Assembly (NCBI GenBank): GCA_017397645.1 | Contig: JAFQIE010000026.1 | Coordinates: forward strand, 42,941-106,940 | Reading direction: 5' to 3' | Length of the DNA stretch: 64,000 bases | From: Lachnospiraceae bacterium | GTDB lineage: Bacteria; Bacillota; Clostridia; Lachnospirales; Lachnospiraceae | Shown: positions 1 through 64,000 of the stretch, in pieces | Layout: every line of letters starts with the position of its first letter | Position numbering within the stretch: the first letter of the stretch is position 1 | Program-made: the position numbers and the translations under genes | The notes under the pieces: model-generated | Database searches by the model: none | What the model was told of the DNA's origin: nothing | Seen by the model: only the letters and a program-made list of their open reading frames with translations

Positions 1-691
1 TCTCATACTGAGCCGCGTCGTAGCTGTAATAATCCCAGTATACTAATGTGATATTATCCGGCATTTTGGCTTTTACCTTGTCGATGATTTCGGGAACAAT
101 ATCCCCATAGTAATCTCCGCCGCAGGCCAGACGAAAGAACATGTCACTCCACATCATGGGCTTGAATCCGTGCTTGTCGCACAAATCACAAACCTTCTGC
201 AAATGGCCTAAAATCAGTTCAAAACGGTCCGTAGGGCCGTACTTGTCGTAATATTTTCCAAGACCAACCAAATGTGCTTCGTCCATACCAATGTGTACCT
301 GATTGGAGGTAAACACCTTGCGCAGAGTCTTAAAGATATTTTCAATCAGGGTCCAGGTTCTCTCTTCATCGATGAAGAGGATATCAGCAGTATCCCTGAT
401 GGGCTTATATTCATCCCAATGGAAGATGCCGCCCACGTGAGCCAGAGTCTGAATACAGGGGACTACCTCAATCCCAATGGCATCACCATAGGCTACGATT
501 TCCTTCATTTCCTCGATGGTATATCTGCCGCGCAGATATCCAAAATAAGGTTCACCCTCTACTTCAAAGGTATCCTCCGTATAGAGCATCAGGGTATCGT
601 ATCCCATCTGCTTCATTTTGTCCATGTGGTCTTTTACCACACTCACACGGGGGATTGCATTTCTGGAGCAATCCAGCATAATTCCTAACAT
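1..691 (-). CDS. beta-N-acetylhexosaminidase, GH20 (GcnA/HexD-like); 3' part runs off the window
   Basis: Manual translation (absent from the ORF track): MLGIMLDCSRNAIP...LMLYTEDTFEVEGEPYFGYLRGRYT...PCIQTLAH...VHIGMDEAH (GH20 catalytic DE pair)...MMWSDMFF; GAGAGGT RBS upstream. Confidence 0.9.
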   Translation of the reverse strand, partial: MLGIMLDCSRNAIPRVSVVKDHMDKMKQMGYDTLMLYTEDTFEVEGEPYFGYLRGRYTIEEMKEIVAYGDAIGIEVVPCIQTLAHVGGIFHWDEYKPIRDTADILFIDEERTWTLIENIFKTLRKVFTSNQVHIGMDEAHLVGLGKYYDKYGPTDRFELILGHLQKVCDLCDKHGFKPMMWSDMFFRLACGGDYYGDIVPEIIDKVKAKMPDNITLVYWDYYSYDAAQYE

Positions 692-728
692 AGTCGCAAT
701 ACCTCTCTTTTATCTATCCTTGTTCAGA

Positions 729-763
729 AAAGTCCCTACATTACAGGGTAACATAGGGACTTT
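729..763 (-). terminator. hairpin/intrinsic terminator between the aminotransferase and GH20 genes
   Basis: AAAGTCCCTA...TAGGGACTTT inverted repeat followed by a T-run on the minus strand. Confidence 0.65.
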
Positions 764-793
764 ATCTTTGTTTTTGTTTACTTTAGGTTGGTC

Positions 794-2128
794 TTATTTC
801 AAACCAGCCTCAGCCTGCATCTCTGCTACAGATTCCAAAATAGAATCAGCCATGTAGTCAAGCTGTTCCTGTGTCAAGCCGTATACAGGGAAGTGAGTAA
901 ATCTGCGATAGAATACTTCCTCACATACAGGACAGGTCTTAGCGATTTCATCCTCATCGTAGCCGTACTCTTTGAGGATTGCGAAACGATACAGAGGTCC
1001 GAAGTGAGCGATTTCGGTAACGCCCTTCTGAGCCAGTTTCTTCTTCAGCACCTGGATGTCTCCGCCTGCCTTCTCGGGATCGATAAGCAGTTTGTAAAGA
1101 TGGAAGGTAGGCTTCACATCGTCTCCGCCCAAATCCTGAGGAATGAGCGCATCACAAACAGAAAGTCTCTCAGTCAGGTATGCTGCTGCGTCGTAACGAG
1201 CCTTCATAATCTTATCATTTCTTGCAATCTGCAACTGAAGTCCAAGACCCTGAATTTCAGTGGTAGAGAAGTTGGTTGCAACGAAGGGACCATTCTTACC
1301 CTTGATAGCAGTTACATCATACAACCAGTCCTTAATCTTGATGCTGAAGTCAGTCCCCAGGAAACGCGCACGCTTCATTTCAGGCAGGAACTCGGTTACG
1401 TTAGAGCAAAGGATACCACCTTCACCGAAGGAGGTGATGTTCTTTACTTCATGGAAGGAGAAGGAACCAAAGTGACCAATGGTACCAAGTTTGCGTCCCT
1501 TGTACTCACCACCAAAACCGTGAGCTGCATCTTCCAATACAACGATGTCTCTCTTCGCTGCCAACTCCATGATGGGATCCATGTCTACTGCATATCCGCC
1601 GATATGTACGGGAATAATCATTTTGGTCTTGTCGGTAATCTTCTTCTCAACATCCTTAGGATCCATGTTCAAGGTGATGGGATCTACGTCTGCGAACACG
1701 ATCTTACATCCGATGGAAAGAGGATAAGCCATAGTAGCTGCGAAGGTAATCGCAGGAACGATAACCTCGTCACCAGCCTTTAAGCCTGCGTACTTACACG
1801 CAATTTCAAAACCTGCAGTACAGTTTACAAGGAAGGTGGAACCCTTGGTATTCAGGTACTCATCACACATTTCCTCTGCCGCTGCAACATGTCTGTCCAA
1901 GGACAATTTTGCGGGGGGCTCGGAAACCTTATCCAAAGCATATACGGTCTTCTCAACCTCAGCTACAGCCTTATCATATGCTTCGCCCTGACCCTGCATC
2001 ATAAATTTAACGATTGTCATCAAGTCTTCTGCGTTATAGTTCTCACCAACCGCAGCCCAAGGCACCTTGGTCTCGCCGGTATTGTATCTAAAGTCAGAAG
2101 CTTTTTTCTTCATTTTGTTGTTTTCCAT
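794..2128 (-). CDS. DegT/DnrJ/EryC1/StrS family PLP-dependent sugar aminotransferase
   Basis: GDEVIVPAITFAAT, IIPVHIGG, VLEDAAH and SFHEVKNITSFGEGG (PLP lysine) motifs. Confidence 0.92.
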   Translation of the reverse strand: MENNKMKKKASDFRYNTGETKVPWAAVGENYNAEDLMTIVKFMMQGQGEAYDKAVAEVEKTVYALDKVSEPPAKLSLDRHVAAAEEMCDEYLNTKGSTFLVNCTAGFEIACKYAGLKAGDEVIVPAITFAATMAYPLSIGCKIVFADVDPITLNMDPKDVEKKITDKTKMIIPVHIGGYAVDMDPIMELAAKRDIVVLEDAAHGFGGEYKGRKLGTIGHFGSFSFHEVKNITSFGEGGILCSNVTEFLPEMKRARFLGTDFSIKIKDWLYDVTAIKGKNGPFVATNFSTTEIQGLGLQLQIARNDKIMKARYDAAAYLTERLSVCDALIPQDLGGDDVKPTFHLYKLLIDPEKAGGDIQVLKKKLAQKGVTEIAHFGPLYRFAILKEYGYDEDEIAKTCPVCEEVFYRRFTHFPVYGLTQEQLDYMADSILESVAEMQAEAGLK

Positions 2129-2166
2129 AATTAACCATCCCTTTCTACATTTTTATGAAAACACTT

Positions 2167-3210
2167 TTACAGTACAACAACTGTCTTTTCTTCGTTTGCC
2201 TTATAAGCAGCTTCCATTACCTTCTGTACCTGTACAGCCTCCTGTGCGGGAACCTCTAAGGGTAAGTTGTTCAAAATGGAATTGCCGAAGGACTCGATTT
2301 CTCTGGTGTAAGCATCGCCGAAGGTAACTTCGATTTCCTCGCCCTTGATATCCTTGGTATTCTGCTGTGCATCATAGCCACCTACTTCGCCACAGAACAA
2401 AGCATCCAAAGTACCGCCGTCAATCTGACCGATGACATTCTCGCCGGCCAGTCTTCCCTGATCACCAAAGAATTCCAAACGCCACTTCGCTGCTTCATCA
2501 GGAATGTTGAAGTTAGACTGAACCACACACTGGCATCCGTTTTCCATACGGAGCAATACGGTAGAGGAATCTTCTACTTCATAGTTGAAGGACAAAGTAT
2601 CCTGGAAGGCTGCCACTTCTTTTACCTTAGAACCGGTCACATACTGCATCAAATCGATACAGTGTACGCCCATGTCCATCATGGCACCGCCGCCACCCAT
2701 TTTCTTGCTCTGTCTCCAAGCACCGGGCATATCAGGGTACCAACAGGTAAACTGGGAATATCCGGAAACTACTTTGCCAATTTTGCCATCAGCGATTGCC
2801 TTCTTCATAGCCTGTACATATGCACCGAAACGCATCATCAGACCTGCTGCAATCTTTACACCTTTTTCGTTGCAGTAAGCAACCACCTTCTCGCCCTCTT
2901 CGGAGGTCATAGCCAAAGGCTTCTCGATCAGGATGTGCTTGCCTGCATCTGCCGCTGCCATAGCCTGCTGTGCATGAAGCCACACGGGAGATGCGATATA
3001 AACAGCATCCACTTCGGGATCTGCAAGCAAATCTTCCACTTTATCATAGGCTCTCTTGCAATCCCATTTTGCACGGCACTTTTCAGCCAGCTCCATGTTG
3101 ATTTCCATAACAGCAACAAGTTCTGCGTTATTTGCGTTCATCATACCGGGAATGGTTCTGCGTTCTGCAATACCACCGGCACCGATGACGCCCCAACGTA
3201 ATTTTGCCAT
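2167..3210 (-). CDS. Gfo/Idh/MocA family oxidoreductase
   Basis: GVIGAGGIA Rossmann motif, HILIEKP, GGGAMMDMGVH. Confidence 0.93.
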   Translation of the reverse strand: MAKLRWGVIGAGGIAERRTIPGMMNANNAELVAVMEINMELAEKCRAKWDCKRAYDKVEDLLADPEVDAVYIASPVWLHAQQAMAAADAGKHILIEKPLAMTSEEGEKVVAYCNEKGVKIAAGLMMRFGAYVQAMKKAIADGKIGKVVSGYSQFTCWYPDMPGAWRQSKKMGGGGAMMDMGVHCIDLMQYVTGSKVKEVAAFQDTLSFNYEVEDSSTVLLRMENGCQCVVQSNFNIPDEAAKWRLEFFGDQGRLAGENVIGQIDGGTLDALFCGEVGGYDAQQNTKDIKGEEIEVTFGDAYTREIESFGNSILNNLPLEVPAQEAVQVQKVMEAAYKANEEKTVVVL

Positions 3211-3241
3211 AATAAAACCCTTTCTTTCTATGTGCTATGTA

Positions 3242-4300
3242 TTAGTCGGTCAGTCTGGGAACATCCAACCATACGCCACCCTTCATTGCTGCTTCGTGAG
3301 CGATGAGACCGGGAACAGTCATATCCATAGCGCGTACGATGTCGATAGGAGGAGTGGTGTCGTTCTCGATGGACTTCAAGAAGTCACGAACCAAATAGTA
3401 CTCGGAAGAACCATGTCCACCTGCAGTTGCCTCCTTAGGAGCGTTCAAATCAGTGATGTTGATAGCGATAGGCATACCCTGTCTCTCTTCATCATGATCT
3501 GCAAAGTGACGAAGGCCAACACCTGCATAACCCTGACGGCTGCTCTCCAAGAATCCCTTGGTACCAATGATGTTGTAGTGGCACAGAGCGGGCTCACGCA
3601 AGGCAACGGAACTTCTTGACAACTTGATGGTTGCACCCTTAGCGGTTTCGAACAAAGCCACCTGGATATCGATATTACCTGTAGTTGCAGGCTCGATAGA
3701 ATGATGGTTGCCGGATGCGGTACAACGAACAATGTGATCATCCATCCACATCAGAATAGGGCCAAGGCTGTGAGAACAATAGTGCAAAGGTGCACGATTT
3801 GCACGCCACTTACCGTCTACCAAGCCACGAATCTCATGCAAGTAGTCTGCTTCTGCATAGAAAGGAGTACCAATCTTACCGGACTTAATCCAGCCATCCC
3901 ACTCAATTGCGAAATCCATATAGTTACAGTTTTCAGCCATCATAAATTTGGTTTTGGACTTGCGAACTGCATCTACCATGCGCTGGCAGTCTGCAATGTT
4001 GTCGGAAGCGGTTACTTCACAGAGTACATGCTTGCCTGCTTCCATCGCCTTGATGGTCTGCTCAGCATGGAAAGGAATGGGGGTACCAAGTACCACGATA
4101 TCCACGTCTGAGTTCAACAGATCCTCGTAGTTCAAATACAGATTTTTCTCATCCAATTTGAAATCCTCACCGTTCTTAGCAAGAATCTCAGGATTCATGT
4201 CGCACAGAGCGACAACTTCGGTGTCGGGGTGGTTTACAAAAATGTGTCCGTAAGAGGTTGCACGACCAACGCCGACCATACCAACTTTGAATTTCTTCAT
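3242..4300 (-). CDS. Gfo/Idh/MocA family oxidoreductase (CEV variant of the EKP motif)
   Basis: KVGMVGVG, HVLCEV, YCSHSLGP, GGHGSSEY; start moved to ATG 4300, which follows an AGGAGG RBS. Confidence 0.9.
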   Translation of the reverse strand: MKKFKVGMVGVGRATSYGHIFVNHPDTEVVALCDMNPEILAKNGEDFKLDEKNLYLNYEDLLNSDVDIVVLGTPIPFHAEQTIKAMEAGKHVLCEVTASDNIADCQRMVDAVRKSKTKFMMAENCNYMDFAIEWDGWIKSGKIGTPFYAEADYLHEIRGLVDGKWRANRAPLHYCSHSLGPILMWMDDHIVRCTASGNHHSIEPATTGNIDIQVALFETAKGATIKLSRSSVALREPALCHYNIIGTKGFLESSRQGYAGVGLRHFADHDEERQGMPIAINITDLNAPKEATAGGHGSSEYYLVRDFLKSIENDTTPPIDIVRAMDMTVPGLIAHEAAMKGGVWLDVPRLTD

Positions 4301-4367
4301 GTCATTTCTCCTCCTTATATTGGTAAATCCCAAAATAGTTTCGTAATAAAAACACGTAGGCTATGCT

Positions 4368-4417
4368 ATTTATTTATAGCCTAAATAAATTATATGTTTT
4401 TCACCCTGAAATGTCAA
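4368..4417 (-). promoter_or_regulatory. sigma-A promoter (TTGACA-17-TATAAT) overlapped by a ROK-type operator palindrome
   Basis: Minus strand TTGACA (4417-4412), 17 nt, TATAAT (4394-4389); ATTTATTTA-n5-TAAATAAAT at 4368-4390 resembles XylR/NagC operators; ROK gene nearby. Confidence 0.8.
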
Positions 4418-4469
4418 TACACAAACTATCTTTTTAACATAGAGAAAACTACTGTTTTTGCACCCAAAA

Positions 4470-4943
4470 TCACTGTCTGCACACAGCATCCCGCCCCAGT
4501 TTTTGAGCGATACTTCGGAACAGGCGGAAAAAGTACGATGTTAAAATCAAACCAAGCGCTATGGCACCACCAATCTTAATGGTATTTACCACTCCGGCAC
4601 CGCCCACTGCCAGATTTCCCCGTAGGCAGGCTTCCATTGCCTTATAAATGGTCAATCCCGGCACCAATGGTACAATCCCGGGCACCAAATATACAGTGAT
4701 GGGAGCTTTAAAAATCATCGCCGCTAACTCCGCATAGATGGCAATCACTACACCACCTAAGAAATTGGGAATCACCATAGAATCCGTAAACTGCATAACA
4801 ACCAAATATACTGCGTAGGAAAATGCACCACAAAGGGACGCGATATGAACATTTTTACCATGCACATTATAGAGCAGGGCAAAAGCCATGCTGGCCACAT
4901 AGGATGCCACCACCGGCACCGCAAACTCTGTCAAAAATACCAT
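4470..4943 (-). CDS. threonine/serine exporter family membrane protein (ThrE_2-like)
   Basis: Hydrophobic; P-x-x-x-x-x-x-PGIVPLVPG motif; paired with the ThrE-like gene. Confidence 0.85.
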   Translation of the reverse strand: MVFLTEFAVPVVASYVASMAFALLYNVHGKNVHIASLCGAFSYAVYLVVMQFTDSMVIPNFLGGVVIAIYAELAAMIFKAPITVYLVPGIVPLVPGLTIYKAMEACLRGNLAVGGAGVVNTIKIGGAIALGLILTSYFFRLFRSIAQKLGRDAVCRQ

Positions 4944-4946
4944 ATC

Positions 4947-5714
4947 CTACCTCCACAAAACCGACACTGCTACACCCAACGCAATGGAACAGGCCACGAT
5001 TAGGGTCTCTATCATTTTCGCCGTTCCCGCAACATAATCCGCAGAAACAATATCTCTAATACAATTTGTCAATAGAATACCGGGTACTAAATTCATCAAC
5101 GGTCCCGAAATCGACGCATCCACATTCAGTGCAGGATAAACAAGCGATGCCAGTTTCACCGTCGTCACTATAATCGCTGCGCCCACGGTATTCACCAAAA
5201 AACTTGCAGACTTAAGGTATTCCAACAGCCATATCACCAAGCGCATCAGAGCGCCGACCGAGAATCCTACAATCATCTCTGCCACTCCGCCACCGAAGAA
5301 AACAGCAAAGGATCCACCAATCAAGGCATAGAATAAAACATTCATTCCCTGGGAATAACAGTGTCTTCCTTCGATTCGCCTAAGTTCCGCCATCACTTCC
5401 TGATAAGAGGGCAACTCTGTACATATTTTGCGGGACAGGGAATTCAATTGCTCAATGCGGTCCAGATTCGTAGAATTGCCTGTCACTCTTCTGTTTTGTG
5501 TTTTGGTCACGCCATCTTTTTCTACGGTGACTAAAATGGTGGAGGAAATAGCAAACACATGCACCTGATCCATGCCATAGGCAAGACCGATTCTGGTGGC
5601 AGTATCTTCCGCCCGATGGATTTCTCCGCCGTGCTTGATAATGCTATATCCCACATTAGCAATCATGTCTATCACTTGATTTACCGTTAGTTCTTTTTTT
5701 ACAACCGCATCCAT
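4947..5714 (-). CDS. threonine/serine exporter ThrE family protein
   Basis: HGGEIHRAEDTATRI, NSLSRKI, LVPGILLTNCIRD. Confidence 0.88.
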   Translation of the reverse strand: MDAVVKKELTVNQVIDMIANVGYSIIKHGGEIHRAEDTATRIGLAYGMDQVHVFAISSTILVTVEKDGVTKTQNRRVTGNSTNLDRIEQLNSLSRKICTELPSYQEVMAELRRIEGRHCYSQGMNVLFYALIGGSFAVFFGGGVAEMIVGFSVGALMRLVIWLLEYLKSASFLVNTVGAAIIVTTVKLASLVYPALNVDASISGPLMNLVPGILLTNCIRDIVSADYVAGTAKMIETLIVACSIALGVAVSVLWR

Positions 5715-5773
5715 TTTATCGTACTTTCCTTTTTGTCAAATCACATTCTCTCTTAGTACCCTCATCCCGTTGT

Positions 5774-6973
5774 CTACTCGATAATGTTCGCCGGCGACGA
5801 GATGTCAAATACTTTATCGCACAAGTCAAAGGCTGTTCCGCAAATTACATTTTCCTGCGTTTCCTTAACCTTCATCATAGGTAGTTTCTGTGTCAGGGCC
5901 ACATACGCTCTTTTACAAAGTTCTTCTCTGGCTTCCTCGATGATGCTGGGGCAATCCGAAAAATCTCCGGTGTCGATGACCAAAGTTGCAGGATTGAACA
6001 AGTTGACTAGGTTCGCTAGACCAATACCCAGATATTTACCGCAATCTGCTATAGCGCCTTTGGCTGCTACATCGCCTGCAAGGAAGCGTTCTTCTAATTC
6101 CGCCAGGGTCTTAACTTCCTTACCCGCGTTTTCTTCGCCGGAGGTATTGTTTTTTGCCTCCTCCTTGTACAGATTCAATAATCTTTGCGGCGAACACATT
6201 ACTTCCAGGCATCCGTCATTGCCGCAGAAACATTTTGGTCCGTCCTTTTCTACCGTCGTGTGCCCAATTTCTCCGATAATATTTCTTTGAATGGAACCGC
6301 CCTGATAAACCACGGCACCAATACCATTTTCCAAGTCCACAAACAGCATATTCTGATTGCTGTTCTTGAAATTTCTGGAAAAATACCAGGCTGCCTTCAA
6401 AACCGAGACATTGTCAATAAATACCGGAATGCCTGTTTGGTCCTCCAATCTTGTTTTGATATCGAAAGAATTCCATTTCAGTTTGGATGACATAATGAAC
6501 CGGCTATCCGACAAAACAAGACCGGAGATAGCCACGCCAATTCCGAGCACCCTGTCTTTTTCACAGGCATTGACCATAGATACAATAGCATCGCATACTC
6601 GATTTGTAATGACCGTGGAGGACATTCCCTCAATCCACAGTTGCTGGGTTTCTTTGACGGTGCCCTCCATATCAGTTCTGGCAATGACAACGCCACTCTC
6701 CTTCAACAACACGCAAATCAGGTCATATTTATCCGCTTTCAGGCGAAGAAGCACACTCTTGCGGCCCACACGGCTGACACTTTCCACTCCATTTTCACAA
6801 AGAATCCCTACCTCTAACAGGTAAGTTGTAATATTGGTCAAGGAAGGCAGGGACAATCCCGTAGCCTCCGCAATTTGAGGACGGGAGCAGTCGGGGTTGT
6901 TGCGCACGAAGTTCAACACCTTCAAACGGTTCATTATTTGCATTAACTGGGCATTTCCCACTTGGTTATTCAT
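5774..6973 (-). CDS. ROK family transcriptional repressor
   Basis: N-terminal HTH (SRPQIAEATGLSLPSLT), GEIGH, CFCGNDGCLE zinc motif. Confidence 0.92.
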   Translation of the reverse strand: MNNQVGNAQLMQIMNRLKVLNFVRNNPDCSRPQIAEATGLSLPSLTNITTYLLEVGILCENGVESVSRVGRKSVLLRLKADKYDLICVLLKESGVVIARTDMEGTVKETQQLWIEGMSSTVITNRVCDAIVSMVNACEKDRVLGIGVAISGLVLSDSRFIMSSKLKWNSFDIKTRLEDQTGIPVFIDNVSVLKAAWYFSRNFKNSNQNMLFVDLENGIGAVVYQGGSIQRNIIGEIGHTTVEKDGPKCFCGNDGCLEVMCSPQRLLNLYKEEAKNNTSGEENAGKEVKTLAELEERFLAGDVAAKGAIADCGKYLGIGLANLVNLFNPATLVIDTGDFSDCPSIIEEAREELCKRAYVALTQKLPMMKVKETQENVICGTAFDLCDKVFDISSPANIIE

Positions 6974-7007
6974 AATTTTTCCTCATTCGCTTCATTTTTT
7001 TGTTTGT

Positions 7008-7634
7008 CTAAAACTCCGGGTCATACTCCTGAGGAAATTCCTCCCAGGTGATTCTGCGCACCTCGATGTCTTTGATCTTTAGTTTGGTGCAGTAAGCGGA
7101 AAAGCCGACATGTCCATCTGTTATGGGCATAGGGTCAATCAGTTCGGAAATCAGTACATCATCCACCACCATAAAGGTATGGCCGCCGATGGAACCGGCC
7201 GTCATACGCACCTCCGCACCCGGCTTGTACTGATAAGCAGATGTGGTGGAATACAAATTCGATCCATATCCAACATTCCGCTCAATTCCACTTTTATGCT
7301 CGTACCATCCATTCAAACCGCACACATAAGAATCCCCCAAGTAGTCTGTGGTCTCATCCCATTTTGCGCAGAACACCGCGTTCACGTCTCTCGTGGCGGG
7401 AAGCACGGTACCAATGGTAAAGGAAAAAAGCACATCTCCTTCAAAAGCTTCTTTGCTGAACAGGATGCCACCAAAATTGCCCTTTTCCTCACCAATCAAA
7501 TATCCATTCTCATAGCTCCAGGTGCCACTCTTGGGCTCCCAGAAATCTCTCCAACTCTCATCCGGCTGATAGGAAAACAGCACAGGGGACTGATCCATAA
7601 GAATCTTTTTACCAAGTAATTTTATGTCTTTCAT
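7008..7634 (-). CDS. concanavalin/LamG-fold protein, DUF1080 (3-keto-glycoside hydrolase)-like
   Basis: W-x-x-ENGYLIG start, all-beta pattern, C-terminal GHVGFSAY...KIKDIEVRR typical of DUF1080-like proteins. Confidence 0.5.
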   Translation of the reverse strand: MKDIKLLGKKILMDQSPVLFSYQPDESWRDFWEPKSGTWSYENGYLIGEEKGNFGGILFSKEAFEGDVLFSFTIGTVLPATRDVNAVFCAKWDETTDYLGDSYVCGLNGWYEHKSGIERNVGYGSNLYSTTSAYQYKPGAEVRMTAGSIGGHTFMVVDDVLISELIDPMPITDGHVGFSAYCTKLKIKDIEVRRITWEEFPQEYDPEF

Positions 7635-7655
7635 TGTTATTCCTTCTTATCTTTT

Positions 7656-9125
7656 TTACTGTAATTTCATATTGTTTTCCACACAAAGCAATTTCACCAG
7701 TTCTGCGAATCCCATGCCGTGGGAAGCCTTCAGCAGGATGGTACTATGCTTGGGCAAAAGTTCTTCCGAGGCCAATGCCTCTATAAATTCCTGTTTGGAA
7801 GCAAAGTATCTGGCATTCTCTTTGTTTGTCATAACTTCCACTGCTGCCTGGCACATGTGGTAGGATTGCCCGCCGATACAAATCAGTAAATCCACGCCCT
7901 TCTCCGCCGCATAAGCGCCCACAGAGGCGTGCATTTTGTTTGCATCTTCGCCCAACTCGAACATGTCACCTAAGATAGCCACTTTTTTTGTGTCTGCCAA
8001 CGCCAATAAATCCAACGCCGCCCGCATGGAAACCGGGTTGGCATTATAGCAATCATCTATTAGGGTGTAGTCAGATAACTGAATCAGATTACTCCTTCCA
8101 CTGACAGGTGCAATCCTTGAAATACCATTGGCAATTTGATCCGCTGTAAGGTCAAACAATCTTGCCACACAGGTGGCAGCAGCTGCGTTCAGCACCATAT
8201 GGTTACCGGGTTGAGGAACCTGTACGGGCAACACCATCTCATCTCCGTCGACGGTTTGACTACAATCGCAGACCGCCCCACCATTGTTCCGAATATGTAT
8301 AACGGCATCGCTACCGAACAACCCATGGCTGACAATATCCGTTGCCCAAACTTCCTGTACGTCACTTCCGCCCAAGCCAAAGAAATGAGGATTCTTTCCA
8401 TTTACTTCAGTGATTTCCACCAGTTTATCGTCTTCGCCGTTGAGACAGATTTCCGCGCCCGCAGATAAATAATCAAACATTTCTGTTTTGGCTTTCAATA
8501 CACCATCTCTGTCCTTCAAATTCTCCAAATGGCACTGACCGATATTGGTAATCACACACACATCAGGTTTCGCCATTTGACCCAGTCGGGACATCTCACC
8601 AAAATCACTGATGCCCATTTCCACCACCGCAATCTCGTGTTCGGGACGGATGCGCAAAAGTGTCAAGGGGACACCGATTTCATTGTTGAAATTTCCTTCT
8701 GTCTTCAAAACCTGATATTTTTCCGAAAGTACACCGGCGATGAATTCCTTGGTGCTGGTTTTACCAACACTTCCGGTGATACCGATAATTTTTGTAGATA
8801 ATTTGCTGCGATAATATGTAGCTATGTCCTTCAGGGCCTGCAGGGTGTCCTCCACCAGGCAGTAATTTCCCCAAACGGACGGATCTATGCCATGCTCCAC
8901 CTCTACTTGCTGTGGTGTTTTTTGCACCAACGCCAATGCCACGCCCTTAGCGAAAACATCAGCAAGAAATTTATGCCCATCCACACGCTCTCCAAGAGTA
9001 GCTACAAACACGCCACCTTCTTCTACCTTGCGCGAATCCAAAACCACAGATGTGACACAAGTGTCGTTTCCGAATAATTCCCCTCCACATGCTTTTGCAA
9101 TTTCTGCAAGAGTCAAATTCATCAT
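7656..9125 (-). CDS. murF: UDP-N-acetylmuramoyl-tripeptide--D-alanyl-D-alanine ligase
   Basis: GITGSVGKTSTKE, GNFNNEIGVPLT, DDCYNANP, ILGDMFELG, LLKASHG. Confidence 0.96.
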   Translation of the reverse strand: MMNLTLAEIAKACGGELFGNDTCVTSVVLDSRKVEEGGVFVATLGERVDGHKFLADVFAKGVALALVQKTPQQVEVEHGIDPSVWGNYCLVEDTLQALKDIATYYRSKLSTKIIGITGSVGKTSTKEFIAGVLSEKYQVLKTEGNFNNEIGVPLTLLRIRPEHEIAVVEMGISDFGEMSRLGQMAKPDVCVITNIGQCHLENLKDRDGVLKAKTEMFDYLSAGAEICLNGEDDKLVEITEVNGKNPHFFGLGGSDVQEVWATDIVSHGLFGSDAVIHIRNNGGAVCDCSQTVDGDEMVLPVQVPQPGNHMVLNAAAATCVARLFDLTADQIANGISRIAPVSGRSNLIQLSDYTLIDDCYNANPVSMRAALDLLALADTKKVAILGDMFELGEDANKMHASVGAYAAEKGVDLLICIGGQSYHMCQAAVEVMTNKENARYFASKQEFIEALASEELLPKHSTILLKASHGMGFAELVKLLCVENNMKLQ

Positions 9126-10166
9126 CTATAAATCTCCCTCGTATAATCTGAAGGCACCGGCCAAAATCTTTTCACACAAATCCCCAAAACTGATACCAAC
9201 GGCTGCTGCCTCTTGGGGCAACAGAGAGGTAGGGGTCATACCGGGCAAGGTGTTTGCCTCCAAGCAATAAATCTCTCCTGCTTCACTCATCATAAAATCC
9301 ATGCGGGCATAGTTTTTCAGGCGCAGGGCCTCAAATACTTTTTCCGCAATCTGTTGCATCTGCGCCGTTTTGTCTGCGTCCAATTCCGCAGGGCAAGTCT
9401 CCACAGTACTTCCTGCCTGGTATTTGTTCTTGTAGTCATAGAAACCTACTTTAGGTGCAATCTCGATGACCGGCAAGGCCTTGCCATCAATGACACCGAT
9501 GGAAAACTCTCTTCCCTTTATGTACTGTTCAATAACTACCTCGTCATCATAGCGGAAGGCTTCTTCCTTAGCCGCCTCATATTCCGCCTCGTCATGCGCC
9601 AGGCAAACGCCAACGCTGGAACCACCGCAACATGCTTTTACCACGCAGGGGAAGGGTACTTTCTCGCTTTCTGTCTCATTCTTCTTCAGGCGGATACCTG
9701 CCGGGGTCGGAATATTATGTGCCTTGAATATATCCTTAGTAATACCCTTATCCATGGCCATGGCTGAACTGACATAATCGGTACCGGTATAAGGAATGCC
9801 CAAGAGTTCAAAGCATGCCTGAATCTTACCGTCCTCACCGTTAGATCCGTGAAGTGCCATAAAGACACAATCTGCTGACTGGCAAATAGCAAGCACGTTG
9901 GGACCAAAAAAGCTCTTATCTCCGTCTTTACGCAATGCCTTCACCGCTTCCAAATCAGGGTTTTGAGCGTTGACGGAACGCACCTGTGCTGCCCAATCTT
10001 TGTCTTCTTCAAAAATAGTTGTAATGTTACCTTCATATCCCAAATACACATCCAACATCACTGTCTGATGTCCATTTGCTTTCAGAGCTTTATAAATCAT
10101 ACTTCCGGTACTTAGGGAAACATCTCTTTCTGTGCTAAGTCCGCCTGCCAAAACTACAATCTTCAT
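9126..10166 (-). CDS. ddl: D-alanine--D-alanine ligase
   Basis: GGLSTERDVS, LHGSNGEDG, GSSVG, FYDYKNKY, LEANTLPGMT. Confidence 0.96.
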   Translation of the reverse strand: MKIVVLAGGLSTERDVSLSTGSMIYKALKANGHQTVMLDVYLGYEGNITTIFEEDKDWAAQVRSVNAQNPDLEAVKALRKDGDKSFFGPNVLAICQSADCVFMALHGSNGEDGKIQACFELLGIPYTGTDYVSSAMAMDKGITKDIFKAHNIPTPAGIRLKKNETESEKVPFPCVVKACCGGSSVGVCLAHDEAEYEAAKEEAFRYDDEVVIEQYIKGREFSIGVIDGKALPVIEIAPKVGFYDYKNKYQAGSTVETCPAELDADKTAQMQQIAEKVFEALRLKNYARMDFMMSEAGEIYCLEANTLPGMTPTSLLPQEAAAVGISFGDLCEKILAGAFRLYEGDL

Positions 10167-10275
10167 ATCGATTCCTCTTTTCTTGTGCTCTTATACACAA
10201 AATATGTCGGTTTGCTTTAAGCATACCACAAAATTTCTGTGACGAAAAGACAAACCGACATGATTATTAGTAAAT

Positions 10276-11097
10276 TTATCTGAAAAGTGCCGCCGCATCT
10301 ATGGGCTCTCCATCCTTGGTCATCTTCAGGTATAGGTTGCTACCTTCCACAGTGTAATACTTGGTAGGCTTTGCCACATGACCAATGAGGTATCCGGCAC
10401 CCACATAATCGCCCGTGGCAACGGCTACGTTTTTCAACTGGCTGTAAGTGATTTCATAACCTCCACCCAGGTCCACAATGACCGTACCGCCGGTTTCCGG
10501 GGTTTCGTATACCCGCACTACCCTGCCTTCTGCGCAAGAGGCCACAACACTATCTTCTTTTGCGGAAATAATCACCGCAGGATTATATTTATACTGGTCC
10601 AGTGTAGCAAAATAAATGCTTCCATCCATACTATACGGCATCAGAACCTCTCCCGACACAGGACGGAGCAGGCCTTCGCTTTCCTGAAAATGATATTCTT
10701 CTGTTGGTTGCGCCTCCGCAAGAGCTTCTCCATCTCCTGCCTCATCTACTGTTGCACCATCCGCCACTTCTGCCCCATCCGTCTCCGGCACTACCACAGG
10801 GTTTTCTACCTTTGCGGAACCCACTTCCATGGGAACATAGTCTAAAGCGTCCTCGTTTTGGGTTAGGTCTTTTTCCGCATTAGCGATTTCCTGAAACTTC
10901 TCATCTCCTTGAATTTCAATTTGAGAAAAATCCAAAGTATATCCATCGTCCTGCGTATTCTTCTCATTATTTCCCATAAAGATGCCGGTCAAGGTCAGTG
11001 CAGCCAGCAAAAGCATGGAGGACGCCGCCATCACCGCCCTCTCGTTTTTCACGGTATTCTTCTTTGTCTTTCTATAATTCTTTGCATTTTTTTCCAT
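10276..11097 (-). CDS. spoIIQ: SpoIIQ-like M23/LytM-domain membrane protein with degenerate metal motif
   Basis: Basic N-terminus, single TM helix, acidic linker, C-terminal M23 fold (YFATLDQYKYNPA); sigF-type promoter upstream. Confidence 0.7.
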   Translation of the reverse strand: MEKNAKNYRKTKKNTVKNERAVMAASSMLLLAALTLTGIFMGNNEKNTQDDGYTLDFSQIEIQGDEKFQEIANAEKDLTQNEDALDYVPMEVGSAKVENPVVVPETDGAEVADGATVDEAGDGEALAEAQPTEEYHFQESEGLLRPVSGEVLMPYSMDGSIYFATLDQYKYNPAVIISAKEDSVVASCAEGRVVRVYETPETGGTVIVDLGGGYEITYSQLKNVAVATGDYVGAGYLIGHVAKPTKYYTVEGSNLYLKMTKDGEPIDAAALFR

Positions 11098-11158
11098 TTA
11101 TTTTCCCCTTATTCTTCCAATGATTTTCATCTATTCACTTTCTCTGACGATTTAATAA

Positions 11159-11187
11159 CATTTTGTCCCATTGGGAAAAATTTATAC
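11159..11187 (-). promoter_or_regulatory. sigma-F-type forespore promoter for the spoIIQ-like gene
   Basis: Minus strand GTATA-14 nt-GGACAAAATG, close to the sigF consensus. Confidence 0.55.
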
Positions 11188-11196
11188 GAGGAAATA

Positions 11197-11233
11197 AAAA
11201 AGAACCCTGTCCATTGTAGAACAGAGTTCTTTT
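11197..11233 (-). terminator. intrinsic terminator after the hydratase gene
   Basis: AAAAAGAACCCTGT...ACAGAGTTCTTTT inverted repeat with T-tails. Confidence 0.65.
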
Positions 11234-11242
11234 CATTCTTTT

Positions 11243-13534
11243 TTAATCCACGCGATTGTAATTGATCAGACATCCCTTTAGGATAATCCGTCTTTCTTCG
11301 TCAGTCATATCCCCCAGGCGAAGTTCGAAGGGAGCTAATTCGCCATCCTTCACCGCGTAAGCAGCAATGACATCTGCCTTTTCTTCCACAGCCTTCTTAA
11401 TATCAGGCAGGAAGATGTAATCCAAATTTTTAAACGGCAATTCACCTTCTTCAATCAGGAAGGGAAGCATACCCCAGTTAATCAAATTGGAACGATAACG
11501 CTTGGTAGCGTATTCGTTGGCAATGTTCGCCCAACCGCCCAGTACCTTCTGACAGGAAGCCGCCTGCTCTCTGGCGGAACCATCGCCGGGTTTCACTGCA
11601 AAAATAGTGGAACCGAAACCGGTGTTGCTACTGTCTGCAGCAGGATAAGATTTCCGCACCGCTTCCATCACCTTTTTTATTTCAGGCACTGCCACACAAG
11701 GCTCGCCACCCTCTGTGCGGGCCTTTTCTGCCTTTTGAATAGCCTTGGCGCGGGGCACATAGTTGGGATCCTTGCGGGAAAGCGCAAATTCTGCCAGTCC
11801 CAAAGGATTGGAACGATAGGATGAAGTCTCGCCGGAAGGAATCAACTCATCCGTGGTGGTCACGGGGTCATGAATCTCACTGACCACTTGCAATACCAGG
11901 TTTTCAGGTAACGCACCCATAGCGGGCCAGTCCTTGATGTTGGGGCCAAGCACAATTTCCACATCGGGATCTGCCACGCCCTTGGAATCAAACACGCGGT
12001 TTGCATATATTTTGCTGTCAAAATAATACTTGTACTGATTTAAAGTGCCATCAAACTCTGTTGCAGGGGTCAACACGCCCTTATTTGCCGCTGTGGCAGC
12101 GATGGAACGTGCATCCATCAAGGCCACAGAAGAAATCTGACCATTCTGCAATTTGCTTCCCTCTCTGTTGGGGAAGTTTCTGGTAGAGTGACGGATACTG
12201 AACGCATTGTTTGCGGGCGTATCCCCTGCGCCAAAGCAAGGACCGCAGAACGCTGTCTTCATCACCGCACCGGTCTCCAAAATAGTAGCAGCACAGCCAT
12301 TTCTAATCAATTCCATGTATACAGGCATGGAAGCAGGGTACACGCTTAAGGTGAAACCATCTGAGCCGATGTATTTGCCCTTCAAGATATCTGCCGCCGC
12401 GCATATATTTTCAAATCCACCGCCTGCGCAACCTGCGATAATTCCCTGGTCCACCAGCAGCTTACCGTTATGGACTTTATTTTTCAAACAAAACTCCACG
12501 GCACCATCCAAACTAACCTGGGCACTCTTTTCCACTTCGTCTAAGATATCCATCAGATTAGCATTCAATTCTTCTATGGTATAAGTATTGCTGGGGTGGA
12601 AAGGCATGGCAATCATAGGACGCACCTTTGATAAATCCACCACAATCATGCCGTCATAGTACGTCACCTGTCCCGGTGCCAATTTCTTGTATTCTTCTTT
12701 TCTGCCATGAATCTCATAAAATTCTTCGATTTTCTCATCGGTCTCCCAAATGGAAGAAAGGCAGGTGGTCTCCGTAGTCATAACGTCCACACCGATTCTA
12801 AAATCGGCACTCAAAGATGCAACACCGGGTCCCACAAATTCCATAACCTTATTTTTTACAAATCCATTTTTGAACACCGCACCAATGATAGCCAGCGCCA
12901 CGTCCTGAGGACCCACACCGGGTACCGGGGCACCGGTCATATACACGCCAACCACACCGGGCATATTGATATCATAGGTTTGGTTCAAAAGCTGCTTCAC
13001 CAGCTCCGGACCACCCTCGCCCACAGCCATGGTACCCAAGGCACCATAACGGGTATGGGAATCAGAACCTAAAATCATCTTGCCACCACCTGCCAGCATT
13101 TCTCTGGCATACTGATGAATAACTGCCTGATGAGGGGGTACATAGACGCCGCCATATTTCTTTGCACAGGACAGACCAAACATATGGTCATCCTCATTGA
13201 TAGTACCGCCTACCGCGCAAAGGGAATTATGGCAGTTGGTCAACACATAGGGCATGGGAAATTTCGTCAATCCCGACGCTCTTGCAGTCTGGATAATCCC
13301 TACAAAGGTAATATCATGACTTGTCAGTTTGTCAAATTTAATTTTTAGATTTTCCATGTTGGAGGAAGTATTGTGGCTTTCCAAAATACCATAGGCAATG
13401 GTATTCTTTGCCGCATTATGTTTGTCCACTTCCTTACCGGTTTTCGCCTTTATGGCTTGAGGTGCTTCCGGTCCCTCCGGAATCAATTCTGTACCGTTGA
13501 CCAAATAAACGCCTTGGTTTATCAATTCTATCAT
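11243..13534 (-). CDS. aconitase-family hydratase (YbhJ-like)
   Basis: [47 protein letters not shown]; start MIELINQG after GGAGGT. Confidence 0.9.
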
Positions 13535-13615
13535 ACACGTACCTCCAATCCCATCTTTCTTCGGTTCCTGCTTCAAGTACCTACTTCATCGCTTGCGGGA
13601 ACCATAATCCATGGT

Positions 13616-14629
13616 TTACTTTCCTTTTATATGAATCAGCATTGCGTGGCCTTCAAAGCCCGCTCCGCCCACAATTTGCAATACATCCCTCTCTCCATTT
13701 ATGACATCTTTGTCATAAAAATGAACATGACCGGCAAGTACCAGTTCCACCGGGCTGTTTTTGGATGTCATCAAATCCACAAATTCCTGCGAAATCTCAT
13801 TGGGATAAATGCCGCCATAATTGCCCGCCCCCAGTACCACAGGGGTGTCCCAAACCTCTCTTGCCCGTCCCAACACCGATTGGGTCATGAACGGAACATG
13901 GCACACAACAATCATCGGAAGCGGCTCTTGCACCGACTCCTTCATCGTTACCTGATCATCTGAAGGAATCCCGAATGATTCCTTGAATCCTTGCAAACTC
14001 GCCTTTGTTACCTGATTGCTACTATTGTCCACTGCCACCACTGCAAGTCCCGGAAGTTCTAACACCTGAAAATCGTTGCCCTGAGGCATCAAATTTTTGA
14101 AACGGGGCAAATATTCTTCCTTCGCTGCCTCTGTCATGTATTCCCAAGGAAATGTCCAATCATGATTTCCGTTTGCGTACAAATAGGGCATGTTAAGTCT
14201 ACCCAATTGTTCCTCTATAAATGCAATATTTACGGCAGTGGGCACATCAATAATATCCCCTCCCAAAATCACTGCATCCACTTCCTGTTCGTTGGCATAG
14301 TCCATCCACGCCCCAAACTGATCCTTAGACAAAACGCCCTCTTTACTTACGAATTGAGGACTTCTCTCCAAATAGAGTTGCTTCTCCTGCTCACTGTCTC
14401 CCTGCCCTGCCAGCACGTGAGTGTCCGTAAGAAACAAGAGAGTGTACTCGCCCTCTAATCCCTCTACAAATATGGTTTCCTCTGTTACTGTTTTTTCCCA
14501 TACGTTGTCTTTGCCACCGATAGATTCTTGCGACTCTGGGAAGAGCCGTTCACCATCGGCACATCCGGTCAAGAAAACAAATATCAAAGGCAATAAAATT
14601 CTCCATTTTTGCAAACCAAACCTCTTCAT
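13616..14629 (-). CDS. metallophosphoesterase lipoprotein
   Basis: Lipobox LTGC; DTH, GGD-x-x-D, GNHD, GHVH calcineurin-like motifs. Confidence 0.88.
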   Translation of the reverse strand: MKRFGLQKWRILLPLIFVFLTGCADGERLFPESQESIGGKDNVWEKTVTEETIFVEGLEGEYTLLFLTDTHVLAGQGDSEQEKQLYLERSPQFVSKEGVLSKDQFGAWMDYANEQEVDAVILGGDIIDVPTAVNIAFIEEQLGRLNMPYLYANGNHDWTFPWEYMTEAAKEEYLPRFKNLMPQGNDFQVLELPGLAVVAVDNSSNQVTKASLQGFKESFGIPSDDQVTMKESVQEPLPMIVVCHVPFMTQSVLGRAREVWDTPVVLGAGNYGGIYPNEISQEFVDLMTSKNSPVELVLAGHVHFYDKDVINGERDVLQIVGGAGFEGHAMLIHIKGK

Positions 14630-14685
14630 TTCCCATACTATAACCGTTCAATTATATCATTAATACCCGGTTCATGGTACTGTTT

Positions 14686-14733
14686 TTTATATTGTTTCAT
14701 TTTTTATACTTTATATTGTTTCATTTTTTATAC
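14686..14733. repeat. perfect 24-bp tandem duplication
   Basis: TTTATATTGTTTCATTTTTTATAC twice, head to tail. Confidence 0.9.
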
Positions 14734-14786
14734 CCTAAGGCGCAAATTATTCCAATTATCCAAATTTATCTATGATTTGATTTTGG

Positions 14787-15977
14787 CTAACTCGACAACC
14801 ATTCCGCTATATCCACAATTTTAATACCCTCGTATTGGTACTCCGGATTTCTTGTACGCGCAATAATCATTTTCGGGTAGGCATCTTTAATGTTTAGCAA
14901 TGGGGAAACCTCCCGCTCAAAGGTCTTTTCATCTGTGATACTGTCAGATACTTGAATATAAACCTTTTCATTGCGTTTGATGGCCACAAAATCAATTTCT
15001 TTTTTATAGAGAACACCGACATAAACCTCGTAGCCTCTACGCAGCAACTCTAAAGCAACGATATTTTCAAGCACCCTGCCGTAGTCCATATTCTTTGTGC
15101 CGAGTTTTGCATAACGGAATGTATGGTCACTCAAATAATACTTGTCGTTAGAAGCAAGATATTTCTTGCCTTTGATATCATACCTGCGCACTTTATAAAA
15201 AGCAAAAGCATTGCAAAGATACTGCATGTATGAACCCACGGTTGTATGATGTATTTTTTCCATAGCAACTTTCAATGTGCTTGTAATATTTCTTGCAGAA
15301 GAAAGGTTAGAGATATTATCCATCAAGTAATCCACAATTCTATCCATCAATTGAACATTGCGTATTTTATATTTTCTACGTATGTCTCGAACTATTAGAG
15401 TGTCAAATACTTCGGCAATATAATCGTACTTTGCTTCCTGGTCTTTGTAGAGATAAGAGCCTGACATACCACCCTCATGCATATATTTATCAAATGCATT
15501 GTATTTATCAATATAACCAAAATATTGTAAATACTCACTGAACGAAAATGGATAAACCTTGATTTCAAATGTTCTTCCTGTAAACAAGGTTGCAAGATCA
15601 GAGCTTAACAGGAATGCATTAGAACCCGTGATATAAATATCATATTTTTCAGTAGCATGTAAACCATTAATTGCTTTTTCAAAATCATCGCACATCTGCA
15701 CTTCGTCTATAAAAACAAAGTTGGACTTACCTTTAACATATTGGGAATTGACGTAATCATACAATGGACGATATTTAAGTAAATGGTCATATTCAGGGAG
15801 GTTAAAATTAATATGAATAATGTTTATGTTTGAAATGTTTTTTTCAATGTATCCCTTAAAGGCATCGAGCAGTTTAGACTTGCCACAGCGACGGACACCG
15901 GTTATAACTTTAATATCGGGCGTACCGATAACACGAATCATTTTGTCTAAATATTGTTTTCTTTCAATCAATTTCAT
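14787..15977 (-). CDS. AAA_14 ATPase with DUF4143 (ATP-binding protein)
   Basis: ITGVRRCGKS Walker A, FIDEVQ Walker B, TGSNA, LENIVALELLRRG, EIDFVA; visibly AT-rich relative to flanks. Confidence 0.9.
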   Translation of the reverse strand: MKLIERKQYLDKMIRVIGTPDIKVITGVRRCGKSKLLDAFKGYIEKNISNINIIHINFNLPEYDHLLKYRPLYDYVNSQYVKGKSNFVFIDEVQMCDDFEKAINGLHATEKYDIYITGSNAFLLSSDLATLFTGRTFEIKVYPFSFSEYLQYFGYIDKYNAFDKYMHEGGMSGSYLYKDQEAKYDYIAEVFDTLIVRDIRRKYKIRNVQLMDRIVDYLMDNISNLSSARNITSTLKVAMEKIHHTTVGSYMQYLCNAFAFYKVRRYDIKGKKYLASNDKYYLSDHTFRYAKLGTKNMDYGRVLENIVALELLRRGYEVYVGVLYKKEIDFVAIKRNEKVYIQVSDSITDEKTFEREVSPLLNIKDAYPKMIIARTRNPEYQYEGIKIVDIAEWLSS

Positions 15978-16090
15978 ATAAATCACCTCGCATAATTAGT
16001 GTATCACTGTTAATCTCCAAAATCAATATTTTTTCAAAAATGGCTAATAGAGCTTTATCACACTTATACAGAAAACAGTATAATAAAAAA

Positions 16091-16119
16091 GTGTAACCTC
16101 ATTGTTACTGAGGTTACAC
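16091..16119 (-). terminator. intrinsic terminator of glgP
   Basis: GTGTAACCTCA-n7-TGAGGTTACAC followed by a T-run on the minus strand. Confidence 0.8.
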
Positions 16120-16142
16120 CACAACGTTACCCTATTTTATAT

Positions 16143-18635
16143 TTACTTCAGCACTACCTTATCCAAATGCCAAATCTCATCCACATACTCCTGAATGGTT
16201 CTGTCAGAGGTAAACTTGCCGGAGCAAGCCACATTCAAAATGGCACTGCGCGCCCAGTTTTCTCTGTCCTTGTAAGCAGTCTCCACTTGTCTTTGGGCAT
16301 CCGCATAGGAATTGAAATCCTTGAGAATAAAATAGGTATCTGCCTTGGACGTAGACAAGGTGTTCAATAAGGAATTATACAAAGGACGGAACAGTTCCGT
16401 ATCTTCTGCATAAGTGCCGTCGATGAGCTGGTCTACCACCTTACGAATCTTTAGGTCGCTGCGGTAAATGTCCATGGGGTCGTATCCGCCATGATTCTCA
16501 TAGTAGATTACTTCGTCAGAAGAAAGGCCAAAGATAAACGCATGCTCTCTACCCACTTCTTCCACGATTTCCACGTTGGCACCGTCCATGGTGCCCAAGG
16601 TCAGGGCGCCGTTTAACATGAACTTCATGTTACCGGTACCGGAAGCCTCCTTGCTGGCGGTAGATATCTGCTCGGAAACATCTGCTGCCGCAAAGATAAT
16701 CTCCGCATTGGAAACATTATAGTTTTCAATGAAAACAACCTTCAATTTACCCTGCAAAGCACTATCATTGTTTACCACATCTGCCACCGCATTGATGAGC
16801 TTAATGGTCAATTTCGCATTGCGGTAACCTGCTGCCGCCTTAGCACCGAAAATAAAGGTTCTGGGATAGAACTCCATCTCCGGATTGGCCTTTAATTCGT
16901 TGTACAAATGCATCACATGCAGAATATTCAAAAGCTGTCTCTTATACTCATGCAAACGCTTTACCTGCACGTCGAAAATGGAATTAGGATCCACTTCCAC
17001 ACCATTGTGCTTCAAAATATAATCTGCCAAACGCAATTTATTCTGATACTTAATCTCCATGAATTCCTTGCGGGCTTTTTTGTTATCAGCAAGCTCTGCC
17101 AATTTCGAAATCTTGGACAAATCCGTCACCCATTCGTCCGTGCCGATCTTCTCTGTTACCCAAGCGGCCAACAAAGGATTGCCGTGCTTTAGGAAACGTC
17201 TCTGGGTGATACCATTGGTCTTATTATTAAACCGCTCAGGGAACATCTCGTAGAAGTCTTTCAGTTCCTGATGCTTCAAAATCTCTGTGTGCAATCTTGC
17301 CACACCGTTGACAGAATAACCTGCCACGATGGCCATATGCGCCATCTTCACCTGTCCATCATAAAGGATAGCCATCTTGCGAATCTTGTCTTCTACATTG
17401 ACACCCCATACGTTTTTGTACTTCTCTTCAATTTGAAGTACAAATCTGCGGTTAATCTCTTCCACAATCTGATAGATTCTGGGCAGTAGTCTGGAGAACA
17501 AATCGATGGGCCACTTCTCCAACGCTTCCGCCATAATGGTATGGTTGGTATAAGCGCATGTCTTCGTAGTGATTTCCCAGGCTTCCTCCCAAGAAAGACC
17601 GTAATCGTCCAGCAAAATACGCATCAACTCCGGAATTGCCACCGTAGGATGAGTATCGTTCAACTGGAAGGTCACCTTCTCATGGAATTTGTGAATATCT
17701 CCGTGCCTTCTCATATATTTTTCCACTGCTTCCTGTACGGATGCAGAAATGAAGAAATACTGCTGTTTCAAGCGCAGTTCCTTACCCGCATAATGGTTAT
17801 CATTGGGGTAAAGCACTTCCACAATATTTCTGGCCAGATTTTCCTGCTCCACCGCCATGCGGTAATCGCCCTTGTCAAAGGAATCCAACTGGAAACCAAC
17901 AATGGGCTCTGCGTCCCAAATACGAAGGGTATTTACAATACCATTTCCATAACCCACAATAGGGAAATCAAAGGGTACCGCACGGACTGCGCTATAATCT
18001 GTCTGATAAAAACGGGCTCTGCCGTATTCGTCAGCGGTCATATTTACCTTGCCACCAAATTTAACAATTTTTGCATATTCAGGTCTGCGGAGTTCAAAGG
18101 GATTGCCTTCCTTCAGCCACTCGTCCGGCACCTCTACCTGATAGCCGTCTCTGATCTGTTGCTTGAACATACCGTAGCGGTAACGGATACCACAGCCGTA
18201 TGCAGGATAACCGAGGGTCGCCAGAGAATCCAAAAAACAAGCTGCCAAACGTCCCAGACCACCATTGCCCAGCGCCGCATCGGGCTCCTCGTCCTCGATG
18301 ACATTTAAATCCAAGCCGAGCTCATCCAATGCTTCTTTCACTGCATCATATGCCTGCAGGTTAATCATATTGTTACCAAGGGCACGACCCATTAGGAATT
18401 CCATAGACATATAGTACACAATCTTGGGATCCTGCTTGTCATAAGCTTTCTGGGTCTCCATCCAGTTGCCGATAATATTGTCCTTGATGGCATAGGAAAC
18501 TGCCTGGAACACCTGCTGGGGTGTAGCTTCTGTAAGATCCTTGCGGAACATGGTGCGAATGTTGTACTCCACGCTTCTTTTGAATAAATCCTTGTCAAAC
18601 AAAAACTCTTTATTCTTAGATACTTCTTTTTTCAT
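16143..18635 (-). CDS. glgP: glycogen/starch/alpha-glucan phosphorylase
   Basis: LGNGGLGRLAAC, QLNDTHP, KRLHEYKRQ, EASGTGNMKF (PLP lysine). Confidence 0.97.
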   Translation of the reverse strand: MKKEVSKNKEFLFDKDLFKRSVEYNIRTMFRKDLTEATPQQVFQAVSYAIKDNIIGNWMETQKAYDKQDPKIVYYMSMEFLMGRALGNNMINLQAYDAVKEALDELGLDLNVIEDEEPDAALGNGGLGRLAACFLDSLATLGYPAYGCGIRYRYGMFKQQIRDGYQVEVPDEWLKEGNPFELRRPEYAKIVKFGGKVNMTADEYGRARFYQTDYSAVRAVPFDFPIVGYGNGIVNTLRIWDAEPIVGFQLDSFDKGDYRMAVEQENLARNIVEVLYPNDNHYAGKELRLKQQYFFISASVQEAVEKYMRRHGDIHKFHEKVTFQLNDTHPTVAIPELMRILLDDYGLSWEEAWEITTKTCAYTNHTIMAEALEKWPIDLFSRLLPRIYQIVEEINRRFVLQIEEKYKNVWGVNVEDKIRKMAILYDGQVKMAHMAIVAGYSVNGVARLHTEILKHQELKDFYEMFPERFNNKTNGITQRRFLKHGNPLLAAWVTEKIGTDEWVTDLSKISKLAELADNKKARKEFMEIKYQNKLRLADYILKHNGVEVDPNSIFDVQVKRLHEYKRQLLNILHVMHLYNELKANPEMEFYPRTFIFGAKAAAGYRNAKLTIKLINAVADVVNNDSALQGKLKVVFIENYNVSNAEIIFAAADVSEQISTASKEASGTGNMKFMLNGALTLGTMDGANVEIVEEVGREHAFIFGLSSDEVIYYENHGGYDPMDIYRSDLKIRKVVDQLIDGTYAEDTELFRPLYNSLLNTLSTSKADTYFILKDFNSYADAQRQVETAYKDRENWARSAILNVACSGKFTSDRTIQEYVDEIWHLDKVVLK

Positions 18636-18656
18636 ATATAATTACAAACCTCTCCT

Positions 18657-21600
18657 TTACTTCTTCTCCAGTGAAATGACTACCTGTTCACCGTTTACAT
18701 TCCAGTCCTTGGTGACTGCGTAATCCTTGTCGGTGGTAAGTTCGTCAGCCAATACCTTGCTGCAGATTGCATCAGCGTTCTTTTCCGCCAAAGCAGCAAG
18801 CTTGGCATTGTCGTTTAAGGATACTCTGATATGGTCCATCACCTCGAAGTCAGCCTCTTTACGCATAGTCTGAATCTTGCTGATGATTTCATAGACGAAA
18901 CCTTCCTCAATCAGTTCTTCGGTCAGATTGGTATCCAGTACCACGGTAGCCACATTATCTGCCTCTGTCACATAGCCTTCCTTGTGAGCGATGTCAATGA
19001 GCAAATCTTCCTCTGCCAATTTCACTTCCACACCATCTACGTCAAAAGCGATGCATCCGTTTGCCTTCAAATCGTCCATTGCCGCATTGCCGTCGATGGC
19101 TGCCAACGTCTTCTGGATGCCGCCAAGCTGCTTGCCGTATTTAGGTCCCACGGTACGAAGCTGAGGCTTAAAGGTATAAGAGGTGAACTCTCTTACATCA
19201 TCTGTAAATACCACTTCCTTCACGTTCAACTCGTCGCGGATAATCTCCTGATAGAATTCATCCAGTTCAAAGGGTGCTTTGATAAACATCTTGCCGACGG
19301 GCTGACGATTCTTGATACTTGCATTATTTCTGCAGGCACGACCCATCACAACCACCTTCAGGACATGCTCCATATTTGCTTCCAGTTCTGTGTCAATCCA
19401 AGCGTCATTGACGGTAGGGAAATCACACAGATGGATACTCTCAGGTGCACCTTCATCCACGCTCTTCACAAGGTTCAGATAGATATCTTCTGTCATGAAC
19501 GGAATCATGGGAGCTGCTGTCTTTGCAATGGTTACCAAAGCAGTATACAGAGTCATATAGGCATTGATCTTATCCTGCTCCATGCCCTTTGCCCAGAAAC
19601 GTTCACGGCCACGTCTTACATACCAGTTACTCATTTCGTCCACAAAGGTATCCAAAGCTCTCGCAGCCTCAGGAATACGATAATTATCCAAATGTTCATC
19701 CACTGCCTTTACAGTAGAGTTTAACCTGGACAACAACCATTTATCCATAACAGGCAATTTATCATATTCTAATGTATACTTTGATGCGTCAAAATTATCA
19801 ATATTCGCATAAAGCACAAAGAATGCATAAGTATTCCACAAAGTGCCCATGAATTTACGCTGACCTTCCATCACGGCTTTGCCATGGAAACGGTTGGGCA
19901 ACCAGGGCGCGGAGTTAATGTAGAAATACCAACGGATGGCATCGGCACCATAGGATTCCAACGCATCGAAAGGATCCACTGCATTACCCTTGGACTTACT
20001 CATCTTCTGGCCGTTTTCATCCTGTACATGTCCCAGAACAATAACATTTTCATAGGGTGCTTTATTGAACAGTAGCGTAGACTCTGCCATCAGAGAGTGG
20101 AACCATCCTCTGGTCTGGTCCACTGCTTCAGAGATAAACTGAGCCGGGAACTGCTGCTCGAACAATTCCTTATTTTCAAAAGGATAATGATGCTGTGCAA
20201 AAGGCATCGCACCGGAGTCAAACCAACAGTCAATTACCTCGGGCACACGGTGCATGGTCTTACCGCATTTAGGGCAGGGGAAGCTCACCTCATCAATATA
20301 AGGTCTGTGAAGCTCTACCTTTGCACTTTCAGGATTTCCGGACAAATCTGCCAGTTCCTGTCTGCTTCCCACACAGTGGAAATGTCCGCACTCACACTCC
20401 CAGATGTTTAAGGGAGTACCCCAATAACGGTTTCTGGAAATCGCCCAGTCCTGGATATTCTCCAGCCAGTTGCCGAAACGGCCCTTACCGATGGAGTCGG
20501 GAATCCAGTTTACTGTATTATTATTGCGAATCAGATCATCTTTCACTGCGGTTTCTTTGATGTACCAAGACTCTCTTGCATAGTAAATCAAGGGAGTGTC
20601 ACATCTCCAGCAGTGAGGATAACTATGTTCAAATTTAGGTGCTTCATAAAGCAGTCCTTTTTCCTCCAAATCCTTCAAGATGATAGGGTCTGCTTTCTTC
20701 ACGAATACGCCTGCATAAGAAGTCTCTGCAGTCATTTCCCCCTTACCGTCCACCAACTGTACGAAGGGCAAGTCGTAAACGCGACCAACCTTGGCATCGT
20801 CTTCACCAAAGGCAGGTGCGATATGTACCACGCCGGTACCATCGGACAAAGTGACATAAGTGTCACAAACCACATAATGTGCCTTCTTATTCTGTTTTGC
20901 AATGATTTCATTTGCAAAATCAAACAGAGGCTCGTATTCCTTGTATTCCAAATCTTTGCCGGTATAAGTTTCAAGTACGGTATAAGCAGGCTTTGCTTCT
21001 ACACCATTCTCCGCATCAGCCGCCACGGCCAGCTTGCCCAAAACGGTATCCAAGAGAGCCTGTGCCATATAGTAGGTGTTGCCGTCTGCTGCTGCCACCT
21101 TTGCGTAAGCTTCGTTCGGATTCACACAAAGTGCCACATTGGAAGGCAAGGTCCAAGGGGTGGTGGTCCATGCCAGAATATAGGCATCTTCACCCTTCAC
21201 CTTGAAACGTGCAATGGCGGAACGCTCTTTTACGTCCTTATAACCCTGTGCCACCTCCGCGCTGGACAGAGGGGTACCACAACGGGGACAATAGGGCACA
21301 ATCTTAAAGCCCTTGTACAAGAGACCTTTATCCCAAATGGTGCGAAGCGCCCACCACTCAGACTCAATAAAGTCATCATGGTAAGTTACATAAGGGTCAT
21401 CCATATCCGCCCAGAAGCCAACAGTGCCGGAGAAATCCTCCCACATACCTTTATACTTCCAAACACTCTCCTTACACTTATCAATGAAGGGTTCCAGACC
21501 ATACTGTTCAATCTGCTCCTTACCATCCAAACCAAGTAATTTTTCCACTTCGATTTCTACCGGCAAACCGTGGGTATCCCAGCCTGCTTTTCTAGGCACC

Positions 21601-21833
21601 ATATACCCCTTCATAGTACGGTATCTGGGAATCATATCCTTGATAACACGGGTCAATACATGACCGATATGGGGCTTACCGTTTGCGGTAGGCGGTCCAT
21701 CATAAAAAGTATAAGTAGGACCATTTTTACGGCTATCAATACTCTTCTGAAAAATATCATTATCCTTCCAAAATTTTTCTACTTCTTTTTCTCTCTCAAC
21801 AAAATTGAGATTTGTGGAAACTTGTTTGTACAT
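18657..21833 (-). CDS. ileS: isoleucine--tRNA ligase (type 2)
   Basis: DGPPTANGKPHIGH, GWDTHGLP, WTTTPWT, DQTRGWF, KMSKS; upstream Ile T-box. Confidence 0.97.
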   Translation of the reverse strand: MYKQVSTNLNFVEREKEVEKFWKDNDIFQKSIDSRKNGPTYTFYDGPPTANGKPHIGHVLTRVIKDMIPRYRTMKGYMVPRKAGWDTHGLPVEIEVEKLLGLDGKEQIEQYGLEPFIDKCKESVWKYKGMWEDFSGTVGFWADMDDPYVTYHDDFIESEWWALRTIWDKGLLYKGFKIVPYCPRCGTPLSSAEVAQGYKDVKERSAIARFKVKGEDAYILAWTTTPWTLPSNVALCVNPNEAYAKVAAADGNTYYMAQALLDTVLGKLAVAADAENGVEAKPAYTVLETYTGKDLEYKEYEPLFDFANEIIAKQNKKAHYVVCDTYVTLSDGTGVVHIAPAFGEDDAKVGRVYDLPFVQLVDGKGEMTAETSYAGVFVKKADPIILKDLEEKGLLYEAPKFEHSYPHCWRCDTPLIYYARESWYIKETAVKDDLIRNNNTVNWIPDSIGKGRFGNWLENIQDWAISRNRYWGTPLNIWECECGHFHCVGSRQELADLSGNPESAKVELHRPYIDEVSFPCPKCGKTMHRVPEVIDCWFDSGAMPFAQHHYPFENKELFEQQFPAQFISEAVDQTRGWFHSLMAESTLLFNKAPYENVIVLGHVQDENGQKMSKSKGNAVDPFDALESYGADAIRWYFYINSAPWLPNRFHGKAVMEGQRKFMGTLWNTYAFFVLYANIDNFDASKYTLEYDKLPVMDKWLLSRLNSTVKAVDEHLDNYRIPEAARALDTFVDEMSNWYVRRGRERFWAKGMEQDKINAYMTLYTALVTIAKTAAPMIPFMTEDIYLNLVKSVDEGAPESIHLCDFPTVNDAWIDTELEANMEHVLKVVVMGRACRNNASIKNRQPVGKMFIKAPFELDEFYQEIIRDELNVKEVVFTDDVREFTSYTFKPQLRTVGPKYGKQLGGIQKTLAAIDGNAAMDDLKANGCIAFDVDGVEVKLAEEDLLIDIAHKEGYVTEADNVATVVLDTNLTEELIEEGFVYEIISKIQTMRKEADFEVMDHIRVSLNDNAKLAALAEKNADAICSKVLADELTTDKDYAVTKDWNVNGEQVVISLEKK

Positions 21834-21861
21834 GTTTTCTTTCCTTTCTTGATTCATAATG

Positions 21862-22152
21862 AAAAAACTCCGCCCTGTAAAAGGACGGAGTGTGCGCTCT
21901 CGTTATACCACCTGTTACAATCATACGCTCTGCTTTTCGCAAAGTTATATGCCTTCCCATAACGGGGGAATACCGTTCAAAACTACTGATGCCGACGCGC
22001 TCGCCCGGCCTATTTGCCATTTGACGCCTCATGTGCATTTTCGTCTTGACTGCTCGGAAGTGATTTTTCTTATTTCCCTACTCGTACCGACCTTGCACCA
22101 TCGTCGGCTCGCTGAAACTTTCCTGAAATAAGTACTGTCTTCGTCATCGCAT
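21862..22152 (-). ncRNA. T-box riboswitch (Ile, AUC specifier)
   Basis: Stem I (GCGAUGACGAAGACAGUA...), specifier loop AGAAAA-AUC-ACUUC (22064-22062), T-box AGGUGGUAUAACG, terminator ACUCCGUCC/GGGCGGAGUUUUUU. Confidence 0.92.
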
Positions 22153-22164
22153 TTACTCGGGATT

Positions 22165-22194
22165 ATTATAGACGCAAAAACCTGCAATTGTCAA
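22165..22194 (-). promoter_or_regulatory. sigma-A promoter of ileS leader
   Basis: TTGACA-18 nt-TATAAT on the minus strand immediately upstream of the T-box. Confidence 0.75.
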
Positions 22195-22298
22195 GATTCT
22201 ATTCTGTCTTAACACTATTCTATCTTAACGCTTGATTTAATACTTGAAGTCATTCCTTCTTAATATTGCCTCGATGCTTGAAGCCAAAAGGTATCACT

Positions 22299-22546
22299 TG
22301 CGGTTAGAATCAGAAAAATCACTGATTAAACCGTAGTATTCTTGCGGACAATACGGTTTGAATTCAGCGCTTTTAGAAATCAACCGCATAAATCCCTGTG
22401 TTATTACAGTTGTTTATACTGAATTTCTGCATACAGCGGTATTCCCTATGAAAAATTGCGGTTAATTTGAATATAAATCACATTTTGTCCGAAATCGCAC
22501 TTGCTCAACTACGGTTGAAAAGATGATTTTGCAAATATAAACCGCA
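22299..22546. repeat. array of five units TRCGGTT-N23-AACCGYA at 52-53 bp period
   Basis: Left arms at 22299, 22352, 22405, 22457, 22510; right arms exactly 23 nt later (three intact, two degenerate); inner spacers and linkers are unique. Confidence 0.8.
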
Positions 22547-22653
22547 ACGACACAGTTTCAACATAACGATGGAGTCTTACCACACCACCAAAACATCCAT
22601 AACAGGCAAACTGCGTCTTTCTCCGCTTTGAACGGCTGTTCTTTCGAATAGAA

Positions 22654-25617
22654 TCATGAAGAAGATGTACGGGCGGTGATATCATTTGCATTCACGGCAA
22701 AATTCGTATTCTGCGCCAGCTGCACCACTTCTCCACTGGTCATGGCGTCAAACTGCTCCGGTGTCCATACGTCGGTAGGAGCAAACTCAGGACTGTCCAC
22801 ATAATCTAACAGTCTCTGTCGCAACCAAGCTGCTGCAGGGTCCATCGCGTCAAAATGAAATCCACATACGAATAAACGTCCATTCCATGCCGCGCACTCA
22901 AATACTGCCGCCTGACGAATAGCGTATTTGTGGGTGGAAGCCACATCTATAATAGGATGAAACGGAATATCATCCTGCTCAAAACAAATTGCATTGCCAC
23001 CCTCTAACAAACGCCTAAACTGCCAGCCACAGAATCCTTCATGAGGAAAATCCCTGAACACAGGGTGATTTTCTATCACTGTAGCCAGATTTCCTGATGT
23101 TCTTCCCGCCAATCCGATGCGGAAGGAAGTGGGTAAGCAATTAAACGGTCCAGCCCCCAGCAGCAATACATCTTTGCCCTCCTGCAGCGTTCTACGTAAG
23201 GTATCCGCATCTATATCCTCTGCTACAACAAGCTTATTTTTACCATCCACGTCCTCCGCCGCGGATATATCCACAGAAGTTTCTGGGTTTTCTGTCAAAG
23301 CTTTTTTCCCGTATTTTCCCACAGGAACTTCCGAAATCGTCTCAGGGAAAAGATAGAGTTCCCACTCATTCTCGGCAAATACACCGTTCCCGCTTAAGGT
23401 GATGTACAGTCTCATTTGTGCAGGCTTATTTACTGACGGCAGCGTAGTTTTATAATCGTAAATTTTTGCCACACTGCCCGGAAGAATATCTGTTGCGTTT
23501 ATGATTTGGTGGTCAATCTCACCCAAAGACCGCTCATCACGACATACTCCCTGTCCACAATTTTCCTGCACGGATGCCTCCATCGGAGCCCACGTCAGTA
23601 TTACCTCTAACCGTGCCCCGGAAAGCACCTCACTTCCGTAATACGAGGTCAGCACTCCAAAAGAAATCTCCTGTCCCGAGATAAAATTAAAGTCCGTTTC
23701 CAAATCTGTCAGCACTACGGTTTCCGAATTATACATTCGCACATTTCTGATGGTCTCTCCGGGCTTTAGTTCAAAAAACTCATTCATCATACCCACTTCG
23801 TAGCCAAAAGTATGCCAGTGGGTATCAATGGGTCCCAAGAAGTCAAATCCCGCCATCTTTTCACATCTGCGGGCCAACTCAAAACAATGCTTGCGCACTC
23901 TTCTCTGCCACTGGGAAGAGTTCTTGAAATACAAAGGAGCTCTTTCCAACAATCCCCGCTCCTGCAAGTGCCTTCTGATAGACGGCAAACGGTCCGTCCG
24001 ACCCATTCGGGTACCCTCGTAGCGGCTCTCCAATTTTAAATCCACATAGGTACCATCAATGCATATTTCATGACTGAGACGGGGCTTGTTATACACGCTG
24101 CTCCATTCGTCCAGCAGGGCGACGCTGCCCTCCACCGATTCGTAGCTGAGAAGCCCCAGCGGATAACTATTATATAAATCAGAAAATTCGGAAACCCTCC
24201 GGAATCTTTCCGGGTGATGCTTGAACGGCACCTCCACTGTCTTAGCTTGCTGATCCGATTCCTCCCAATAGTATTCCAGACCCCGCATTGCACTCATGGG
24301 AGAAAACAGCGCGTCCGTGTTCCCATGCACCTCATCTCCACATAACGCTATATGTTCTATAAAATCATCGTCCATCAACAGTTCATTACCGCAACAGTAT
24401 ATAACCACCGACGGATGACGACGACAAAAAGTCACGATTTCCTTCCACTCAGAAAGCGTCGTATTATTCGGACTTTCCACCTGTATCAACATACCCAGTT
24501 CGTCTGCCGCCTGCATGTATTCTTCCACAGGGACAAAGGTATGGAAGCGGATGAAGTTGAATCCCAATTCCTTTTCTTTGCGAATCATCTCCTGGTACAC
24601 TTCGATGTCGTGATGGGGATGAATGGTCTCCGAAAAATGCCCATGCTCACAGATTCCTCTTAGGAAATAGGGAGCGCCGTTAAGTTGCAAATGCACTCCT
24701 TCCGATAACAATCTGCGCACACCAAAACTCCGGTACAATACTGCTCCCCGGTATGTAATTTCCAATCCATATAGTTTAGGCTCCTCCGGACTCCACCTTA
24801 ACAGTTTTTCCGTGGAAAAATCAAAATCCCCGTCCGTCTCTCCGGAAAGAATCACTTTTTCTCCATCCAGCACCTTCCATGTGAATACATCAATCTCCCG
24901 GGAAACTGTAGATGCAGCGGAATCGTCCTTTGTAGCCCAGGCTCCGTCCACAATAGGTTGCACATTTATCTTGCCACAGTCCTTAGATACGAAAATCGCC
25001 ACATCCGTCAGCGGGCTCTTATAGCCACGCAGTTCCACGTCTCCCGTGATGCCTCCCGTATACTCGTTGGAGGCGCGGGAAGTGATCCCCACAATAGGTC
25101 GTCCGGCATATCCCTCCAGCCGATGATTGGACACTGATAACACCAGCACATTCGTGTCTGTGGACAATGTTTCTCTCGGTACCACCATATCAAAGGGCGT
25201 ACTGTATCCCTCGTGTGTTCCTAAATAGGAATCATTTAGCCACACGGAAACCGAGTTTTGCACACCCTCAAAATGAAGTACATTGTATTCTGCAGTCGGC
25301 GTATATACAAACTCCTTACGATAAAATACCGTTCCCTGTACATTTTCCAATGCCATGTCAGGAGCCATCTCCTTGATGGGATAACTCTGAGTACCAAAAT
25401 TTGGGTTGATATACAGTGCTTCAGAAGAGGGCAGGGTCTTAAGGATAGGTAGCATATCTTCCCAATATCCGGGCACCGCCTGCTCCACGTAGAGAGCGGC
25501 TTTACTTGGAACAGTCATCCCCACATTTTTATCCCATGGTTGCGTTGTGCCTTTATATTTTTCTCTACAATATGCCATTTCCCATGCACCGTTCAGGCTA
25601 TAGGCGGTATATTCCAT
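22654..25617 (-). CDS. glycoside hydrolase family 2-like protein
   Basis: LHFEGV...WLN...LGTHEGYSTPF, GGITGDV, W-SPEEPKLY, FGVRR, LGFNFIRFH, HPSVVIYCCGNE; start MEYTAY after AAAGGAG. Confidence 0.85.
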   Translation of the reverse strand: MEYTAYSLNGAWEMAYCREKYKGTTQPWDKNVGMTVPSKAALYVEQAVPGYWEDMLPILKTLPSSEALYINPNFGTQSYPIKEMAPDMALENVQGTVFYRKEFVYTPTAEYNVLHFEGVQNSVSVWLNDSYLGTHEGYSTPFDMVVPRETLSTDTNVLVLSVSNHRLEGYAGRPIVGITSRASNEYTGGITGDVELRGYKSPLTDVAIFVSKDCGKINVQPIVDGAWATKDDSAASTVSREIDVFTWKVLDGEKVILSGETDGDFDFSTEKLLRWSPEEPKLYGLEITYRGAVLYRSFGVRRLLSEGVHLQLNGAPYFLRGICEHGHFSETIHPHHDIEVYQEMIRKEKELGFNFIRFHTFVPVEEYMQAADELGMLIQVESPNNTTLSEWKEIVTFCRRHPSVVIYCCGNELLMDDDFIEHIALCGDEVHGNTDALFSPMSAMRGLEYYWEESDQQAKTVEVPFKHHPERFRRVSEFSDLYNSYPLGLLSYESVEGSVALLDEWSSVYNKPRLSHEICIDGTYVDLKLESRYEGTRMGRTDRLPSIRRHLQERGLLERAPLYFKNSSQWQRRVRKHCFELARRCEKMAGFDFLGPIDTHWHTFGYEVGMMNEFFELKPGETIRNVRMYNSETVVLTDLETDFNFISGQEISFGVLTSYYGSEVLSGARLEVILTWAPMEASVQENCGQGVCRDERSLGEIDHQIINATDILPGSVAKIYDYKTTLPSVNKPAQMRLYITLSGNGVFAENEWELYLFPETISEVPVGKYGKKALTENPETSVDISAAEDVDGKNKLVVAEDIDADTLRRTLQEGKDVLLLGAGPFNCLPTSFRIGLAGRTSGNLATVIENHPVFRDFPHEGFCGWQFRRLLEGGNAICFEQDDIPFHPIIDVASTHKYAIRQAAVFECAAWNGRLFVCGFHFDAMDPAAAWLRQRLLDYVDSPEFAPTDVWTPEQFDAMTSGEVVQLAQNTNFAVNANDITARTSSS

Positions 25618-25666
25618 AATCTGCTCCTTTATGCTACAAGTGGCCGGTTTCCCGGCCACCTGGCTA

Positions 25667-28600
25667 TTAATCAGTTACATAAATCTTTACATTATCGATG
25701 TAGAATTTGGTATCTAAATCCTGGGTTGCACCCTCTGCCAATGTTTCTGAATTGATTCTGAAACGAATATGTCCCAATACAGAAGATTCATTCGCATACA
25801 GGGCATTTACCTCTGTCTCGATTTGGTTACCGTTGATGAAATAGGTAAATTGCTTGGTCTCTCTATCCACCACCACTTTCAAGTGTGTGAAGCTTCCCTT
25901 TGTGTAAGGTGTGGTCAATTCAATAGCTCCACTACTTCCTGTATTTACACGTCCGATACCATCATCGGAAACCATAAATCTTGCCACGGAATAATTGCTG
26001 GTGGAGTTTAGGTACACACCATACCCGGTAGTCTTGACTCCTTCACCTTTAATGGCCAAATCCAGCTCTACCACAGCATATTTACCATCTGTCACAGGAC
26101 TTCCGATAGAGATTTCTTTTCCGGCATTCAACATGAGACTGAAGTTCAAATCACGGATGGTTGTGTCCTTAGGATTATCCACCACATTGACACTGGTTAC
26201 CGGTGTGAATTCCATACAGTAATCCGTTGCCGCTGCGTTCGCATCCACAGTGGTTTTCGCCACCACTTTACTGTATCTCTTGTAATTACCGCAAGCCAGT
26301 TTGCCGTACCAGTTGGTGCCCGTCAATGCATTCAGTCCGGTGTCAAGGGCTGCGCTGTCAAAATTCATATTTACCAGGTAAGGATCCTGGGTGGGTGCAG
26401 CTGTGGGTTCCGCCGTAGGCACCGGAGTTGCCGGTGCTGCAGTTGCCGGTGCAGGTGTTGAAGTCGCAACCGGCGCCTGAGTAGGTGCCACAGGCAAAGC
26501 TGCCGCTTCATACACTTTCACATTATCCACATACAATCGGGTGTCCACACCTTCCGCTGCCTCCGTCGGCAACTGGAACAGGATTGCGCCGAAGTTAGGC
26601 GTATCTGCAAAGAGTGCCGCCAATCCGCTCTCTATCACAACTCCGTTCCAATAGTAGGTATATTCCTTAGTCTGCTTATCTACCACGAATTTCAAGGTTC
26701 CAAACTCACCCTTGGTAACAGTCGGACGTTTGCCTGCATCATTCAACACATTAGAAGATACGAAACGTGCCAAATCAGTGTCGTTTAACTGGAATCTACC
26801 CACGGAACGGTACCCGCCACCGCGTCTCTGGCTGAAGTAAATCCTATAACCTCCGGTCTTCACCTCCTGACCCTTCACGGCTAAATCCATTTCTGTAACG
26901 ATATATCGCTCACCAATGTAGTCCTCTCCGTACGTGAACGTATTTTCAACACTGAGATTGATGAATGCATTTGTCTCAATATTTGTATTATGTACAAATT
27001 CCAGGCAGTGGTCATCGGCCTGTGCGTTAGGGTCTACCTCTGTTTTTGCCACAACCCTCACATTAGCTTTGTAGGCACCCTCTGCCACCTTTGCCTCATA
27101 TTTCGTTGTTGAGGTGTCGGCAAATAAGGTTCCTACCGCATAGCCGTCATATGTTTCGTTCACAGGATAAGGATCCGGTGTAGCCGTAGGTGCAGGTGTC
27201 GCTGTAGGCACCGGCACATTAGTAGGTCTGGGGGCCGGCTCTTCCTTCGGCTCCTCAATATATACCTTCAGGTTATCCAGATACAGTTTTGTATCCTGAA
27301 CACTTTCATCCTCCACATTCGCCGTAAACAGAACGGTTCCGAAGTTGGGGGTATTGGGATACAATGCTGTAACACCCTTTTCAACCAATACATCGTTCAC
27401 GTAGTAGCTATACTGTTTGGTCTGTTTGTTCATCACCATCTTCAAGTGCACAAACTTGCCCTTCTCCACTTCGGTACGAAGCGTGGGATCAACCAAATCG
27501 TTGGCACTTGCGTATCTGCTAAACTCTGAATCTGTCAACAAGAATCTGCACACGGATTGATATCCGCCACCGGTCTTTTGACTGAGACTGATGCGGTATC
27601 CGGCAGGCTTATCATCTTCTCCGCCGACAGCTACATCCATCTCAACCACAATGTTTTTGTTTTCCTGTCCACTTCCCAGCTCGTGAATCACAGAACTTTC
27701 CAAAACCAGTCGGAAGTTTCCTGCATAATCTACAGCCGGATTGTATGTAAATTCCATACACTTATCGGATACATCGGCAGTGGGGTCAATAACCGTTTTA
27801 TCCACCACCTGAGAGAAGGTACGATACAAGCCTTCCGCAATACTTCCCTCGTAATGGTCCTTTCCGGTATTCATCAGCGTGGTACCTACTGTATAACTGT
27901 CGTAGTTCTCGTCAATAGGGTAGGTTAGCCATTCCGGCTTCGGCGTGGGCGGAGGAAGCACCTCCTGTGACATCATTTCCTGATATGCTGCATGGGTCAA
28001 CTGGTAAATCTTCAAATTGTCCATAAACATTTCTGCGTTGGTCTCTTGTGCCTCGTTAGGCGTGCCAATGTAAATAGCACCGATATTGGGCACGTTGTTA
28101 CCGTGGAAAAACGCAATGTCCTTCTGCAACAAATCTCCGTTATAATAATAGTTAAAGGTTCTCTGTTTCTTATCGATGACAAAAGTCAGTGTAACAAATT
28201 CACTGTCTGCCACAATCTTTTGTGTATTCTTATCGTGAGAATCATTATTAATCTTGCGCAGAATGCGATAGTCTTCTGTAATCTTCACCCTGGCTGCTGA
28301 ATGATACTGGCTGTTTTCAGGACGTCTGCTGATAAAGATATCAAAGCCATTTGCTTTGCCTTGCATATTCTTTACCGCAATTTCCATTTCAATCACCATT
28401 AACAGGTCATCTGCCTCGGGTCCCACAGTCTGTATCTGGTCTTCATCCAAATACAAATATAATTTGCCATCCAGATTATACTTCTTGACATAGGGGAATC
28501 TCATACAGCCATATCCCTCGTAGTCAGGGCGTACCCAGTTTTTAGGGATGACTTTCCAATCCTCCCTGTATTTTTCCGTGATACCATTGATATACCAGTT

Positions 28601-31600
28601 GAATTTTTCAGTGGTGATATTTTCAATGGGCGTTTTTATCTTGTGATTGAAATTCTCATCTACAATATAATCAATAAAGTCCGCTGTTACATTGATGCGG
28701 TAGATGACATCCTCACCATCTACATGCATTTCAATGGTACCGGGAATGGCGGAAGGAGCATTAACAATCACTTCTTTACCGCAATAACTGGTAGCTGTTA
28801 CAGTAGGCACCTGGGTGATGCCTTTGAATAGATCAATATCATAGGAGAGCGTACTTGCATTAAATGCGTCGTAAGGTTCCCCGTCGATGGTGACGGACTT
28901 AATCATCCAGTCTTCCATTGTTGCAACAGTCACGGTGAGTACCGCATACTCTTTATCGGAGGTTACCTTAATCTCCGCAGTACCGATACCGGTGGTGTAC
29001 AGTCTACCCTGATCGTCAACCTCCACAACGGAACCATCGGAAGTCTCCCAGATAAATCTTGCAGAATCTGCATTATAAGGTGAAATCTCCGGAAGCAATC
29101 TATTGGTGCCTGAAATATCAATATAACGGGCAACTTGCTCAAATATGCCTGCCGCCATATCCTTTGTGACGAATTCATCGGGGCGGAAGGTGTCCTCCTC
29201 AAGGTCCACCATCAAGCGGTAATTCGTCGCAATGTCTGCATAATCCTTTGCCCATGCAGGAATAGAATCTGCATCAGCAATACGATACAGTGCATTTGCA
29301 ATATTGTAGGTTTCATTGGAGTTCTTTGCCTGCAAAGCCTTCACAATGACATATGCCATCTGGGCTCTGGTTACTTGCTCATTTGCGCCAAACTCATGTA
29401 TTCCAAGACTCTCGTAGTTCTCAAAACCATAGAGGCGGGTTACCATTTGAGCCAATTCCCCATGGGTAATCTTCTTTTCCGGGTGGAACCATCCGTCCGC
29501 TTCTGCGCCCATGACACCGATGGCGGTCATCTGACGGGTTGCCTTTACTTCCTGTGCTGTATCCAAGTCTTCAAAAGCAGTTGCAGGAAGACTGTCCACA
29601 GCAATGGTATACTCTTCACGGTCGAACGTAACTTTCTTTACTTTTCTCTTTGCCCTTCCATAGAATACTGCGCTCTCATCGGCCTGACCCATACCATCGT
29701 GAACACTATCCGTTCCGCCATGGGTCAAATCCAGATTGATGTCATTGACAAAGCCTTGCGCCATTGCTTCCGCACAAAAAACAGCATAAAACTCAGGGGT
29801 GTCAAAACGCACATAGGGGGCGGAAGAGGATTTCACAAACAATCCCTTCTCCGGCTCATAGTACGCCGCTACAATATTGTCTGCCATTCTGCATGCCAGT
29901 TTAAAGTACTGCTCATGTCCGGTATATTTATATAACTTGATAACCGCTACGGTATCCTCGGGGCTCTTGTTGTTGGTCAGCAGATTGACATTGGGATTCT
30001 CGCCCATGGCAGTACCCAAATCGCCCAGGTCCACATTCCTGCCCCATGCACGTGCGGCCGCCCAAATTTCAGCTTCTACATCTGCATCCTCTGGCTTTAG
30101 GATACTGCACACATCAACGGTACTGATAAACGCTCCTTCCCATACAGACTCATTTTCTGCATAGGTAGCACCTTCATTCAGATAATATCCACCTCTTTGC
30201 GCAACCAACTGCTTGCCGCCTTTTCCTTCATTCAAGTCGGTACCATCGTTCAAAATCGGGGTCTTGAACAGATGATTGACAGGATCATAGATGTAGCGGG
30301 CACAAGAGAGCATGTTCTTCTTTACAAATTCATAAATCTTTTCATTTCCGGTATACCGGTAAATTTCCGTAAAGTTCTGAGGGCCATAGCCTGCAGTACA
30401 CTTCAAGGATGTACGGCGTACCAGAGAGTTCGCACCTGCAATTTTAAAATCATCCATGGTTGCCGTCTTAAAATCAAAACCGGATTTGGTCACGAAATCT
30501 GCACCGATGAACTGATACAGGAATCTGTCACCGCCGTATATATTGTCGTCGGTCAGGGAACCGTATTCTTCACCAATCAGCATAGTATCCGCATTACCTA
30601 CACCGATATATTTATCCAAAAGTCTCTCGCCCCAAACAGCATACTTGGGGTCCCCGGTCATCTCGGAAAGGAACCATGCCGCCTCCATCAAATCGTTACC
30701 TGTAGACATAAACGGGTGGAAGCTGGATGCCACATATGGGTCAGGATTGGTATACTCACTATCCCAAGCCTCCAAGATTGGTTTATCCCAAGTTGCATGA
30801 CGGTTCATGGTCAAAGCCGTCCAGTCATAAATATGTCCGTTCCAATAAGCGGTGATAAATCTCTTTGTTCCTTCAGGATCTGCCTTCCACATCAGTTCCC
30901 AGGGTACCTGGTAGTCCTTGGTTTCATGATACTGGCAGTTAACTTTACCCTGCATGACATCCACCAAACTGTGGCCGCCTGCGTATAACAAGCCGGAACT
31001 ATCCACCAAGCCCGGTGTATCATATCTGAATTTGATCTGCTCTAACGCAATTTCTGAATACTCGGGATTGCCCGTCATCAGTGACATTCCATCCAATGCT
31101 TTGAGAAAATTAAACTGTGCATATAGATTGGACTGATAGTATTCATTATTGGTGCCTTTGTTCCAAATGGTGGGTTCAAAAGTGTCAACATTTAATCCAT
31201 CCACGAACAAGTTGGGATACTTTGCGCCCTCAATATTACGCCCATACTTCAGTGCAGTATTGATGTGTCCCATCAGGGCATCCATTCTGGAACTGGGTCC
31301 ATGGACAACCACGTCATGGCTCATCATATACTCTCTGGACGTCTTGTCCGCCATGTCCACATAACCTGCTGCGGTACCAGCAGTCTTGCCTTCATAATAA
31401 CCATGATTCACATAGTGAGCGATAATAGCATTTGCATCATCACCATAAGCCGCCTTCACATCGGGATAACTTTCTGCATACACCCAAGGATCAAACAGTT
31501 TACCTTCGTCTCTGCCTTCATATAAACCGTGCGTCAAATAATGGTCCACATATCCATCCCAATTGTCGCCGTATGCAGCCTGCAAATCAGGGTATGCCTT

Positions 31601-32014
31601 TCTATATTCTTCGATATTTAAAATTTTATGTACCCAGTCACGGTCGGAGGGCAAATTTACTGCAGACGCTGTCGTCTGATGCCCTTGTATATTCGCCGTT
31701 TCGTCTGTCTTAGGCATTTCGTCTGCTACCACATCCGGGTCGGAAACTTCTTCCCGGATTTCCGAAAAGCTGCCTGCTTCGGATTCATCCACACCTTCGG
31801 GCGACTCCTCTGATACATCATCCACAGAAGCTTCTGCTTCGTCCAGGTACGACTCTAACTGCTCTAATTCCTCGCTGGTTAAATCAGATAAATCGGAAGG
31901 CACGGAAACTCCGGAAGGAATCTCTACCCCTTCAGGTACCTGACATGCAGTGAGAACCATGATTAAGGTCAGCGCCAATGCTAAAATACTAACCGGTTTC
32001 TTTGAACGTTTCAT
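25667..32014 (-). CDS. 2115-aa multidomain surface lipoprotein: YPDL-type repeats, PL2 pectate-lyase-like domain, SLH x3 inside an Ig (Big_2) domain, cadherin-like domain, four LamG-like beta-sandwich repeats with Pro/Thr linkers
   Basis: Lipobox LTAC (Cys24); SNLYAQFNFLKALDG..TG, GGH, HETK, MNRH, GNDL, GDR, RGGYY match PelW/PelY-type PL2; SLH motifs FHPEKKIT and FRPDEFVT; repeats ending Y(L/V/I)DN(L/V)K(V/I)Y. Confidence 0.8.
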   Translation of the reverse strand: MKRSKKPVSILALALTLIMVLTACQVPEGVEIPSGVSVPSDLSDLTSEELEQLESYLDEAEASVDDVSEESPEGVDESEAGSFSEIREEVSDPDVVADEMPKTDETANIQGHQTTASAVNLPSDRDWVHKILNIEEYRKAYPDLQAAYGDNWDGYVDHYLTHGLYEGRDEGKLFDPWVYAESYPDVKAAYGDDANAIIAHYVNHGYYEGKTAGTAAGYVDMADKTSREYMMSHDVVVHGPSSRMDALMGHINTALKYGRNIEGAKYPNLFVDGLNVDTFEPTIWNKGTNNEYYQSNLYAQFNFLKALDGMSLMTGNPEYSEIALEQIKFRYDTPGLVDSSGLLYAGGHSLVDVMQGKVNCQYHETKDYQVPWELMWKADPEGTKRFITAYWNGHIYDWTALTMNRHATWDKPILEAWDSEYTNPDPYVASSFHPFMSTGNDLMEAAWFLSEMTGDPKYAVWGERLLDKYIGVGNADTMLIGEEYGSLTDDNIYGGDRFLYQFIGADFVTKSGFDFKTATMDDFKIAGANSLVRRTSLKCTAGYGPQNFTEIYRYTGNEKIYEFVKKNMLSCARYIYDPVNHLFKTPILNDGTDLNEGKGGKQLVAQRGGYYLNEGATYAENESVWEGAFISTVDVCSILKPEDADVEAEIWAAARAWGRNVDLGDLGTAMGENPNVNLLTNNKSPEDTVAVIKLYKYTGHEQYFKLACRMADNIVAAYYEPEKGLFVKSSSAPYVRFDTPEFYAVFCAEAMAQGFVNDINLDLTHGGTDSVHDGMGQADESAVFYGRAKRKVKKVTFDREEYTIAVDSLPATAFEDLDTAQEVKATRQMTAIGVMGAEADGWFHPEKKITHGELAQMVTRLYGFENYESLGIHEFGANEQVTRAQMAYVIVKALQAKNSNETYNIANALYRIADADSIPAWAKDYADIATNYRLMVDLEEDTFRPDEFVTKDMAAGIFEQVARYIDISGTNRLLPEISPYNADSARFIWETSDGSVVEVDDQGRLYTTGIGTAEIKVTSDKEYAVLTVTVATMEDWMIKSVTIDGEPYDAFNASTLSYDIDLFKGITQVPTVTATSYCGKEVIVNAPSAIPGTIEMHVDGEDVIYRINVTADFIDYIVDENFNHKIKTPIENITTEKFNWYINGITEKYREDWKVIPKNWVRPDYEGYGCMRFPYVKKYNLDGKLYLYLDEDQIQTVGPEADDLLMVIEMEIAVKNMQGKANGFDIFISRRPENSQYHSAARVKITEDYRILRKINNDSHDKNTQKIVADSEFVTLTFVIDKKQRTFNYYYNGDLLQKDIAFFHGNNVPNIGAIYIGTPNEAQETNAEMFMDNLKIYQLTHAAYQEMMSQEVLPPPTPKPEWLTYPIDENYDSYTVGTTLMNTGKDHYEGSIAEGLYRTFSQVVDKTVIDPTADVSDKCMEFTYNPAVDYAGNFRLVLESSVIHELGSGQENKNIVVEMDVAVGGEDDKPAGYRISLSQKTGGGYQSVCRFLLTDSEFSRYASANDLVDPTLRTEVEKGKFVHLKMVMNKQTKQYSYYVNDVLVEKGVTALYPNTPNFGTVLFTANVEDESVQDTKLYLDNLKVYIEEPKEEPAPRPTNVPVPTATPAPTATPDPYPVNETYDGYAVGTLFADTSTTKYEAKVAEGAYKANVRVVAKTEVDPNAQADDHCLEFVHNTNIETNAFINLSVENTFTYGEDYIGERYIVTEMDLAVKGQEVKTGGYRIYFSQRRGGGYRSVGRFQLNDTDLARFVSSNVLNDAGKRPTVTKGEFGTLKFVVDKQTKEYTYYWNGVVIESGLAALFADTPNFGAILFQLPTEAAEGVDTRLYVDNVKVYEAAALPVAPTQAPVATSTPAPATAAPATPVPTAEPTAAPTQDPYLVNMNFDSAALDTGLNALTGTNWYGKLACGNYKRYSKVVAKTTVDANAAATDYCMEFTPVTSVNVVDNPKDTTIRDLNFSLMLNAGKEISIGSPVTDGKYAVVELDLAIKGEGVKTTGYGVYLNSTSNYSVARFMVSDDGIGRVNTGSSGAIELTTPYTKGSFTHLKVVVDRETKQFTYFINGNQIETEVNALYANESSVLGHIRFRINSETLAEGATQDLDTKFYIDNVKIYVTD

Positions 32015-34827
32015 GCTGTTTTGTCCTCCTCACGTAATAGATTTAATAACAACTGGATGGCCACAGGATCACGGCGCAATCCGTATACTTCTTTTTCATC
32101 GCCACATAGGCGTCCCTCAAACATCATCTGCGAGATGATCAGTTCACCCTTGGGCAGAGTAAGCTGTACCATAGGTACCCTCGCCAAAAACTTGCCGGCA
32201 ACTATGAGCGGCGTATATTTCACTTGCTTACCTTTGAGCTCCATATACAATTGGTGGAGATCCTCCACCTTCGCCTTCAGTTCTCCCGCTCTCTCAGCAA
32301 TGGCAGGCGCATCATCCACAATATGGTGTGCCTGCTTCATGAGTTTGGCCTCGGTCTGTTCGTTCTCGCTTTTCGCGAACTCATAAATGCCGATACAGCT
32401 GTAGGCGAAATAACTGCCCGCTTTTATTCTCTCTATATCTGCGCCGCGGGATTTCCAAAGTTCCAAAAAAGCGTCTCCGCTGGCATTTTCAATATTCATC
32501 TCCACCGCCGGGACGATGAGTCCGCCCCGCTGCCCATTCCACAGCCATGTGGTCTTGTCCGGAATATTCTTCCACAGATCATCCCGTCTATCTGCAGGGT
32601 GGACATGACTTTCCCCTTCTATAACAGGTAAAAATACAGCCCTTATATCCTCCGGTAATTCCCATTCTTCCAAAGCTCCCAGGGAATACTTTGCGGTGAC
32701 CGCAAAAGTTGTGTCCGTCTTGGCATTGGCGATTTGAGGCCCTGCGCCAAGCAATATCACTTTTTTACCTTTTTGTGTCTGCTCAAGGAGACGTGCTCTT
32801 TTTTCTGACACATTTGTCACTTTCAACCCCAAGATAACATCTGCTTTGTCCAAATCATGGGTGTAGGGAATATTATATTCCCGACAAAAGTTTATGCACT
32901 CTTTTTCTTCCGGCAGTAAACCAACCGTTTGATTACAGGGCGCGCATGTAACAGACATCACATTTACGTCCCACACGGACTCTGCCTTGCCGCATTTTGC
33001 ATACATCCCATACCCGCCCCGGCAGTCGGGCATCTTGTAAGGCACTTTATGCATTACCTGCGAATACGCAGGCACTTCGCACTGCAATATATATTGGTAT
33101 TGGGATTCTCCATCGCACCCTTCTGCCATGCAACCTCGGGCACCATCTTTATGGATACCGCAAACCACTTCCACCTTTGTAGGGGTACCTGTATCGTTAA
33201 ACACATGAATGGGCACTTCTACCTGCTGTCCGGGAGTAAAGTTTCTGTCCCAGATATTCATGCTGGCTGCAATGGGTTGATAAGATGCAGAAAGTGCATC
33301 CCAAACCGGTTTGGGGGTGGGATTTCTCAAATCACCAAAGAAATGGGTGTCTCCGTCTTCCGGACTACCCAACGCGCAGTAGGGAGAATATCCTGCCACG
33401 CCCAACCGTCGCCAATACTCGGCAACTCTCACATTTGCCATGGTCTGTAACCACAAGGTATCTTCCTTGGTTCTATCTTTGCCTAAAAACCGTTCGAAGC
33501 ATTCCGAAACATTGGGATACAACCCTTCGTTTCCCTCCTGGTCGATATAATTGCCACCGAATTCATCTGCCAGCACAGGTTTATCAAAATCTTCCGGGCC
33601 ATCATAATAAAGGCCGAGATTTTCAAACAGGCTCCACCAATAAGCGTGAATATGAATAACATCGTGGTGGGAAACTACCAATTCAGGATAGCGGTCCTTG
33701 ATTCTCCGGGATACCCGCAAACCATATTCTGTCTTTTTCGCGTTCACCTCATTCCAGGGATGGAACACACACACGCTGGGATGCTTTGCCGCCACTGCCG
33801 CCCAAGTAAGCCACTGTGCTGCCATATTCTCTTCTTCCGCATCCAACTCGTGGAAAAAGCACCATTCCGCCTGTACCATCAATCCGTATCTATCGCACAA
33901 ATCCAAAAGTCTCTCCGGCGGCAAGCACAAATGGAAACGTAAGGTATTGGCACCCAAAGCCATCATCCGCTTCACAATATGCTCTTCAAACCACGCTTCG
34001 TCGAAAGCCACATCCGCGGCTTCCTTCTGACGTAAAAATCTCCCCCAGACCACGGTACTCATCCGCATGGTCACAGGTTCGTCATTTAACTTAAACTTCT
34101 TACTATCAATTTCAAAATATTTCAATCCGGCAGATTGGACAATCCTCTCTCCGTCAGCAACACATTCCAGCTCATACAATTTGGGATTCTGTCCACTCCA
34201 CAGTTCGTGTGCGCCGGCCAAAGTCATGGAAATCTCGTCACGGTCCGAGGTGCTCACACACTCACCTATCACCCTGCCGCCATCCAACAGGCGGAAAGTA
34301 ACCGGTAATTCTACATCATCAAAAAGCTGTGTTCTATATCGAATCACCAGGGTATCATCTTCCTTGTGATAGATGGGCACAATTTCGTCCACCCGCACAT
34401 CGCCGTGAACTCTCAAGACGACATCATCCCACAAGTGAGAAGAAAGATTACTGCGCCATAAATCTGCTTCAGAAACCACCGACGCATCCGTCCGGGGGAC
34501 CTTATCCAAAGGAGTAAGGCAGATTTCAATGGTTATCGTGTTACCCGGCCGCACCGCTTCATGCGCAAGCAGATGATGGGTCAGAGTCATGCCTCCCACA
34601 GCCTGTGACACCTTTTCCCCGTTCACATACACTTCCGGATAAAACCGGGCCCCCTTCAAATCCAAGGTTGCCCATTTCCAGTTTCCATCCGGTAACGCGA
34701 TATCCCTTCTATACCATACATACCCTTCGTTTATTTCATTTGCAGGAAAAGGAAGGCCCGGCACCTGTGCCACACCTTCATAATTCCGATCTATTCCGAT
34801 TTCCCACTGTCCGTTCAGACAAATCAT
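32011..34827 (-). CDS. glycoside hydrolase family 2-like protein
   Basis: LNGQW, WYRR, VYVNGE, W..QNPKLY, GANTLRFH, HPSV..FHPWNE, LADEFGG. Confidence 0.85.
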   Translation of the reverse strand: MICLNGQWEIGIDRNYEGVAQVPGLPFPANEINEGYVWYRRDIALPDGNWKWATLDLKGARFYPEVYVNGEKVSQAVGGMTLTHHLLAHEAVRPGNTITIEICLTPLDKVPRTDASVVSEADLWRSNLSSHLWDDVVLRVHGDVRVDEIVPIYHKEDDTLVIRYRTQLFDDVELPVTFRLLDGGRVIGECVSTSDRDEISMTLAGAHELWSGQNPKLYELECVADGERIVQSAGLKYFEIDSKKFKLNDEPVTMRMSTVVWGRFLRQKEAADVAFDEAWFEEHIVKRMMALGANTLRFHLCLPPERLLDLCDRYGLMVQAEWCFFHELDAEEENMAAQWLTWAAVAAKHPSVCVFHPWNEVNAKKTEYGLRVSRRIKDRYPELVVSHHDVIHIHAYWWSLFENLGLYYDGPEDFDKPVLADEFGGNYIDQEGNEGLYPNVSECFERFLGKDRTKEDTLWLQTMANVRVAEYWRRLGVAGYSPYCALGSPEDGDTHFFGDLRNPTPKPVWDALSASYQPIAASMNIWDRNFTPGQQVEVPIHVFNDTGTPTKVEVVCGIHKDGARGCMAEGCDGESQYQYILQCEVPAYSQVMHKVPYKMPDCRGGYGMYAKCGKAESVWDVNVMSVTCAPCNQTVGLLPEEKECINFCREYNIPYTHDLDKADVILGLKVTNVSEKRARLLEQTQKGKKVILLGAGPQIANAKTDTTFAVTAKYSLGALEEWELPEDIRAVFLPVIEGESHVHPADRRDDLWKNIPDKTTWLWNGQRGGLIVPAVEMNIENASGDAFLELWKSRGADIERIKAGSYFAYSCIGIYEFAKSENEQTEAKLMKQAHHIVDDAPAIAERAGELKAKVEDLHQLYMELKGKQVKYTPLIVAGKFLARVPMVQLTLPKGELIISQMMFEGRLCGDEKEVYGLRRDPVAIQLLLNLLREEDKTA

Positions 34828-34996
34828 ATCGTAACCTCTGCCTTCTTGCTATCATATAACGTCAATTCTATAACAATCTTGACATCGTCTGAAAAGAAAA
34901 CTATAATTTGCTTATATCTATTATATATTGTAGTGTCAGGGACTGTAAATATAATTATTTTTCCCAAAATATAAGAATATCAACATGGAGGGACCA

Positions 34997-35887
34997 ATGG
35001 GTGACCAAATGGATTTCCAAAAATTTCAACATATCATAAATACGACTTCTGACGCTTATTACCCGTTGTTGCTACCCACATTGACCTCCCTCCCCTTTTA
35101 TATCGTCTCCATCGGTATTCAACGTGAGGAGGGCAAAATCAATCATCCGGGTCTTATGTATCAGGAGGAGGATGCGCAAATGGTGCGTCCGGAAGCCTTT
35201 TCCAATTACCACATTTTGTATTCTGCCAGCGGCTTAGGCGAGGCAGTCGTCAATGGTCAAAAAACCCTTGTCCCACCGGGAAGTTTTATCTTTTCTACAC
35301 CCGAAAACGCCCGTTCCTATGAGCCCGTAGAAAGTCCATGGTGTACCAAATGGATTTCTTTTAACGGATATGCGCTGGAGAAACTACTACCCTTCAAGGG
35401 TGGCGTTTACTCTTTATCCGATCCGGAAATCTTCGAGCAATACTTCTCTGCCATTTTCAACGCTCCCAAAAATCAGACATGGATGCAGGTATCCTCGTCG
35501 CATTTATACCGCTTTCTGCTGGAATTAATCTCTACTACATTCACACCCGCTCCCACGGACAAAACCAGAAAGCAAGTGAGAGCTGTGCAAAATTACCTGA
35601 ATACACATTTTCACGAGGAACTCAGTTTGGGGGACATGGCTAATTTGGCCGGTATATCAGAAACTCATTTATGCCGTTTGTTTCAGGAGGTATTACAGGT
35701 AAGACCCTTTGAATACCTCACGCACCTTCGTATCCAAAAAGCCAAGGAATTACTCCAAAAATATCCCACCTTGCATACCGCCGAGGTGGCACACATGGTG
35801 GGATATAAATCACCTAGTTATTTTACCATGTTATTCAAACAGGCAGAGGGCATTACACCTTCCGGATTTCGCAACATGCAACCATAA
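34997..35887 (+). CDS. AraC family transcriptional regulator
   Basis: C-terminal double HTH (LCRLF...RIQKAKELL...VGYKSPSYF..LFK...GITPSGFR); divergent from the GH2 operon. Confidence 0.92.
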   Translation: MGDQMDFQKFQHIINTTSDAYYPLLLPTLTSLPFYIVSIGIQREEGKINHPGLMYQEEDAQMVRPEAFSNYHILYSASGLGEAVVNGQKTLVPPGSFIFSTPENARSYEPVESPWCTKWISFNGYALEKLLPFKGGVYSLSDPEIFEQYFSAIFNAPKNQTWMQVSSSHLYRFLLELISTTFTPAPTDKTRKQVRAVQNYLNTHFHEELSLGDMANLAGISETHLCRLFQEVLQVRPFEYLTHLRIQKAKELLQKYPTLHTAEVAHMVGYKSPSYFTMLFKQAEGITPSGFRNMQP

Positions 35888-35927
35888 AACAAAAAAGTTC
35901 CGATCTAAAACCGGAACTTTTTTGTTT
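35887..35927. terminator. bidirectional intrinsic terminator
   Basis: AAACAAAAAAGTTCCG...CGGAACTTTTTTGTTT between convergent genes. Confidence 0.85.
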
Positions 35928-35929
35928 GC

Positions 35930-37123
35930 TTATCTTGCCACGCCTTCCATAGCCTTGGATTCAGGGATGAATACGGGCATTCCGCTTTCCTCGGACTCTG
36001 CGGCTGCAATTGCAATCACCGCAGAATCACGAGCCCCCTTAATACCATACATACCAATCTCATTTTTCAAAATATGCTGAGCAAAGGCTTCAATAATGGC
36101 ATCGTCTCCGCCGCCATGACCACCGGTCTGTTTCTCAGGATAATAGTACACAGGCTCATCCTCATGACGTTTCCATACCATAATTTTGAAATTTTGCTCA
36201 TTATCGTAAAATGCAGTAAGTTTTCCTTTATCACCTACAAACATAAACTCTCTGGTATACTCCGGTGTAAAATGGCATTCCATATAGGACATGCGGGCAC
36301 CGTTGTCGTAGTCCACGATAACCAAACTGTTGTCAGGCACATCACACTCTACGGAGTACACACATTTGTCGCCCATAACCTTCTTTACCCTCTGGCCATA
36401 GTCCATATAGAAATCTCGTTTTGTTCTCTGATAAGGGCAGTCTTTCTCACAATCCTTGCAATACTTATCATCGGATTCCCAGCCACCGAACACATCCAAA
36501 CCGCCACTACAATATACCTTCACAGGGGAAGCATCCATAATCCAGTTTGCCAAATCGATGGAGTGGGTGCCTTTCTCCAAAATCAGACTCTTTATGTACT
36601 CTTTTTTCTTTCTGTCGCTATGATAGTAGAAGTTACCACCTACGGAAACATTATCTACCACAGTTGCAATCTTGATGGAGCCGATATCTCCGCGCTCTAC
36701 AATCGCCTTTACGTCCTTCATAAGACTGCAGTATCTTAATTCCAAGCCCACCATCATAACCGTGTCTGTGCCATACCAGGCATCCACAATCCTGTCGCAA
36801 TCCTCAATGGTCTGTGCCATAGGCTTCTCCAGATACAAATGCTTCTTTGCCGCCAAAACCTTAGTGGCTACTTCCGCGTGGGTTTTGTCATTGGTTGCTA
36901 CTACTACCGCGTCTAGGTCGGGATGCTTTAAAAACTCATCCACATCCGTATATCCTGTGACATGGTCACCAAATTTTTTCAATGCATCGTCCACTGCATC
37001 CTGCATGATGTCACACACGCACACCAGGTTGAAGTAGCCCATTTTCATGAAGTTATCGCCTCCGAAGTATGCACCTCTGGGACCCAAGCCAATGATACCC
37101 AAATTAATCTTTCCGTCTTTCAT
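35930..37123 (-). CDS. Gfo/Idh/MocA family oxidoreductase
   Basis: GIIGLGPRG, HLYLEKP, LEKGTHSID, GGHGGGD; start MKDGK after GAGGAGG. Confidence 0.92.
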   Translation of the reverse strand: MKDGKINLGIIGLGPRGAYFGGDNFMKMGYFNLVCVCDIMQDAVDDALKKFGDHVTGYTDVDEFLKHPDLDAVVVATNDKTHAEVATKVLAAKKHLYLEKPMAQTIEDCDRIVDAWYGTDTVMMVGLELRYCSLMKDVKAIVERGDIGSIKIATVVDNVSVGGNFYYHSDRKKKEYIKSLILEKGTHSIDLANWIMDASPVKVYCSGGLDVFGGWESDDKYCKDCEKDCPYQRTKRDFYMDYGQRVKKVMGDKCVYSVECDVPDNSLVIVDYDNGARMSYMECHFTPEYTREFMFVGDKGKLTAFYDNEQNFKIMVWKRHEDEPVYYYPEKQTGGHGGGDDAIIEAFAQHILKNEIGMYGIKGARDSAVIAIAAAESEESGMPVFIPESKAMEGVAR

Positions 37124-37258
37124 CGCAAGTAACCTCCTCAATTGGTTATTGACTTATTTCTGCCTTTATTATAACTTTTATATTAGGATAAAGCAAGTAA
37201 GCGATTTGCTGAATATTAACAATATATTGCTATGTGGCATTGTGGAGCGCGTACAACC

Positions 37259-38086
37259 ATGAAAAGAATATTCTTTGAATCCCATGATATGAAAGACAGA
37301 ATACATATTTATCACCACACTGTCTTGAAGAAAAAGCCGGCCGACTACGTGGTGGGTTTTAATTGGCATGAAAACATCGAGATTCTCTGCATTGCAGATG
37401 GTGCAGGATATGTGCTGTGCAATGGTAATAAGCGCAAAGTCACCAAGGAAGATATTTTCGTCATTAACGCTCACGAACTCCATGGTATCACCACGGAGGA
37501 TACATTGGAATATCATTGTGTCATCGTGAAGTCCGACTTTCTTGCTGCCAATGGGGTGCACACTCCCGAACTTCACTTCCCTAACCTAATTCAAAGTAAA
37601 GAACTTTTTTCTTTATATATGAATGTGGTGCAGGAAATTACAACGGAATCCAAATATCGTGATTTGGGCATCCGTGCCCAAATACTGGAATTGTTTGTTT
37701 ATCTTATGAGGAATCATTTGACAGAATCTCATGTCCCCGCACAAGAACCCGGTGCGCTGGAAAGTATCAAGAAAAGCGTCATTTTCCTCCACAGGGAATA
37801 TGCCCGCAAGCTGACATTGGACGAGATAGCAGACGCGTCCGGTTTAAGTAAATATCATTTTTCCAGAGAATTCAAAAAGGCCACTGGTTCCACCGTGACC
37901 TCCTATTTAAATATGGTTCGTTGCCAACACGCCAAACTATTAATTGCAAGCGGGGAACATTCGGTCCACGATGCTGCAATCATGTGCGGATTTACAAATG
38001 ATTCTTTGTTTTCCAAGACTTTCCAAAATGTCATGGGATGCCTGCCGTCGAAGATTAAATCCAAACAGAGTTTTGCTATACACTAA
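37259..38086 (+). CDS. AraC family transcriptional regulator (cupin sensor)
   Basis: NWHENIEI cupin, SKYHFSREFK, CGF..DSLFSKTF. Confidence 0.9.
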   Translation: MKRIFFESHDMKDRIHIYHHTVLKKKPADYVVGFNWHENIEILCIADGAGYVLCNGNKRKVTKEDIFVINAHELHGITTEDTLEYHCVIVKSDFLAANGVHTPELHFPNLIQSKELFSLYMNVVQEITTESKYRDLGIRAQILELFVYLMRNHLTESHVPAQEPGALESIKKSVIFLHREYARKLTLDEIADASGLSKYHFSREFKKATGSTVTSYLNMVRCQHAKLLIASGEHSVHDAAIMCGFTNDSLFSKTFQNVMGCLPSKIKSKQSFAIH

Positions 38087-38946
38087 TCAAATTGCCGTTC
38101 TACGCTCTCTATCATACCAATAACAGCATTATTTAGTTCACATGCTTTTTTTGATGTTATGACAGGTGTTCCCGCTGCAGCTTCTATCGCCATTCGTGCG
38201 TTACCCGCTATGCCACCACCTCGTCTAGCCACGTTCCTACTCTGCTCAAATCCTTCGGGATGAATTTGCCTAGAAATTTCCGTTGTAGCTGTTTCGGCCA
38301 ACATATTAAGCACAATTTCGGTAGTACTCATATTGTCCCTTAAATTTTCCTTTTTTAGCCCCTTAAAATCTTTATACTCTCTCGTGGACATTCCTGACCA
38401 GGCTCGCGTAATCTCGTCCGTTAGAATAGCATACTCTTTTCCCGGCTTAACACCCCTGTCCTGCCATTCATCAGTCAGTTCTTTTCTAACCTGTATCGCC
38501 TGTAATCTTTGATTAATCCATTCGCGGGAGTATCCCTTTTTCAAATATGTATCCAAGGCTCTGTCTATCGTGAGTTCAGGATCTAATGTCTCCTCTATGC
38601 GTTCGCGTCCAACCTGTGCCAACCACATTTTAAGTGGTTCCGCTTTTTTTGAGGGAATAGACTGGATAATGCGGAGAAGTTGCTCTGTGTCAGCAACATC
38701 TGTACTATACCGTTTGCCATCTTTAGGAGACATCATTTTCAGTTGGTAACAATTTGTAACCAACTCATTTCCTTCCTCCTTCAATCTGTTTTTTAACACC
38801 TTCCAATAATTTCTTGCACCATCGTAATCCGTTTGCTCCGTCAGCACTCCCACAACATCCACGACCGAAAAGTACCATTCCTCTTTTTCAGTATCCCAAG
38901 CCGTACGAATCGGCTGCTCCTCAAACAATTGAACTTTGTCACTCAT
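38083..38946 (-). CDS. Bro-N domain protein (phage antirepressor-like)
   Basis: IRTAWD..EEWYFSVVDVV, RNYWKVLKNRL, RIIQSIPSKKAEP, LRDNM. Confidence 0.85.
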   Translation of the reverse strand: MSDKVQLFEEQPIRTAWDTEKEEWYFSVVDVVGVLTEQTDYDGARNYWKVLKNRLKEEGNELVTNCYQLKMMSPKDGKRYSTDVADTEQLLRIIQSIPSKKAEPLKMWLAQVGRERIEETLDPELTIDRALDTYLKKGYSREWINQRLQAIQVRKELTDEWQDRGVKPGKEYAILTDEITRAWSGMSTREYKDFKGLKKENLRDNMSTTEIVLNMLAETATTEISRQIHPEGFEQSRNVARRGGGIAGNARMAIEAAAGTPVITSKKACELNNAVIGMIESVERQFD

Positions 38947-39145
38947 TTGCGCTACCCCTTTCATTCAATTTTTGATCATATAGCAATTGGTATCTTAAAA
39001 GTCTTGGAATATACGAAGGTGGGGTTCTTTTGCCTGCTTCCCAGTCCTCTATCGTTCTAAGTGGGATACTCGTATATTCAGAAAACTCTCTTCTGTTCAT
39101 TTCCGTGCTTTCTCTCATTTGTCTAATCATCTGTGCTAACTCCAC
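38939..39145 (-). CDS. small XRE-family HTH protein
   Basis: MNRREFSEYTSIPLRTIEDWEAGKRTPP; GTG start after AGGAGG; overlaps the Bro-N start. Confidence 0.8.
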   Translation of the reverse strand: MELAQMIRQMRESTEMNRREFSEYTSIPLRTIEDWEAGKRTPPSYIPRLLRYQLLYDQKLNERGSANE

Positions 39146-39218
39146 TTTTTGCACCTCCTGTTTATATAATATCACACTTCAAGGCACAACGCAATGCGTG
39201 GTTTTTGGAAAAATATAT

Positions 39219-39764
39219 TTATTGCTCCATCAATCTTCCCAAGAATCCTGCTGCCGACTGGATCATCTTCATGTCAGCCTCGTTCATCTTCACCTTAGCA
39301 TCATTTTGGAGTAGCACAACACACCCAATGATGTCCCCTTCGCAAAGAATGGGCACCATGGCTTCATACTGATACTCTCCATCCACTTCGTCACAAACAG
39401 CCACAAAGTTCCTATCTCCCTTTGCCGCCATCACACTTTCTCTGTTATGGATTTTTTCATCCAACACCTTACCCACCGGTTTGTCCAACATCTGTTTATA
39501 TCCACCGGCAACAGCGATGAACTTCTCCCGGTCAGCAATCAGTGCCGCATGGCCGGACACCTGTGCCAGGCTCTCCGCATACTGCTTGGCAAATCCGATC
39601 ATTTCTCCAATAGGGGAATATTTTTTTAAAATAATCTGCCCTTCCCTATCGGTATATATTTCTAACGGGTCGCCTTCACGGATGCGCAGAGTGCGGCGGA
39701 TTTCCTTGGGAATCACCACACGGCCCAGGTCATCGATTCTTCTCACAATTCCTGTTGCTTTCAT
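39219..39764 (-). CDS. spoVT: stage V sporulation protein T
   Basis: MKATGIVRRIDDLGRVVIPKEIRRTLRIREGDPLEI AbrB domain plus GAF-like C-terminus ending AAGFLGRLMEQ. Confidence 0.95.
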   Translation of the reverse strand: MKATGIVRRIDDLGRVVIPKEIRRTLRIREGDPLEIYTDREGQIILKKYSPIGEMIGFAKQYAESLAQVSGHAALIADREKFIAVAGGYKQMLDKPVGKVLDEKIHNRESVMAAKGDRNFVAVCDEVDGEYQYEAMVPILCEGDIIGCVVLLQNDAKVKMNEADMKMIQSAAGFLGRLMEQ

Positions 39765-39773
39765 ATATAAATC

Positions 39774-39830
39774 AATCTCCTTGTTTTAGTAATAGTGATA
39801 CTATTATCTGTAAAACAAGGAGATTTATAC
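39774..39830 (-). promoter_or_regulatory. sigG/sigF-type spoVT promoter with a 15-bp inverted repeat covering the RBS
   Basis: GTATA-17 nt-GATAATA on the minus strand; AATCTCCTTGTTTTA (39774-39788) / TAAAACAAGGAGATT (39811-39825). Confidence 0.65.
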
Positions 39831-39840
39831 TTTTATAGAT

Positions 39841-40863
39841 TTATTTTTCAAAAAAGACGGGCTTTCCTGATTTTGCGCTTTCATAGATTGCACAAATCAA
39901 TTTTTGAATTTTGAGCGCCTCTTTGCCGCTTATAAACGGTTCTATACCTTCTTCAACAGAATGGTAAAAATCGGCAATCTGGCGGATGTGCTGGAATCCC
40001 CAATAATCCTTGCCGCCTTCGTAGTAGATGCCGTCGTCCTGCTGAGAAACGGTCTCCACGGTGCCGTCAGCAAATTCGATCCGTGCATCATCGTAGCTCA
40101 TCACCACTCTACCCTTTTCGCAGCAAAGGCGAATCTCAATCGGGTCATCACAGCCATAGTTATTCATTGCCCAGAACGCCATCGTTGCTCCATTTTTATA
40201 GCGGATATAGCCCTCGCCGGTATCGTCCACCTTCATAATATCGTGGGCACGGTTGGCGATGCTTGCCTGAACTTCAATCGGCTCGGAATTGATGAACCAG
40301 TTGGCAAGATCCAGCGAGTGGATTGCCTGATCGATAATAACACCGCCACCCTCTTTATCCCAGGTGCCTTTCCAATCGGAAAGGGAATAATAGGAGTCCG
40401 GCTTACACCAGGTAAGGGTGCAGCGGGCGCTAATGATCTTGCCCAGCTTGCCGCTTTCCAGGTTTTCCTTGACCGACCGGGAAGTGTTATTATAGCGGCA
40501 TTGGAAGATGATGCCGTAACGCAGGTTCTTTTCCTCTGCCAGGCGAACGTTGGCTTCGCCGCTTTCATAATCGATGCTCATCGGCTTTTCGCACAGCACA
40601 TTCACACCGTGTTCCAGCGCATAGCGTGAGATGATAGGGTGCATATAATGGGGAACACAGATATGGACAACGTCCGGTTTCTCTTTTTCGATCAGTTCCT
40701 TGTAATCATAATATGCGGGAACGTTATATTTTTTTGCCGCTGCGTCTACACGGTCGGGCTTAATGTCGCAAACGCCGACAAGCCTAGCGTTTTCAAGATG
40801 GTCCACACTGGTGGCGTGCATTGTGAAGATGGAGCCGCATCCGATAATTCCAACTCTAAGCAT
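39841..40863 (-). CDS. Gfo/Idh/MocA family oxidoreductase
   Basis: GIIGCGSI, NVLCEKP, WKGTWDKEGGGVIIDQAIH. Confidence 0.93.
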   Translation of the reverse strand: MLRVGIIGCGSIFTMHATSVDHLENARLVGVCDIKPDRVDAAAKKYNVPAYYDYKELIEKEKPDVVHICVPHYMHPIISRYALEHGVNVLCEKPMSIDYESGEANVRLAEEKNLRYGIIFQCRYNNTSRSVKENLESGKLGKIISARCTLTWCKPDSYYSLSDWKGTWDKEGGGVIIDQAIHSLDLANWFINSEPIEVQASIANRAHDIMKVDDTGEGYIRYKNGATMAFWAMNNYGCDDPIEIRLCCEKGRVVMSYDDARIEFADGTVETVSQQDDGIYYEGGKDYWGFQHIRQIADFYHSVEEGIEPFISGKEALKIQKLICAIYESAKSGKPVFFEK

Positions 40864-41834
40864 TAGCCCAACTCCCTTTCAAGCAAGAATTTAAGCGAAG
40901 CGGAGCCGTCGGCAAGGGTTGCTTGCTTGATCTCTTCGCCGTTTTTCGCACACTCGGTAAAATAATAAAGCTCGTTATAATATCCGCCAAGATCGGAAAT
41001 GTTTCCGCTTGTGCCGCCCATCGCACTGAGTTCTTTCTTTTCAATCTTGATTTCCTCTACACCGCCGTCAGTATAGAGCATAAATTTGCCACCTGCATTT
41101 TCAACAACAGCCTTTTCAAATACCACACGGAAGGTTGCCTCAAACGGGTGCGATGCAGGCAGACCCCAAGTACCCTCGACGGTGATGGCGCAATCATCAT
41201 ACTGCATCAAGGTATTTACATAGGAATTCTTTTCACTCAAAGTGTTTCTTACAGAGTGAAGCGTCTTAGGTTCACCGAAAAGCGACAACACAAAATCCAC
41301 ATCGTGAATATGCAGATCCTGCGCCGCACCGCCCGAAAGAGAAACATCGTGCAACCAGTTGTTCCAGCCCCAGTCCGGGCTCGGGCTGATGCGGCGGAAG
41401 TTCGCGTTGACGACCTTGCCGTATTTGCCGCTACGAACGATATCACGCAGGGCTACATATTCATCCCAAAAGCGAATAACCTGACCAACCTGAACAAATG
41501 CGCCGGTTTCCATCTGCTTCGCCTTCAGCAACTCGCTTTCGGCGATGGTGAGGGTGACCGGCTTTTCGACAAAGACGTAGCGAACCTTTTCCATAGCGAG
41601 CAGTGCGTATTCGGCGTGAAGATAGGTGGGCAGACAAATGTCGATGATATCCACGTCTGCCTGCTCAATCAACTCTTTACCGTCGCCGAAGATCTCGGCG
41701 CCGTCAGCTAACTGCGCTGCCTTTTCGGGGCGGATATCCGCTACTGCGGCGAGGGTTACACCCTCTAAAGCTTTATAACAATTTGCGTGCATGGTGCCCA
41801 TAAAGCCACAACCGATAAGTCCAACTTTCAACAT
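40863..41834 (-). CDS. Gfo/Idh/MocA family oxidoreductase
   Basis: GLIGCGFMG, VFVEKP, SGGAAQDLHIHD. Confidence 0.93.
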   Translation of the reverse strand: MLKVGLIGCGFMGTMHANCYKALEGVTLAAVADIRPEKAAQLADGAEIFGDGKELIEQADVDIIDICLPTYLHAEYALLAMEKVRYVFVEKPVTLTIAESELLKAKQMETGAFVQVGQVIRFWDEYVALRDIVRSGKYGKVVNANFRRISPSPDWGWNNWLHDVSLSGGAAQDLHIHDVDFVLSLFGEPKTLHSVRNTLSEKNSYVNTLMQYDDCAITVEGTWGLPASHPFEATFRVVFEKAVVENAGGKFMLYTDGGVEEIKIEKKELSAMGGTSGNISDLGGYYNELYYFTECAKNGEEIKQATLADGSASLKFLLERELG

Positions 41835-41836
41835 GT

Positions 41837-42679
41837 TTATTTCCTCCCTAAAATTCGGTCCATTGCATTGGATGTGTTATATATAATCGTTTCAGTATGA
41901 TATTTATAATTGGGGATCATCTCAGCAGTTACCCAACCGTCATAACCGACTCGCTCCAGTTCTGTCATCACAGCAGGGTAATTGACGTCGCCTGCGAGCA
42001 GGTCTACAAATCCGTGCAAACCGCCGGCCTCCACCCGATAGTCTTTAAAATGCACCTTTTTGATCCGGTTGCCCAAGGTGCGGATCCAGTGTTCCGGATA
42101 GCCATTGGCAAGGGTGTTGCCGATATCCAGATAACTTCCCACATAGTCGCTACCGATTTCATCAATGAAATTGCGCATTTCCATCGGAGAAAGCAGGAAT
42201 TTGTTCCATACATTTTCAAGTCCGATGTTCACCTTATATTCCTCGGCGCATTGCTTTACCTTCATTATCGATTCGAAACTGCGATTATAGCAGGTTTCAT
42301 AATCCATCACCTTGCCGGGAGCGGCAAACTCGGCATTCACACAACCGGGAATAACAAGAATAGACTCGCAGCCGAGAGTCGCTGCTGTTTCTAACTGCTT
42401 TTTTACGATATCCTGTGCCTTGGCGCGAATCGTCTCGTCTGCATCGTTCAGGAAATACGACCAATAAAGCCCGCAGGCAACGCTGTAAAGCTCGATGCCA
42501 CTTTCTTTTGCCTGACGCTTGACCTCAAGCAACTCCCTTTCGGTGGACTCGAGCGTAATCTCGCCGGCGCCCTCATCCAGAGCCACCTCTACGCCCTCAA
42601 AGCCGGCGTCGGCGGCAAGGGCAAAGGTTTCGGCCAGTGTTCCTTCGGGGAATGACCAGATGCTGATACCTTTTTTCAT
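41837..42679 (-). CDS. sugar phosphate isomerase/epimerase (xylose-isomerase-like TIM barrel)
   Basis: AGFEGVE, GLENVWNKFLLSP, YLDIGN, VHFKD, GYDGWVTAE. Confidence 0.9.
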   Translation of the reverse strand: MKKGISIWSFPEGTLAETFALAADAGFEGVEVALDEGAGEITLESTERELLEVKRQAKESGIELYSVACGLYWSYFLNDADETIRAKAQDIVKKQLETAATLGCESILVIPGCVNAEFAAPGKVMDYETCYNRSFESIMKVKQCAEEYKVNIGLENVWNKFLLSPMEMRNFIDEIGSDYVGSYLDIGNTLANGYPEHWIRTLGNRIKKVHFKDYRVEAGGLHGFVDLLAGDVNYPAVMTELERVGYDGWVTAEMIPNYKYHTETIIYNTSNAMDRILGRK

Positions 42680-42797
42680 AGAAAAACCTCCTTGCTTTTT
42701 TTTAATTTTCTGTTATCATTGTATTAAACAAGTGCATTTTTGAACAGTTATTTTTGTGCTTTATATGTTCATTATCGTACACGTAGGAGGTGCCACC

Positions 42798-43670
42798 TTG
42801 GAAAAAGGATATATTAAAACGCGACCCAAAACGGTCGTAGATATTACAAAAATTGTTACGATTCATTATTACGAGGTAGGTAAAGACTTCATTTTCGACG
42901 GCGAATGTCATGATTTCTGGGAAATGGTTTATGTTGATAAAGGTAGTGTTGCCATAACGCGTGACGGAGAAGAAATCATTCTCACGCAAGGCGAGATTAT
43001 TTTTCATCGCCCAAATGAGTTTCACACCATTCAATCCTTTGACTCAGCGCCAAACTTTTTTGTTATCTCGTTTGTTTCATCGTCCCTTGCTATGAAATAT
43101 TTCGAACACTTTTATTCCCCGCTTAAAAAGATACACAAATCTCTTTTGACCTCTATCATTAAAGAGGCAGAGGAAAGTTACCTTATTCCGAAAAATGACC
43201 CCAACTTACGCAAACTACGACGACGAAAAGATGCGCCTCTGGGTAGTGAACAACTTATAAAAAGTTATTTAGAGCAACTACTCATCTATCTTCTGCGCTC
43301 GGATAAAAGCACCGAAAGCACCGCCGTTCTTCCACCCTTGGCAGAAGAAAAGCCGCTGGTTTCAGCGCTAAAGGATTATATTTGCTCTCGATGCGAAGAA
43401 AACATAAAGGTTGACGAAATCTGCCGGGCGTTCGGTTATAGCAAAAGTTTTTTAAGCCGACTGTTCCGCGAATACACAGGAAGTAGTCTTGCTGCCTTTG
43501 CAATTGCTCAAAAAATGGAACGCGCAAAAGAACTTTTGCGTGATGATCGCTTTAACATTACACAGATCTCCGCTAAACTTTCTTTTGAAAATCCGCAGTA
43601 TTTTGCTCGTGTTTTCAAGCGCGAATGCGGTATGACGCCGACCGAATGGAAACAACTGGCATGCAAATAG
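42798..43670 (+). CDS. AraC family transcriptional regulator
   Basis: GECHDFWEMVYVDKG cupin; FENPQYFARVFKRECGMTP; TTG start after AGGAGG. Confidence 0.92.
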   Translation: MEKGYIKTRPKTVVDITKIVTIHYYEVGKDFIFDGECHDFWEMVYVDKGSVAITRDGEEIILTQGEIIFHRPNEFHTIQSFDSAPNFFVISFVSSSLAMKYFEHFYSPLKKIHKSLLTSIIKEAEESYLIPKNDPNLRKLRRRKDAPLGSEQLIKSYLEQLLIYLLRSDKSTESTAVLPPLAEEKPLVSALKDYICSRCEENIKVDEICRAFGYSKSFLSRLFREYTGSSLAAFAIAQKMERAKELLRDDRFNITQISAKLSFENPQYFARVFKRECGMTPTEWKQLACK

Positions 43671-43682
43671 GTTTTTGATGAC

Positions 43683-43712
43683 AAAAAGCGAGGTGAAAAT
43701 CACCTCGCTTTT
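43683..43712 (+). terminator. intrinsic terminator
   Basis: AAAAGCGAGGTGA-AAA-TCACCTCGCTTTT. Confidence 0.8.
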
Positions 43713-43752
43713 GCTATGTATAAAAAGCCGTCCAAAACCCGATTTTGACACC

Positions 43753-43831
43753 AATGCGTTCAATGGGGCAAACCAGTGAAAACCCTAGTGCTTATGCGGG
43801 TTTCAAGCGGTTTGCCCTATTATAACGCATT
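43753..43831. repeat. 79-bp imperfect palindrome at the element junction
   Basis: AATGCGTT..GGGCAAACC..GAAAACCC / GGGTTTC..GGTTTGCCC..AACGCATT. Confidence 0.85.
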
Positions 43832-43927
43832 CCTCTATACGGCGTACTATACCTGTTGCTTTCATATATAAATCTCCCTTAAATTCAAATCGTGATACTA
43901 TTATTTGTAATTTGTAGGAATTTATAC
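43803..43927 (-). pseudogene. spoVT: spoVT 5' fragment (copy 2) with its promoter and RBS
   Basis: ATG at 43865 gives MKATGIVRRI then EECVIIGQTA*; upstream 36 bp match the intact spoVT promoter at 27/36 positions. Confidence 0.85.
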
Positions 43928-45284
43928 TGTTTGATATTAAAAACTGTCTAAAAGGATCAATGTTGCATGTGACAACATAATAAAAATCAGGGAACAATAA
44001 CCAATGTTTTAACGTATATTGTTCCCTGAAAGCATCTAATATTCGTTTGATAATAAGAAATCAAGTTGTCACCGACTTCAAGAAGACGGTCATATTCTCT
44101 CTTTTCAGTCTTCTCTGATTTGATTTCCTTGGTTATTTGAATATAAAGTTTATCATTCTGTCTAGTGGCGATAAAATCAATTTCTCCGTTCGGTGTTTTG
44201 CCGATACAAACTTCATAACCTCGGCGAAGCAATTCAAGGTAAACCACATTTTCAAGCATTGCAGCAACACTCTGGTCATTATAACCTAGAACACTATATT
44301 TGAACGAACTATCTGCAAGATAAAACTTCTCTTGTGTTTTAAGCAGTTCCTTGCCTTGCACATCATACCTTGAACAACGGTGCAGTATATAGGCGCTCTC
44401 CAATTTTTCAAGGTAATTATATACCGTCTCGTTGTCTATGGTGCGATGCTCGGACTTGATGTAATCGGAAATAGCCTTTGCTGAGAATGTCTTACCTACA
44501 TTGTCAAAGACAAACTTCAGAACTCGCTCTAACTGGTCAACCTTGCGAATTTGATTTCTCTTAACGACATCTGAGAATATGGTTGAATTATAAATATCAC
44601 GAACAATAGTATAAGCATTGTCCAGCGGATACTCTTGCAAGTGTATTGCGGGAAAACCGCCATACCTGATATAATTTATCAATTCCTTGTGAATGTCTTC
44701 TACCTCGCCATACCGCTTTTTAAATGTGAGATACTCCTCAAATGAAAGAGTGAATATACGGAAGGATACGTAGCGACCTGTTAGATAGGTTGCAATCTCG
44801 GAAGACATCATACGAGAGTTAGAACCGGTAACATATATATCCACATCAAAATCCGTATTGATGGAATTTACGGTTTTCTCCCAAGAAGTTATTTCCTGCA
44901 CTTCATCAAGGAACAAGTAGGTTTTCTCGGTATCTGATAATTTTGATTTAAGCATTTCGTATAACTGCTTTGCTGTCATATCTTCATATTCCATCGAGTC
45001 AAAGCGATAACTTATGATTCTTTCATCTCTAATCCCTCTTTTACGAAGTTCGTCCATTATCATTTGCATAATAGTGGATTTGCCACAACCACGAACATCG
45101 AGAATTTAGTTGGTCAATAGTTTTGCGGTTATAACCCGAAAAACTTTTCATAAATTACTAAAGTTGCGGTTATGATCAGGGTCATTGTAAGCCCTTATAT
45201 CTTTCTACCACACTATCTATGCATGCTTAATCAAAATCTTTGCTGTTATTATTTTCGTTTTAAGGGTATTTATACCGTGAGCCT
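43835..45284 (-). mobile_element. decayed cassette (about 1.45 kb) between spoVT 5' copies 3 and 2
   Basis: Bounded by two MKATGIVRRI-coding segments; contains a doubly truncated AAA-DUF4143 gene. Confidence 0.6.
43987..45105 (-). pseudogene. AAA_14/DUF4143 ATPase truncated at both ends
   Basis: Walker A remnant VRGCGKST directly follows an in-frame TAA with no start; similarity to paralog 14787-15977 stops after GDN (YPK motif missing). Confidence 0.75.
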
Positions 45285-45315
45285 CTATTCTACGGACAAT
45301 TCCTGTTGCTTTCAT
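45217..45315 (-). pseudogene. spoVT: spoVT 5' fragment (copy 3)
   Basis: AAAGGAG RBS, ATGAAAGCAACAGGAATTGTCCGTAGAATAGAG = MKATGIVRRIE, then unrelated sequence to TAG (32 aa). Confidence 0.85.
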
Positions 45316-45484
45316 GTACAAAAACTCCTTTTCATTCTTGCTAAAGTTACTTGAAGTTTAGGGGTATTATACCGCAGCACTATTGTCGGTAAAATATTCA
45401 GAAACATGTTGACCAGCGCGATAGGGACCGCTATAGAAAATGCACACATTTTAGGCATAAGCAACATAGGCATAAATCCAACAC

Positions 45485-45522
45485 AAATCTCCCCGTTTGC
45501 ACAATCACGAACGGGGAGATTT
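45485..45522 (-). terminator. intrinsic terminator
   Basis: AAATCTCCCCGTT...AACGGGGAGATTT. Confidence 0.8.
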
Positions 45523-45556
45523 TGGGTTACACTCCTATAAGGATTTCTCTGCTATT

Positions 45557-45910
45557 TTATTTGAACGGATTGATGTAATCAAACACATCCAAGTACTGAC
45601 CAAAGAACTCTCTAAAACTGCCGAACTCTCCGTCAGACTGGATATTGATGTAATCCGTCAGCGGTCCGCTGATTAAAGCGCCGATAGCCACCAAAATAGC
45701 CGTAAATATGTAGCCTAAGACAATCCAAATCAATGCTGCAATAGCAAAATTTTTGATATTCTGGTTCTTAGCTACAAAAATCATAACGATACTTGTAATC
45801 AAGCCAACAATAGGAATAGAGAATAATACAATCAATCCGATATATATACCTACCCCAACCGGCTTTCCTGCATTGTTGATCATAGGTTCTTGCACTTCAT
45901 GTTTTTCCAT
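45557..45910 (-). CDS. hypothetical membrane protein (2 TM)
   Basis: AAGGAGG RBS; IPIVGLI..I and N-x-KNFA-x-A pattern of small Firmicute membrane proteins. Confidence 0.75.
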   Translation of the reverse strand: MEKHEVQEPMINNAGKPVGVGIYIGLIVLFSIPIVGLITSIVMIFVAKNQNIKNFAIAALIWIVLGYIFTAILVAIGALISGPLTDYINIQSDGEFGSFREFFGQYLDVFDYINPFK

Positions 45911-46038
45911 AATTTAGCCCTCCTTGGTTCATTGGTGTAAACCGTTTTTCTAAAACAAAAACCCTTTACACTATATGTATAGTATAAGGGGTTTTTCTAT
46001 GTAAAACATCCATCTTAATCTCGAAAAAAAGTATGGTA

Positions 46039-47268
46039 TCAAACAAAATCTATCAACTGCTTTCGTTTTTCAACACCGGTTTTGTCCTTTGCTGCGCGGA
46101 TTAAAGTTTTCACTGAGGATTCACTGATAGACAACCGTCTGGCAATCTGTCCGTCCGATAATCCATAACAAACAAACCGCGCTACCTCCCGCTCTCTGGG
46201 CGATAGATGAACGGCCACCGTCTTCTTCAAAACGGCGTTATGCAATTTCGTCCAGCCGGCATGTAATTGCTTGTGCAATTCCTTTATCTTTTTCAGCGCC
46301 ACCGGATCCACAAAGGCAATGCGTCCATCCATAAAAGAACCCAATTGCCGCCTGTACTCCACCAAAGGTCCATACAAACCATCTGCCAAGCAAATGGCAA
46401 TGGCCTTATCCAAATGCCGAATCGCTGCCGCGTCGTCACCTCCCTGCCGGTAAGCCACGGCACAGGTAAGCCGCAAATAGACTTCCGCCAAGATTACCCT
46501 ATCTAAAACAACCTGCGAAATCAACGGTTCCAACACGAAGGGCAATATCTTCATAAATGCCATCCCCCGAACGCCATCTATCTCCAAACTGCCCATGGCA
46601 AGTTCCTGCGCTGTTACCAACAAATGCCTTGCGTAATAAACATAGGCTGCAGGGTACGCGTCTCTGGGCAGGAAATCAAAGCATCCTCCCGCAAACCAAT
46701 CCGGGAAGTCATCCGTATCACGAATGGCACTGTCCGCCGCCGCAATGGAAAGTGCTAAAATATCCCTGTCCACATCATTTTTACAAGGCACATCCAACAG
46801 ATGCCTCCTGGCTTCGTTCCACAGCCTCACATCGCCCTTCCACATGGCCACCAAAGACAGTAAGATTCCGCCGGAAACAATTATATAAAAATCCGTGTGG
46901 TTATCCAAAAGCTCCCTGGCGTGTTCATAAACCTGCTCAATTTCACCCCTGCTGTAATGAATGGCTGCCGAAAATAACATGTGGCTTTCTTTGCTGTATG
47001 CCAATGCATCCATGCTTTGATCTGCAGTTCCCGCTTCACGATATAGGTCTGTCATGTGTAAAAGGGGGCTCTGCCGAAGCAGCTGTTTCGACTGACTATT
47101 TTTAGCCTCCCTATACCTTCCATCCGCAGGTTTTTGTGCCTCTGCGGGAATCATCCAGTTATGACCAAAGTATTCTGCCCCGGGAATTTTGCCCTTTTTG
47201 CAATATCCCTGGACACTTCGCAGGGATATACCCCACTTTTCTGCTGCTTCCTTCGCTGTAATTTTCAT
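46039..47268 (-). CDS. transcriptional regulator with N-terminal excisionase-like HTH and C-terminal LuxR HTH
   Basis: MKITAKEAAEKWGISLRSVQGYC..GKIPGA....NWMIP; LSPREREVA....GLSDGQIARRLSISESSVK. Confidence 0.8.
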   Translation of the reverse strand: MKITAKEAAEKWGISLRSVQGYCKKGKIPGAEYFGHNWMIPAEAQKPADGRYREAKNSQSKQLLRQSPLLHMTDLYREAGTADQSMDALAYSKESHMLFSAAIHYSRGEIEQVYEHARELLDNHTDFYIIVSGGILLSLVAMWKGDVRLWNEARRHLLDVPCKNDVDRDILALSIAAADSAIRDTDDFPDWFAGGCFDFLPRDAYPAAYVYYARHLLVTAQELAMGSLEIDGVRGMAFMKILPFVLEPLISQVVLDRVILAEVYLRLTCAVAYRQGGDDAAAIRHLDKAIAICLADGLYGPLVEYRRQLGSFMDGRIAFVDPVALKKIKELHKQLHAGWTKLHNAVLKKTVAVHLSPREREVARFVCYGLSDGQIARRLSISESSVKTLIRAAKDKTGVEKRKQLIDFV

Positions 47269-47349
47269 CCGCCATCCCTATCTTTCGTTTCTGCGCAATT
47301 TATAATTTCATTATATTGCTTTTAGGCGGAATTTGCAATACCGGGGGTT

Positions 47350-47487
47350 CTATTCCTTCACTGTTCTTTCCACAATGGAGTCCTGGGTCGTCTTTGCCAA
47401 ATTGTTAAAGTATTCCGAGTATCCGGTCACTCTGACCCTGAGGCTTCTGTACTTCTCCGGGCAGGCCTGCGCTTCCAAAAGTTCTTC
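47350..47487 (-). pseudogene. C-terminal fragment of a glycyl-radical enzyme (PFL family)
   Basis: Manual translation EELLEAQACPEKYRSLRVRVTGYSEYFNNLAKTTQDSIVERTVKE*, containing the RVxGY glycyl-radical motif; in-frame TAG immediately upstream. Confidence 0.85.
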
Positions 47488-47567
47488 CTACTTGCGATTT
47501 TCGGGCGAATGGGTTACAATATCACATAGAATATTTCGCTAATATTGATCTTGAAAGGAGATTCACC

Positions 47568-48239
47568 ATGCCCTTGGAATACGAAATAAGACAAGCCATC
47601 TGTGAGATTGGAAAAAGACTCTATGCGAAAGGATATGTTGCTGCTAAACACGGCAATATCTCATATAAATTGAGTGAGAACGAGTACCTTTGCACCCCCA
47701 GCGGAGTGTCCAAGGTATATCTGACCCCCGACAAAATCGTGAAGGTGGATGCGAATGGTAAGAAAATAGGCACATGCAAATACAAGCCCACCTCTGAGGT
47801 GACATTACATATCCGCATGTACAAAGAGAATCCGGAGCTACGTGCACTGATTCACGCACAACCGCCCTTCTCTACTGCATATGCCATCAAAAATGCGCCC
47901 ATTAACGACTGTGTACTTCCCGAGAACTATGTATATCTTGGCGTAGTACCTAAGGGTGCATACAACAAAGAAACCGGCGAAATCTCCGCCGCACTGATTG
48001 ATTGTCTGAAAAACAAGAAGGGATTTTTGTTCGAAGGAACCAGTGTATTCTCCACAGGCGACACCTTGGAGAACGCATTTGATAATGTAGACTCATTGGA
48101 ATTCTACTCCAAGATGAATTTCATCGGAAGCTACATCCCCAACGGCCCTGCTGTCGTAGAAGCGGTTTCCACGCCCTCCGGCAATGACGCCGTGGTACAA
48201 ATGATTACGGAGCAGGTGATGCGTCAGCTGGGAATGTAA
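47568..48239 (+). CDS. class II aldolase/adducin-fold protein with C-terminal BMC encapsulation-peptide-like tail
   Basis: GNIS, TPSGVSK, TSE...H; tail NDAVVQMITEQVMRQLGM; Zn ligands appear degenerate. Confidence 0.8.
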   Translation: MPLEYEIRQAICEIGKRLYAKGYVAAKHGNISYKLSENEYLCTPSGVSKVYLTPDKIVKVDANGKKIGTCKYKPTSEVTLHIRMYKENPELRALIHAQPPFSTAYAIKNAPINDCVLPENYVYLGVVPKGAYNKETGEISAALIDCLKNKKGFLFEGTSVFSTGDTLENAFDNVDSLEFYSKMNFIGSYIPNGPAVVEAVSTPSGNDAVVQMITEQVMRQLGM

Positions 48240-48245
48240 TACGAA

Positions 48246-48917
48246 ATGAATCAAGCGCAAACGAGGTACAATGACATGCCAAACAATGCAGTGATTTTCG
48301 GTGATAGTTATTCCACATTTGAGGGGTATAATCCTAAAGGCTACGCCACCTATTATTCCATTCAGGATCCTAACGAATCCGGCGTGACGAAGAAAGAAGA
48401 AACCTGGTGGCACCAGGTGATGGATGAGGGCCACTTCAACTTATTGCATAACAACAGCTGGTCCGGTTCCACCATCTGCTACACAGGATATGATGGTGAT
48501 TGCTCCCGCTCTTCTTCGTTTATCTATCGGTTAGAGCAAAAAATAGAAGAAGGATTCTTCGAGCAGAATGAAATAAATACTGTCTTCGTGATGGGTGCCA
48601 CCAACGATGCGTGGTGTGGTGCCGACTGTGGCGAAATGAAGTACGACAACTTTGAAAAGGCAGATTTGTACAAGGTGCTACCCGCCATCTCCTATTTCTT
48701 CAAAACCCTGCGGAATGCAGTCCCCCAGGCCAAGATTTATTGTATGATAAACGCAGATTATTTGACTCCGGAAATTACGAAAGGTTTTCAGGATGCCTGC
48801 GGGAAATATGACTTAGTCGAGGTTTACATCAAGGATCTGCCCGTGGCCGGTGGACATCCCACCGTGGAGGGTATGGAGTACATCAAAAATTGTGTCATGC
48901 TTCAAGTGAATCAATAA
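48246..48917 (+). CDS. SGNH/GDSL hydrolase
   Basis: FGDSYST, NSWSGST, GATND, GHP. Confidence 0.88.
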   Translation: MNQAQTRYNDMPNNAVIFGDSYSTFEGYNPKGYATYYSIQDPNESGVTKKEETWWHQVMDEGHFNLLHNNSWSGSTICYTGYDGDCSRSSSFIYRLEQKIEEGFFEQNEINTVFVMGATNDAWCGADCGEMKYDNFEKADLYKVLPAISYFFKTLRNAVPQAKIYCMINADYLTPEITKGFQDACGKYDLVEVYIKDLPVAGGHPTVEGMEYIKNCVMLQVNQ

Positions 48918-48930
48918 ACTCAAACATCAA

Positions 48931-48968
48931 AAACGGAGTGTACCGGGTCATCCCCAGTCACTCCGTTT
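48931..48968 (+). terminator. intrinsic terminator
   Basis: AAACGGAGTG...CACTCCGTTT. Confidence 0.7.
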
Positions 48969-49051
48969 CTATATTAATGAATATGCATTTTTTTAATATC
49001 TTATTGCGTTTTCTTTCATATTTTATTACAATTATCTTGGAGGAAGCAAAC

Positions 49052-49873
49052 ATGTCTGTATTTTACGATATTTCGAGCAGAAACAATGAAGGTAGTTTTG
49101 CCGTCCGTACACATCTGCACGACAACTATGAAATCAATTTTATGCTGACAGAAGGCGTTGAGATTAAAGTAGAAGATCAAACATTTATTTCCAAGAAGGG
49201 AACCGTCTGCCTTTTCCCGCCTTACTCTCTGCATGAGGTAATATCTAACCGAAAGAAATATCAGCGGTTCGTTCTGAATTTTAATGATATGCAAATAATC
49301 CAGGCTTGCAGCGTACTGGAACCAATTATCTCTGCCTTGAAAAAGCCATATCTCCCACTGATTTTTCTTTCTGAGGAGGATACCTCAACGCTGACGGCTC
49401 TTTTTCAGACAGCGCTGGATACAAGTGTTTCCGACTCCCCCTATGATGATTATAAAAAAATCAAAGCACTAGGAGACATATTACACTTCCTAGTGCCGCT
49501 TTTGAAGGAGAAATCCGTATGCTCACCCCAAAATAGGAGCGAAATTGTTAGCATATTGACCTATATCAATGCACATTTACATGAAAACATCACCGTAGAC
49601 AGCATATCGAAACATTTCGATATGAATAGCGCGACCCTTTGGCGTCTCTTTAAAAAATATCTCATGCTGTCCCCCAAGGAATATATTTTACGGGCGCGTA
49701 TCGGCGTGGCTTCCAACCTTTTGGTGAATGGTTCTTCCGTTGCTGACGCCGCTGCCAAATCCGGATTTAATTCCTACTCGCATTTCGTCCGTGCCTTTAC
49801 ACAACACATGGGAATTTCACCGTACCAGTATGCAACGCGGGGAGAAACATACATAACTACCACTCTGAAATAA
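49052..49873 (+). CDS. AraC family transcriptional regulator
   Basis: HLHDNYEI cupin; SGFNSYSHFVRAF...GISPYQY; start MSVFY after GGAGG. Confidence 0.9.
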   Translation: MSVFYDISSRNNEGSFAVRTHLHDNYEINFMLTEGVEIKVEDQTFISKKGTVCLFPPYSLHEVISNRKKYQRFVLNFNDMQIIQACSVLEPIISALKKPYLPLIFLSEEDTSTLTALFQTALDTSVSDSPYDDYKKIKALGDILHFLVPLLKEKSVCSPQNRSEIVSILTYINAHLHENITVDSISKHFDMNSATLWRLFKKYLMLSPKEYILRARIGVASNLLVNGSSVADAAAKSGFNSYSHFVRAFTQHMGISPYQYATRGETYITTTLK

Positions 49874-49929
49874 GATGATTATTCAAAGTATCTTTCCAAG
49901 ATATACGCAAGCATATGCTCCTCATATAA

Positions 49930-50745
49930 TCAATCCGCTTTCAGTCGTTCTACTTCGCCCCTCAGATACAGGTTCTCCTTTGTGCCCTGAATGATAGGAT
50001 GAATTTTTCTTTCTTTCACCAAATACGCCAAATTCTGTCTGGAACAATGTAACATTTCGCAGACCCTCGTTGTATCCAGCACACTTCTATTGATAAATGC
50101 ATAAAAATCCTTCGCAACCAGGGGTAAGCGTTTCCCTTGCTGACGCAAAATCTTATAAGGAATCTTAATGCTTTCATCAAACACCGCGGTGTATCCGCCT
50201 GCCCCGACTTTGACGCTGTCAAGTAATGGTCTATGCTTTCGGATGCGGGCCGCGTCGGGATGCTTACCTTCTAACCGGTTCAACTCCACCTTATACACTG
50301 CATCATCTCTAAATAGACACAATAACGCACCGTCTTCCGTAGGAAAACACTCTGTCAGAGTTTTACTCTGCCTGGTTTGAATATCATTAGGAATATCTTC
50401 TAACGAGACTTCTCGAATATAACATTCGTCTTGGGAACACCTTCCGCCGGAAAGCGCTAAAAAATCCATTTCATTGTATTCCTTCATTTTATATCTTTTT
50501 AATATTGCTCCTATGTTTTGTCGCCCCGGAGGAACCACCCTCTCCCGTATCCACATCAGAGTGGCACCTTCCTCAATCGTAAATTCTTTCTCGCACACAT
50601 ACTTTTGAAACAACAGTGGTGCTTCCCACTCATCTAAATCATCACATAGTTCAACAATATAACTTTTCGAATCCTCAAAATAGAACAAATAGCCTATCGG
50701 GTTTTCCCGTTGCAATGCCTTGTCATAAATTGCATAACTTTTCAT
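49930..50745 (-). CDS. HipS/kinase-N-subdomain-like protein fused to a DUF2442-like region and a C-terminal HTH
   Basis: WIRERVVPPGRQNIGAILK....EY....L....GRCSQD; C-terminal LDTTRVCEMLHCSRQNLAYLVK HTH. Confidence 0.55.
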   Translation of the reverse strand: MKSYAIYDKALQRENPIGYLFYFEDSKSYIVELCDDLDEWEAPLLFQKYVCEKEFTIEEGATLMWIRERVVPPGRQNIGAILKRYKMKEYNEMDFLALSGGRCSQDECYIREVSLEDIPNDIQTRQSKTLTECFPTEDGALLCLFRDDAVYKVELNRLEGKHPDAARIRKHRPLLDSVKVGAGGYTAVFDESIKIPYKILRQQGKRLPLVAKDFYAFINRSVLDTTRVCEMLHCSRQNLAYLVKERKIHPIIQGTKENLYLRGEVERLKAD

Positions 50746-51544
50746 ATTCACACCACCTGTTCCATAGCATATCCCATATCTTATTCAAATGTTTCGCAGA
50801 CAATATCCCCGTCAAATCAGCAAATAATACGTCTTTATTCTCTACCGTCAGTGATTTACTAAAAACCGCACTTTTATCCGCAATTAAACTTAAATTATCA
50901 TGAGTAGACCTGCTTCCGATGAAATTCTGGCAGGGTCTGTCCTGCATGATGTCAAATGCATCTATCTCTCGCTCCGTGTAGCAGGAGCATAAAAATGACA
51001 AACCGTGGTCAAATAATGGTGCCACTCTTATCGTTTGCTCTTTTGCATTTCGTAGCACCTCCACATTAGCTCCGTGTCGGTCTCTATTCATAATCAAATA
51101 GTCTACAGCCAACATCGTCTCGATATACTTTTTCCATCCTTTACGAACACAAAAATCATATCGGCTTTCGTCTGCTTTTCTGTTGATCTGATAGAAATTA
51201 TCCAACGCAGATTTACTTTCTCCGGTGCGCTTAAAATCCTTGGATGCACAAAGCCATGTTTCATAACTTTTGCCATCAACCTCTATATCGGCGTGGATTA
51301 ATTGATAGGATAGGTGCTCTATTCCCAAAACATCTAAGAGACGGTCCACGATAATCTCATTCACGCACTCATGTCCCACAATACCTTTCTCGATGTCGTA
51401 GTTTGATAGTTTATAATATGTTTTTACGCCGGATATTACGGATTGTGCCTTCAGGAAAGTACCCGCCGTTCCGCTGGAACTTCTAATATGATCCCATTTA
51501 AGGTATGTCAAATCTTGCTTTTCTCTTATTACCTTGTTGTCCAT
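50723..51544 (-). CDS. HipA/CtkA-like Ser/Thr kinase
   Basis: SSGTAGTFLK Gly-rich loop, YYKLS, ECVNE, DYLIMNRDRHGAN catalytic loop, APLFDHG. Confidence 0.8.
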   Translation of the reverse strand: MDNKVIREKQDLTYLKWDHIRSSSGTAGTFLKAQSVISGVKTYYKLSNYDIEKGIVGHECVNEIIVDRLLDVLGIEHLSYQLIHADIEVDGKSYETWLCASKDFKRTGESKSALDNFYQINRKADESRYDFCVRKGWKKYIETMLAVDYLIMNRDRHGANVEVLRNAKEQTIRVAPLFDHGLSFLCSCYTEREIDAFDIMQDRPCQNFIGSRSTHDNLSLIADKSAVFSKSLTVENKDVLFADLTGILSAKHLNKIWDMLWNRWCEYEKLCNL

Positions 51545-51565
51545 ACCGGCGCCTCCTTCTGTATT

Positions 51566-51600
51566 ATAAATATATCATTTTATTTGACGCGCGTCAAATA
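51566..51600 (-). promoter_or_regulatory. promoter with a perfect 20-bp operator palindrome over the -35 box
   Basis: TATTTGACGCGCGTCAAATA (51581-51600); TTGACG-17 nt-TATATT with TG extension on the minus strand. Confidence 0.75.
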
Positions 51601-51603
51601 GAT

Positions 51604-52362
51604 TTAATTTTTCACCAAAATCACCCGTTCCATGTCCTTCTCCCGGAAATATTCCCTCGCCCTAGGTGCATTAGTAATCACACAATCAAGTGTCTGAATG
51701 GGCACCAGATTATACGGGGTGGATAGAGAAAACTTTGTCTCATCGCATAGAAATACCGTTTTTCGGGATTGATGAATGGCCACCTTGCGGATCTGCGTCT
51801 CAGGAAGACTGGGGTCAGTCAGCATCCCCTTTTCATTCACCCCATGACAGGAAAAGAAAAAGGTATCAATATTGAATCTCTGAATAAACTCCTCTGCAAA
51901 ACTTCCAAAATGTGCCAACGAGTTAGGAAAAATCTCTCCGCCGGTGAGGTATGTTTTAATGCCTCTTTGCACCAACCGCGTTGCCAGAGTAATGCCGTTG
52001 GTGATTACCGTCACCTGTTTCTTAGGATCGATAAACTCTCCCATTTGTAATGTGGTGGTAGAGGAATCTATAAACACAATTTCATTGTCCTGTATCAATT
52101 CTGCTGCCGCACGGCAGAGCGCCCGTTTTTCCTGGGCTTTCACCGTTTTTCGATAGTTTAATGGTGCCACTGTGTGTTCATCGTGTACCTTCTTAGCACC
52201 TCCATGACTTCTCACAATCAGATTTCTTTGATCCAATTCCGCCAAATCCCTTCTGATGGTGGGGAGACTCACATATAATCTTTTTGCCAATTCTTGGGCC
52301 GTAATATACTGCTCTTCGTCCAGTATCTTCAAAATCTCATCATATCGTTCATCAATCAACAT
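51604..52362 (-). CDS. DeoR/GlpR family transcriptional regulator
   Basis: YVSLPTIRRDL..L.....IVRSHGGA, FIDSSTT, VITNG. Confidence 0.93.
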   Translation of the reverse strand: MLIDERYDEILKILDEEQYITAQELAKRLYVSLPTIRRDLAELDQRNLIVRSHGGAKKVHDEHTVAPLNYRKTVKAQEKRALCRAAAELIQDNEIVFIDSSTTTLQMGEFIDPKKQVTVITNGITLATRLVQRGIKTYLTGGEIFPNSLAHFGSFAEEFIQRFNIDTFFFSCHGVNEKGMLTDPSLPETQIRKVAIHQSRKTVFLCDETKFSLSTPYNLVPIQTLDCVITNAPRAREYFREKDMERVILVKN

Positions 52363-52488
52363 ATTTATCTTCTCCTTGTGATTGTTTTTGAGCGTTTATC
52401 AATCTTTTAGCCAGATATTGCTAATCATTTTTGATTGTTTTATTATAGACTGGAATTTGAAGTACTGTCAATAAGGAGAGAAACAGTT

Positions 52489-53940
52489 ATGTACGACATC
52501 GCCATTATCGGCGCAGGTGTGATCGGTGGCATGACCGCGCGGACACTTGCAAAATACAATCTTAAAATCTGCATTTTGGAAAAAGAAAACGATGTTGCCA
52601 TGGGTGCCACAAAGGCAAACTCAGCCATCGTTCACGCCGGCTTTGACGCAAAAGAAGGCAGCCTGAAAGCGAAACTAAATGTAGCAGGCGCTAAAATGAT
52701 GCCGGCAGTTTGTAAAGAGCTTGGCGTAAAATACCGCAACAATGGCTCCTTGGTGCTGGGCTTTAACGAGGAAGATCGTAATACCTTGCAGGAATTGGTG
52801 GAGCGCGGCATCACAAATGGTGTGGATGGCGTCCGACTCATTGAACAAGAAGAATTACATACACTGGAACCCAATGTCTCCGAAGATGCCACCTGTGCAT
52901 TACTTGCACCCACCGGCGCCATTTGCTGTCCCTACGAACTGACCATAGCTGCCATCGGCAACGCCATGGACAATGGGACAGAATTGAAATGTAATTTTAA
53001 GGTGGCTAAAATTCAAGAGACAGAAGGCGGATATAAAATCTATTCAGAAGGCAACGCCGAAGAGGATTGCATCACTGCCCGTTTCGTCATCAACTGCGCA
53101 GGTCTCTATACCGACGAGATTGCATCGCTGGTTGGCGACACCTCCTTCCGGGTACACCCCAGAAGGGGCGAATACATCTTATTAGATAAAGAATGCGGCA
53201 ATTTGGTAAGTCATACCCTATTTAGAACCCCTTCCAAAATGGGCAAGGGAATCTTGGTTTCCCCCACCGTTGACGGAAACCTGCTGTTAGGACCTACTTC
53301 CGTTGATATGGAAGACAAAGAAAACAAGAATACCACCGAGGAAGGTTTTGCAGATATTATTTCCAAGGCAAAGGAAAACATTGGAAATGTACCCCTTGGC
53401 AAGACCATCACCTCTTTCTGTGGATTGCGGGCGGTTGGAAATACCGGAGATTTCATTCTCACTACTCCCAAAATTGGCTTTATAAACGCAGCCGGCATAG
53501 AATCTCCGGGTCTGTCCGCATCACCTGCCATAGCACTCTACATTGTAGAAATGCTACAGGCACAGGGGCTTATATTAGAGGAGAACCCCCATTACAATCC
53601 CTTGCGCGCTCCTATGCACGGCTTCCGGGAGGCTTCTATCGAGGAAAAGAACGAATGGATTCGTAAAAATCCCGCTTACGGCAAAATCATCTGCCGTTGT
53701 GAGACTGTCACGGAGGGTGAAATATTAGATGCCATCCGCAATAACCCCAAGGCTCCCGATTTAGACGGTGTGAAACGCCGCACCAGAGCACAGATGGGAC
53801 GTTGTCAGGGTGGGTTCTGTGGCCCTTACATCACAGAATTACTGGCAAGGGAATGGAATATTCCCTATGAAGCTGTCACCAAATGCGGTGGTGAATCCTA
53901 CATCAATATAGGACTAACGAAAGGGGGCGCAACAGAATGA
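52489..53940 (+). CDS. FAD-dependent oxidoreductase, GlpA/LhgO-like with BFD-like [2Fe-2S] domain
   Basis: IIGAGVIG, TKANSAIVHAG, GIESPGLS, ICRCE...GRCQGGFC. Confidence 0.88.
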   Translation: MYDIAIIGAGVIGGMTARTLAKYNLKICILEKENDVAMGATKANSAIVHAGFDAKEGSLKAKLNVAGAKMMPAVCKELGVKYRNNGSLVLGFNEEDRNTLQELVERGITNGVDGVRLIEQEELHTLEPNVSEDATCALLAPTGAICCPYELTIAAIGNAMDNGTELKCNFKVAKIQETEGGYKIYSEGNAEEDCITARFVINCAGLYTDEIASLVGDTSFRVHPRRGEYILLDKECGNLVSHTLFRTPSKMGKGILVSPTVDGNLLLGPTSVDMEDKENKNTTEEGFADIISKAKENIGNVPLGKTITSFCGLRAVGNTGDFILTTPKIGFINAAGIESPGLSASPAIALYIVEMLQAQGLILEENPHYNPLRAPMHGFREASIEEKNEWIRKNPAYGKIICRCETVTEGEILDAIRNNPKAPDLDGVKRRTRAQMGRCQGGFCGPYITELLAREWNIPYEAVTKCGGESYINIGLTKGGATE

Positions 53941-55172
53941 AAGATTTAGTGATTATCGGTGGTGGCCCCGCCGGCATGAGCGCAGCCATTGCAGCCTACG
54001 AAAATGGTATTCGCGACATTTTGATTATAGAGAGGGACGAAAAGTTAGGAGGCATCCTGCAGCAATGCATCCACAACGGTTTTGGTCTACATAAATTTGG
54101 AGAAGAATTGACCGGTCCCGAATACGCTTGGAAATATGAGAAAAAAGTGCATGAATTGGGCATCGAATACAAATGCTCCACCATGGTACTGGACTTATCT
54201 AAGGACAAGGTCATCACTGCCACCAATGCTCAAGAAGGCATTTTCCGGATACAGGCAAAAACTGTAATCCTGGCTATGGGATGTAGAGAGCGGGCCAAAG
54301 GCGCTTTGAATATTGCAGGCAGCCGTCCAGCCGGTATTTACAGTGCCGGAACAGCGCAAAAATATGTCAATATGAAGGGATATATGCCTGGTAAAAATGT
54401 AGTAATTTTAGGAAGCGGTGACATCGGATTAATTATGGCCAGGAGAATGACCCTAGAAGGTGCAAAAGTGCACGCTGTTTGTGAACTAATGCCCTACTCC
54501 GGAGGACTTGCCAGAAATATTGAGCAGTGCCTAAACGACTTTAACATTCCCCTGAAATTGAGCCATACCGTGGTAGAAATCCACGGCAAGGACCGTGTGG
54601 AAGGAGTGACCATTGCTCAGGTAGATGAAAACAGGAAACCCATCGCCTCTACCAGAGAGTACATTCCCTGCGACACCTTACTTTTATCCGTAGGTCTGAT
54701 TCCCGAAAACGAATTATCCAAGGAGGCAGGCGTATCTTTAAGCCCCCTCACAAATGGTGCCACCGTGGATCAGGACAGACAGACTTCCATCCCCGGGGTC
54801 TACGCCTGCGGTAATGTATTGCATGTTCACGACCTAGTGGATTTCGTATCTGAGGAAGCAGAAATTGCAGGTAAGGCAGCGGCAGAATATATACAAGATG
54901 ACAAAGCACAAACCATCCACATCCCCATCCGCACCGACGGCAAGGTGAGATACACCGTGCCTCAGGTAATTACCAAGCAAAAAGATGTGACAGTTTACTT
55001 CCGTGTCAGCGATGTGTATAAGGATGTAAAAATCAATGTCACCTGTGGCGACAAATTGGTCCTTACCAAGCGACGTCCCAAAGTGGCTCCCGGTGAAATG
55101 GAAAGTATCGTATTGAAAGCAGATAAACTGACAGATGTGTCAGAATTACGCTTCTCTTTGGAGGTGCTCTAA
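53937..55172 (+). CDS. NAD(P)/FAD-dependent oxidoreductase (partner of the GlpA-like subunit)
   Basis: IIGGGPAG, GGILQQCIHNGFG, GSGDIGLIMARR, GNVLHVHDLVD. Confidence 0.9.
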   Translation: MKDLVIIGGGPAGMSAAIAAYENGIRDILIIERDEKLGGILQQCIHNGFGLHKFGEELTGPEYAWKYEKKVHELGIEYKCSTMVLDLSKDKVITATNAQEGIFRIQAKTVILAMGCRERAKGALNIAGSRPAGIYSAGTAQKYVNMKGYMPGKNVVILGSGDIGLIMARRMTLEGAKVHAVCELMPYSGGLARNIEQCLNDFNIPLKLSHTVVEIHGKDRVEGVTIAQVDENRKPIASTREYIPCDTLLLSVGLIPENELSKEAGVSLSPLTNGATVDQDRQTSIPGVYACGNVLHVHDLVDFVSEEAEIAGKAAAEYIQDDKAQTIHIPIRTDGKVRYTVPQVITKQKDVTVYFRVSDVYKDVKINVTCGDKLVLTKRRPKVAPGEMESIVLKADKLTDVSELRFSLEVL

Positions 55173-55173
55173 A

Positions 55174-55527
55174 ATGGAAAGAAAATTAACCTGTATTGTA
55201 TGCCCCCTGGGTTGTAGTCTTACCGTGCAGATAGAAAATGGTGTAGTCACCGATGTGCAGGGCAATACCTGTCCAAGAGGGAAAGTGTACGCCGAAAACG
55301 AATGCACCAATCCTGTCAGAACTATCACCTCCACTATGAAATGCTCCGACGGGTCTGTAATCAGCGTCAAAACCGACAGAACCATTCCCAAGGATAAAAT
55401 GACGAAATGTATGGAAATCATCAATCAGAATACTGTGAAGTTGCCCATTTCTATTGGCGATGTTATAATCAAAGATGTATTTGGCAGTAACATTGTGGCA
55501 ACACAGAACAGGAGCACAAATGAGTAA
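55174..55527 (+). CDS. DUF1667 CxxC metal-binding protein
   Basis: CIVCPLGC...GNTCPRG; third gene of the conserved clostridial glp trio. Confidence 0.85.
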   Translation: MERKLTCIVCPLGCSLTVQIENGVVTDVQGNTCPRGKVYAENECTNPVRTITSTMKCSDGSVISVKTDRTIPKDKMTKCMEIINQNTVKLPISIGDVIIKDVFGSNIVATQNRSTNE

Positions 55528-56308
55528 TCTAAAAGCTTTAAAACTATTTCTTCTGGATATGGATGGTACCATTTATTTAGACAACGACTTGTTTGATGGT
55601 GTCACTGACTTTTTGGAACATGTGAGAGCAATTGGCGGAAAGTACATTTTTCTCACCAATAACTCTTCCAAAAGTGTGGATAAATACATAGAAAAACTGG
55701 CATCCTTAGGGATTTCCTCTACTGCCGAGGATTTTCTCACCTCCACCGATGCCACCATCCTCTATCTGAACAAAAAGACTTACCAAAAAATCTATGCTTT
55801 TGGAACCACTTCTTTCAAGGAACAGTTGCGCGCTGCCGGACTTCCCATCACGGACAAATTGGAAGACGGCATCGACTGCCTCTGCATGGGTTTCGACTCG
55901 GAGTTGACATTTCAGAAATTGGAGGACGCCTGTATCCTGTTAAATCGCGGTGTAGACTATATCGCCACTAATCCGGACTGGGTATGCCCTACCTGGTATG
56001 GCTATGTGCCGGACTGCGGTTCCGTCAGCGAAATGCTGTACAATGCCACTAAGAGACGCCCCACCTTCATCGGGAAACCCCAACCCACCATGGCACTACT
56101 TGCCATGGAAAAAACGGGATTTACACCGGAGGAAACCGTGCTCATTGGCGATAGACTTTACACAGACATCGCCTGTGGTGTAAACGCCGGTATCAACACC
56201 ATCTTTGTTCTTTCCGGGGAAGGCACTATGGAAGATTTAGAAAAAAGTGAGGCAAAGCCCACATATGTATATGACCATATCAGAGATGTGTACAAGGACA
56301 TGCAATAA
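55520..56308 (+). CDS. HAD-IIA hydrolase (NagD/AraL-like phosphatase)
   Basis: DMDGT, LTNNSS, IATNPD, GKP, IGDRLYTDI. Confidence 0.93.
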   Translation: MSNLKALKLFLLDMDGTIYLDNDLFDGVTDFLEHVRAIGGKYIFLTNNSSKSVDKYIEKLASLGISSTAEDFLTSTDATILYLNKKTYQKIYAFGTTSFKEQLRAAGLPITDKLEDGIDCLCMGFDSELTFQKLEDACILLNRGVDYIATNPDWVCPTWYGYVPDCGSVSEMLYNATKRRPTFIGKPQPTMALLAMEKTGFTPEETVLIGDRLYTDIACGVNAGINTIFVLSGEGTMEDLEKSEAKPTYVYDHIRDVYKDMQ

Positions 56309-56335
56309 AAATAATAATGATTAGGGAGTGATTTG

Positions 56336-57661
56336 ATGAATATTAACGAATTATTGGAAGGCGTGGAATGCACCTGTGGCAGACACCACACCTGTTCCAT
56401 TCAATCTGTTTACATAGAAAAAGACGCCATAAAACATCTTACCGGTATTTGCAATGGTTATCAAAACGTACTCTTAGTTGCCGACGAAAATACTTTTGCT
56501 GCCGCAGGAGAAGCTGCCGTAACGGCGTTGATGGCACAAGCTACCCCAATAAGTCAGGACACTGCCCACGGTTACCGGACTGTTTCGGGCGGCAGGGCTA
56601 AGACAATCCGCAAGGTGATCTTCCCCGGCTCCATCATACTGGTTCCCAATGAGGCGGCCATCGAAACAGTCACAACGCAGTTAAACGGGATTGATTTCAT
56701 TGTCGGCGTCGGTTCCGGTGTGATTCAGGATTTGTGTAAATATGTTTCCCATTACAACAAAATCCCTTACGCTATCGTAGCCACCGCTCCTTCCATGGAC
56801 GGCTATGCATCCGATGGTGCCGCTATGATTACCGACGGCATGAAGGTAACCTACCCGGCCGGACTACCTGTCGCCATCGTAGCAGATACCACGGTGTTGG
56901 CAAACGCTCCTATGGAAATGTTAAAAGCCGGATATGGCGATATTATCGGTAAATTTTCGGCCCTAAACGATTGGAAATTAAGCCATCTGATGATCGGTGA
57001 GTATTTTTGCCAGTATATCTACGACATTACCATGGCACAGATCCAAAAAACCATTCATTTGGCAGAAGGTATTTTGAAACGGGATGAAGAAAGTGTGAAG
57101 ACCTTGACGGAAGCCTTGGTGGTCATCGGCGTAATGATGAGTTTTGCCGGTTCCTCCCGCCCTGCTTCCGGCAGCGAACACCATTTGTCCCACTTCTTTG
57201 AAATTACCGGTCTCCTGCACGGACAGGATTACTTCCCCCACGGCATTGATGTGGCCTATGGCACGGTAATTACAGCCGAAATCCGTGAGAAACTGGCAAC
57301 ACAACAATTGCCCGAGCAAGTGTATCGCCCCAACCAAGAAGCATATCTTTCCAAAATGGAAGAAATCTACAAGACCTCTGCGGCAGGATGTATCACATTG
57401 CAGGAAAAAGTAGGCAGATATCAGGATACGGATATGCAAAAGTACCGAAGGAAAGAAACTTCGATGCGCACCATTTTGGCCGAAATGCCTTCAGCAGAAG
57501 AAATCAAACATCTGCTTTCTTTGGTGGCGTTGGACATCAATGAATTCTACGACCTGTATGGCACAGACAAAATAAATGACGCAGTCTTATATGCAAAGGA
57601 ATTAAAAGACCGGTATTCTGTTCTTTGGATAAACTACGACTTTAATGGCGGGGAAAAATAA
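56336..57661 (+). CDS. sn-glycerol-1-phosphate dehydrogenase (AraM/EgsA family)
   Basis: GSGVIQDLCK, TAPSMDGYAS, GYGD..GK, SRPASGSEHHLSH, HG. Confidence 0.9.
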   Translation: MNINELLEGVECTCGRHHTCSIQSVYIEKDAIKHLTGICNGYQNVLLVADENTFAAAGEAAVTALMAQATPISQDTAHGYRTVSGGRAKTIRKVIFPGSIILVPNEAAIETVTTQLNGIDFIVGVGSGVIQDLCKYVSHYNKIPYAIVATAPSMDGYASDGAAMITDGMKVTYPAGLPVAIVADTTVLANAPMEMLKAGYGDIIGKFSALNDWKLSHLMIGEYFCQYIYDITMAQIQKTIHLAEGILKRDEESVKTLTEALVVIGVMMSFAGSSRPASGSEHHLSHFFEITGLLHGQDYFPHGIDVAYGTVITAEIREKLATQQLPEQVYRPNQEAYLSKMEEIYKTSAAGCITLQEKVGRYQDTDMQKYRRKETSMRTILAEMPSAEEIKHLLSLVALDINEFYDLYGTDKINDAVLYAKELKDRYSVLWINYDFNGGEK

Positions 57662-57671
57662 CCCCGCCATT
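57644..57671 (+). terminator. hairpin overlapping the G1PDH stop codon
   Basis: AATGGCGGGG...CCCCGCCATT. Confidence 0.65.
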
Positions 57672-57805
57672 TACTTCCGAAAAAAGCAAATATTGTATCA
57701 TAAACGCATATATTGTATCGCAAAAGATATTGCAAATTCCTGGCACGCTGGTATAATTATTCTGATTTTAGAAAGATGACCTCATAATAACGATAGGAGT
57801 ATACA

Positions 57806-59056
57806 ATGGAAAAAAGCAAAAAATACGCATGGCTGGTTTTATTAAGTTTTGGTTTTACCTATTTGTTCTTCTATAATGGCCGCCAAAATATCAATCTTGT
57901 GATGACGCAAATGGCGCAGGACTTAAATTCCAGCACCGCAATTATGGGACGAGTATCTTCTGCCTTGTTCTGGTGTTACGCCTTCGGGCAGTTGATCAAT
58001 GGCCGATTAGGTGCATTCCTTGGTTACAAACGCTTGATGACCATCGGTGTTATATGCAGTGCAGCGTTAAACATTGTGATTTCTTTCCAACACAGCATTG
58101 GTATGATTACTGTGTTGTGGGGATTGAACGGTTTCTTCCAATCCATGGTTTGGGCCAACGGATTAGGCGTTGTCAACGCTTGGTGGCCTCCCGAGAAACG
58201 AGGCTTTGCCACCGGATTTGCCACCTTCTTTTCCGGCATGGCACAAGTCACTACTTACCTGTGCATTTTACTTTGCCTCCAAATGAATCCCGAGTGGGGC
58301 TGGCGTGCGGCATTCCGTTACCCCATTGTACCCATGCTACTGATACTGGTGGTGTTCTTCCTGTTTTTCAAAGACTCCCCTAAGGATGTAGGGTTGGAGG
58401 AATGGAGCGAGGATACAGACGGAGAACCGGATGCCTTGGCAGAGGAAATCAAATCCAAAGGTTACCTGTATCCTTACAAACTGCTCTTTTCCGAACCTAA
58501 AGTGTTGATTTTCTGTCTGATTTCCGCCATCGCAGGCGTTGGCCGTTATGGGCTTTTGACCTGGGTGCCCACCTATTTTACAGAACAGTTGGGTCTGACC
58601 ATCAAGGATGGTATTTTCAGTTCCATCCTGTTGCCCTTCGGTCAGGCATGCGCCATGTTCATCTTCCCTGTCATTACGGACAAACTTCTCAAGGGCAAGC
58701 GTGAACCTATGCTAATCATCGCTTCTCTGGTTACCTTCGGCGGCATGATGGTATTTCCTTTTATCACCAATCAGTATGCTGCCTCTGGTATGCTTTTTGT
58801 GCTAGGCGTGTTCGCAATGGTAACCGGAGTAATATGGACCATCGCAGGCGATATCGGTGGCAAAGCCCTGTCTTCTACCGTGGTGGGTATCTTTGACTGG
58901 GCAGTCTATATGGGTGCCGCAGTACAGGCCATGATGTTCGGCTTCGTAAAAGATACCTTCGGATGGCCTGCCATTTTCGTTATCATCGGATGCCTATACA
59001 TCATCTTATTGGTATTGACCTTGATTGCGCGTAAAATGAAAACAAAACATATTTAG
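57806..59056 (+). CDS. MFS transporter, organophosphate:Pi antiporter (GlpT/UhpC)-like
   Basis: Y..FY.GRQN, YAFGQLING, WGLNGFFQSM.W, P.DVGL; about 12 TM segments. Confidence 0.8.
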   Translation: MEKSKKYAWLVLLSFGFTYLFFYNGRQNINLVMTQMAQDLNSSTAIMGRVSSALFWCYAFGQLINGRLGAFLGYKRLMTIGVICSAALNIVISFQHSIGMITVLWGLNGFFQSMVWANGLGVVNAWWPPEKRGFATGFATFFSGMAQVTTYLCILLCLQMNPEWGWRAAFRYPIVPMLLILVVFFLFFKDSPKDVGLEEWSEDTDGEPDALAEEIKSKGYLYPYKLLFSEPKVLIFCLISAIAGVGRYGLLTWVPTYFTEQLGLTIKDGIFSSILLPFGQACAMFIFPVITDKLLKGKREPMLIIASLVTFGGMMVFPFITNQYAASGMLFVLGVFAMVTGVIWTIAGDIGGKALSSTVVGIFDWAVYMGAAVQAMMFGFVKDTFGWPAIFVIIGCLYIILLVLTLIARKMKTKHI

Positions 59057-59129
59057 AATAAAAAAGTGTTTCTTCTATGAAATCCTCCTTACTCGTGTTA
59101 TGATATACGTATTAAGGAGGGTTCTTTTT

Positions 59130-60140
59130 ATGGGTAATTCTAATGTTATTATGTATACTACCGAAGATGGCTTAATAAAAATAGAAACTACTTTTGACGA
59201 AGATACGGTATGGTTATCCATTGATCAAATGGCAGAACTTTTTCAAAGAGACCGAAGCGTAATTGGAAAACATGTACGCAACATTTTCAAGGAAGGAGAA
59301 TTGAACAAGGACTCAGTTTGGGCAAAATTTGCCTACACTGCCTCTGACGGCAAAACATATCATGTAGATTACTACAATCTGGACGTCATCATTTCCGTCG
59401 GATATCGGGTGAAATCTCATCGTGGCACACAATTCCGTATTTGGGCTACCGGCATATTAAAAGAATATATGAAAAAAGGCTTTGCCTTAGATGACGAACG
59501 TTTAAAGAGACTGGGCGGTGGCAACTACTTCGATGAATTACTTAACCGAATTAGGGATATCCGTTCTTCCGAAAAGGTGTTTTGGCGAAAAGTTTTGGAA
59601 ATTTACGCTACCAGCATAGACTACGATCCCCATTCCGAAAGTTCCATTTTGTTTTTCAAGCAAGTACAAAACAAAATGCATTGGGCTGCCCACAAGCACA
59701 CAGCCGCGGAAGTTATCTATCAACGCGCAGACGCAGAAAAAGAAAACATGGGGCTGACCTCTTGGGGCGGCAGTGCCATCCAGCGTTCTGACGTTGAAAT
59801 AGCAAAAAACTACCTAACTCAGCAGGAATTAGATGCATTAAACAAAATTGTAACGGCTTATCTTGATATTGCGGAAGTGCATGCGTTGAATCAAAAGCCA
59901 ATGTATATGAAAGATTGGTTGGAAACCATTGACGATTATCTCAAAATGACCCGGCGCGATATTCTTACAAGTAGTGGACATATTAGTCACAAACAGGCTC
60001 TTGATAAAGCATATGCAGAATATGACAAATATAAGAAACAGGCAGACAGTACTCTCTCCCTAGTGGAAAAAGACTTTATTGCAAGTTTGAATACATTAGA
60101 AACTCTTGCAGACACAAGACAGAAAGAATCCGAACCATGA
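59130..60140 (+). CDS. virulence RhuM family protein
   Basis: TVWLS..QMAELF, YNLDVIISVGYRVKS.RGTQFR.WA, RIRDIRSSEK. Confidence 0.9.
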   Translation: MGNSNVIMYTTEDGLIKIETTFDEDTVWLSIDQMAELFQRDRSVIGKHVRNIFKEGELNKDSVWAKFAYTASDGKTYHVDYYNLDVIISVGYRVKSHRGTQFRIWATGILKEYMKKGFALDDERLKRLGGGNYFDELLNRIRDIRSSEKVFWRKVLEIYATSIDYDPHSESSILFFKQVQNKMHWAAHKHTAAEVIYQRADAEKENMGLTSWGGSAIQRSDVEIAKNYLTQQELDALNKIVTAYLDIAEVHALNQKPMYMKDWLETIDDYLKMTRRDILTSSGHISHKQALDKAYAEYDKYKKQADSTLSLVEKDFIASLNTLETLADTRQKESEP

Positions 60141-61018
60141 ACAAAACAAATCTAATCAAAGGCTACATATATACCATACTGAGCGCCATCATTTTTGGCT
60201 GCATGCCCTTGATGGCAAAGTACATCTACGCTGATGGCGTGAATCCTATATCTCTAGTATTCCTGCGCAATGTAATTGCGCTCCCCAGTCTTGCCCTCCT
60301 TGCGCTGATACAGGAAAAAACTCTAAAAATAAAAGCAAAACCTTTTCTTCAAGCCGCTATCCCTGCACTGTTTGGATGCGTCCTGACTCCGGTTTTGCTT
60401 TTTAGTTCCTATCATTACCTTGCCACCGGCACGGCTACCATCTTTCATTTTGTGTATCCTTCTTTGGTGGTGTTGATTGGCATATTGTTTTTGAAAAAGA
60501 AGCTAATGCCGGTCACACTCATCAGTATGGTAATGTGCTTCGCAGGTATTCTGTTGTTCTATAATCCCCAAGACAAGCTTCACCCCACCGGGGTACTTCT
60601 TTCCCTTGCTTCCGGGTTGGCCTTCGCTGTTTATGTGATTGTCCTTCCTTATTTCCAAACAGAAGAAAACCACGGATTCTACTTTAGTTTCTATGTAGCT
60701 CTTTGGAGCGCCGTGCAGATGCTTATCATGTGTCTTGGCACCAATCAGCTGACCCTGCCCGGCAGCATCAAGGGATGGGGTATGTGTATCCTATTTGCTT
60801 TGTCTGTAACCAGCGGCGCAGTGGTCCTCTTTCAAAAAGGAACCTATCTCATTGGTGGTGAAAAATCTTCCATTTTAAGCACCCTTGAGCCCATCACAGG
60901 AGTTTTGATTGGCATCCTAGTGTTTCGGGAAGATTTCAATTTCTACACCATCTTAGGTTCATTGTTGGTTATCGCTGCCAGTGTACTGATAGCGATACCC
61001 GATTTTAAGAAGGATTAG
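60137..61018 (+). CDS. DMT/EamA family transporter
   Basis: About 10 TM segments, two EamA repeats, SILSTLEP. Confidence 0.88.
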   Translation: MNKTNLIKGYIYTILSAIIFGCMPLMAKYIYADGVNPISLVFLRNVIALPSLALLALIQEKTLKIKAKPFLQAAIPALFGCVLTPVLLFSSYHYLATGTATIFHFVYPSLVVLIGILFLKKKLMPVTLISMVMCFAGILLFYNPQDKLHPTGVLLSLASGLAFAVYVIVLPYFQTEENHGFYFSFYVALWSAVQMLIMCLGTNQLTLPGSIKGWGMCILFALSVTSGAVVLFQKGTYLIGGEKSSILSTLEPITGVLIGILVFREDFNFYTILGSLLVIAASVLIAIPDFKKD

Positions 61019-61868
61019 GCTCCCAGCCTGCGATGTCTGCCATCTCAAAATCGTAGGTAAGAGGCTTCCCATACACCTTCTCATACGTCGCCTTCTTCCA
61101 GCAGTAGTCAGTGGCGCACATCATTTCGCTATTCTCCTTCACGCCCTTGCTTTCATCCGGGCGGATGATTCCCAAAATATGCAATCGATATTTCACTTTT
61201 CGAAAATGCTCTCTCTCTTTTTCTTCTGTATCAATCATCTCCACGAAGCAGGAAACAATCGGCTTGTGCAAGCTGGCCGCAAAAAAGTATGCCCCTCTCT
61301 TTAGCGGGCGGGGCTTGCGGTAATTGAACCACATCTCCTGCTCCGGATAAATCAGCACCGGCTCCCTGCGGTCCGTTAACTCTTTCAACACTTCCAAAAA
61401 CTCCTTGTTTAAATAGCGCATATCCATGGAAAGGGGAATGGTATCCCCGTAATTCATCAAATATCCTATTACACCCTTCATGGCAAAATTTGTTACCTGG
61501 CTCACGATATTCAACTTACGGAATCCCTTCCTGCGCACCCAATAACGAATGATGGTGTTTTCCAAAGGGGAAAAATGGTTGGAAGTAATCACAGCCCCTT
61601 CCCTCAACACAGTTTCGTCTATGTCACCCACAATCTCCATCTTTCTGTTCAGCAAATCGCTTCCCACGTTGGCAATCCCGCGGGCAAGCAGCGTCTTACC
61701 CTGAAACCCTGCTTTTTTTCGATTGCGGATATATTTGTCCGTGATGGCTTTGGTTTCCGCATTGGTTAAAACAGGATCATTGACTTCCACCTTGCGGTAA
61801 AAGTCTTGCTCTGCAATGGCCTGTTTTATATTCTCTATCACTGCCTCTCTGTTTTCTCCGATGATCAT
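61005..61868 (-). CDS. lysophospholipid acyltransferase family protein (PlsC-like)
   Basis: SNHFSPLE, LIYPEQEMW; ATG 61868 overlaps the GT8 stop. Confidence 0.8.
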   Translation of the reverse strand: MIIGENREAVIENIKQAIAEQDFYRKVEVNDPVLTNAETKAITDKYIRNRKKAGFQGKTLLARGIANVGSDLLNRKMEIVGDIDETVLREGAVITSNHFSPLENTIIRYWVRRKGFRKLNIVSQVTNFAMKGVIGYLMNYGDTIPLSMDMRYLNKEFLEVLKELTDRREPVLIYPEQEMWFNYRKPRPLKRGAYFFAASLHKPIVSCFVEMIDTEEKEREHFRKVKYRLHILGIIRPDESKGVKENSEMMCATDYCWKKATYEKVYGKPLTYDFEMADIAGWEPNPS

Positions 61869-62818
61869 AATGCGATTTGCACCCCACCTTCTGCTATATT
61901 CCTGAAGGTCACACTCATCCGGCAGATTTCTTCTGCCCGTTCCAGCATTCGTTTCAGGCACAGTTTGTCAGCCTCTCTGTGTTCATTGGTATACGCCCTG
62001 CGGTGTGCTTTGGCTTCCGCTTCAAAACCACCCTTGGCCACATATTTCCAGAACAACTCCCCATACGGGATCTCATCATAGCACCAAGGCTTAGAGAACA
62101 AGTTATAATGTACAATTTTGGCATTTTGCACCGGCGTATGTCCTTCACAGGGCATCACATCCCACACTTCGTCCAAATATAGAATCCGGTCCTTACAGAT
62201 GGCATTAAGATAATCCTGGTCAGGAGCTACGCTTTCGAAATGATACTCGTTCAATAGAGACAAAAAATGTTTGTCAAACTTCTGCTCGCGCAGCGCTTTC
62301 AGATTCATCAGAAGCACGCCGGAATTAATATACTTATGGCGGTTTACACCCACAGCCTGTTCCATGTACCGAGCAAAGATGTCAACATCTACAACAGACT
62401 TATCCGCGCAGGCACCAATAAGGTTCTCGCCCAAATTCATATCAAACAGCTGTGCCAAATCTCCCAGCACCACCACATCACTGTCAATATAGATTCCCTT
62501 GTCATACTCCGGAAACATGGAGGCAATGAACAATCTGAAATAAATAGTCAGTGTAAAAAAATCGAAGCGCATGCAGTTGGAACTTCTGTTGGTAATGCTT
62601 TCTAATCCTTTTTGCATTTCCACAAACTCTATCTGAAAGTTATCTGTGGCAAGTGCCGAAAGCCTTGCCTTATTTTTTTCGCTGACGCCTTGATGTAATA
62701 CAATAGCTTTATACTCTCTGTCTTTGGAACAATTTTCCACCGCCGATGCCAGTGCCGCAGACAAAAAAGGGGCGAAGCCGTCGTCAATGGAAAAGAAGAT
62801 AGGTATCTCTCTCATCAC
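61865..62818 (-). CDS. glycosyltransferase family 8
   Basis: YFRLFI, IYIDSD (DxD), YINSGVLLMNL, DQDYLN, IVHY..FSKPW. Confidence 0.92.
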   Translation of the reverse strand: MMREIPIFFSIDDGFAPFLSAALASAVENCSKDREYKAIVLHQGVSEKNKARLSALATDNFQIEFVEMQKGLESITNRSSNCMRFDFFTLTIYFRLFIASMFPEYDKGIYIDSDVVVLGDLAQLFDMNLGENLIGACADKSVVDVDIFARYMEQAVGVNRHKYINSGVLLMNLKALREQKFDKHFLSLLNEYHFESVAPDQDYLNAICKDRILYLDEVWDVMPCEGHTPVQNAKIVHYNLFSKPWCYDEIPYGELFWKYVAKGGFEAEAKAHRRAYTNEHREADKLCLKRMLERAEEICRMSVTFRNIAEGGVQIAL

Positions 62819-62970
62819 TGAAATTCTCCTTGCTTTTTCTTTCCCTTTATTATGACGTCGCTTCGTCCCTTGTTCAATCTACGCGGCTTCTCTACCGCTC
62901 TACTCTTAGGTTTTTGGGGTGTAGAGTTTCTCTACCGTTCACTCTACTGTCAGTGGAATACCACGTAAAA

Positions 62971-63579
62971 TCAGGCTTCTTCGGTATGTTTCGGGCGTCT
63001 CATCAGCCGCCAAAACAGGATAATCAGCTGTCCGGGAACGCCCAGTAAATAAATCATGGAAATATTAATGTGGAACAACAAAAGTGAGACATGGACACAC
63101 AAAAGCACCGACCACATCAACAAAGATACAATCCAATAATTGCGCTTTGGATTGAACCAAAGGCTGTTGAACACTAACCAAATGATGCACTCCACAGGCA
63201 ACGCATACACAAAGCATAACCAATGATTGGACGGCCCCTTCCACAAAATAGAAAGCATCACATATACAAAAGTAGCAATCAGCGCCACCAGCATCATAAC
63301 GATTGCCGTAATCGCCTTTTTGCTGTATCGTACCGTACGCTTGCCCGTCTCTACCTTGACCTTCTCAGACTGCGGCCTAACCAATTCGTCTAAGGTTACT
63401 TCAAACAATTCAGCAATCTCCACCAGCACTGTCACATCCGGCAAAGACTCCCCATGCTCCCACTTAGAAACCGCCTTATCGGAATAATTCAGCTTCTCTG
63501 CCAGTTCCAACTGGGTCATTCCTTTCTGCCGCCTGAGTTCTACAATATTTTTTGCAATGGCTGATTTTACATCATTCAT
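62971..63579 (-). CDS. XRE-family HTH regulator with C-terminal membrane segments
   Basis: MTQLELAEKLNYSDKAVSKWE.G...PD; four hydrophobic helices. Confidence 0.88.
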   Translation of the reverse strand: MNDVKSAIAKNIVELRRQKGMTQLELAEKLNYSDKAVSKWEHGESLPDVTVLVEIAELFEVTLDELVRPQSEKVKVETGKRTVRYSKKAITAIVMMLVALIATFVYVMLSILWKGPSNHWLCFVYALPVECIIWLVFNSLWFNPKRNYWIVSLLMWSVLLCVHVSLLLFHINISMIYLLGVPGQLIILFWRLMRRPKHTEEA

Positions 63580-63593
63580 CTAAATCTTTCTCC

Positions 63594-64000
63594 TTAAAGT
63601 GCGTTCACAAATTCTATCAGTTGCTCCATATCGCCGTGAGGGTATTCGGATATATCCCGTCCGGACTTATTTAACAGACAGTCACCTTAGTCGCCAATGC
63701 ATTATATCCGCACACCTCTTCGACTTTGGAAAAATCCGTTCTATAAAACTCTTCGAATATGGGCTCGTCTTTGAGGGCATCCTGTCCGAAAATCTCGCAG
63801 AACTTTTTCCAAAAAGCCTTTTCATTGGTTCGCTCCCCGGTGTTCTTTATCATCTCTGACGTTCCCGCCCAAATGGCCGATATCAGTTTCTCAGGGTCAT
63901 ACCCGTAAGGTGCCAGTTTTGTCGCAAGTGCGCCGAAATAAGCCTTGATAAAAGCGTCCATATCCATAGGTAGCAATGTCCCGTCAAGATCGAATAATAC
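63594..64000 (-). pseudogene. HAD-family hydrolase with an internal deletion and frameshift; start lies beyond the window
   Basis: VLFDLDGTLLPMD motif I; frame ends at 63671; the family-type C-terminus DCLLNKSGRDISEYPHGDMEQLIEFVNAL* follows directly in another frame; motifs II-IV absent. Confidence 0.7.

Follow-up and report, generated by a model that had tools for sequence, protein, structure and literature searches.

CIMEs (ICESt1/ICESt3 at fda) are decayed ICEs or IMEs that keep both attL and attR, lie at gene 3′ ends and belong to tyrosine-integrase systems (PMC5704250). They carry no recombinase, sit in tandem beside a regenerated target, and are known to accrete and to be co-transferred with an incoming ICE (PMC5704250). 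Composite SCC and ccr-less islands at rlmH, together with the Enterococcus cassette chromosome (PMC13739063, PMC6222049), pair large serine recombinases (LSRs) with a conserved target gene, internal att sites, ccr-less segments and variable cargo, the SCC core itself preserving the rlmH 3′ end. Sporulation genes are split by gin, which lies in gerE of Bacillus cereus (PMC5595907), and by skin and SPbeta (PMC6957869), elements whose mother-cell targets need excision; intervening elements of this kind lie almost exclusively in mother-cell genes (PMC6957869). In integrons a repeated site alternates with small cassettes of diverse content and no recombinase to form an array, and in Tn4451/TnpX the joined circle ends form a sigA-type promoter (Lyras and Rood, 2000, cited in PMC13023037).

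Here we describe stacked cassettes at spoVT, a gene under forespore sigF/sigG control (PMC7438776, PMC11237016), in a window of 64,000 nt (the whole stretch of a Lachnospiraceae MAG that was analysed). Like CIMEs these cassettes lack integration and transfer genes, but they combine an attL arm with an attB-type right end consisting of promoter plus gene start rather than keeping attL and attR, they lie at a gene 5′ end, are of the serine type, and recur across families as uniform units of one or two genes; tandem arrangement with a related ICE was seen in one case, outside the window (L075/L232). In contrast to SCC, the target is codon 10/11 of spoVT rather than the rlmH 3′ end, the gene loses its start to the parent element and regains one, with a developmental promoter, only through the cassettes, and the arrays usually hold no recombinase at all; an LSR domain set was found in the parent ICE. 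This ICE resembles gin, skin and SPbeta in carrying three serine recombinases in a row and in splitting a sporulation regulator, which its precise excision would rebuild. The analogy with excising sporulation elements drawn in the original prediction is closer for the parent than for the cassettes, for which no excision is required and which leave spoVT, a forespore gene, intact in the window. From integrons the arrays differ in having no IntI, no apparent attC consensus and no common Pc; orphan promoters meet a terminator in about half of the cassettes, and among the 31 with a last gene pointing away from spoVT, 20 have an inward sigA-type promoter of their own. Tn4451 differs as a single resolvase transposon of low target specificity.

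The intact gene (39219–39764, minus strand; 181 aa) was identified as spoVT by profile matches to PF15714 and PF04014, the TIGR02851 score of its product (233.1 bits) lying slightly below the cut-off of 235.9. Its first ten codons occur three times on the same strand, with ATGs at 45315, 43865 and 39764 (1,450 and 4,101 bp apart) and a ribosome-binding site (RBS) before each, and nowhere else in the entire 1.81-Mb MAG. Both upstream copies, copy 3 (45284–45315, minus strand, followed by a degenerate arm) and copy 2 (43834–43865, minus strand, the B half of an attL-type junction), keep the GA of codon 11, diverge from spoVT at the same base directly after it and have TATAA exactly 9 nt past the breakpoint; the first 32 nt of spoVT (39733–39764) constitute a regenerated attB-type site. 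The promoter blocks of copies 2 and 1 are identical at 27 of 36 nt, whereas the leader of copy 3 (45316–45480, minus strand) is unlike either and more decayed. The three copies with their RBSs, the common breakpoint, the 27-of-36 match and the different leader of copy 3 had been described in the original prediction and were found again in the sequence. Compared by eye with L009/L021, the copy 3 leader appears to resemble a decayed native-type promoter of the host genus, and copy 3 is probably the oldest junction; two other loci (L255/L256) are without this leader, their match to the window stopping at 45481.

Between these gene starts lie two cassettes, whose anticipated contents, a sugar operon and a broken ATPase, were confirmed by domain matches. 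Cassette 1 (39733–43833, minus strand; 4,101 bp) comprises an arm, genes for an AraC regulator, a TIM-barrel isomerase and two Gfo/Idh/MocA dehydrogenases, a promoter and the ten codons. Its three-gene sugar-oxidation operon (39841–42679, minus strand; genes at 39841–40863, 40863–41834 and 41837–42679, NCBIfam scores all below cut-off) is divergent from the AraC-family regulator (42756–43670, plus strand). The right end (39765–39840, minus strand), which now drives spoVT, contains an RBS and a promoter block (39796–39831) that appears sigF/sigG-like; 87 nt of this end are 97.7% and 92% identical to cassette ends in Lachnospiraceae and Ruminococcus MAGs (L088, L101). The conserved left arm (43683–43833, minus strand), the P′ half of an ICE attachment site, has a −10 hexamer at +9, an imperfect inverted repeat (43762–43821) and a terminator-like hairpin (43683–43712), and over about 105 nt it is near-identical to the ICE left end seen in L075. 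Cassette 2 (43834–45283, minus strand; 1,450 bp, 35.9% GC) consists of a decayed arm and a broken AAA_14/DUF4143 ATPase gene (43987–45069), whose Walker A is altered and preceded by a stop codon and whose C-terminus is truncated; the right end of the cassette (43866–43935, minus strand) holds an orphaned, likewise putatively sigF/sigG-like block (43893–43928) and an RBS. A possible third cassette at 45557–47268 was also examined; its LuxR and membrane genes have counterparts in the L035/L109 cassette (53% and 46% identity, respectively), and L255/L256 carry the same pair without a junction.

Although the source is a MAG (74% complete), the idea that the three copies reflect an assembly artefact or a chance duplication of abrB-like paralogs is hardly credible. 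Over 4,582 bp that include junction 2, the sugar cassette and spoVT, an independent conspecific assembly (L250) matches the window without a single mismatch, so the observation is not an assembly artefact, and the copies differ from one another at synonymous sites. Nor is the junction due to chance, since the pattern was found in 97 stretches of GTDB genomes and in 11 of 400 sampled Clostridia genomes, against 0 for a reversed-pattern control. As had been expected of relatives, these stretches combine variable cargo with a conserved breakpoint: att-site spacing, on which 97 loci had been selected, is kept at 124 of 127 junctions, and all 126 broken copies encode the same ten residues with synonymous differences only, in part imposed by the search pattern. 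The 65 closed cassettes (0.6–6.9 kb) have a common left arm of about 125 bp and no detected recombinase; 49 hold one or two genes, and 50 have a forespore-type promoter block at the right end. Arrays are sporadic, occurring in about ten families, with three genuine other matches among 200 members of the genus; a further genus match (G244) was rejected as an intact gene matched through an allowed mismatch. A plasmid collection gave a single match of 102 nt, and Rfam gave none at gathering level.

As predicted, no serine or tyrosine recombinase was detected in the window, nor any LSR or tyrosine recombinase, and hence no IntI, in 113 array loci (the tyrosine queries being the host's own enzymes). 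The host MAG has zero matches to the serine recombinase families PF07508/PF00239 at its 74% completeness, its six tyrosine recombinase matches, all away from the site and arm, lie on other contigs, and both MAG and window are without the triple LSRs plus conjugation genes of the parent type. In 50 array-bearing MAGs there were generic LSRs alone (24–44% identical to LSR3), none adjoining a junction, and no LSR3 relative above 44% identity; because MAGs often lose ICEs, this absence carries little weight.

The parent class is present in a genome of the same genus (G004), as a 91-kb element with VirB4/VirD4-type conjugation genes and three LSRs at its right end; rejoining its ends yields a perfect spoVT and an attP with TTGACA-17-TATAAT. 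A small ORF upstream of the LSR triplet, which belongs to DUF6870 in relatives, is a candidate directionality factor. Cultured commensals, such as Acutalibacter isolates, also carry the ICE. This ICE cuts spoVT after codon 10, such that attL is the ten codons plus the arm and attR is the −35 half plus the spoVT body. Relatives of LSR3 (50–96% identity) end at the same spoVT base in nine of 10 metagenome loci and seven of eight looked-up proteins. The site and arm derive from triple-LSR ICEs cutting spoVT at the same base, which bears out the suspected link to serine-recombinase elements. The arm folds, and covariation links its pair of 7-mers (72 and 4 matched pairs), with no consensus structure over 115 arms; since the same 7-mers also occur in the attP arms of the ICE, fold and covariation can be accounted for by recombinase binding sites.

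ICE right ends lack the promoter module, and the ICE attR half is missing from cassette ends. Because all autonomous elements found have at their end a true attR, which cuts off the start of spoVT, and a replacement 5′ end is supplied by none of the LSR3-relative elements and by no autonomous element among about 15 distinct right ends, the cassette is, on this comparison, an attL…attB passenger and not an ICE minus its integrase; the suggestion that the elements were left after integrase loss was thus not upheld. That the cassettes are immobile leftovers of whole ICEs whose machinery was lost would fit the arms derived from ICE left ends, the decay of cassette 2 and junction 3, and the eroded junctions in G025, but is very improbable given those right ends and recent allele change within a species, and is largely refuted by near-identical (99.4–99.8%), same-bounded cassettes in distant hosts. 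The sugar cassette recurs with the same bounds in L254 at 87% identity, while the host SpoVT is just 48% identical; L043 and L061 have cargo 99.4% identical and SpoVT 55%; and in L035 and L109 the cargo is 99.8% identical, yet the ten codons are not kept with the cassette. These comparisons show that cassettes move between distant hosts. In a comparison of 11 homologous cassette pairs, the leader was inherited together with the cargo (83% vs 60% for random pairs), unlike the ten codons (6.2 vs 5.1 mismatches). Of the proposal that each element brings a promoter plus ten codons, the promoter half therefore stands and the codon half does not; spoVT does stay intact through a cassette-borne promoter.

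The conspecific L250 shares the spoVT-proximal cassette of the window and differs in the distal one, the switch point falling inside the arm (+3 to +33). This does not support the strictly polar, single-crossover stacking once envisaged, and the position of the exchange point indicates that homologous recombination also shuffles the arrays. Such exchange could even be the main mechanism, as in the minimal mobile elements of Neisseria, the ICE having merely seeded a junction repeat within which double crossovers, in arm and leader, swap cassettes arriving by any route. We consider this unlikely. Beyond the switch within the arm and the codons that are not co-inherited, it would account for the drop in identity of homologous cassettes toward the core from both sides, for adjacent copies that resemble each other more than expected by chance (mean of 4.08 vs 4.90 mismatches, p = 0.0006), for long identical leader runs between adjacent copies (7 vs 1.8), for the mosaic cassette arms, and for the YqaJ-type exonuclease carried by the ICE. 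However, a naive lineage offers only about 32 nt plus weak leader homology for first entry, yet arrays appear sporadically; att-site spacing, a selection criterion for 97 loci, is kept at nearly all junctions; and a live ICE has the same arm.

With moderate confidence, and on the strength of sequence comparison, we favour the reading that passenger cassettes left behind by ICE excision have built up into an array at this locus, on the attachment site used by a triple-LSR ICE clade. The ICE would enter the regenerated attB at spoVT; excision between its attR and the attL of the upstream cassette would produce a cassette-plus-ICE circle, which would conjugate and integrate in a new host, where later excision from the ICE's own attL would remove the ICE and leave the cassette, its promoter then driving spoVT. 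Only attP × attB and attL × attR reactions would be needed, with no recombinase or oriT in the cassette. Given at least two junctions, homologous recombination between direct repeats of about 230 bp would delete or swap cassettes, and would also scramble the ten codons and arm patches. Because spoVT is a forespore gene, only inserts leaving it intact would be expected to persist through spores. The intermediate predicted by this ICE-passenger model may be represented by L075/L232, where an 836-bp cassette precedes an ICE with a left arm matching that of copy 2 in the window; this is the sole such tandem seen, and its recombinase end is unassembled. In L227 an ICE right end is joined straight to a cassette-type arm, which favours the model, although this may simply be the circular form of an ICE. 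If transfer were purely site-specific, the ten codons should remain with the cassette upstream, which was not seen, even in L035/L109; end exchange is thus about as frequent as transfer and could even predominate. The model has no account of how the first cassette acquired its promoter and gene start.

Unusual site pairs are tolerated by multi-LSR systems, Ccr among them. Integron-style, as in the original prediction, each cassette could excise alone as a small circle and be reinserted by an LSR in trans (attL × attB or attL × attL), a scheme that suits single-gene, uniformly bounded cassettes and a regenerated target. We judge it improbable: crossovers are found off the core, no oriT or relaxase was identified for intercellular transfer, the array-bearing MAGs are without the LSR, and serine integrases normally do not recombine such pairs (PMC3783163). 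A broader view, which we hold only tentatively and think rather unlikely, is of a self-sustaining, clade-wide cassette system distinct from integrons and CIMEs, in which single-gene cassettes in their thousands would circulate in gut Clostridia without a resident integrase, all built to a standard pattern of ends, an ICE att arm at one and a forespore promoter with gene start at the other, the need to rebuild spoVT in the forespore timing ICE excision and depositing cassettes in the spore lineage.

The literature searched, in which subscription papers were mostly outside coverage, held nothing on spoVT with a recombinase or attB, or with a genomic island in Clostridia; neither spoVT nor abrB occurs in PMC10083194 (text and supplements) or PMC6957869, nor spoVT in PMC5595907. 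We could not find a description of the spoVT cassette system there; it is related to CIME/SCC-type accretion. A defined LSR clade with attB, attP, attL and attR makes directionality in triple-recombinase systems directly testable, and the site is a natural, self-regenerating landing pad in Clostridia. The arrays will cause mis-annotation of spoVT, and island finders based on integrases or on tRNA/3′-end repeats would miss them, although they point to a widespread means of gene exchange among uncultured gut spore-formers that has no name so far. Mobile DNA can land in a forespore gene without sterilising the spore line, and the system gives bacteria integron-like gene swapping at spoVT in many gut Clostridia.

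The three spoVT starts in the window (ATG 45315, 43865 and 39764), each with its own RBS, were found in the sequence as the original prediction had described them, and so were the breakpoint they have in common, the promoter block with 27/36 identity and both blocks of cargo; the MAG contains no other broken or intact spoVT start. In a conspecific, independently assembled locus (L250), the 4,101-bp sugar-dehydrogenase cassette and spoVT match the window without mismatch over 4,582 bp, while a different cassette lies upstream. This excludes an assembly artefact and reveals within-species variation. A close relative, G025 (SpoVT 94%), has the same backbone on either flank; the cargo in between is unrelated to the window's, the junction is eroded, and the assembly breaks within the array. 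G025 also contains a fused junction (L193, G025:C9:100-240), in which spoVT codons are deleted and the cassette leader abuts the arm end.

An HTH and Bro-N gene pair immediately 3' of spoVT (38083-39175) is missing at that place in G025, and its HTH region is a 68% match to cassette DNA of locus L102. At 45557-47268, a LuxR/HTH gene and a 117-aa membrane gene share 53% and 46% identity with cassette genes of loci L035/L109; this is possibly an older cassette that has lost its ends, yet the relatives L255/L256 have no junction there. Compared with these two loci, where genes for AraC, a glycyl-radical enzyme and an M20 peptidase separate the aldolase gene from the LuxR gene, the window is missing ~4.5 kb at 47303-47483. 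Homologues (51-55% identical) of a GDSL/SGNH-type gene (48246-48917) adjoin the arrays of three loci (L061, L102 and L114), a hint that old cassette cargo may make up the upstream region more widely.

Searching GTDB genomes for a broken start plus arm matched 97 stretches, mainly from Acutalibacteraceae, Oscillospiraceae and unclassified Clostridia in animal-gut MAGs. They hold 127 broken spoVT copies, 124 with TATAA 9 nt past the core, a feature on which the 97 loci were chosen. The closed cassettes (n = 65; 0.6-6.9 kb; mean GC 36%) mostly carry one or two genes (49/65), conserve the left ~125 nt, and in 50 cases end in the promoter block. Their cargo, judged by eye and part annotated, spans regulators, transporters, Fic-like and defence-like genes, surface proteins and sugar enzymes; no recombinase was detected across 113 array loci. 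Junctions occurred in 11 of 400 sampled Clostridia genomes from about ten families (control, 0); a set of 200 genus relatives gave 3 genuine matches. Two further sequences were assembled apart from an intact spoVT: L203 (G149:C208) is an array of three broken copies, two of them decayed by codon changes, on a contig unconnected with the intact spoVT of its genome, and L195 (G203:C54:39363-39405) is a junction-like sequence on a contig away from the intact gene. In L176, L179, L215 and L106 the spoVT body also breaks at about codon 33, which suggests a second insertion site.

Recurrence of the same cargo in different hosts indicates that the cassettes are mobile. Cargo is 99.4% identical between L043 and L061 (SpoVT 55%), L035 and L109 are 99.8% identical over 4.6 kb, and the window's sugar cassette recurs at 87% identity, between the same junctions, in a distant host (L254) whose SpoVT is 48% identical.

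A parent is apparent in G004, of the same genus, where a 91-kb conjugative element with three large serine recombinases is inserted at the same spoVT base as the cassette junctions. Rejoining its ends in silico restores spoVT and yields an attP reading TTGACA-17-TATAAT, with inverted-repeat symmetry; the cassette-arm TATAA is thus the -10 half of the ICE circle promoter. A comparable promoter at the circle junction is reported for Tn4451 (cited in PMC13023037). Among relatives of LSR3, one of the three recombinases, down to 50% identity, nearly all elements end at this spoVT base and none supplies a new spoVT 5' end. In L227 an ICE right end is joined to a cassette-type arm; in L075 a cassette comes first and then an ICE, the left arm of which is almost that of window copy 2 (43865). 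An ICE therefore has the form attL...attR and beheads spoVT, whereas the attL...attB form of a cassette repairs the gene. In some ICE-split alleles the reading frame stays open across the ICE end and into the body of spoVT (L222:7697-8299, L223, L216:13392-13973), which might yield a SpoVT protein carrying a foreign N-terminus.

The simplest route using canonical reactions only would be cis-mobilisation, for which there is ICE precedent (PMC5704250). An ICE would integrate at the regenerated attB, excision starting from an upstream attL would take cassettes along with it, and later excision of the ICE alone would leave them behind. Such a route accounts for the absence of the recombinase from array genomes, spread across families and the L075 tandem; it leaves the junction sequences unexplained. 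In homologous cassettes the leader travels with the cargo (83% versus 60%; none of 5,000 random draws reached this value), but the ten codons do not (6.2 versus 5.1 mismatches). Neighbouring copies resemble each other more than shuffled ones do (p = 0.0006, inflated by kin and shared haplotypes), and all six sites differing between window and L250 arms fall at arm +3 to +33, with none beyond. Taken together, these patterns mean that crossovers also occur within the arm and close to the ATG, and they point to homologous recombination among the repeats. We take such recombination as a second layer, of cassette loss and swapping, upon cis-mobilisation, although it could, with lower probability, be the main route of cassette movement. 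The ICE of G004 carries a gene for a YqaJ-type exonuclease (PF09588; L138:2104-3138), which could promote short-homology recombination between junctions; no partner annealing protein was identified.

In its working the array resembles CIME accretion and SCC composites, and in appearance an integron, but it departs from a defining property of each. The parent ICE is like gin, with three recombinases each (PMC5595907), but here too the array differs in a defining property. In the literature searched, no paper was found that describes spoVT as a site of integration.

Judging from conservation upstream of native spoVT genes, the right-end promoter appears sigF/sigG-like. The orphan promoters are probably silent for cargo, given that a terminator-like hairpin closes the arm in 33/65 cassettes and that an inward sigA-type promoter accompanies 20 of the 31 cassettes in which the last gene points away, compared with 1 of the remaining 33. 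The intervening elements known so far are nearly confined to mother-cell genes (PMC6957869), and spoVT is expressed in the forespore under sigF/sigG (PMC7438776, PMC11237016). We infer that, in a forespore gene, an insert that restores the start would cost the spore nothing, and that the right end is kept for this reason.
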